NCBI GenBank assembly: GCA_027306845.1
Contig: DAHUYY010000001.1
Span: forward strand, 1 to 29,346
DNA from: Vulcanimicrobiota bacterium
GTDB lineage: Bacteria; Vulcanimicrobiota; Vulcanimicrobiia; Vulcanimicrobiales; Vulcanimicrobiaceae
Reading direction: 5' to 3'
DNA: 29,346 nucleotides
Shown here: one piece after another, positions 1 through 29,346 of the stretch
Layout: each line of letters opens with the position of its first letter
Numbering within the stretch: position 1 is the first letter of the stretch
The notes under the pieces: model-generated
The model's input: only the letters and a program-made list of their open reading frames with translations
Database searches by the model: none
Told to the model about the DNA's origin: nothing
Position numbers and translations under genes: made by a program

Positions 1-371
1 TAGACCCGATCGCGCACGCTCTCCGCGGCACGACGCTGCACGTCGGAGAGGCCGCCGCGCAATTTCTCGAGCGCGCGCTCGCCCTTTCCTCCGAGCCCTA
101 AATCCGCGACCAGCGACGACCCGGCGATGAAGAGCGCCTGGATTTCCTCATCGCCGAACTGCAGCAAAGCCCGGCGATAGCCCTCGCTTAAGGCGATGCC
201 GCCGTTAGCACCACGTTCGGCGAAGACCGGCACGCCGGCGGCGGCGAGCGAATCGACATCGCGATAGACCGTGCGCTCGGAGATCTCCAATTTCGCTGCG
301 AGTTCGCGAGCCGTGCAGCGCGGCCGCGCCTGGAGCAGCAGCAGTAATTCGAGGAGTCGATCGGCCTTCAC
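1..371 (-). CDS. YafY-family HTH transcriptional regulator (HTH_11, probably with a WYL domain beyond the window edge); partial, runs off the left end
   Basis: Not in the ORF track because it has no stop in the window. Manual translation from GTG at 371 (alternative GTG at 374): MKADRLLELLLLLQARPRCTARELAAKLEISERTVYRDVDSLAAAGVPVFAERGANGGIALSEGYRRALLQFGDEEIQALF..., the typical YafY N-terminus (ELA..LEVS.RT.YRD...L...G.P......GG..L). Confidence 0.9.
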   Translation of the reverse strand, partial: MKADRLLELLLLLQARPRCTARELAAKLEISERTVYRDVDSLAAAGVPVFAERGANGGIALSEGYRRALLQFGDEEIQALFIAGSSLVADLGLGGKGERALEKLRGGLSDVQRRAAESVRDRV

Positions 372-390
372 CACGGTAGATTTGCAAATA

Positions 391-405
391 TGACAGTATC
401 TGTCA
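391..405. promoter_or_regulatory. Palindromic operator candidate TGACAG-TAT-CTGTCA
   Basis: Perfect 6-bp inverted repeat with a 3-nt spacer in the 86-bp gap between the divergent regulator and VOC genes. Confidence 0.7.
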
Positions 406-457
406 AGTATCGCCGGCTACGATAGCCCGCAGTTACCACGCTGAAGGAGAACGACCC

Positions 458-823
458 ATGGAAACGACCTCATCGATCGTTCGCGCAACCGGAATCGATT
501 GCGTGTGCTATCTCGCAAAAGATTTCAATCGCGCGAAGTCCTTTTACACCGACGTGCTCGGCTTACGTGCCGTGCAAGAGAGCGAGAGCTGGACCGAATT
601 CGAGCTCGCCGACGGCTCCGCGTTCGCGATCGCGCATATGCCCGATAAATGGTATCCCGGTGGTGGAACGATGTTCGCCGTTTCCGATATTGAAGCTGCT
701 CTCGCACAGGTTCGCGCTTCGGGCGTTACGATCTTAAGCGAGATTCAGGATTATCCGCCCTGTCGAACGGTCTGGTGCTCCGATACCGAGGGTAATATCT
801 TCGCCCTGCACCAGCGTCGTTAG
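458..823 (+). CDS. VOC family (glyoxalase/bleomycin-resistance-like) protein
   Basis: 121 aa; D.nrAksFYtdVLGL, C-terminal DTEGNIFAL motif; AAGGAG RBS upstream of the ATG. Confidence 0.88.
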   Translation: METTSSIVRATGIDCVCYLAKDFNRAKSFYTDVLGLRAVQESESWTEFELADGSAFAIAHMPDKWYPGGGTMFAVSDIEAALAQVRASGVTILSEIQDYPPCRTVWCSDTEGNIFALHQRR

Positions 824-1466
824 GAAACCCCTTCCCGCACGTCGCGCTTCGGTCGATTCCGGAGACGATTCCAGAGCGCAACCACCAGGCGGCCGCCTCC
901 GCCGTAGCCCACGACCATCGCAAGCGGGACCAACGAGAGCTATGCGGGGCCCCTCGTTGCCGCCCAATACGTGCCGATCGATAAGAGCAGCGCGGAGAGC
1001 AACGCGGACGCGATGACCCTGACGATCCGCGCTCTTCCCGCATCGTCGAGAAAGGCGCCTCGACGACGATAGCTGCGCGTCGTCATCGCGGCACTCAGCA
1101 CGAAATTTATTGCCAAGGTGGCAAAATATAACTCCGTGCCGATGACGCTATCGCTTAATGTCGCCGCATGAGCGCTGATCTGCATGAAGTAGGTCAATAG
1201 TGCGACGGTGGCGAGCCACGAAAATTTATCAGGATGTTTATCGTATCGGGATAGAAGACGACGCGAAAGATCCGATAGTGCGACCACCACATGAGCGCGA
1301 CGATGGAAAAGGTAAAGAGATAATAGAGAAACCAAGAGGGATTGCTTACCAGCGCGATCGCGTGGCTCGGTATCACCAGCCCGAACGTGAGCTCGGCGAG
1401 GCTGAAGCCGATGACGATATCGCAAAAGGCTTCGAGCCGATGGACGAGATGTTCGTCGCGCTCCAT
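820..1466 (-). pseudogene. TMEM175/DUF1211-family channel, disrupted by a 1-nt frameshift (~1221-1224) and an in-frame TAG (940-942)
   Basis: N-terminal ORF has RLEAFCDIVIGFSLA and Y.FTF.IVALMWWSHYRIF (TMEM175 signature); hydrophobic sequence continues in another frame (SWLATVALLTYFMQ...) and again past the TAG (LSLVPLAMVVG...) to TAA at 820-822. The repaired length would be about 215 aa. Confidence 0.8.
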
Positions 1467-1470
1467 AATC

Positions 1471-1860
1471 TTAAAGCGCGGCGTCGCCTAAAAGCGCGCG
1501 CGCCCGTTCGTTATTGTCGGTGCTAATTGCGACGACGGCGAAGCCCTCGTCGCGCCGGACGTGATGGAGCGAACGAATATTACTCTCCGCATCGCCGAGC
1601 CGTCGCGAGACGCCGGCGAGCGCACCGGGGCGATCTTCGATCCGCGCGAGCAGCACGTCGTCGGTCACGGCGGGGTGCCCCGCATCGGCGAGCGCGGCGA
1701 GCGCCTCACTTTCGCGTTCGACTTCGAGCCGAACCAGCGCCGCACTGCCGTGCGATTCAACGACAATCGCATGAATATCGACCCCGCGAGCGGCCAGCAC
1801 CTCGGTGATCTCCGCCAACAGCCCCGGCCGATTCGGGACGATCGCTCTCAGGCTTTGCAT
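1471..1860 (-). CDS. Tandem ACT-domain protein
   Basis: 129 aa with two ACT signatures (NRPGLLAEITEVLAARGVDI and DRPGALAGVSRRLGDAESNI); AGGAGG RBS inside the end of the upstream gene; 13-nt overlap with it. Confidence 0.88.
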   Translation of the reverse strand: MQSLRAIVPNRPGLLAEITEVLAARGVDIHAIVVESHGSAALVRLEVERESEALAALADAGHPAVTDDVLLARIEDRPGALAGVSRRLGDAESNIRSLHHVRRDEGFAVVAISTDNNERARALLGDAAL

Positions 1861-2972
1861 GCATCCTCCTTCTCGCGCGATGTGGCGAGTTCGGCGACGA
1901 ACGCATCGATCTGCTCGCGCCCCACATTCGGCAACACTAAGACGTGCGAAATATCACCGGCGGTGGCGAGTTGCCAACGTCGCTGCAACTCCGGGGAGAC
2001 CCGCGGCAGCACCACCGTGATGGCGTTCGGGTTGCGCCAGGCCGGCACCCCGATCCCGACGAGCCGTTCCACCAGATACTGCGCGTTTGCTAACGAACGG
2101 GCGAGCCGCTCTCGGAGCCCGGATTCACCGAGCTGCTGCAGGCGATACCACAGCATGAGCGGGGAGAAGCCGCTTCGCGAGCCGGTGATCGTGGTGTCGA
2201 GGCTACCGATATAGTCGATCGTCCGCGCGATGCGCTGAACGTTGTGCTTGCGCGCGATAACGATGCCGCAGGGGATCGGTGCGCCCAAAAACTTGTGCCC
2301 GCTAATGGCGACGGAATCGGCGCCGTCGGCGAAATCCCATGCCGGTCGCGGCTCGAGATAGGCGGCGTATCCACCGGCGAGCGCGGCATCGGAATGAATG
2401 TACCGCTCGCGGATCGCCATGCGATCCATCATCGCGGCAATGCGCCCGATATCGTCGCGCGCCTCCGTCATCGTCGTGCCGATATTGGCAAATATAATCG
2501 GCGGTCGGTCGCGATGAATTTTGAGCGTTTCGAGGAGATCGTCGTAATCGATCTCGCCATTGCTTTGCGAGCGGATCGTAATATGCCGCATTCCCAAGAA
2601 ATGTAGGTTTTTCGCAACGCTGTAGTGGGTCGCTTCGGAATAGTACACGATGCCGTCGGGGTGGAGTTCGCGCGCCAAATAGAGCCCGTAGAGATTACCC
2701 TCGGTGCCGCCGTTGGTCACATATCCCCACCAATCATCCTGCGGCGCCCGCGTCGCCGCGGCGAAGAACGCGACGACCTCCCGTTCGCACTCGCGCGTAT
2801 GGACTCGATAGGTGCCTTGAGCGAACGGATCGCCGATGTTGTTGATCGGGAACGCCATGAAGCGCTCGATCTCGGAGTAATCGAAGTCCTTTGCAGCCGG
2901 GTAGCCGAGCGAATCTTCATTCGCCGACTTCAGCTCCTCAAATAACCGATCGAGGCGTTCCATCAGGGACAT
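1848..2972 (-). CDS. PLP-dependent group II decarboxylase, histidine/serine decarboxylase family
   Basis: 374 aa; GYVTNGGTEGN, THYSVAK, HSDAAL, PLP-lysine motif SGHKFLGAPIPCG, TITGSRSG. Substrate not established. Confidence 0.88.
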   Translation of the reverse strand: MSLMERLDRLFEELKSANEDSLGYPAAKDFDYSEIERFMAFPINNIGDPFAQGTYRVHTRECEREVVAFFAAATRAPQDDWWGYVTNGGTEGNLYGLYLARELHPDGIVYYSEATHYSVAKNLHFLGMRHITIRSQSNGEIDYDDLLETLKIHRDRPPIIFANIGTTMTEARDDIGRIAAMMDRMAIRERYIHSDAALAGGYAAYLEPRPAWDFADGADSVAISGHKFLGAPIPCGIVIARKHNVQRIARTIDYIGSLDTTITGSRSGFSPLMLWYRLQQLGESGLRERLARSLANAQYLVERLVGIGVPAWRNPNAITVVLPRVSPELQRRWQLATAGDISHVLVLPNVGREQIDAFVAELATSREKEDACKA

Positions 2973-3013
2973 GCGACGAACCCTAGCCTGCCGAGCCTTG
3001 CGCTATGCCGCGC

Positions 3014-5767
3014 TTAGCTCTTCGAAGCCGCACGTAGTTGACGCAGCACGTACTGGAGAATTCCGCCGTGCCGATAATACTCCGCCTCATCGGGGGTATC
3101 GATGCGCACGCGGGCCTTAAAATGCACCGACTTGCCGCTTTGCGGATCGGTCGCCTTCACCTGGACCTCCATGCGCGGCTTCACTCCCCCGGAGATGCCG
3201 AGAATTTCAACGATCTCTTCGCCGCTTAATGCATAGCTGCCGGCGTTTTCTCCGTTGATAAATTCAAGCGGCAGTACGCCCATACCGATGAGGTTGCTGC
3301 GATGGATGCGCTCGAACGATTCGGCGATGACCGCGCGCACGCCAAGCAACGCCGGGCCCTTCGCCGCCCAATCGCGCGAGGAACCCGAACCGTATTCTTT
3401 ACCGGCGATTATGACCAACGGCGTTCCGTCTTTCTTGTAACGCATCGCGGCATCGAAAATCGACATCTGCTCGCCGTTCGGTAGGTAGCGCGTCACGCCG
3501 CCCTCGACGCCGGGAACCAAAGCGTTGCGCAAGCGAATGTTCGCAAACGTACCGCGCATCATCACTTCGTGGTTGCCGCGACGCGCGCCGTAGGAGTTGA
3601 AATCCGCCGGCTCGATGCCGCGTTCGACGAGATATTTCGCCGCCGGTGAGTTCTTCGCAATCGATCCCGCCGGAGAGATATGATCGGTGGTGACCGAGTC
3701 GCCGAGGACCGCGAGCACGCGCGCGCCGACGATATCGGTTGTCGCACCCGGCTCGGCGGGCATGCCGTCGAAATACGGAGGGTTCTTAACGTACTCCGAT
3801 TTCGGATCCCAGGCGTACCGTTCGCTTGCAGCGACGGCGAGGTTCGCCCAATTCGCGTCGCCGCGGAAGACGTCGGCGTAGCGCGATTTGAACATTTCGT
3901 CGGTGACGCATTGTGTGACGACGCGCGCGACCTCTTCGTTCGAAGGCCAAATATCGCGCAGATAGACGGGTTTCCCGTCGCTTCCCGTGCCGAGCGGCTC
4001 GTTCGTGAGATCGATATCGAGCCGGCCCGCCAACGCATACGCAACGACCAGCGGCGGCGAGGCGAGATAGTTCGCCCGCACCTGCGCGTGGATGCGCCCT
4101 TCAAAATTGCGATTACCCGAGAGCACCGCGCCGACAAAGAGATTGCGCTCCGAGATCGCCTCGCTGACCTCGGTCGGCAGAGGCCCCGAGTTGCCGATAC
4201 AGGTCGTGCAACCGTAGCCGACGAGATTGAACCCAAGCGCGTCGAGCGAGCGCTGGAGATCGGCCTTCGCTAAATAATCGGTTACGACTTTGCTTCCCGG
4301 CGCGAGCGAGGTTTTCACCCACGGTTTCTGCTTGAGCCCGCGCTCCACGGCGCGTTTTGCAAGCAATCCGGCCGCGACGAGCACCGAGGGATTACTGGTA
4401 TTGGTGCAACTGGTAATCGCCGCGATGACGACCGACCCGTCGGCGAGTTCGGCCGGCCCTTCGGCGAGCGCGACGCCGCCGTTTCCGCCCTCGTTCTGCA
4501 TCCGTTCGGCACCGCGATTCGCAGGCGTGCGCGTCTTCGCATACTCGGCAAATGCGTCGTTAAAAGACGATTTCACGTCGCCGAGACGGACGCGGTCCTG
4601 CGGACGGCGCGGGCCGGCGAGGCTCGGTTCGACGGTGCCGAGATCGAGCACCAGCGTATCGCTATACTGCGGCTCGGGTGCGTCGTCGGTGCGGAAGAGT
4701 CCCTGCGCGCGCGCGTAGGCTTCGACTAGCGCGATATGTTCGGGCGCGCGCCCCGTGAGCCGCATATATTCCAGCGTCCGATCGTCGATGGGAAACATCG
4801 CAACCGTCGAACCGAACTCCGGCGACATGTTGCCGATCGTCGTCCGGTCGGCGACCGGCAGTCGGCTTAAACCCGTCCCGTAAAACTCGACGAACTTCCC
4901 GACGACGCCCTTCTTACGAAGCATCTGCGTTACCGTCAGCACTAAATCCGTTGCCGTGACGCCTTCGCGAAGCGCACCTTCGAGTTTGAAACCGATAACT
5001 TCCGGAATCAACATCGTCACCGGCTGCCCCAACATCGCGGCTTCGGCCTCGATCCCACCGACGCCGAAGGCAAGAACCCCTAATCCGTCGACCATCGTCG
5101 TGTGCGAATCGGTGCCGACCGCGCTATCGGGGTAGGCCACGGCAGTCGCCGGATCGTAGGCAACCCCGGCTCCGCCGGCTCCGAAAATGACGCGCGCGAG
5201 ATATTCGATGTTGACTTGATGGACGATGCCGGTATCCGGCGGAACGGCGCGGAAATTCGCGAGCGCGGATTGCCCCCACTTCAAGAATGCGTAGCGTTCG
5301 CGATTGCGCTCGAATTCGATCTCGGCATTGCGATCCGCTGCATCGGCAGTACCGAAGCGATCGACCTGTACCGAGTGGTCGATGACGAGTTCGACCGGCT
5401 GCAACGGGTTAATCGCGTTGGGGTCGCCACCCATCGCCGCCATCGCATCGCGCATCGCGGCGAGATCGACGACGCACGGAACGCCGGTAAAATCTTGTAA
5501 GAGCACGCGAGCCGGGCGAAACGCGATCTCTTTTTCGGAGTGCGTACGCGGGCTCCAGCGAGCGAGCGCTTCGATATCGGCTTTCGTTACCGAACGGCCG
5601 TCTTCAAAACGCAGAAGATTCTCTAAAAGAATCTTGATCGAATAGGGTAACGTCGCGAGATCGGCGAGCCCCGCTTCATGCAATGCGGCGAGGCGGTAAT
5701 AGGTGTAGGATCGGTCGTCGACGCGCAGCGTGCCGACGGCGTTAAAGCTTGATTTTTGAGCGCTCAT
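3014..5767 (-). CDS. acnA: Aconitate hydratase AcnA
   Basis: 917 aa; [23 protein letters not shown] and [10 protein letters not shown] (three Fe-S Cys), [22 protein letters not shown]. Confidence 0.97.
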
Positions 5768-6939
5768 GATACGAGCGTTACTTTCGGCTCCCCTTTTGCA
5801 TAGCCCTCGACGACAATTCGCGTGTCACCCGACAAAAGTCTCCATAATGGCTCGACCACGAGCGCGGTACGCCATGCCGAGAGCCCGAGCAGCTCGCCGA
5901 GTTCCTCGGCGCTCGCGGGTGCTTCGCGTGCGGCGCGCTCGAGAGCGGCACGCGTCACCAGGAGCCCCTGCGGCAAGCCGGCGTCGCGGGCGGCCTCGCC
6001 GACGGCGACCCCCAGCAGCGTCGCGAGCGTCTCGCGATCGGAGCCGAGCGGCCGGTGCGGGCGTTCGGGCAATTCGTCCTCTGGGATCGCTTCGCCGCGC
6101 TCGACCGCCGCGAGAAAACGCATGCCGAAATTCCTTCGCGCGTTGCTCTCCAAGCGTCGCAATTGCGCGAGATCGTCGAGATGTTTCGGGCGTAATTGTG
6201 CGATACCGCCGACGACATCGTCGGGGACCACGAACTTCGGTGGAATGTCACGTTCTTTCGCTATTGCGTCGCGTTCGGCGACGACTTCGGCGAGAACGCC
6301 GAGTTCGCGTCGGTTCATGCGCACCGCACCGGGAATTTTCATATACGCGCGCCGCAGATCGAAACGATATTTTTCGGGATTCGCTAACGCGATGCATTCT
6401 TGTTCGCACCACGATTCGCGCCCCCGTTCGCTCAATTTTTGCTGCAATGCATCGTGCATGGGGAGCAAGTGAATGACGTCGTCAACAAGATATTCCATCT
6501 GCTTCTCGCTCAACGGTCGCGTCGACCAATCGCTGACGGTCTGCGTCTTTGCGAGCCGAACTCCAACGAGATCGCGCACGAGATCGGCGAGCGATATCTG
6601 CATGCCGTAACCGAGAAACGAAGCCGCGACCTGCGTATCGAAGAGCTTCGGCGGTACGCTTCCGAAACGCTCGGCGAAGATCTTGAGATCGCTTTGCAGT
6701 GCGTGGCCGACAACGGTGATGCGTTCGAGAGCGGCAACGAGCGGTTGCAAATCGATCCCCGGCGCGAGCGGATCGACGATCGCCGTGTATCCCGGCAGCG
6801 CGAGTTGCAACACCATCAAACGCGGGGCGTAACTGCGCTCGGCATGGAATTCCGTATCGAGCCCAACCCGTTCGCTGCCCTCGAGGCGCGCGCAAAGAGC
6901 GGCGATGCCGGCGGCGTCGACGATGAGTTCGTTCGTCAC
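5764..6939 (-). CDS. rnd: Ribonuclease D (DEDD 3'-5' exonuclease plus HRDC)
   Basis: 391 aa; [34 protein letters not shown] and an HRDC-like C-terminal half; ATGA overlap with acnA. Confidence 0.9.
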
Positions 6940-7667
6940 GGGGTTGCAATCGGCGAAGGCGGAGGCGTCGAAGGAAGCGGCGTCGGTCGAACGCGCCGGA
7001 AGTGAATGTGGAACGGGTGAGCGTGCTTATCGATATACACTTTGGCCCGACGTTCGTAACGTCGCATCGCATTCCCCGCGCGGCGTTCGTACCCGTGCAC
7101 CAGGATCGTCACGCGATCTCCGCCGATCGCCAGCAGCGTGCAGATGGGGATCGCGACGGCGCACATCGTGTAGATCTGCCGGATGAGCGGGACGCGCATC
7201 ACCGCCGCCGTTGCGGTGGCAACGGTCCCGCCGAAACCCGGAATCACGCGAACGCAGATGAGAAACATCGGCGATCCCGGCTTAAAGCGCCGAGTCCACG
7301 CGGGCAGACGTTTGAGATAGGCATCGAGATCGAGCAGGTGGGTGGCGTGCCGGTTCACCCAATATCCCAACATGGCCGCAAGGACGAGCCCGACCGCGTT
7401 GATGACCGAACCCCAGAGCGGCCCGAAGATCGCGCCGTTCATCACGGCCAGGGCGTCGGTCACCGAGAACGGCGCCGAGGCGACGATTGCAAAGACGATC
7501 GTCGCCATCGGATAGGCCCAGCCGCCGATCGACCGGATAAAGCGATCGACCTCCGGTTGGTACCGAATGACGAGGGCCGCCAGGGTGAACGAGAGCAGCA
7601 ACAGGGCGATACCCCCGACTTTGCGCAGAAGGCGTGGCCGCTCGCTCGAATCGGAAGTCGCGCTCAT
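6936..7667 (-). CDS. VTT/DedA (TVP38-like) membrane protein
   Basis: 243 aa, several TM helices, G..FG..WG..IN..G..L...LGY and RVIPGF motifs; His/Pro-rich tail; ATGA overlap with rnd. Confidence 0.8.
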   Translation of the reverse strand: MSATSDSSERPRLLRKVGGIALLLLSFTLAALVIRYQPEVDRFIRSIGGWAYPMATIVFAIVASAPFSVTDALAVMNGAIFGPLWGSVINAVGLVLAAMLGYWVNRHATHLLDLDAYLKRLPAWTRRFKPGSPMFLICVRVIPGFGGTVATATAAVMRVPLIRQIYTMCAVAIPICTLLAIGGDRVTILVHGYERRAGNAMRRYERRAKVYIDKHAHPFHIHFRRVRPTPLPSTPPPSPIATP

Positions 7668-7768
7668 CCCGCCCTAATGCGCGCTCGGAGCTGCTCTCTC
7701 CCTGTCGATCCGCCGCCGATTGCCGTGCCCGGAAGGCGCGCATGCGAAGATCGGATAACGGGAGCCGA

Positions 7769-8680
7769 ATGAGACGCCGATCCTTCCTTTTCGTCGCGCT
7801 CGCACTCGTCGGCTCGATGCCCAGCGTGCTCTCGGCCTCGCCGAAGAACCTACGTATCGCGTACGCAGGCTCGATGGGTGCGGTGATGGATCGCGCGCTC
7901 GGGCCGCAATTTGCACGGAGCACGGGCGTCGGTTACCAAGGAATCGGGGCCGGCGCATACGGATTGGCGCACCTTCTTGCATCGGGGCGCCTGCAAGCCG
8001 ATCTCTTCATTTCGATCACGCCGGGGCCGATCCGCATTTTGCAGCGCGCCGGGCTCGTTTCGCGCGCCTTTCCCATCGCTCGCACGCAGATGGTGATCGC
8101 CTACAGCCCGAAAAGCCGCTTCGCGCGAGAACTCGATGCTGCCGCGCGTGGCAGCATCGCCTGGTGGCGCGTGCTTGAAATGCCCGGCCTGCGCTTCGGG
8201 AGAACCGACCCCGCGACCGACCCGCAAGGGCAGAGCATTCTCTTCACCATGCAACTCGCCGCATCGTATTATCGCCAACCCGATCTCGCGAAACGCATTC
8301 TCGGCTCCGCGAGCAATCCCGAACAAATTTTCACCGAGGCCTCGCTTTTGAGTCGGCTTGAAAGCGGCGAGATCGATGCATCGTCGGGATACGAGAGTGC
8401 GGTGCGCTCGCTCCATCTACCGTTTATCGGGCTCCCTCCGGAGATCGATCTTGGGGATCCGGCGTTCGCAGGCCGGTACGCGCGCGCGACGATCCGCACC
8501 AAGATGCACGGGAAGATGGAGACGATCCATCCCCAACCGCTGGTCTTCTATGCCGCGGTATTAAAAAACGCCGCCGATCCAAACGCTGCGCGCGCGTTCA
8601 TCGCCTTCGTGCGTTCGCCCCGCGGCGAGGCAATTCTACGCCGGTTCGGGTACCAACGGCCGCTCGGCCGACCGCTCTGA
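7769..8680 (+). CDS. Tungstate/molybdate ABC transporter substrate-binding protein (WtpA/ModA-like)
   Basis: YAGSM, GRTDPATDPQG, G.IDA...YES motifs. Start moved from the track's 7634 to ATG 7769, which gives a twin-arginine-like leader MRRRSFLFVALAL (303 aa). Confidence 0.8.
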   Translation: MRRRSFLFVALALVGSMPSVLSASPKNLRIAYAGSMGAVMDRALGPQFARSTGVGYQGIGAGAYGLAHLLASGRLQADLFISITPGPIRILQRAGLVSRAFPIARTQMVIAYSPKSRFARELDAAARGSIAWWRVLEMPGLRFGRTDPATDPQGQSILFTMQLAASYYRQPDLAKRILGSASNPEQIFTEASLLSRLESGEIDASSGYESAVRSLHLPFIGLPPEIDLGDPAFAGRYARATIRTKMHGKMETIHPQPLVFYAAVLKNAADPNAARAFIAFVRSPRGEAILRRFGYQRPLGRPL

Positions 8681-9447
8681 TGGCGCGACGCCGACCGCGG
8701 GAATCATGGTGGCTCGCAATTCCCGCGCTGTTGTTTCTGATTGCGCCCTTTTTCGCGCTGGTTTTCGCGACGCGGTGGACGCATTTTTCGCTCGATCCCG
8801 GCGACTGGTCGGCGATCGGCGTCTCGCTGGGATACGGCGCCTGTGCGATGCTCGTGGTCGTCGCGCTCGGAACGCCGTTTGCTTGGTGGCTCGCGCGCAC
8901 GCATTTCCCCGCGCGGTGGGTCGCCGATGCAATCGTGCTGTTGCCGCTGCTCTCACCGCCGCTCGCATTGGGAATCGTTCTGGAGACGCTCTACGGGCCA
9001 TACGGCGCGGCTGGTGCGCCGCTGGCGCGGCTCGGGTTACTGCTGACGAATTCCGCCCCCGCGTTCGTCCTTGCACTGACGTATGGTGCATTGCCGTTTT
9101 TCATCGTGCTCGCACGCGCGGCATTCGAAGGGGTCTCCCCGGAGTACGAAGCGCTCGCGCGGACGTTAGGTAAATCACAGCCCGCGATCTTCTTTACCGT
9201 TACTCTTCCGCTCGCACGCGTCGGCTTAGGTGCGGCACTCGCCATCGCGTGGGTACGAGCGCTCGGAGAGTTCGGCATCTGCCTCATCGTTGCGTATTTC
9301 CCAATGGGCATACCGGTGCGACTCTGGGTGAATCTGCAAGATGTCGGGCTCGGCGCGGTCTTCCCGCTGCTCTGGATCTTTTATCTGGTCGCGCTTCCAC
9401 TGCCGCTCTGGCTCGGGTTGCGCGCGCAACGGAGAAGCGTCGCATGA
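8680..9447 (+). CDS. Molybdate/tungstate ABC transporter permease (ModB/WtpB-like)
   Basis: 255 aa; LPLLSPP.ALG, EAA-like loop YEALARTLG, WVRALGEFG. Confidence 0.88.
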   Translation: MARRRPRESWWLAIPALLFLIAPFFALVFATRWTHFSLDPGDWSAIGVSLGYGACAMLVVVALGTPFAWWLARTHFPARWVADAIVLLPLLSPPLALGIVLETLYGPYGAAGAPLARLGLLLTNSAPAFVLALTYGALPFFIVLARAAFEGVSPEYEALARTLGKSQPAIFFTVTLPLARVGLGAALAIAWVRALGEFGICLIVAYFPMGIPVRLWVNLQDVGLGAVFPLLWIFYLVALPLPLWLGLRAQRRSVA

Positions 9448-10037
9448 CGGGCGTGCACGTCGCCTATCGCATCTTCGAACCGATCGAACTTGAGGTGGAG
9501 TTCGATATCGCCGGAGTGACGGTGCTCCTCGGTGCAAACGGCGAAGGGAAGAGCACGATTCTTCGCGCGCTCGCCGGGCTGCTGGCGGCGGAGGGCACGC
9601 CGTTCTCCGGGCTCCCCCCGCAACGGCGGCCGATCGCCTATCTCCCGCAAGAGCACTTGCTTTTTCCGCACCTGCGTGCGTGGGAGAACGTCGCGTTTGC
9701 CTTCGACGAGCGCACCCATCGGCGCGAACGGGCGCTCGCATTACTCGCCCGATTCGATATCCAAGAACTTGCCGAGCGATTTCCGCACCAACTCTCCGGC
9801 GGCGAGCGCCAGCGGGTTGCCATCGCGCGGGCGTTCGCACGCCGGCCGCAACTCGTGCTCTTCGACGAACCGACCTCCGCTCTCGATAAAAGTGCGCGCG
9901 AGGCTTTTCTCTCGACCGCACTTCCAGCGCTCCGTGACGCCGGAATTCCGACGCTCGCCGCCACGCACGATCCCGCGTTGGTCGAGGTCGCCGATTGCAC
10001 CGTGCTGCTGCGCGATCGTAAAATCGTCGTCGCGTAA
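9444..10037 (+). CDS. ABC transporter ATP-binding protein (ModC-like, no C-terminal TOBE domain)
   Basis: ATGA-coupled start at 9444 (197 aa); Walker A GANGEGKS, LSGGERQR, Walker B LVLFDEP, H-loop ATHD. Confidence 0.88.
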   Translation: MTGVHVAYRIFEPIELEVEFDIAGVTVLLGANGEGKSTILRALAGLLAAEGTPFSGLPPQRRPIAYLPQEHLLFPHLRAWENVAFAFDERTHRRERALALLARFDIQELAERFPHQLSGGERQRVAIARAFARRPQLVLFDEPTSALDKSAREAFLSTALPALRDAGIPTLAATHDPALVEVADCTVLLRDRKIVVA

Positions 10038-10049
10038 AGCAGCACCGCC

Positions 10050-10140
10050 GTCATCCCGAGTAGCTGCCGAAGGCAGCGTATCGAGGGAGCGCTTCTCGCG
10101 CGCCTCGATACGGGCGCTAAAGCGCCCTACTCGGCGTGAC
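10050..10140. repeat. REP-like inverted doublet, copy A (91 bp)
   Basis: GTCATCCCGAGTAG-[CTGCC GAA GGCAG]-CGTATCGAGG ... CCTCGATACG-[GGCGCT AA AGCGCC]-CTACTCGGCGTGAC: two copies of one unit in inverted orientation, each with an internal hairpin; lies between convergent genes. Confidence 0.9.
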
Positions 10141-10149
10141 AGTATCTCC

Positions 10150-10238
10150 ATCACCCCGAGTAGGCGCACCGCTGTCATCCCGAGTAGGCGCACCGCTGTC
10201 ATCCCGAGTAGCTGCCGAAGGCAGCGTATCGAGGGAGC
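10150..10238 (+). repeat. Three tandem copies of the REP left end (24-bp period), the last continuing into a complete single unit
   Basis: ATCACCCCGAGTAG at 10150, GTCATCCCGAGTAG at 10174 and 10198, separated by the identical 10-mer GCGCACCGCT; 10190-10238 matches 10042-10090 at 48/49 nt. Confidence 0.9.
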
Positions 10239-10247
10239 ATTGCGCGG

Positions 10248-11417
10248 TTATTTAATCACGTGCCAATCGTTCATCACGTATTGAGCGCCGCTCTGCGTGA
10301 CCGTGAGCGTGCCGTCGCCGAAGGCATCGACGGCAAAGGTCGAGACCTGCGAGCCGGAGCTATTGGTGAGCACGCCGCTGATGAAATTGCTGCTGGTCGG
10401 CGGCTGCGAGGTATTCGTCGTTACGTTCAGCGTATCGCCGTCGACGAGTTGTGCGTTGGTAACGCTGAGATTTTCGAGCAAGCCGGCCTTATAGGTAGCG
10501 GTGATCGGAATCGAATAGGTGCCTTTGCTCGTTCCGCCGGTCAGCGTGAAATCCGGCGTCGAGATCGGGCAAGAAGTATTTTGCGTTCCGGTCGCGATAT
10601 TGAGCGCGCCGATTCCGCCGACATAGCTGGTACCCGATTGCGTGCCGCTATAGGTGACCGAGCCGTCGCTGTTGAGGGTTCGCGTTCCACCGGGGAGATC
10701 GCCGCCGGCCCAACCGAAGGTTTCATTGAGCGAGGAGATTCCCGTTGCGTTAAACCCGGCGCTATCGCCGCAGTAGGCGCTTGCCCCCGCATTGGCCGCG
10801 CCGATGCTGTATTCGGCACTCGATTCGATGCTTTTAATTCCGGTGAGATTGAGCGTGCTCGTCTGGATGCGGTCGAAACCGTCGGCGACGATGGGATAGC
10901 CGTTATTGCCGAAGGTCGCATTCGAGATCGTCACGTTGTCGCTGCGCACCGAGCTGGCCGTGTTGTTTCCTTGCGGGTACTGCGATACGGTGCGCGAGAC
11001 GCTCTCGGCATTGGTGCCGATGACGGTATACTTGCGCACGGTGTCGCGCGCGATCTGCGTGCAAGCTTGATCGTAGAAGACGATCCGCTCGCTGGAGTTG
11101 GCGTCGCCGTTTTTATCGGGCACGAAATACTCGACGCCGTTATTGCATTGTCCGTTGGTGACCGCTTGCGCGCCGCGCCCGACCGTTGCGAGCGGGCTGC
11201 CGACGCCGCTCTCGACGCTGTTGAGCGTCTTCACCGGTGAGCCAACGGCGTTCGCCGATGCAATCGAATCCTCCGATTGCGTTTGCGCGCTTTGCGGCGC
11301 AGAGCCCGTGCTTCCCGATGGGCTTCCGGGGATGCTCGGGGCGCTGCCGGAGGCTCCGCCACCGCATCCGGCGAGCAAGAGTGCAGCAAGAGCTGCATAG
11401 ACTACTTGGTTGCGCAT
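10248..11417 (-). CDS. Uncharacterised lipoprotein
   Basis: 389 aa; lipobox LLAGC at residues 14-18, Ser/Gly linker, then a Thr/Ser/Asn/Gly-rich mature domain; GAGGAG RBS. Confidence 0.8.
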   Translation of the reverse strand: MRNQVVYAALAALLLAGCGGGASGSAPSIPGSPSGSTGSAPQSAQTQSEDSIASANAVGSPVKTLNSVESGVGSPLATVGRGAQAVTNGQCNNGVEYFVPDKNGDANSSERIVFYDQACTQIARDTVRKYTVIGTNAESVSRTVSQYPQGNNTASSVRSDNVTISNATFGNNGYPIVADGFDRIQTSTLNLTGIKSIESSAEYSIGAANAGASAYCGDSAGFNATGISSLNETFGWAGGDLPGGTRTLNSDGSVTYSGTQSGTSYVGGIGALNIATGTQNTSCPISTPDFTLTGGTSKGTYSIPITATYKAGLLENLSVTNAQLVDGDTLNVTTNTSQPPTSSNFISGVLTNSSGSQVSTFAVDAFGDGTLTVTQSGAQYVMNDWHVIK

Positions 11418-11500
11418 GATCTTCTCCTCGATTCGTTTTAGAAAGTTACGGCTACGAACAGAAGTCTAGGCGAAACGAAATACGCAATCTTTAGAACGAC

Positions 11501-11533
11501 ATGAGAACGCCCGCGTGAAGCGGGCGTTCTCAT
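11501..11533. terminator. 14-bp perfect hairpin, possible terminator or RNA-stabilising stem
   Basis: ATGAGAACGCCCGC-GTGAA-GCGGGCGTTCTCAT, 35 nt downstream of the stop at 11569; no clear U-tract. Confidence 0.5.
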
Positions 11534-11568
11534 CCGATTCTCACGTTCGCGAGCGAACGCTTCCTCAA

Positions 11569-12228
11569 CTACATTGCGTCGGGGCGGCCCATTGCATTGA
11601 AGTGGTAGACCGCCGCGAGATCGTGCATCGCCTGGGTTAACACGGCGTGGTAATCCGCGTCGGCCGCGATGCCGAATTTCGCGTCGATATCCTTCATGAC
11701 TTGGACGTGAATGGGGTGCGAGACGGCGCGATCGAGCAAGACCTCAACGTTGAAGCCGCGCCCGGTCTGTCCGGCGGCCCAGAGCGCTCCGGCGAGTGCC
11801 TTTCCGTCGTTAGGGTTCGGGCTCGGCGTCTTCGGCAGTGCGATATGTTTTGCTGTGACGATTCGTAATGAATCGGCGACAACGAAGTTGAAGACCTTGA
11901 GAAACGTGGCTACTTTATTCGCTCCGAACTTTTTATTCAGCGAAGCGACTTCCGCACCGGTCTTCGCACCGGCGAGACGCTTCACCAGAGCGAGCGAACT
12001 GAAGTGCGCCGGGCCGCCGCCGGCGACGATCATCGAGAGCGTGACGGGAAGCGCCGGAGCGCCGGTATAGACGCCGGGGCCGGAGAAGCGCGAGGGAGAG
12101 GTCGTGACGTTTGGAAGCAATTTGCCGTGCGACATCATCATGTCGCCGCTCATGCTGCTCGCCGACGCGATGCCGGTGAGGGTGGCGACGCCGATCGCGA
12201 TCGCCAGAAAAGTTCGTTGGAGTTTCAT
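11569..12228 (-). CDS. Uncharacterised secreted protein with a Met/His-rich N-terminus
   Basis: Signal peptide MKLQRTFLAIAIGVATLTGIASA, then SSMSGDMMMSHG. ATG 12228 chosen for the signal peptide; ATG 12279 (GGAGG, short spacing) is an alternative. Confidence 0.75.
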   Translation of the reverse strand: MKLQRTFLAIAIGVATLTGIASASSMSGDMMMSHGKLLPNVTTSPSRFSGPGVYTGAPALPVTLSMIVAGGGPAHFSSLALVKRLAGAKTGAEVASLNKKFGANKVATFLKVFNFVVADSLRIVTAKHIALPKTPSPNPNDGKALAGALWAAGQTGRGFNVEVLLDRAVSHPIHVQVMKDIDAKFGIAADADYHAVLTQAMHDLAAVYHFNAMGRPDAM

Positions 12229-12300
12229 CGGTAAAATTTCGTCCTTTCGCAGGGTAGAGGCGTAGACGTGTCTCGCCATCTGCCTCCCTAACGGGCGAAC

Positions 12301-12747
12301 TTACCGCTTGGATTGGAGATTCTCTAACTCGGCAATCGCGCTGCGATCTTCGGAATCCTCGCTCGGGAGTTCCGCGAACCACGCATCGAAGATCTCTCCC
12401 AGCACGGCTGCGCTCGTCGAGCGCAAGCTCGCACAGAGAACGTTCGCATCGTTCCAGCGGCGAGCGCCCGCGGCGGTCGGCGCATCCCAACAAAGCGCGG
12501 CGCGGATGCCGCGAACCTTGTTTGCCGCAATGCTCACCCCGGTGCCCGTCCAACAGAATAGAATGCCGCTCGTGCAGAGCCCCGATGCAACCGCCTCGCC
12601 GACCGCTCGGCCGACGCCGGGCCAACCTACCGGCGCGCCTTCAGCGAGCGCTCCGAACAAACGCAGCTCGTGCCCCCGTCGCCGCAAATCTTCGCAGGCA
12701 AACAGAGCCGTTTCGTGCCGTTCATCGCTTCCTACCGCAACGATCAT
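12301..12747 (-). CDS. RpiB/LacA/LacB-fold protein, divergent
   Basis: 148 aa from ATG 12747 (GAAGGAGG RBS); GILFCWTGTGVSIAANKVRGIRAA and NDANVL. Confidence 0.85.
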   Translation of the reverse strand: MIVAVGSDERHETALFACEDLRRRGHELRLFGALAEGAPVGWPGVGRAVGEAVASGLCTSGILFCWTGTGVSIAANKVRGIRAALCWDAPTAAGARRWNDANVLCASLRSTSAAVLGEIFDAWFAELPSEDSEDRSAIAELENLQSKR

Positions 12748-12807
12748 CGCTTCCTCCTTCGTACCCGGCATAGGACGGATGCGCTACGGCAGAAAAGGAG
12801 GCCTGCG

Positions 12808-13611
12808 ATGAGCAAAATTCCTAGAGCCGCCACCGTGATGCTTCTGCGCGATATCGAAGGCGAGCCGCAGCTCTTCCTCGTGCGCCGTACCGCGAAGAGC
12901 GCGTTCGCACCCGACGCCTACGTCTTCCCGGGCGGAACGGTCGATCTCGCCGACACGCTTCCCGCCCTTCACGCACGCATCGACGGCGCCGCCGCGCGCG
13001 AGACGGGTGCGCTCTTCCGCGAGACCCGCACTGAGGCGCTGCCGACCGATGTCGAACACCCGGGCCCGCTCGAGCGCGCCTCGATTCTCGCAGCGGCGCT
13101 CCGCGAGCTCTTCGAGGAATCCGGCCTTCTGATGGCGTTTCCCCGCGACGACGCAGCCCCTCCGCCGAGCGCGGAGCAGCGCGCGACATGGCGGGCCGCA
13201 CTGCGCTCCGGCAGTATGAGTTTCCTCGATATTTTGGAGCAAGGCGATCTCATCGCCGCGGGTAGTGCGTTGGCGCTGTTTTCGCACTGGGTGACACCGC
13301 CGGGCGAACCGCGGCGCTACGACACCTATTTTTTTATGGCGATCGCACCGCCCGGACAGGTGGCAACTGCGGATCGTAGCGAGACCCACGACGGGCGCTG
13401 GCTCTCGGCGAAGGCGGCACTCGCGGCCTACCGCGCCGGCGAACTCAATCTCGTCTACCCCACGATCAAGCATCTCGAACGCCTGATCGACTGCGAAGAC
13501 AACTCGATTGCGATGCGCCTCGCGCTCACGAAACCGGTCGTAACGATTCAGCCGACGATGCACCCCGACCGCGGATTCGTCATGCCGTCGCATCTCGAGA
13601 ACGTGTGGTAG
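12808..13611 (+). CDS. Nudix hydrolase, NUDT19-like (split Nudix box)
   Basis: 267 aa from ATG 12808 (AAGGAGG RBS); RAATVMLLRD, YVFPGGTVD..[insertion]..AALRELFEESG, HWVTP..EPRRYDTYFF, YPT. Confidence 0.87.
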   Translation: MSKIPRAATVMLLRDIEGEPQLFLVRRTAKSAFAPDAYVFPGGTVDLADTLPALHARIDGAAARETGALFRETRTEALPTDVEHPGPLERASILAAALRELFEESGLLMAFPRDDAAPPPSAEQRATWRAALRSGSMSFLDILEQGDLIAAGSALALFSHWVTPPGEPRRYDTYFFMAIAPPGQVATADRSETHDGRWLSAKAALAAYRAGELNLVYPTIKHLERLIDCEDNSIAMRLALTKPVVTIQPTMHPDRGFVMPSHLENVW

Positions 13612-14525
13612 ATCGCGTCGCACTCTTGCGCGCGCCGAACCCCTCGGCGATGACGCTCGATGGAACCAACACCTGGGTTCTCGCCTCGCGCACCGGTGAG
13701 GCGATTTGCATCGATCCCGGACCCGCAATTCCAGCACACGTCGAGCGCATCGTCGCATATCTCCGCGAGCACGATCTCGTTTTGCGCGCGATCGCGCTCA
13801 CGCACGGACACCCCGATCACGCGCCCGCCGCGCCGCTTCTCGCCGCGGCGACCGGCGCGCGGACGTACGCTCACCGTTATTCGGCGGCTCAGCACGATGA
13901 GATGCTCGACGATAACGACGAGCTTTCTTTCGGCGATCTGCGACTCGTCGTTATCGACGCCCCCGGCCACACGCTCGAACACCTCGTTTTTTACGAACGT
14001 GAGAGCGCGACGCTCTTTACCGGCGATACGATTTTAGGAAGCGGCACCGTCGTGATCGCGCCGCCCGGCGGTGCGATGCGCCCCTATCAGGCAACGCTGC
14101 GACGATTGCTTGCCGAGTTCGGCGATGCGCGCGCGATCTGTTGCGGGCACGGACCGATCGTGACGGAAGCGCGAGCGAAAATCGAAGAGTATATCGCGCA
14201 TCGAGAACGACGCGAGGCCGAACTCCTCGCAGCACTTGCGGCGGGGACACAAACGATTCCCGATCTCGTCGAACGCATCTATCGCGATGCCGATATGCGG
14301 CTCTGGGCGGCGGCGGCGCGGCAGATGCTCGCCTATCTCATCGCTCTCGAAGAAGAGCACCGCGTGCGAGCCGTACGGCTCGACCGGCCGCTCACGCAAC
14401 GCGAACATGCGATCCTCAACCCCGATTGGGTCAACGTCGTCGGCGCGGAGCATGCACCGCTGGTAGAAGCCGAACTCGGCGCGCAATTGCGGCTCGACGC
14501 GATCTACGAATATTCGGTTTTGTAG
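13605..14525 (+). CDS. MBL-fold metallo-hydrolase, LACTB2-like
   Basis: 306 aa; APNPSAMTLDGTNTW, THGHPDH (HxHxDH), PGHT, FTGD, GHG; 7-nt overlap (GTGGTAG) with the Nudix gene. Confidence 0.88.
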   Translation: MVDRVALLRAPNPSAMTLDGTNTWVLASRTGEAICIDPGPAIPAHVERIVAYLREHDLVLRAIALTHGHPDHAPAAPLLAAATGARTYAHRYSAAQHDEMLDDNDELSFGDLRLVVIDAPGHTLEHLVFYERESATLFTGDTILGSGTVVIAPPGGAMRPYQATLRRLLAEFGDARAICCGHGPIVTEARAKIEEYIAHRERREAELLAALAAGTQTIPDLVERIYRDADMRLWAAAARQMLAYLIALEEEHRVRAVRLDRPLTQREHAILNPDWVNVVGAEHAPLVEAELGAQLRLDAIYEYSVL

Positions 14526-14600
14526 GTTTTTCGTTGACGTATCGCTCGGCTGGAGAGGCGACGCGAATAGCCGCTTTCGATGCGCCACCTCTCCAATGGG

Positions 14601-14960
14601 CGGGAATTCTTGTTTCGTTTTCCCCTCTCTCAAGCGAAAAAACGTTGCGATGTTAATTGCGAGGGTTCCGCCAATCAGTGCTATTAACCCGCTGTTAGCA
14701 ACTCCGGGCGTTGGATGCTCGATAAACAGCGTAGCCACCAAAACCGCGAGTCCGTACAAAAAAGAAATGGCGCCGATGATGTATGCGCCGACGTATTGAT
14801 TAATCATATTTTTTCTCCATCACTATTGCTGCTAAAATTTACAACCTTGGAGAGCTGCGTTATTTTGATCATCTTTTAGTTGCATTTACAATTTCTTTCA
14901 GATGAAGCAAAGTTGATGGACCGGCCCGCTTCCTGTTTGTACGCGCTAACTCCTTTTACA
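14601..14960 (-). other. AT-rich islet carrying the 5' part of a small two-TM membrane-protein ORF (ATG 14807)
   Basis: Hand count: about 30% GC over 14791-14900 and about 50% over 14601-14790. GGAG RBS 7 nt before ATG 14807; two hydrophobic segments in the first ~57 codons; the frame then runs antisense into the MBL gene. Confidence 0.55.
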
Positions 14961-14988
14961 TTAAGGGCGCATTCACGGTCGGGAGCCG

Positions 14989-15990
14989 CTACGGAATGGC
15001 AACCACGACCTTGCCGAAATTCGCTCCCGATTCGAGACGCTCGACGGCGGCAACGATATCCCGCAACGGGAAAACCGCGCCGACGACCGGTTCGATGCGT
15101 TTATCGGAGACCAGTGCGAGCATCTCGCGAAAATCCTCCGGGCTTCCCATCGAGGAACCCAAGATGTCGAGTTGCTTCCAGAAAATAGAGAACGGGCGAA
15201 TCTTCGCATCGCCGCCGGTACCGCCGTAGATCGCGACCCGCCCACCCGGGCGTACGAGATCGAGAATCCGCGCAAACGTCTCACCGCCCGATCCGTCGAT
15301 CGCCGCATCGATCGGCCCGACGCCTTTGAGCGCTTTGAACCACTGCGGATCGGCGGCGTAATTGACCGTGACGTCGGCACCAAGCGCGCGCGCGCGTTCG
15401 AGTTTTTCATCGCTACTTGACGTCACCACCGCGCGAGCGCCGATCGCTTTAGCGAACAGCAGCGCAAAACTCTGCACGCCGCTACCGATGCCGGGAATCA
15501 ACACCGTCTCGCCGGCCCGCAAACGCGCGCGCGTTACGAGCGCTCGATACGCCGTAAGCCCCGCGAGCGGCAATGCTGCCGCGTGTTCGATATCGAGATG
15601 CGCGGGCTTTGCATGCACGTTCTCCGCCGGGACGCAGACGAATTCCGCGAGCGTACCCGGGTGCGGCATTCCGAGAATCCCACTGCCTTCGGCCCAAATC
15701 CGGCGGTTCGGGCCCCAACCAAGCATGGGATCGAGCACGACCTCATCGCCGCATCGCAGCCCCGAGACCCCCGCCCCAATCGCCTCGACCTCCCCGCAGC
15801 CGTCGGAGCCCGGGGTACAGGGAAGCGCGATGCCCGGATAGAGGCCGCGGGTGATGAATGCGTCGCGCCGGTTCAGGGCGGCGGCGCGGAGACGCACGCG
15901 GATCTCCCCGGCGGCAGGTTCGGGCGCGGGCATCTCCTCGACGCGTAAGTGCGACGGGTCCCCAATGCTATGTAATCGAGCGGCAATCAT
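14989..15990 (-). CDS. MDR-superfamily zinc-binding-dehydrogenase-like / NAD(P)H:quinone oxidoreductase
   Basis: 333 aa from ATG 15990; AALNRRD, PGSDGCGEV, LPLAGLTAYRAL, GIGSGV, GSSMGS, FGKVV. Confidence 0.88.
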   Translation of the reverse strand: MIAARLHSIGDPSHLRVEEMPAPEPAAGEIRVRLRAAALNRRDAFITRGLYPGIALPCTPGSDGCGEVEAIGAGVSGLRCGDEVVLDPMLGWGPNRRIWAEGSGILGMPHPGTLAEFVCVPAENVHAKPAHLDIEHAAALPLAGLTAYRALVTRARLRAGETVLIPGIGSGVQSFALLFAKAIGARAVVTSSSDEKLERARALGADVTVNYAADPQWFKALKGVGPIDAAIDGSGGETFARILDLVRPGGRVAIYGGTGGDAKIRPFSIFWKQLDILGSSMGSPEDFREMLALVSDKRIEPVVGAVFPLRDIVAAVERLESGANFGKVVVAIP

Positions 15991-16068
15991 AACGCTCGCC
16001 CTACGCGCTCGCAGTCGCGCGCACCTATCGCAGGTCGCCCCGGAACGCGGCGCCAACCTCGCACTTGT

Positions 16069-16311
16069 ATGAAAATCGGCTCCGCACTCAAAGGGCTCGC
16101 AAAGCTTCAGCGCTCCTTCGATCTCCGCGTCGGCCCGATCCGGGCAAGCGGCATCCCGGCAATTTTGCTCGGAACCGCCGCGGTCGTGCTCGCCGCCGGG
16201 GCGGCGCGCGCACTCGTGCGTGCAGGGGAGGCCCTTCCCGAAACGCTTCGCGAAGCCAAGGGGTTAGCACAGTCGCTGCGCGATGCGCGCCCCACCCACC
16301 TCAACCCATAA
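16069..16311 (+). CDS. Small hypothetical membrane protein
   Basis: 80 aa with one hydrophobic stretch (IPAILLGTAAVVLAAGAA); fills the gap directly ahead of bolA; no clear RBS. Confidence 0.55.
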   Translation: MKIGSALKGLAKLQRSFDLRVGPIRASGIPAILLGTAAVVLAAGAARALVRAGEALPETLREAKGLAQSLRDARPTHLNP

Positions 16312-16319
16312 GAGAATTC

Positions 16320-16556
16320 ATGATCGATAACGCCTCCCTCACCGCCCTCGTGCGCGCCGCCATGCCCGATGCACGCGTCGCGATTCACGACCGAACCGGC
16401 ACGATGGATCACTTCAACGTCGAAGTTATCTCCGCAGCATTTGCCGGCCTCAATCCACTCGACCGCCATCGGTTAGTCTATCGCGCGCTCGATGCGGCGC
16501 TCAAAGACGGGCGCATTCATGCCCTCGAAATCACCACGAAACTTCCGGAGAACTAA
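16320..16556 (+). CDS. bolA: BolA family protein
   Basis: 78 aa from ATG 16320; DHFNVEVISAAFAG...RHRLVY.AL, IHALEI. Confidence 0.9.
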   Translation: MIDNASLTALVRAAMPDARVAIHDRTGTMDHFNVEVISAAFAGLNPLDRHRLVYRALDAALKDGRIHALEITTKLPEN

Positions 16557-16558
16557 CA

Positions 16559-16915
16559 ATGTCCGACGCACTGCAAGGCGAGATCGCCGAAGAGATCGCC
16601 GCCCACAAAATCCTCGTCTACGGAAAAGGGACGAAAACGATGCCGCGTTGCGGTTTCACCCTCGAGACGATCGAATTTTTCAACAACTTCGGCTATCCGT
16701 TTGAAGTGATCGACGTGCTCGAAAATATGCCGAAGCGCGAAGCGCTGGCGAAAATGACCGATTGGCCGACGCTGCCGAAGGTTTTTATCGACGGTAAGTT
16801 TTACGGCGACACCGATATTCTCGGGCCGATGGCCGAGAACGGCGAGCTCGCGACGCTGTTGGAAAACGCATTCGGCTATCGCGCGGAGAGCAAGCCCGTC
16901 ATCAATCTCCGCTAA
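16559..16915 (+). CDS. grxD: Monothiol glutaredoxin (Grx4/GrxD-type, CGFT active site)
   Basis: 118 aa; KG...P.CGFT, WPTLPKVFIDG; directly after bolA. Confidence 0.85.
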   Translation: MSDALQGEIAEEIAAHKILVYGKGTKTMPRCGFTLETIEFFNNFGYPFEVIDVLENMPKREALAKMTDWPTLPKVFIDGKFYGDTDILGPMAENGELATLLENAFGYRAESKPVINLR

Positions 16916-16924
16916 CGCAAACGC

Positions 16925-17767
16925 GTGGAGTACGAAACGCTCGTCGAAATCGAGACGCTACGGTCGCATTTGCACGACCCCGCCTGGGTCGTCATCGACT
17001 GCCGCCATTCGCTGGCGAATTTCGCCGCCGGGCGTGCCGCCTACGCGGAGGCGCACCTTCCCGGTGCAGCCTTTGCCGATGTCGAACGCGATCTCAGCGG
17101 CGAAAAAAACGGGAGCAACGGCCGCCATCCGCTTCCCGATCGTCGCGATTTCGCCGCGTTTCTCGGGAGAATCGGCGCCGACGAGCGCAGCCAAATCGTC
17201 GCGTACGACGAAGGCGCGGGCATGTTCGCCGCGCGTTGTTGGATGCTGGTGCGCAATCTCGGGCACGCGCGGGTCGCGATTCTCGACGGCGGCTTTGCGG
17301 CGTGGGAGCGCTCGGGAGCGCCGACCGAACGCGGAGCAGATCGACGCGCGCGAATCGCGCGCCACTTCCCCATCGGTGCACCGCTCGATCCCGTCGTCAC
17401 CGCCGCCGAACTCTTGCGCGAGGTCGACGGTGGTTCGCTGCTACCGGTCGATGCGCGCGCCCCGGAGCGCTTTCGCGGCGAGAGCGAACCGATCGATCCG
17501 GTCGCCGGGCACATTCCCGGAGCGAAAAACCGTCCGTATGGTGCGAACTACCGCAGCGACGGGCACCTGCGCTCGGCGCAGGAGTTACGGGTCGAGTTTG
17601 AAGTGCTTGGCGAACCGGATCGCCTGGTGCATTATTGCGGCTCCGGCATCTCTGCAGCGGCGAACCTCTTTGCGGCGACCGCAGCCGGCCTTCCCGGCGG
17701 CCGCATCTATGCCGGCTCCTGGAGCGAATGGTGCGCGGATCCGGCGCGCCCGGTCGAGCGCGGCTAA
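16925..17767 (+). CDS. sseA: Two-domain rhodanese sulfurtransferase (SseA/3-mercaptopyruvate type)
   Basis: 280 aa; HLPGA, GRHPLP, DARAPERF.G..EPIDPVAGHIPGA, active-site HYCGSGISA, YAGSWSEW. Confidence 0.88.
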   Translation: MEYETLVEIETLRSHLHDPAWVVIDCRHSLANFAAGRAAYAEAHLPGAAFADVERDLSGEKNGSNGRHPLPDRRDFAAFLGRIGADERSQIVAYDEGAGMFAARCWMLVRNLGHARVAILDGGFAAWERSGAPTERGADRRARIARHFPIGAPLDPVVTAAELLREVDGGSLLPVDARAPERFRGESEPIDPVAGHIPGAKNRPYGANYRSDGHLRSAQELRVEFEVLGEPDRLVHYCGSGISAAANLFAATAAGLPGGRIYAGSWSEWCADPARPVERG

Positions 17768-18249
17768 ACGCCGCGCCGTAGCGGTGGCGGCACCGCATCG
17801 GGCTGAATGAACGGGCCGACAGGCGAGTCGAGCAGCCGTTCGATCTCCTCCCGCTCGGGAATGCGCGCTCCGTCGCGCGCGGCGGTGACGATACAGTAGA
17901 AGCCGAAGCGCTCCTCGCCGCGATTGATGAATTGGTGGAGTTCGAGCGGGGCGACGTAGACGACGTCGCCGGCGGCAACCTCCTCAACCCGCTCGCCGAC
18001 GACCGCGTGCCCGAGCCCTTGCCCGATAATGACGTAATGCTCGTGCTCGTGGCGTTCGAGGCGCGAAGCCGCACCGGGCTCGAGCTCGAAAAAGCGCAGC
18101 TCGAGTTGCGGACCCGGCGCCCCCGGCTCGGGCTTCCAACCACCGACGATGGTATGGCGTGCGATTCCCACGGCGGCTCCGGGGCGATAGCCCTCGGCCT
18201 CGACCCCTTCCCAACCCGCGCCTTGCTTGTGAATGACCCGTCGCTGCAT
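17764..18249 (-). CDS. Cupin domain protein
   Basis: 161 aa; LRFFELEPG..S.LERHEHEH and P.ELHQF metal-binding motifs. Confidence 0.85.
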   Translation of the reverse strand: MQRRVIHKQGAGWEGVEAEGYRPGAAVGIARHTIVGGWKPEPGAPGPQLELRFFELEPGAASRLERHEHEHYVIIGQGLGHAVVGERVEEVAAGDVVYVAPLELHQFINRGEERFGFYCIVTAARDGARIPEREEIERLLDSPVGPFIQPDAVPPPLRRGV

Positions 18250-18318
18250 GGGCGCTATCCTACCACGTCGGCGGGCGGCGCTCTAGAACATCTCGGTCGA
18301 ACTGCCGATATTGATGGC

Positions 18319-18861
18319 ATGCGCCCGATCGCTCTCTTTGCTTTTTTTGCAAGCCTCGCTATCGCTGCTCTCGCTCTCTCACCGCTCCGAAGTTCCGCTC
18401 GCGCCACGGCCCGAGCCGCCGCGTCCTCCTCCGCAGCGCAAGCGTCGGCGCCGCTCGACGAGTATTTCGGCCGCATGAAGCTGAGCCCGATCGGCATCGG
18501 CAACGAACTGCACCTCATCGCTACGCGCTCGCGAAATGCAAACGACGCGCGAAACTCGCTGCCGTTACTGACGCTCCTCGAAGATTCGATGCACGACTGG
18601 GAGCACCGGTACCCTCATGACGACTGGATTCCCATGAACCTCGCGCGTCTGGAGCACGATTATCTACTCGTTCCAACGTTGGGCGGGCGCATTCATGCGA
18701 TGCACGTGATCGAATGGCTTCGCTCTGATTACCCCGGTAGCCCGGCCCTCGATCGCGCGCAACGCGAAGCGGAGCGAGCGATGGGCATACCGACGCCGAC
18801 TCCATCACCCGTGGCGTCCTCCACCCCTCAACCGGAGGCGAGCGCAACGCCGACGCCGTAG
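18319..18861 (+). CDS. Uncharacterised secreted helical protein
   Basis: 180 aa from ATG 18319; signal-peptide-like N-terminus, APLDEYFGRMKLS motif, Pro/Thr tail. The track's extension to 17932 is antisense to the cupin gene. Confidence 0.7.
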   Translation: MRPIALFAFFASLAIAALALSPLRSSARATARAAASSSAAQASAPLDEYFGRMKLSPIGIGNELHLIATRSRNANDARNSLPLLTLLEDSMHDWEHRYPHDDWIPMNLARLEHDYLLVPTLGGRIHAMHVIEWLRSDYPGSPALDRAQREAERAMGIPTPTPSPVASSTPQPEASATPTP

Positions 18862-18870
18862 ACGGCGCTC

Positions 18871-19323
18871 ATGCCGAACTACTGGCTTTTCAAAAGCGAA
18901 CCGCAGAGCTATTCCATCGAGGATCTGCGACGTGACGGAACGACACCATGGAGCGGCGTTCGCAATTATCAGGCGCGCAATTTCATGCAGGCGATGTCGG
19001 TGGGCGACGAGGGTTTCTTCTATCACTCGTCTTGTGCCGTACCCGGGGTGGTCGGCATCTGCCGCGTCGTGCGCGCCGCCTACCCCGATGCAACCGCCTT
19101 CGATTCGCGCAGCGAATATTACGACCCGAAAAGTTTGCCGGACAACCCTCGTTGGTTCAATGTCGATGTAGAGTTCGTCCGTGCGTTTTCCGATGTCGTG
19201 CCGCTGACGCGTCTGCGGGAGATCGCCGCGCTTGCAAAGATGCCGTTGCTGCAGCCCGGCCAGCGCCTTTCGGTGCAACCCGTTCGCGTTGCGGAATGGC
19301 GCGCTATTCTCAAGCTCGCTTGA
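18871..19323 (+). CDS. EVE domain protein (THYN1-like)
   Basis: 150 aa; YWLFKSEP, WSGVRNYQARNFM, FFYHS, DPKS..DNPRW..VDV, RLSVQPV. Confidence 0.93.
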   Translation: MPNYWLFKSEPQSYSIEDLRRDGTTPWSGVRNYQARNFMQAMSVGDEGFFYHSSCAVPGVVGICRVVRAAYPDATAFDSRSEYYDPKSLPDNPRWFNVDVEFVRAFSDVVPLTRLREIAALAKMPLLQPGQRLSVQPVRVAEWRAILKLA

Positions 19324-19337
19324 ACGAAGATGCCTCT

Positions 19338-19403
19338 GCCATCCCGAGTAGCAATATCGCTCCGTCATCCCGAGTAGCAATACCGCTCTGTCATCCCGAG
19401 TAG
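19338..19403 (+). repeat. Three tandem copies of the REP left end (26-bp period)
   Basis: GCCATCCCGAGTAG at 19338, GTCATCCCGAGTAG at 19364 and 19390; spacers CAATATCGCTCC and CAATACCGCTCT. Confidence 0.9.
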
Positions 19404-19478
19404 CCGCGCAGCGGCGTATCGAGGGATACTTCGGCACGGCGCCTCGATACGGCGCTTTCAGCGCCTACTCGGCGTGAC
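19390..19478. repeat. REP-like inverted doublet, copy B (89 bp)
   Basis: GTCATCCCGAGTAG-[CCGC GCA GCGG]-CGTATCGAGG ... CCTCGATACG-[GCGCT TTC AGCGC]-CTACTCGGCGTGAC; same conserved arms as copy A with different hairpins and central spacer. Confidence 0.9.
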
Positions 19479-19578
19479 AACGCCATACACGGCGCGACAA
19501 CGCCATACGCGGCGTGACAACGCCATACGCGGCGTGAGAACGCCATACGCGGCGTGACAACGTCATACGCGGCGTGAC
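19479..19578 (+). repeat. Five tandem 20-bp units, each ending in the REP right terminus
   Basis: Consensus AACGCCATACGCGGCGTGAC x5 with 0-2 differences per unit; each ends in (C)GGCGTGAC and can fold as ACGCC/GGCGT. Confidence 0.92.
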
Positions 19579-19581
19579 ATT

Positions 19582-19626
19582 AAAAAAGAGCTGGGGTCGC
19601 AAATGCTAGCCCAGCTCTTTTTTTTT
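19582..19626. terminator. Bidirectional intrinsic terminator
   Basis: AAAAAA-GAGCTGGG...CCCAGCTC-TTTTTTTTT between the convergent EVE and TonB-receptor genes. Confidence 0.88.
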
Positions 19627-19656
19627 ATCGACGTCGCGCGCCGATAGCGCTTCGAA

Positions 19657-22521
19657 TTAGAACTTGGTTGAGAGAATGAAGCGATAGGTTGCCGGCCCGA
19701 GCACGTTGCCGACGGTCGCCGCTTGCGAACCGTTGACGAGCGGCACGGGAACGCCGCCTCCATAGACCGGGAAGAGACCGTTGTAGGCGTTGAAGATGTT
19801 ATCCCCGGAGATCTGGAAGTCAAAACGTTTGTTAATCGGCACGCGGACGGTAACGTAACCGATTCCGAACGGCGGACGATTCAACGAGTTGTTATTCCCG
19901 TAAAGCGTGTCGCCGAATGCGGCGTAGAGGCCGCCCTTGGAGCGGAAGTTGAGTTCGAGGTTCGCCTGCGCGTAGGGCAAGCGCGTATTCATCGAACCGA
20001 TCGTGCTGCCGTACCCAATGCCGCCGCCGTTGAAGTTTTGGTTGGCGATGACGTTGAGATTTTGGTTCTGCGTGCAATTCGGTCCGGGAGTGGAGCAATA
20101 GAAGTACTGCGGCAGATTGTACACATAACCACGCGAGAGATCGCCTTCGAGTACGTAGCCGAGTCCGACGTGCGGAAGGCTACGCAAGCCGAGTTCGATT
20201 CCCTGGAAACGCGCGTTGCTCAGGTTCACGTTCGACTGATAGAAGACCGGCGTGTTCCCGGGAGCGACGGGGCTGCACTGTACCTGCGGGCTCGCACAGG
20301 TGTACGGGCTGGGGTACGTCTGGCCGAAGAACTTGTTAAACAAGTTGGTCTGGTAGAGATCGACGGTTGCAACCGAATTTGCCTTCGGCATACGGAAGCT
20401 CGCGCCGAGATCGAAGCCATAGGCCGTCTCGGGTTTAATGCCGCCGTTGTTGGTTTTTAAGGTCGCGATGCCGGTCGACGAGCTGTAGGCCGCCGTCGGG
20501 CTTGCGATCTGGCTAAGCAACAAGAGATATGGCGGTGCGATCGCCGAACCGATCGAAAGGCGGACCGCCGTGTTCGAGTCCGGGCGATACGTCAGTGCGA
20601 AACGGTCGTCGAAATGCGAATTTGTCGTCGAACCGAACGTTACGTTCGAACCGTTGATCGCGCAATTCGAGAAGCCGAACGCAAACGGACACGAGACGGG
20701 GTAAGTGCTGTTGTAGATGTTTTCGTAGAGCGTCGCATAACCGCTCAACTTCGGGTTGATGCGGAAGTGGCCACGCAACGTAAACGTCGTGAACTTCTGC
20801 GCCGAACCGGTCGGCAGGTTGACGCTGACGAACGAGCTCTTCGAGTACGACGTCGTCGTCGAAACGGTCTGGTCGATTCCGAAGCTCAGCGTATTGCTGC
20901 CCATCGGGTGGAGATAGAGGAACGAAATTCCCGAAAGAGCATCTTGCTCGGTCTGCAGATAGCTGCTGTTTATTGCCAGCGTCACCGGGGTGCCGTTGTA
21001 GAAAACCGGCGCAGCCGCGCAGACGTTGTTCGTGATTTTCGCCGGGCACGCGGAACCATAAAGGGTCTGCGACACCAAACTCGGCGTGCCGTTGGGGTTG
21101 CCTTCCGTAATCTGGCGCAAGATCGACGCGTGATAGTAGCGCGCGAGCACCGTATCGCGGCCGAGCGTCGAGCGAATCTCGCCTTGCAGAATCGGCTCGT
21201 TATTGATCTCTTGGTCGGTACCGCCGACATGCAGATAATTCACGCCGAGCCCGCCTGAAGCGAGGCTTCCGGTGTATCCGGCGAGCGGCGAGAAGGTGCC
21301 GAGGGTCAAGTTTCCGGTATTGCCGTTCTGATCGGAGAACGTCTGCGAGCCGAGGTAGCTCACCGTTGCCGTCGTCGCTTCGGAGAGCTTATAACGGAAC
21401 TTCACCAGCTCGGCGGTCTGCGTGTATTGACCCTGAACGTTGTAGCAGCAAGCGACGAGCGGATAGATCGTCTGAATGCTCGACGACGTTCCAGGAATCG
21501 TCGTATAGGTGCTTGCACCGTTGAAGCCGTTAATCGACTTGCCGAGACCGGTGTCGACATTACCGCTTGGGTCGTAATAAACTTGCTGGTTGTTAAGCAC
21601 CGACGGATCGTCAACCGTTGCCACGTCGAAGACCAGGCCAAGGCGACTCACGGTATCGGAGAATCCGAAATTCGAGAACGTGCCGCCATGATTGGTAACG
21701 CCGATTGCGATGTCGGGGGTTGGCTTGTACGTCGGGTCTTTCGTGCGGAAGTTCAAGGTACCGCCGATAGCGTAGTTGACGGGAACGGTCGCACCGGGTC
21801 CCTTCACGACTTCGGTGTTCGAGAACATATACGCATTGAGGAACGTCGTCACGTAGTCGCCGTAGGTTCCCACCGAGAGCGGATGCCCGTCGATGAGCGT
21901 GGCGGTTTCAAACGAACCCGCACCGCGAATATTGGGAACGGTGATCGAGCCCGGAATCGCAGCGTTTGCGCTGCTCGAGGGGAAGGAGATCTGCACGCCC
22001 GGCACTTGGCTGAGCACGCGCGTCACCTGAACCGCGCCCTGATTTGCATAGACCGCCGAAGAGACGACGCTCACCGCAGCCGGGGTGGTGTTAAACGTTC
22101 CGCGCCCGACCGCCCGAACGGTGGCGATCGTCCGCAGCGAAGAGAACGTCGCTGCGTGCATCGTCACAACGACGCTTTGCGTCTGCCCGGCAACGACGGT
22201 GTAGTCGGTATCGGTCGCCGTCTGATAGCCCGGCTTCGTAACGATAATTTCGTAGACGCCCGGCGCGATACCGGAGACGGTAAAATTGCCCTTCACGTCG
22301 GATAGGGCATAATAGCTCTTGGGGCCGCGGACGGCGATCGTCGCCCCCGCAACCGGAGCACCGGAGACATCGTGGAGCGAACCGCTCACCGATCCGGTGC
22401 TTTGAGATTCAGCCTGTGCGACGAGGCGATGCGACGCGCTCCGAACCGTTGCCGCACTGACGGGTCCAACGGTGAACGCGGCGATGGCCGCGACGAGCAG
22501 GAGTCGAGTGAGTGTACTCAG
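19657..22521 (-). CDS. TonB-dependent receptor with N-terminal carboxypeptidase-regulatory-like domain (probable CTG start, 954 aa)
   Basis: SGSLHD.SGAPVAGATI...G.FTVSGIAPGVYEI.V.KPGY N-domain, plug-like region (TLIDGHP, EVVKGPGA), beta-rich body, C-terminal Phe. The signal peptide lies upstream of the track's GTG 22389. Confidence 0.85.
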   Translation of the reverse strand: MSTLTRLLLVAAIAAFTVGPVSAATVRSASHRLVAQAESQSTGSVSGSLHDVSGAPVAGATIAVRGPKSYYALSDVKGNFTVSGIAPGVYEIIVTKPGYQTATDTDYTVVAGQTQSVVVTMHAATFSSLRTIATVRAVGRGTFNTTPAAVSVVSSAVYANQGAVQVTRVLSQVPGVQISFPSSSANAAIPGSITVPNIRGAGSFETATLIDGHPLSVGTYGDYVTTFLNAYMFSNTEVVKGPGATVPVNYAIGGTLNFRTKDPTYKPTPDIAIGVTNHGGTFSNFGFSDTVSRLGLVFDVATVDDPSVLNNQQVYYDPSGNVDTGLGKSINGFNGASTYTTIPGTSSSIQTIYPLVACCYNVQGQYTQTAELVKFRYKLSEATTATVSYLGSQTFSDQNGNTGNLTLGTFSPLAGYTGSLASGGLGVNYLHVGGTDQEINNEPILQGEIRSTLGRDTVLARYYHASILRQITEGNPNGTPSLVSQTLYGSACPAKITNNVCAAAPVFYNGTPVTLAINSSYLQTEQDALSGISFLYLHPMGSNTLSFGIDQTVSTTTSYSKSSFVSVNLPTGSAQKFTTFTLRGHFRINPKLSGYATLYENIYNSTYPVSCPFAFGFSNCAINGSNVTFGSTTNSHFDDRFALTYRPDSNTAVRLSIGSAIAPPYLLLLSQIASPTAAYSSSTGIATLKTNNGGIKPETAYGFDLGASFRMPKANSVATVDLYQTNLFNKFFGQTYPSPYTCASPQVQCSPVAPGNTPVFYQSNVNLSNARFQGIELGLRSLPHVGLGYVLEGDLSRGYVYNLPQYFYCSTPGPNCTQNQNLNVIANQNFNGGGIGYGSTIGSMNTRLPYAQANLELNFRSKGGLYAAFGDTLYGNNNSLNRPPFGIGYVTVRVPINKRFDFQISGDNIFNAYNGLFPVYGGGVPVPLVNGSQAATVGNVLGPATYRFILSTKF

Positions 22522-22527
22522 AGCAAA

Positions 22528-22533
22528 CCTCCT
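22528..22533 (-). promoter_or_regulatory. Shine-Dalgarno AGGAGG, 6 nt before the in-frame CTG at 22521
   Basis: Minus strand reads AGGAGG-TTTGCT-CTG-AGT-ACA-CTC. Confidence 0.75.
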
Positions 22534-22621
22534 GTGAGAAACGAGAAATTCAAGGCCGCGCCGTCGTGCGGCGGACGCCCCCGAACATCGCTGAGTTTAA
22601 CCTGAAAAGATTAGGGGCAGA

Positions 22622-24730
22622 TTAAGAAAGCGAGCGCTCGCGCCGCCGGAGCAGCTCGCCCTGAGCGTCGATTCCGGCCCCTGGGCGGAGCGCCAGGTGC
22701 CGATAGGTGCCCTCGGGGAGCAATTCCCGCGAGTGCTGCGTATCGGCAAAGAGCACCGAGGCCAGCAGCCGGTCGAGCTCCTCGGCCATCTCGCGCTCCT
22801 CGATCGGGACGGCGAGCTCGACCCGACGGTCGAGGTTGCGCCCCATCCAGTCCGCACTGCCGATGAAGAGCTTTCGGTCACCGCCATCGGTGAAGGAAAA
22901 GAGCCGCGAATGTTCGAGAAAGCGCCCGACGATCGAGCGCACGCGAATGCTCTCGCTCAGGCCGGGAACGCCCGGCCGTAGCGTGCACATTCCGCGCACG
23001 AGAAGATCGATCGGCACCCCCGCTTGCGAGGCGCGATAGAGCGCGCGCACCACCTCTTTATCGGTGAGCGCATTGAGCTTGGCGCGAATTCCGCAGGGGC
23101 GCCCCGCCTCGGCGTGCTCGGTCTCGCGATCGATCGCCGCAAGAATTTCGCGGCGCAGCGTGACCGGAGCGACGAGTAACTCGTCGTAGTCGGTGACTTT
23201 CGCAAAACCCGTGAGCGCATTGAACATCTGTGCGAGATCGGACCCCAGCCTCGCTCGCGCCGTGAACAGGCTGAAATCCGTATAGAGTCGCGCGCTTTTT
23301 TCGTTGTAGTTGCCGGTGCCGAAATGCATGTAACGCCGTATGCCGTCCTCGTCCTCGCGCACGACCAACAATGCCTTGGCATGAACTTTTAGCCCCGGGA
23401 AACCATACACGACGTGGACGCCGGCACGTTCGAGGCGGCGCGCCCATTCGATATTATTTTCTTCGTCGAAACGTGCCTTGAGTTCGATGACGACGGCGAC
23501 CTGTTTTTCGTTCTCGGCTGCCTCCAGCAAGGCACGCACGATCGGCGAGTCGCTTCCCGAAGTTCGGTAGAGCGTCGCCTTAATCGCCAACACGCGATCG
23601 TCGTTTGCGGCGGCCTGCACGAACTGCACGACCGGATCGAACGAATCGTAGGGATGGTGCAACAGAATGTCGCCTTCGCGAATCGCCGCGAAAATATCGC
23701 TTACACCACGGAGCCGCAGCGGAATCGCCGGTGTAAACGGCTGGTCTCGTAACTCGTCGTGCCCCGCTTGACGGTATAGCGACATTAAATCGCTCAATCC
23801 CATCAGGCCGTCAATATCGTAGCAATCTTCTTCTCGAAGATCGAGCGCATCGAGTAAAAACGCGCGCAGATTTTCTGGTATACCGCGTTCCACTTCCAAA
23901 CGCACGGGTTCGCCGAAACGACGCTTCTGCAATTCCGATTCGATCGCTTGCAATAAATCGTCGGCTTCGTCTTCTTGCAAGTCGAGGTCGGCGTCGCGCG
24001 TCACTCGAAATAAATATGAAGCGCGCACCGTCATACCGGGAAACAAGGCGTCTAAATGATGCGCGATCGCATCTTCGATCAGCACAAAACTCCGCGCCCC
24101 CGAAGCAGTTTCAGGAATTTCAATAAATCGCGGCAAGGTCGGCGGTATTTTCACCCGGGCGAAATGTACGTCGATTCCGTCGGGCGTCACTTCTTCAAGT
24201 TCGACCGCTAACGAGAGCGAGAGATTCGAAATATACGGAAACGGGTGTCCGCTATCCACGGCGAGCGGCGTAAGCACGGGAAACACGCGTTCGTCGAAGA
24301 CGTGCTCGACGGTGCGAGCGCGTTCTTCATCGAGGTCGGTAACGCTAAGGATCCGTACGCCTTTTTCCGCTATCGCAGGGAGAATCTCGTCGCGTAACAC
24401 TTTCATTTGCTGCGGCAGCGTCTCGCGAATATAATCCGAGATTGCCTGAAAGTGCTCGGCCGGTAGCCGCCCGTCGTCGGAACGCGTGGTTACGCCGGCG
24501 GCGATCTGCTGTTTGATCGCGGCGACCCGGATCATAAAAAACTCATCGAGGTTCGTTCCGAATATCGAGACGAACTTTAAGCGCTCCAGCAACGGATTCT
24601 TCGAATCGAGCGCCTCTTCGAGGACGCGATCGTTGAAGGCCAGCCACGAAAGTTCGCGGCTGAAAAAAAGCTCGGCATCGCCCCGTTCCGCGTTTTGCGG
24701 CGGAATCGCGGCTTCGAATCTCTGGAGCAT
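22622..24730 (-). CDS. ppk1: Polyphosphate kinase 1
   Basis: FFSRELSWLAFNDRVL, NLDEFFMIRVA, LTPLAVD.GHPFP, LLHHPYDSF, ELKARFDEENN, HFGTGNYN, VGRFLEHSR. ATG 24730 (702 aa) preferred; TTG 24775 is an alternative that would overlap the divergent start. Confidence 0.96.
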   Translation of the reverse strand: MLQRFEAAIPPQNAERGDAELFFSRELSWLAFNDRVLEEALDSKNPLLERLKFVSIFGTNLDEFFMIRVAAIKQQIAAGVTTRSDDGRLPAEHFQAISDYIRETLPQQMKVLRDEILPAIAEKGVRILSVTDLDEERARTVEHVFDERVFPVLTPLAVDSGHPFPYISNLSLSLAVELEEVTPDGIDVHFARVKIPPTLPRFIEIPETASGARSFVLIEDAIAHHLDALFPGMTVRASYLFRVTRDADLDLQEDEADDLLQAIESELQKRRFGEPVRLEVERGIPENLRAFLLDALDLREEDCYDIDGLMGLSDLMSLYRQAGHDELRDQPFTPAIPLRLRGVSDIFAAIREGDILLHHPYDSFDPVVQFVQAAANDDRVLAIKATLYRTSGSDSPIVRALLEAAENEKQVAVVIELKARFDEENNIEWARRLERAGVHVVYGFPGLKVHAKALLVVREDEDGIRRYMHFGTGNYNEKSARLYTDFSLFTARARLGSDLAQMFNALTGFAKVTDYDELLVAPVTLRREILAAIDRETEHAEAGRPCGIRAKLNALTDKEVVRALYRASQAGVPIDLLVRGMCTLRPGVPGLSESIRVRSIVGRFLEHSRLFSFTDGGDRKLFIGSADWMGRNLDRRVELAVPIEEREMAEELDRLLASVLFADTQHSRELLPEGTYRHLALRPGAGIDAQGELLRRRERSLS

Positions 24731-24774
24731 CGTTCTCGCGGGATTCGCCGAGCGCGAGCGAAACTCTAGCCGCA

Positions 24775-25374
24775 ATGCTCACCGATTTGCTCGCGGAGAC
24801 CGGCACGCACCTCGAAATCGCGGGAGCGGCGCTTGCAATAGCGGTCGTGGTGGGGGTACCGCTGGCACTGCTGACGGCAAAGACACGCTTCGTGCGCACG
24901 GCGACGCTGGGCGGGGTCGGCATCGCGCGGAGCCTACCCACGATCGCCGTGCTTGCTTTGCTGCTCCCGTGGCTTGGCGTCGGGCGCCTGCCCGCGATCG
25001 TGGCGCTCGCGCTGCTCGCACTTCCCCCCATCGCTATCTCCGTCGATGCCGGGATGCGCTCGCTCCCGGCGGCGCAACGCGAACTCGCCGACGCCCTCGG
25101 CCTCGGCGCCCGGACGCGTTTTTTGCGGATCGAGATTCCGGCGACGGCACCGCTTGCACTCGCCGGGCTTCGCACGGCCGGAGTCGAGTGTATCGCCAGT
25201 GCGACGCTGGCAACGTTTATCGGCGGGGGCGGGCTCGGCGACGGCATCGTGCGCGGCTTGCAGACCGGGAACGCAACGCTGTTATTGCTGACGGCTGCAA
25301 CCGTCGCCGCGCTCGCAGTCGCCGTCGATGCCGCGCTCTCGCTGGCGCTCCGCAGCGTCGAGGCATGGAGCTGA
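24775..25374 (+). CDS. Osmoprotectant/betaine-type ABC permease (OpuBB/YehW-like)
   Basis: 199 aa; PTIAVLALL, ALLALPPI, ALGLG...RFLRIEIP, ATFIGGGGLGD.I..G. Confidence 0.87.
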   Translation: MLTDLLAETGTHLEIAGAALAIAVVVGVPLALLTAKTRFVRTATLGGVGIARSLPTIAVLALLLPWLGVGRLPAIVALALLALPPIAISVDAGMRSLPAAQRELADALGLGARTRFLRIEIPATAPLALAGLRTAGVECIASATLATFIGGGGLGDGIVRGLQTGNATLLLLTAATVAALAVAVDAALSLALRSVEAWS

Positions 25375-26240
25375 TGCAGCGCCGGGCTGCGCTCGCGACG
25401 ATCGGCGGAGCACTCGCACTCGTGCGTTGTTCGCCGAGCCCCACGCTCCGCGTCGGGTCGAAGAATTTCGAAGAATCGATTCTCCTCGCCGAACTTTACG
25501 CACAGACGCTCGAAGGTGTCGGCATTACCGTCGACCGTCGCTTCAACCTCGGTTCGACGCAGATCGCTCTCGCGGCGTTGGAACGCGGCGATATCGATTG
25601 CTATCCCGAATATACCGGCACGGCGCTTATCGACGTCCTCCACCACGCACCAATGCGCGACGGTGCGGCGGTTCTTGCGATTCTCCGAACGGCATTTACA
25701 TCGCGATATCGCGCTACGTGGTTAACCCCTGCGCCGATGAACGATTCGCAAGCCCTTGCGACGACGCGGGAGATATCGCGGCGCCTCAATCTCACCACGC
25801 TGACCGAATGTTCGCACCTTGCACCGCATCTGCGCCTCGCTACGATTCAAGAGTTTCTCGCGCGCCCCGACGGGCTGCCCGGTCTGCAGCATTTTTATGG
25901 CGGCTTCGAATTTCAATCGGTTCGTACGTACGATATCGCGCTAAAGTATGAAGCCTTGCTGACCGGTAAGGCCGATGTCGCGACCGCATTTAGTACCGAC
26001 GGAGCGATCGCGGCCCACGGGCTCGTCCTCTTACGCGACGACCGCCATTTCTGGCCGGCCTACCATGTCGCGCCGGTGGTTCGAACGGCGGCGCTCGCGC
26101 GGTTCCCGCGCATGCGTTCCGCCCTCGACGCGCTCTCCGCCCGCCTCTCGACTACGGCGGTCGCGGCGATGAACGAGCGCGTCGAATCCGCACAAATGAG
26201 CCCTGCAACTGTAGCGCGCGCCTTCCTTCACCCGCAGTGA
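25374..26240 (+). CDS. Glycine betaine/choline-family ABC substrate-binding protein (OpuCC/OsmX/EgtU-like)
   Basis: TGATG-coupled start (288 aa; ATG 25365 is an alternative); GSKNFEE, YPEYTGT, EF..RPDG, FSTDG, DD..F.P.Y...PVVR. Confidence 0.87.
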   Translation: MQRRAALATIGGALALVRCSPSPTLRVGSKNFEESILLAELYAQTLEGVGITVDRRFNLGSTQIALAALERGDIDCYPEYTGTALIDVLHHAPMRDGAAVLAILRTAFTSRYRATWLTPAPMNDSQALATTREISRRLNLTTLTECSHLAPHLRLATIQEFLARPDGLPGLQHFYGGFEFQSVRTYDIALKYEALLTGKADVATAFSTDGAIAAHGLVLLRDDRHFWPAYHVAPVVRTAALARFPRMRSALDALSARLSTTAVAAMNERVESAQMSPATVARAFLHPQ

Positions 26241-27037
26241 GCATCGAACCGCCTTACGCGCTTCGCTTCGATCGCGCGTCGGTACGCTTCCCCGGAGCGG
26301 CGGTGCTTGCGCTCGATCGAATATCGCTGCAGGTTGAACCGGGAGAGCTCCTCACGATCGTCGGCGCATCGGGATCGGGGAAGAGCACGCTCTTACGGTG
26401 CGTGAATCGTCTCGTCGAACTCTGCGACGGTCGCATCGAGATCGACGGCATCGATATTGAGAGCGTCGCCATCGATCCACTTCGCAGAACGATCGGCTAC
26501 GCGATCCAAGGCGTCGGCCTTTTCGCTCATCTCACCGTCGCCGAAAACCTCGCCCTCGTGCCGGAAGCCTTGGGTTGGCCGCGCGCGCGCATCGACACGC
26601 GCATCGATGAGATGCTTGCAAGGGTACGCCTCGATCCGGCGATCTATCGCAAACGACGCCCGCGCGCCCTATCGGGAGGGCAGGCCCAACGCGTTGGAAT
26701 CGCTCGCGCCCTCATAGCGTATCCGCGATTATTGCTGCTCGACGAGCCATTCGGCGCGGTCGACCCGATTCTGCGCCCGCAACTCCAGGCCGAGTTACTC
26801 GGCGTGTTACGCGAAGCGCACACAACGACGTTGTTCGTAACCCACGACGTCGATGAGGCGCTCTTCCTAGGAGAGCGTGTCGCCGTTATCCACGAAGGCC
26901 GCTTGCGCGCGATCGGCACGCCGCGCGCGATGCTCGACCGACCACCCGACGCCTTCACCGCCGATCTTCTTTGCGGCGACGCCCTCCTGCACGAGTACCG
27001 TCGGGCCCGCCTCGCGGAACGCGAACCGCGTTCGTGA
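26237..27037 (+). CDS. ABC ATP-binding protein of the osmoprotectant family (no CBS domains)
   Basis: 266 aa; GASGSGKS, LRRTIGYAIQ..GLF.H, LSGGQAQR, LLLDEPFGAVDP, FVTHD.DEA. Confidence 0.9.
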   Translation: MSIEPPYALRFDRASVRFPGAAVLALDRISLQVEPGELLTIVGASGSGKSTLLRCVNRLVELCDGRIEIDGIDIESVAIDPLRRTIGYAIQGVGLFAHLTVAENLALVPEALGWPRARIDTRIDEMLARVRLDPAIYRKRRPRALSGGQAQRVGIARALIAYPRLLLLDEPFGAVDPILRPQLQAELLGVLREAHTTTLFVTHDVDEALFLGERVAVIHEGRLRAIGTPRAMLDRPPDAFTADLLCGDALLHEYRRARLAEREPRS

Positions 27038-27627
27038 TTCCAGCAATCGCAGCCCATATCGCGCTCTGCTCAACCGCCGTCGCTATAGCTACGGCCATCG
27101 CGCTCCCCATGGCTCTCGTGCTCGCCGATCGCCCGATAATAGAACGGCCGCTCTCCGCGCTATTAGGGGCGCTGTACACGATCCCATCGCTTGCACTGCT
27201 CGCGGTTCTCGTGCAATGGGTGGGCCTCGGAAACACGAGCGTCGAAATCGCGCTCGTCACCTATGCGCTCTACGCAATCTTCCGCAGCACCGTCGCCGGC
27301 GTTCGTGCGATTCCATTCGAGCAGCGAGAGATTGCAACTGCGCTCGGGCTGCCGCGTTGGAAACGTCGGATACGCATCGAACTCCCGCTCGCGTTTCCGG
27401 CTATTCTCTCCGGGCTCCGTATCGCTACCCTCGGAAGCATCGCGCTTGCAACTTTAGGCGGCTACGTCGGCGGAAGCGGACTCGGCGCACTGCTCTTTAC
27501 CGGGTTCGCTCTACAAAACCGCGCGATGCTCGTGCAAGGAGCGCTCGGAGTCGTAGCGATCGCGCTGTGCAGCGAGCTTGGCTTCCGTTCGATCGAACGC
27601 GTCGCGCGTCTGCGCACGAGCGCGTGA
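27034..27627 (+). CDS. Second osmoprotectant-type ABC permease
   Basis: GTGA-coupled start (197 aa); YTIPSLALL, ALGL...RIRIELPLA, LGGYVGGSGLG. Confidence 0.87.
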   Translation: MIPAIAAHIALCSTAVAIATAIALPMALVLADRPIIERPLSALLGALYTIPSLALLAVLVQWVGLGNTSVEIALVTYALYAIFRSTVAGVRAIPFEQREIATALGLPRWKRRIRIELPLAFPAILSGLRIATLGSIALATLGGYVGGSGLGALLFTGFALQNRAMLVQGALGVVAIALCSELGFRSIERVARLRTSA

Positions 27628-27645
27628 ACGCCGAGAGGTTTGAAC

Positions 27646-28638
27646 TTACCCGTCGTCGCGACGCTCCAAAAGGACCAACGCAAAGCCGGCGTCATCGTCG
27701 GGCATGTACGTCCGTTCGTCAAAACCACTATCGGCGGCGAGGCTACAGAGCTCCTCACGGGTGAATTTATGCGACGATTCGATGTGAATGCGCTCGCCCT
27801 CGGCAAAACCTATCGCTCCGCGGCCATTTCCCAGCGCATAGCTCGCTGCGCGCTCGGCGATAAGATACGCTTCGATGCTCCCTGTGGAATCGTCGAAAAT
27901 CGCCACATGGCGAAAATTCCCGACCGCGATCTCGGCACCGAGCTCGCGGTTCACGCGTGCGAGAACGTTCTTCGAAAACGCCGCCGTCACCCCGATCGGG
28001 TCGTTATAGGCGCGTTCCATGGCTTCGCGATTTTTCCGAAGATCGACCCCAAGTAAGAGCAAATCGTGGGGAGTGAGGGCGGCATAGATCGCGCGAAGAA
28101 GCTCGCAGCCGCGTCGGCCGGGGTAATTGCCTAAATTCGAGCCCAAGAAAAGGGCAAGCGTTCTCGGTTGCCGCGGCACGTCGGCCAGCACTTGAAAATA
28201 GTCGCCGACGAGCGCATCGACGGCGATCTGAGGATAGCGTTTGAGTAGTTGCACGGCAGCAGCGCGGATCGCGCCGAGCGATATATCGATCGCCGTATAG
28301 CGCACATTTTCATATTTTGCAATTGCCGCTTCGATCAACAGGTGCGTTTTTTCGGAGCTTCCGCTACCCAACTCGAGCAGGCGCGGCGCTCCCCCGACCG
28401 TTGCTACGATCGTCGCCGCATATTGCTTCAATAATGCAATCTCCCTTCGTGGAAGATCGTACTCGGGGAGCAAAACAATTGCCTCAAAAAGCGCCGAGCC
28501 CAGGGCGTCGTAAAGATATTTTGACGGGATCGATTTTTGCGACGCGCGCAGACCGCTAAGCACGTCGCGCTCGAAATCTTCGGCGACATGATTTTCCCAA
28601 ATACGCTCGCGATAACGGTCGGCGAGATTTTCGTGCAT
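27646..28638 (-). CDS. egtD: EgtD-like SAM-dependent amino-acid N-alpha-methyltransferase (Methyltransf_33)
   Basis: 330 aa from ATG 28638 (TGATG overlap with the permease stop); K.IPSKYLYD..GS.LF, PEY, LELGSGSSEKT, FLGSNLGN, AYND..GVTAAF, ESSHKF. The symbol denotes family only; substrate may differ. Confidence 0.85.
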   Translation of the reverse strand: MHENLADRYRERIWENHVAEDFERDVLSGLRASQKSIPSKYLYDALGSALFEAIVLLPEYDLPRREIALLKQYAATIVATVGGAPRLLELGSGSSEKTHLLIEAAIAKYENVRYTAIDISLGAIRAAAVQLLKRYPQIAVDALVGDYFQVLADVPRQPRTLALFLGSNLGNYPGRRGCELLRAIYAALTPHDLLLLGVDLRKNREAMERAYNDPIGVTAAFSKNVLARVNRELGAEIAVGNFRHVAIFDDSTGSIEAYLIAERAASYALGNGRGAIGFAEGERIHIESSHKFTREELCSLAADSGFDERTYMPDDDAGFALVLLERRDDG

Positions 28639-29346
28639 CACGTTTTTGGTTCCGGCCGCAGCAACGAACGATGAAAACCGTAGAGAAAATAGACCGCGAG
28701 ACCCACGACGAACCAAGCCGCAAAACGTAGCCAGGTGGGTAGCGATAGGCCGGTAATGAGGTAGATGCAACCGAGAGCTCCTAAGACGGTAAACACCGGT
28801 GCGAGCGGAGCGCGGAACGGCCGCGGTGCGTTCGGTTCGACAATGCGCAGCACCAAGACGCCGGCACAAACGATCGCAAACGCCGAAAGCGTTCCGATGT
28901 TTACAAAATCAAGGAGCGTGGAGAGCGGCAAGACCGCCGCGAGGGCGGCAACGATAACGCCGGTGATAACCGTCATTCGTGCCGGAGTTCTAAAGACAGG
29001 GTGGATGCGCGCGACACCCGGCGGCAGCATGCGATCCCGCGCCATCACGTAGAAAATACGAATCTGTCCGAGCAGCGACGTCAGCATGACCGTCGTGTTG
29101 CCGGCGACGCCGCCGAAGGCAACGATTGCATAGACGGCATTATCGTGCGAGACATTACCTAGGGCGTCGAGCATCGCTGCACCCTCGGAGAGACGCCCGT
29201 ACGGCATCGCCCCTACCGTGGCGTACGCAATTGCTACGTACAAAATCCCGCCGATGGCGAGTGCGAGAAGAATACCGATAGGAACGTGACGTTTGGGTTC
29301 GTGGGCTTCTTCCGATGCCACCGTGACCGTATCGAAACCGATGTAC
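28638..29346 (-). CDS. APC-family amino-acid permease, partial (5' end beyond the window)
   Basis: The frame is open to the right edge: YIGFDTVTVASEEAHEPKR, GQIRIFYVMARD.MLP, P.F.TP, GTL.AF..V, RPFRAP. Confidence 0.92.
   Translation of the reverse strand, partial: YIGFDTVTVASEEAHEPKRHVPIGILLALAIGGILYVAIAYATVGAMPYGRLSEGAAMLDALGNVSHDNAVYAIVAFGGVAGNTTVMLTSLLGQIRIFYVMARDRMLPPGVARIHPVFRTPARMTVITGVIVAALAAVLPLSTLLDFVNIGTLSAFAIVCAGVLVLRIVEPNAPRPFRAPLAPVFTVLGALGCIYLITGLSLPTWLRFAAWFVVGLAVYFLYGFHRSLLRPEPKT

Follow-up and report, generated by a model that had tools for sequence, protein, structure and literature searches.

We show that the repeat block at positions 19338–19578 of the window (the whole stretch of 29,346 nt that was analysed) belongs to a family of GTAG-tagged REP elements that occurs throughout its genus, mostly as inverted doublets like those of REPINs and BIMEs. 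Over half of the REP ends in this genus have been re-copied outward, and the resulting arrays behave as minisatellites which are seeded recurrently and then undergo concerted evolution. The genus belongs to the Vulcanimicrobiota/Eremiobacterota and is represented by 12 genomes, all of them MAGs from mine drainage and soil. The block is referred to below as locus B, and a second site of the same family in the window as locus A. Coordinates of both, of the neighbouring genes and of the counterparts of locus B in related genomes are collected in Table 1.

Table 1. Features of the two REP loci (window coordinates unless a contig is named) and arrays at locus B in the genomes compared (period in nt x copies or copies x period, as given).
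Feature	Position	Strand	Description
Locus A REP doublet	10050..10140	.	Same family as locus B; no left array here, 3 x 24 in G008
Locus A end array	10150..10238	+	3 x 24 nt with junction gcgcaccgct; one full REP unit follows (TRF, sequence)
EVE-domain gene	18871..19323	+	Pfam EVE, E 1.7e-56; stop codon just 5' of the repeat block
Locus B left array	19338..19389	+	Two truncated 26-nt units, each 14-nt outer end + 12-nt junction; distal one with 1 mismatch
Locus B left full REP unit	19390..19426	+	GTCATCCCGAGTAG 19390-19403, hairpin ccgcgcagcggc 19404-19415, GTATCGAGGGA 19416-19426
Spacer between the doublet's two inverted REP units	19427..19439	.	Sequence
Locus B right full REP unit, inverted	19440..19478	-	CGCCTCGATAC, hairpin ggcgctttcagcgc, CTACTCGGCGTGAC (19465-19478)
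Locus B right array	19479..19578	-	Five 20-nt units (aacgccatacgCGGCGTGAC)
Terminator-like hairpin with A-tract and T-tract, common to two converging genes	19582..19623	.	RNA fold
TonB-dependent receptor gene, converging on the block	19657..22389	-	Pfam CarboxypepD_reg + Plug
G000 locus B			26 x 2.5 and 20 x 5.9
G008 locus B			Left 26 x 2.6 (diverged, shared), right 22 x 7.9
G004 locus B			Left 33 x 2.9
G007 locus B			5 x 24
G006 locus B			21 x 3.7 in one comparison, 2 x 22 in another
G011 locus B			No left array
G009 locus B	L020, G009:C67, ~1460-1580		No element: 14-nt spacer + shared terminator

The centre of locus B is a REP doublet (19390–19478) flanked on both sides by arrays. Folded as DNA it forms one long hairpin (−31.7 kcal/mol, z −5.15), and TCCC is paired with GGGA in the left full unit. 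The first-pass annotation had described tandem copies of both ends of this doublet, and this description is borne out on either side. The left end of 14 nt occurs three times with a period of 26 nt (19338–19403); the copies at 19364 and 19390 are exact and the distal one at 19338 (GCCATCCCGAGTAG) carries one mismatch, in agreement with the claim that it is the most diverged. The junctions of this array are caatatcgctcc and caataccgctct, and TRF reports it at 19340–19404 with period 26, 2.5 copies and 94% matches. On the right, the core end (19465–19478) is followed by the five 20-nt units described (19479–19578), every one of which is closed by CGGCGTGAC or a variant of it with one mismatch, and TRF reports 19462–19579, period 20, 5.9 copies and 91%. 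With up to three mismatches allowed, the window holds nine matches to the 14-mer compared to an expectation of 1.95, the largest number in 100 shuffles being five. The small hairpins proposed for the right units can form (GGCGT-GACA-ACGCC), but the array as a whole is only modestly structured, its DNA fold giving z −2.6 on the plus strand and −0.85 on the minus strand. Fold analysis of the left array shows no structure beyond chance.

The terminator-like hairpin downstream of the block folds with −24.8 and −24.1 kcal/mol (z −6.3 and −6.5) and is kept in all of the species compared; a simple scan for consensus terminators misses it because its loop is long. Since the stop codon of the EVE gene lies just upstream, the repeat block is placed in the 3' untranslated region of that gene. 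Both REP copies of the window, at loci A and B, sit between converging genes. No Rfam family reached its gathering score in the window and around the locus only chance-level matches were seen at E ≤ 10. Logan contigs from four runs of two studies cover 18900–19393 and 19444–19555, each with 0 differences; neither array is covered in full by any single contig, and some of these runs may be the source sample. A contig of low depth leaves out 81 nt of the right array, which is too weak a signal to be used. The sequence was found in runs from metagenomes of mine drainage and soil.

A full unit of the family can be written as T|GTCA-NNCC-GA-GTAG-(variable hairpin)-(C)GTATCGAGG-N'N'. The NN and N'N' positions are complementary in 89 of 95 units (shuffle mean 31, maximum 45), GTAG stands immediately 5' of a 3–6 bp stem in 93 and a T occupies position −1 in 91 of the same 95. 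There are 37 hairpin variants, nearly all with a perfect stem of 3–6 bp. An inverted partner is present within 45 nt for 52 of 103 full units, as in REPIN/BIME-type doublets. Strict matches number 27–273 per genome in each of the 12 genomes of the genus and 0 in the controls, which is the abundance of a REP family, and 29 genomes from other genera within the taxonomic family, order and class lack the repeat. The GTAG-tagged REP superfamily is recognised by GTAG or GTGG located 0–2 nt 5' of a hairpin (PMC6006769, PMC3733652); the apical stem seen here is shorter than the 7–20 nt of the published REP search rule. The core NNCC-GAGTAG-hairpin-GTATCGAGG-N'N', with covariation of its own, is also found in Alphaproteobacteria, Hydrocarboniphaga/Nevskia, Sphingomonas, Binatia, Armatimonadota, Anaerolineae, Peribacteria and others (loci L025–L144), and the Peribacteria copies even have the GTCAYCCCGAGTAG end. 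This spread points to the core being a widespread REP type with a putative conserved internal loop of tandem G-A and a bulged T, for which we found no name.

Two other identities were considered for the repeats and rejected. A transposable element with terminal inverted repeats would come with a target duplication and an autonomous relative, and neither was found: despite the 14-nt inverted ends, no target-site duplication is seen at the REP elements, which show only a conserved YNYT context on their 5' side, and no autonomous element was found between distant inverted ends, the sole long pair enclosing an ars operon. A CRISPR array can be dismissed since the junctions, which would be the spacers, are identical within each array, so that these are plain tandem repeats. 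The ars operon (arsR - ACR3-type arsenite carrier - arsC, its genes named by eye from ORF translations) is located exactly between two inverted full REP units at L166 (G008:C12, 14550–16488), in an organism of mine-drainage habitats. A second repeat family (…cgagcggagcctgcgtgcacc…, ~150–260 nt) is often present between two REP halves, giving composite elements of ~250–330 nt bounded by the same 14-nt ends. It was seen in G000 at C131 736–797, C144, C157 and C326 and at locus B in L024 (G006), L022 (G001) and L021 (G003), and it also forms a 19-nt tandem array in C131.

The frequency of end arrays was counted in G000 together with 400 kb of the better-assembled G008, where 118 full units are present. 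We found 49 chains, in which one to nine truncated outer-end units are followed by a full unit, as compared to 39 lone full units, along with 13 more complex arrangements. About half of the strong tandem arrays of G000 contain the end motif, including almost all of those with periods that are not multiples of three. The polarity is pronounced: outer motifs follow one another without an inner motif in between 169 times versus 13 for the reverse, of which about three are REP-related, and among units that lack a close inverted partner 29 of 51 have 5' copies as compared to 2 of 51 with 3' arrays. Related REPs of other phyla carry a second end copy upstream in 4 of 87 cases, three of which are whole-unit tandems, compared to all seven of the loci of this phylum. 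Among 120 metagenome loci, 67 such chains were found in high-GC carriers and none in low-GC carriers. Every one of the 12 species of the genus has similar arrays, and so do many JGI metagenome contigs.

Duplication takes place at scales ranging from 18 to ~250 nt. Whole-unit tandem arrays occur in C361 (5 x 49), in C35 of G006 (8 x 48) and in G008_C6 at 147.7 kb, and G008 contains arrays of 10 x 32 and 10 x 23 nt as well as kilobase higher-order repeat blocks. One higher-order block of 1.1 kb in G008:C6 (L152–L160, 155389–156511) combines a doublet with end arrays at periods of ~130–155 nt and ends in ten 23-nt units. Runs of 10 N, either scaffold gaps or masked stretches, fall inside arrays of this kind.

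The idea that the arrays are limited by the GTCA/TGAC termini was tested and turned out not to hold, as the end lies in the middle of the unit and units straddle the boundary between element and flank. A repeat unit consists of 4–13 nt of upstream DNA, the 14-nt end and 0–14 nt of the hairpin, and the periods range from 18 to 49 nt. The inner break falls 0–1 nt past GTAG in 23 of 49 arrays; in the remaining ones it coincides with one of three points of the hairpin, its arm/loop junction, its loop/arm junction or its far foot, and intermediate units keep the whole hairpin and a few nucleotides resembling GTATC. When compared with the flank upstream of the first unit, the junctions show a mean identity of 52%, with full agreement in several young arrays and in C322 (10/10), G008_C6 (7/7) and C358 (6/6) among others. 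In several arrays the duplicated flank is immediately preceded by AG or TAG, which corresponds to the GTAG at its opposite limit, and the YNYT context 5' of GTCA is retained even in the distal-most copies. A clear gradient of divergence along the arrays is rejected: the mean number of mismatches rises only weakly, from 0.79 to 0.91 over ranks 1–4, and in 13 of 33 arrays the distal unit is one of the most mismatched.

Locus B was compared across eleven species. Identity within an array is 87–100% and the units differ among species. The 20-nt right unit of G000 is the homologue of the 22-nt unit of G008 (CTACTCGGCGTGACaacgcaat), from which all of its copies differ by a loss of 2 nt and one substitution. 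The units of G002 and G010 no longer contain the end motif, and the G002 array still holds at least 5 copies at 96% identity. The part of the unit that derives from the hairpin matches each species' own hairpin, which argues that arrays were seeded separately in the lineages, and the hairpin of the full unit differs among species at one and the same locus, which argues that the family has turned over during the history of the genus. Tandem units of 10–100 nt, variation in copy number and concerted evolution are all seen, as in minisatellites or VNTRs. The homogeneity and variability of REPIN/BIME tandems are seen as well, but what is repeated, directly, is in most cases a truncated outer end and not the whole pair.

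The array at locus A has the 24-nt period ascribed to it, and ACCGCT is indeed common to the left junctions of both loci. This sharing is partly explained by the YNYT context that precedes GTCA. The junction of the locus A end array matches the left flank of the first doublet there (gcaccgcc). Between G008 and G000 the flanking gene is 98% identical and the end copies of the first doublet number three versus one; in other species locus A has 4 x 23, 29-nt units or 2 x 22, or is left with decayed remnants or with no copies at all. In G009 this locus carries two arrays of 4 x 23. The ABC-ATPase gene at locus A ends in ...GTCACCGAGTAG in L185 (G003), L187 (G001) and L186 (G006), with the stop codon within GAGTAG, and a short palindrome resembling the two REP ends comes next; either a doublet has decayed here or the end of the gene mimics a REP end. 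Identity of G008 to G000 is 98% in the ABC-ATPase gene of locus A (window 9400–9990) as compared to ~80% around locus B (18700–20400); judged from the sequences, this contrast is suggestive of recent recombination between species of the genus.

An end-directed, iterative duplication process had been proposed for these repeats. The outer ends have indeed been copied repeatedly and in one direction, at the majority of ends and independently in different species at the same locus, but the limits of the copies are not at the termini and the arrays behave as minisatellites. The process does not lack a described precedent either, since tandem amplification of BIME/REP in E. coli and a nick-extend-rejoin model for it have been published (PMC3333891). 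We give about an even chance to recurrent local duplication of a replication type, followed by slippage or unequal exchange. For seeding, DNA synthesis would enter the element from the flank, break off at the foot of the apical hairpin past GTAG or inside the hairpin, and resume a few to ~13 nt upstream of the element at a short homology, e.g. AG or TAG, whereby flank, end and 0–14 nt of the hairpin would be duplicated. Once two copies are present, slipped-strand mispairing or unequal exchange could expand, contract and homogenise the array. The stall-and-switch step itself is what we infer.

This replication-slippage account does not require a dedicated end-directed enzyme, and it leaves unexplained both the polarity towards the GTAG side only and the restriction to one lineage. 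A structural stall should be symmetric, yet arrays of the inner end are almost absent. Hairpins have also been replaced at fixed loci, by means which the account does not name. More arrays at stronger hairpins were looked for and not seen: arrays accompany 11 of 14 units with an apical stem of 3 bp, 38 of 81 with 5 bp and 2 of 8 with 6 bp, the copies not being independent. The same hairpin architecture is found elsewhere without arrays, so a lineage-specific factor is needed. It is conceivable, and in our estimate rather unlikely, that an unrecognised factor (a new nuclease, or a polar replication barrier protein recognising GTCANNCCGAGTAG) drives the multiplication of the REPs, the swaps of hairpins and the polar re-copying without Y1/RAYT.

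Searches for the partner enzyme envisaged by the first-pass annotation (a nuclease, HUH enzyme or reverse transcriptase) did not provide one. Y1_Tnp/RAYT (PF01797) was found in none of the 12 genomes of the genus, the RAYT of E. coli being detected as a control, and no Y1 match appeared at E ≤ 10 in five of them, including one that is 95% and one that is 90% complete. Other candidates are sporadic or absent, with IS110 over the cut-off in none, TnpB in two and reverse transcriptase in one of the five genomes searched. When an ad-hoc Y1 profile was used to scan 797 kb of metagenome DNA that carries this REP, together with G000 and part of G008, a single match was obtained (L226), and this gene is flanked by a different REP, GTAGGGGCGCC. 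Y1 genes are present in four of five genomes of other lineages with related REPs; those REPs are almost never arrayed and do not flank the Y1 genes. These counts are to be read with the scaffold gaps of G008 in mind, which fall inside REP arrays and could hide a REP-flanked gene. Lack of a RAYT does not exclude the elements from the REP class, since REPtrons are known to be missing from some REP-bearing strains. RecJ (TIGR00644) gave no match in 31 genomes of the class, single-contig ones included, compared to 13 of 14 control genomes, and ExoVII was found in 29 of the 31, both tallies including the unpublished genome G036, on which alone no claim rests. With no match to RecJ and with ExoVII found in nearly all of these genomes of the class, the pattern is not specific to the genus, and loss of a repeat-stabilising exonuclease was rejected as a cause of the arrays.

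The strict GTAG-side polarity, the cluster of breaks directly past GTAG (23/49) and the variable limit in the flank would all be accounted for by a REP nuclease of the HUH/RAYT type, which nicks the inverted strand within CTAC; a host polymerase then extends from the nick, a loose second cut is made in the flank and rejoining adds a unit, as in the nick-extend-rejoin model of Ton-Hoang et al. 2012 (Fig. 7B; PMC3333891). In vitro, TnpA-REP of E. coli catalyses strand transfer and cleaves at C|TAC as well as at C|T sites in the linker, and tandem BIMEs consist of homogeneous copies whose number varies (PMC3333891). The conserved YNYT 5' of GTCA resembles a target or cleavage site of the IS200/IS605 type. 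The gene would have to be unassembled, recently lost, on an unbinned replicon or too divergent to be recognised, and the gaps inside the REP arrays of G008 could conceal it. Against such a nuclease stand the absence of Y1_Tnp from all 12 genomes and, at E ≤ 10, from five of them, and the absence of any Y1 gene beside this genus's REP in the 797 kb of metagenome contigs. Y1 genes of other lineages are not flanked by the related REP and those lineages are without arrays; moreover, about half of the breaks are away from GTAG and arrays outlast the loss of the motif. This explanation is the main rival of the account given above, and we rate it as rather unlikely. The whole-unit tandem arrays mentioned above, and the intermediate units with a whole hairpin and GTATC-like nucleotides, would fit an origin from tandem REP units (produced by adjacent insertion or unequal exchange), one of which loses its hairpin and inner half before the shortened unit spreads. 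Deletion stimulated by hairpins is well known. This origin does not account for the invariable survival of the outer 14 nt and loss of the inner 11 nt, and the junctions of many two-copy arrays are plain flank and not inter-unit linker. We hold it to be quite unlikely. Simple nesting, with one REP inserted into another, is excluded, since orphan inner halves were not found behind the full units.

It is also possible, with a probability we rate as low, that the arrays are kept or expanded since they are useful, either as reiterated sites for a GTCANNCCGAGTAG-binding protein or as structures of the 3' untranslated region that affect mRNA decay or termination. The location of the block between a stop codon and a shared terminator means that it would be transcribed as 3' untranslated region, the truncated left units of G000 and G008 differ at 4 of 28 motif positions versus 7 of 24 junction positions (small numbers), and in E. 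coli REPs are known to bind proteins and to act as regulators in 3'UTRs (PMC3733652). However, structure is at chance level in the left array and modest in the right one, the orthologous unit of G008 lacks the 5-bp hairpin of the G000 unit, and the periods of 18–49 nt show no preferred phase. The motif has decayed in G002 and G010 while the array stays, arrays have been gained and lost among close relatives, and no Rfam match was obtained. An artefact of short-read assembly across a repeat family is very improbable. Many contigs of the MAG to which the window belongs do end inside such arrays, and neither array of locus B is covered in full by any single Logan contig; but arrays of 40–130 nt fit within single reads, species-specific units recur at orthologous loci in 12 assemblies, arrays are present in many independent metagenome contigs, and the contigs of four runs show 0 differences. 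Recurrent local duplication followed by slippage or unequal exchange is the reading that we prefer.

In this genus, hundreds of young and polar amplifications of partial units form a natural data set, and they apparently arose without an enzyme of the E. coli type; to our knowledge, all that is known about how REP/BIME clusters grow comes from in vitro studies of a single E. coli enzyme. Should no enzyme be involved, REP ends can be strong directional seeds of bacterial minisatellites; otherwise the genus hides a new REP-processing activity. The arrays also break short-read assemblies of this uncultured phylum and, as fast-evolving markers, could serve for strain typing. A literature search gave no description of such end-only arrays, and a search with the motif as a word returned only primers.

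Several known systems resemble the arrays in part. REPINs and GTAG-tagged REPs (Bertels & Rainey 2011; Nunvar et al. 2010, PMC2817692; Di Nocera et al. 2013, PMC3733652) are likewise built on a short GC-rich hairpin that GTAG immediately precedes; they too have extragenic copies numbering in the tens to hundreds per genome, inverted doublets that form long hairpins, and paired hairpin variants. In contrast to them, GTAG is here part of a larger conserved stem (NNCC/GGN'N', tandem G-A, bulged T), a GTCA tail of 4 nt is added, the apical stem is 3–6 bp, no REPtron was found, and the core motif occurs in several phyla whereas arrays occur in this lineage only. Minisatellites or VNTRs share the periods of 18–49 nt, the changes in copy number, the homogenisation of units and, in 13 of 33 arrays, the strongest decay in distal units; here, however, seeding is tied to one end of one mobile-element family, is very frequent and is strictly polar. 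In eukaryotes, ends of Helitrons or MITEs have turned into satellites. These arrays also reiterate one terminus of a small non-autonomous element, but the domain of life and the enzymes differ and the likeness is an analogy only. There is likeness as well to the tandem REPs and BIME-2 of E. coli with the TnpA-REP model (PMC3333891), where GTAG-tagged hairpin repeats in inverted pairs downstream of genes are amplified locally in tandem, with copies that are alike within a locus and vary in number among relatives. There the unit is the whole REP/iREP pair, whereas here it is the outer end with its flank, often without a hairpin and in direct orientation; more than half of the ends are affected here and no RAYT gene was found in the 12 genomes. 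The best reading is that the arrays are a variant of the BIME amplification of E. coli, set apart from it by an apparent lack of RAYT, by the involvement of more than half of the ends with strict polarity, and by a sub-REP unit that is repeated directly.
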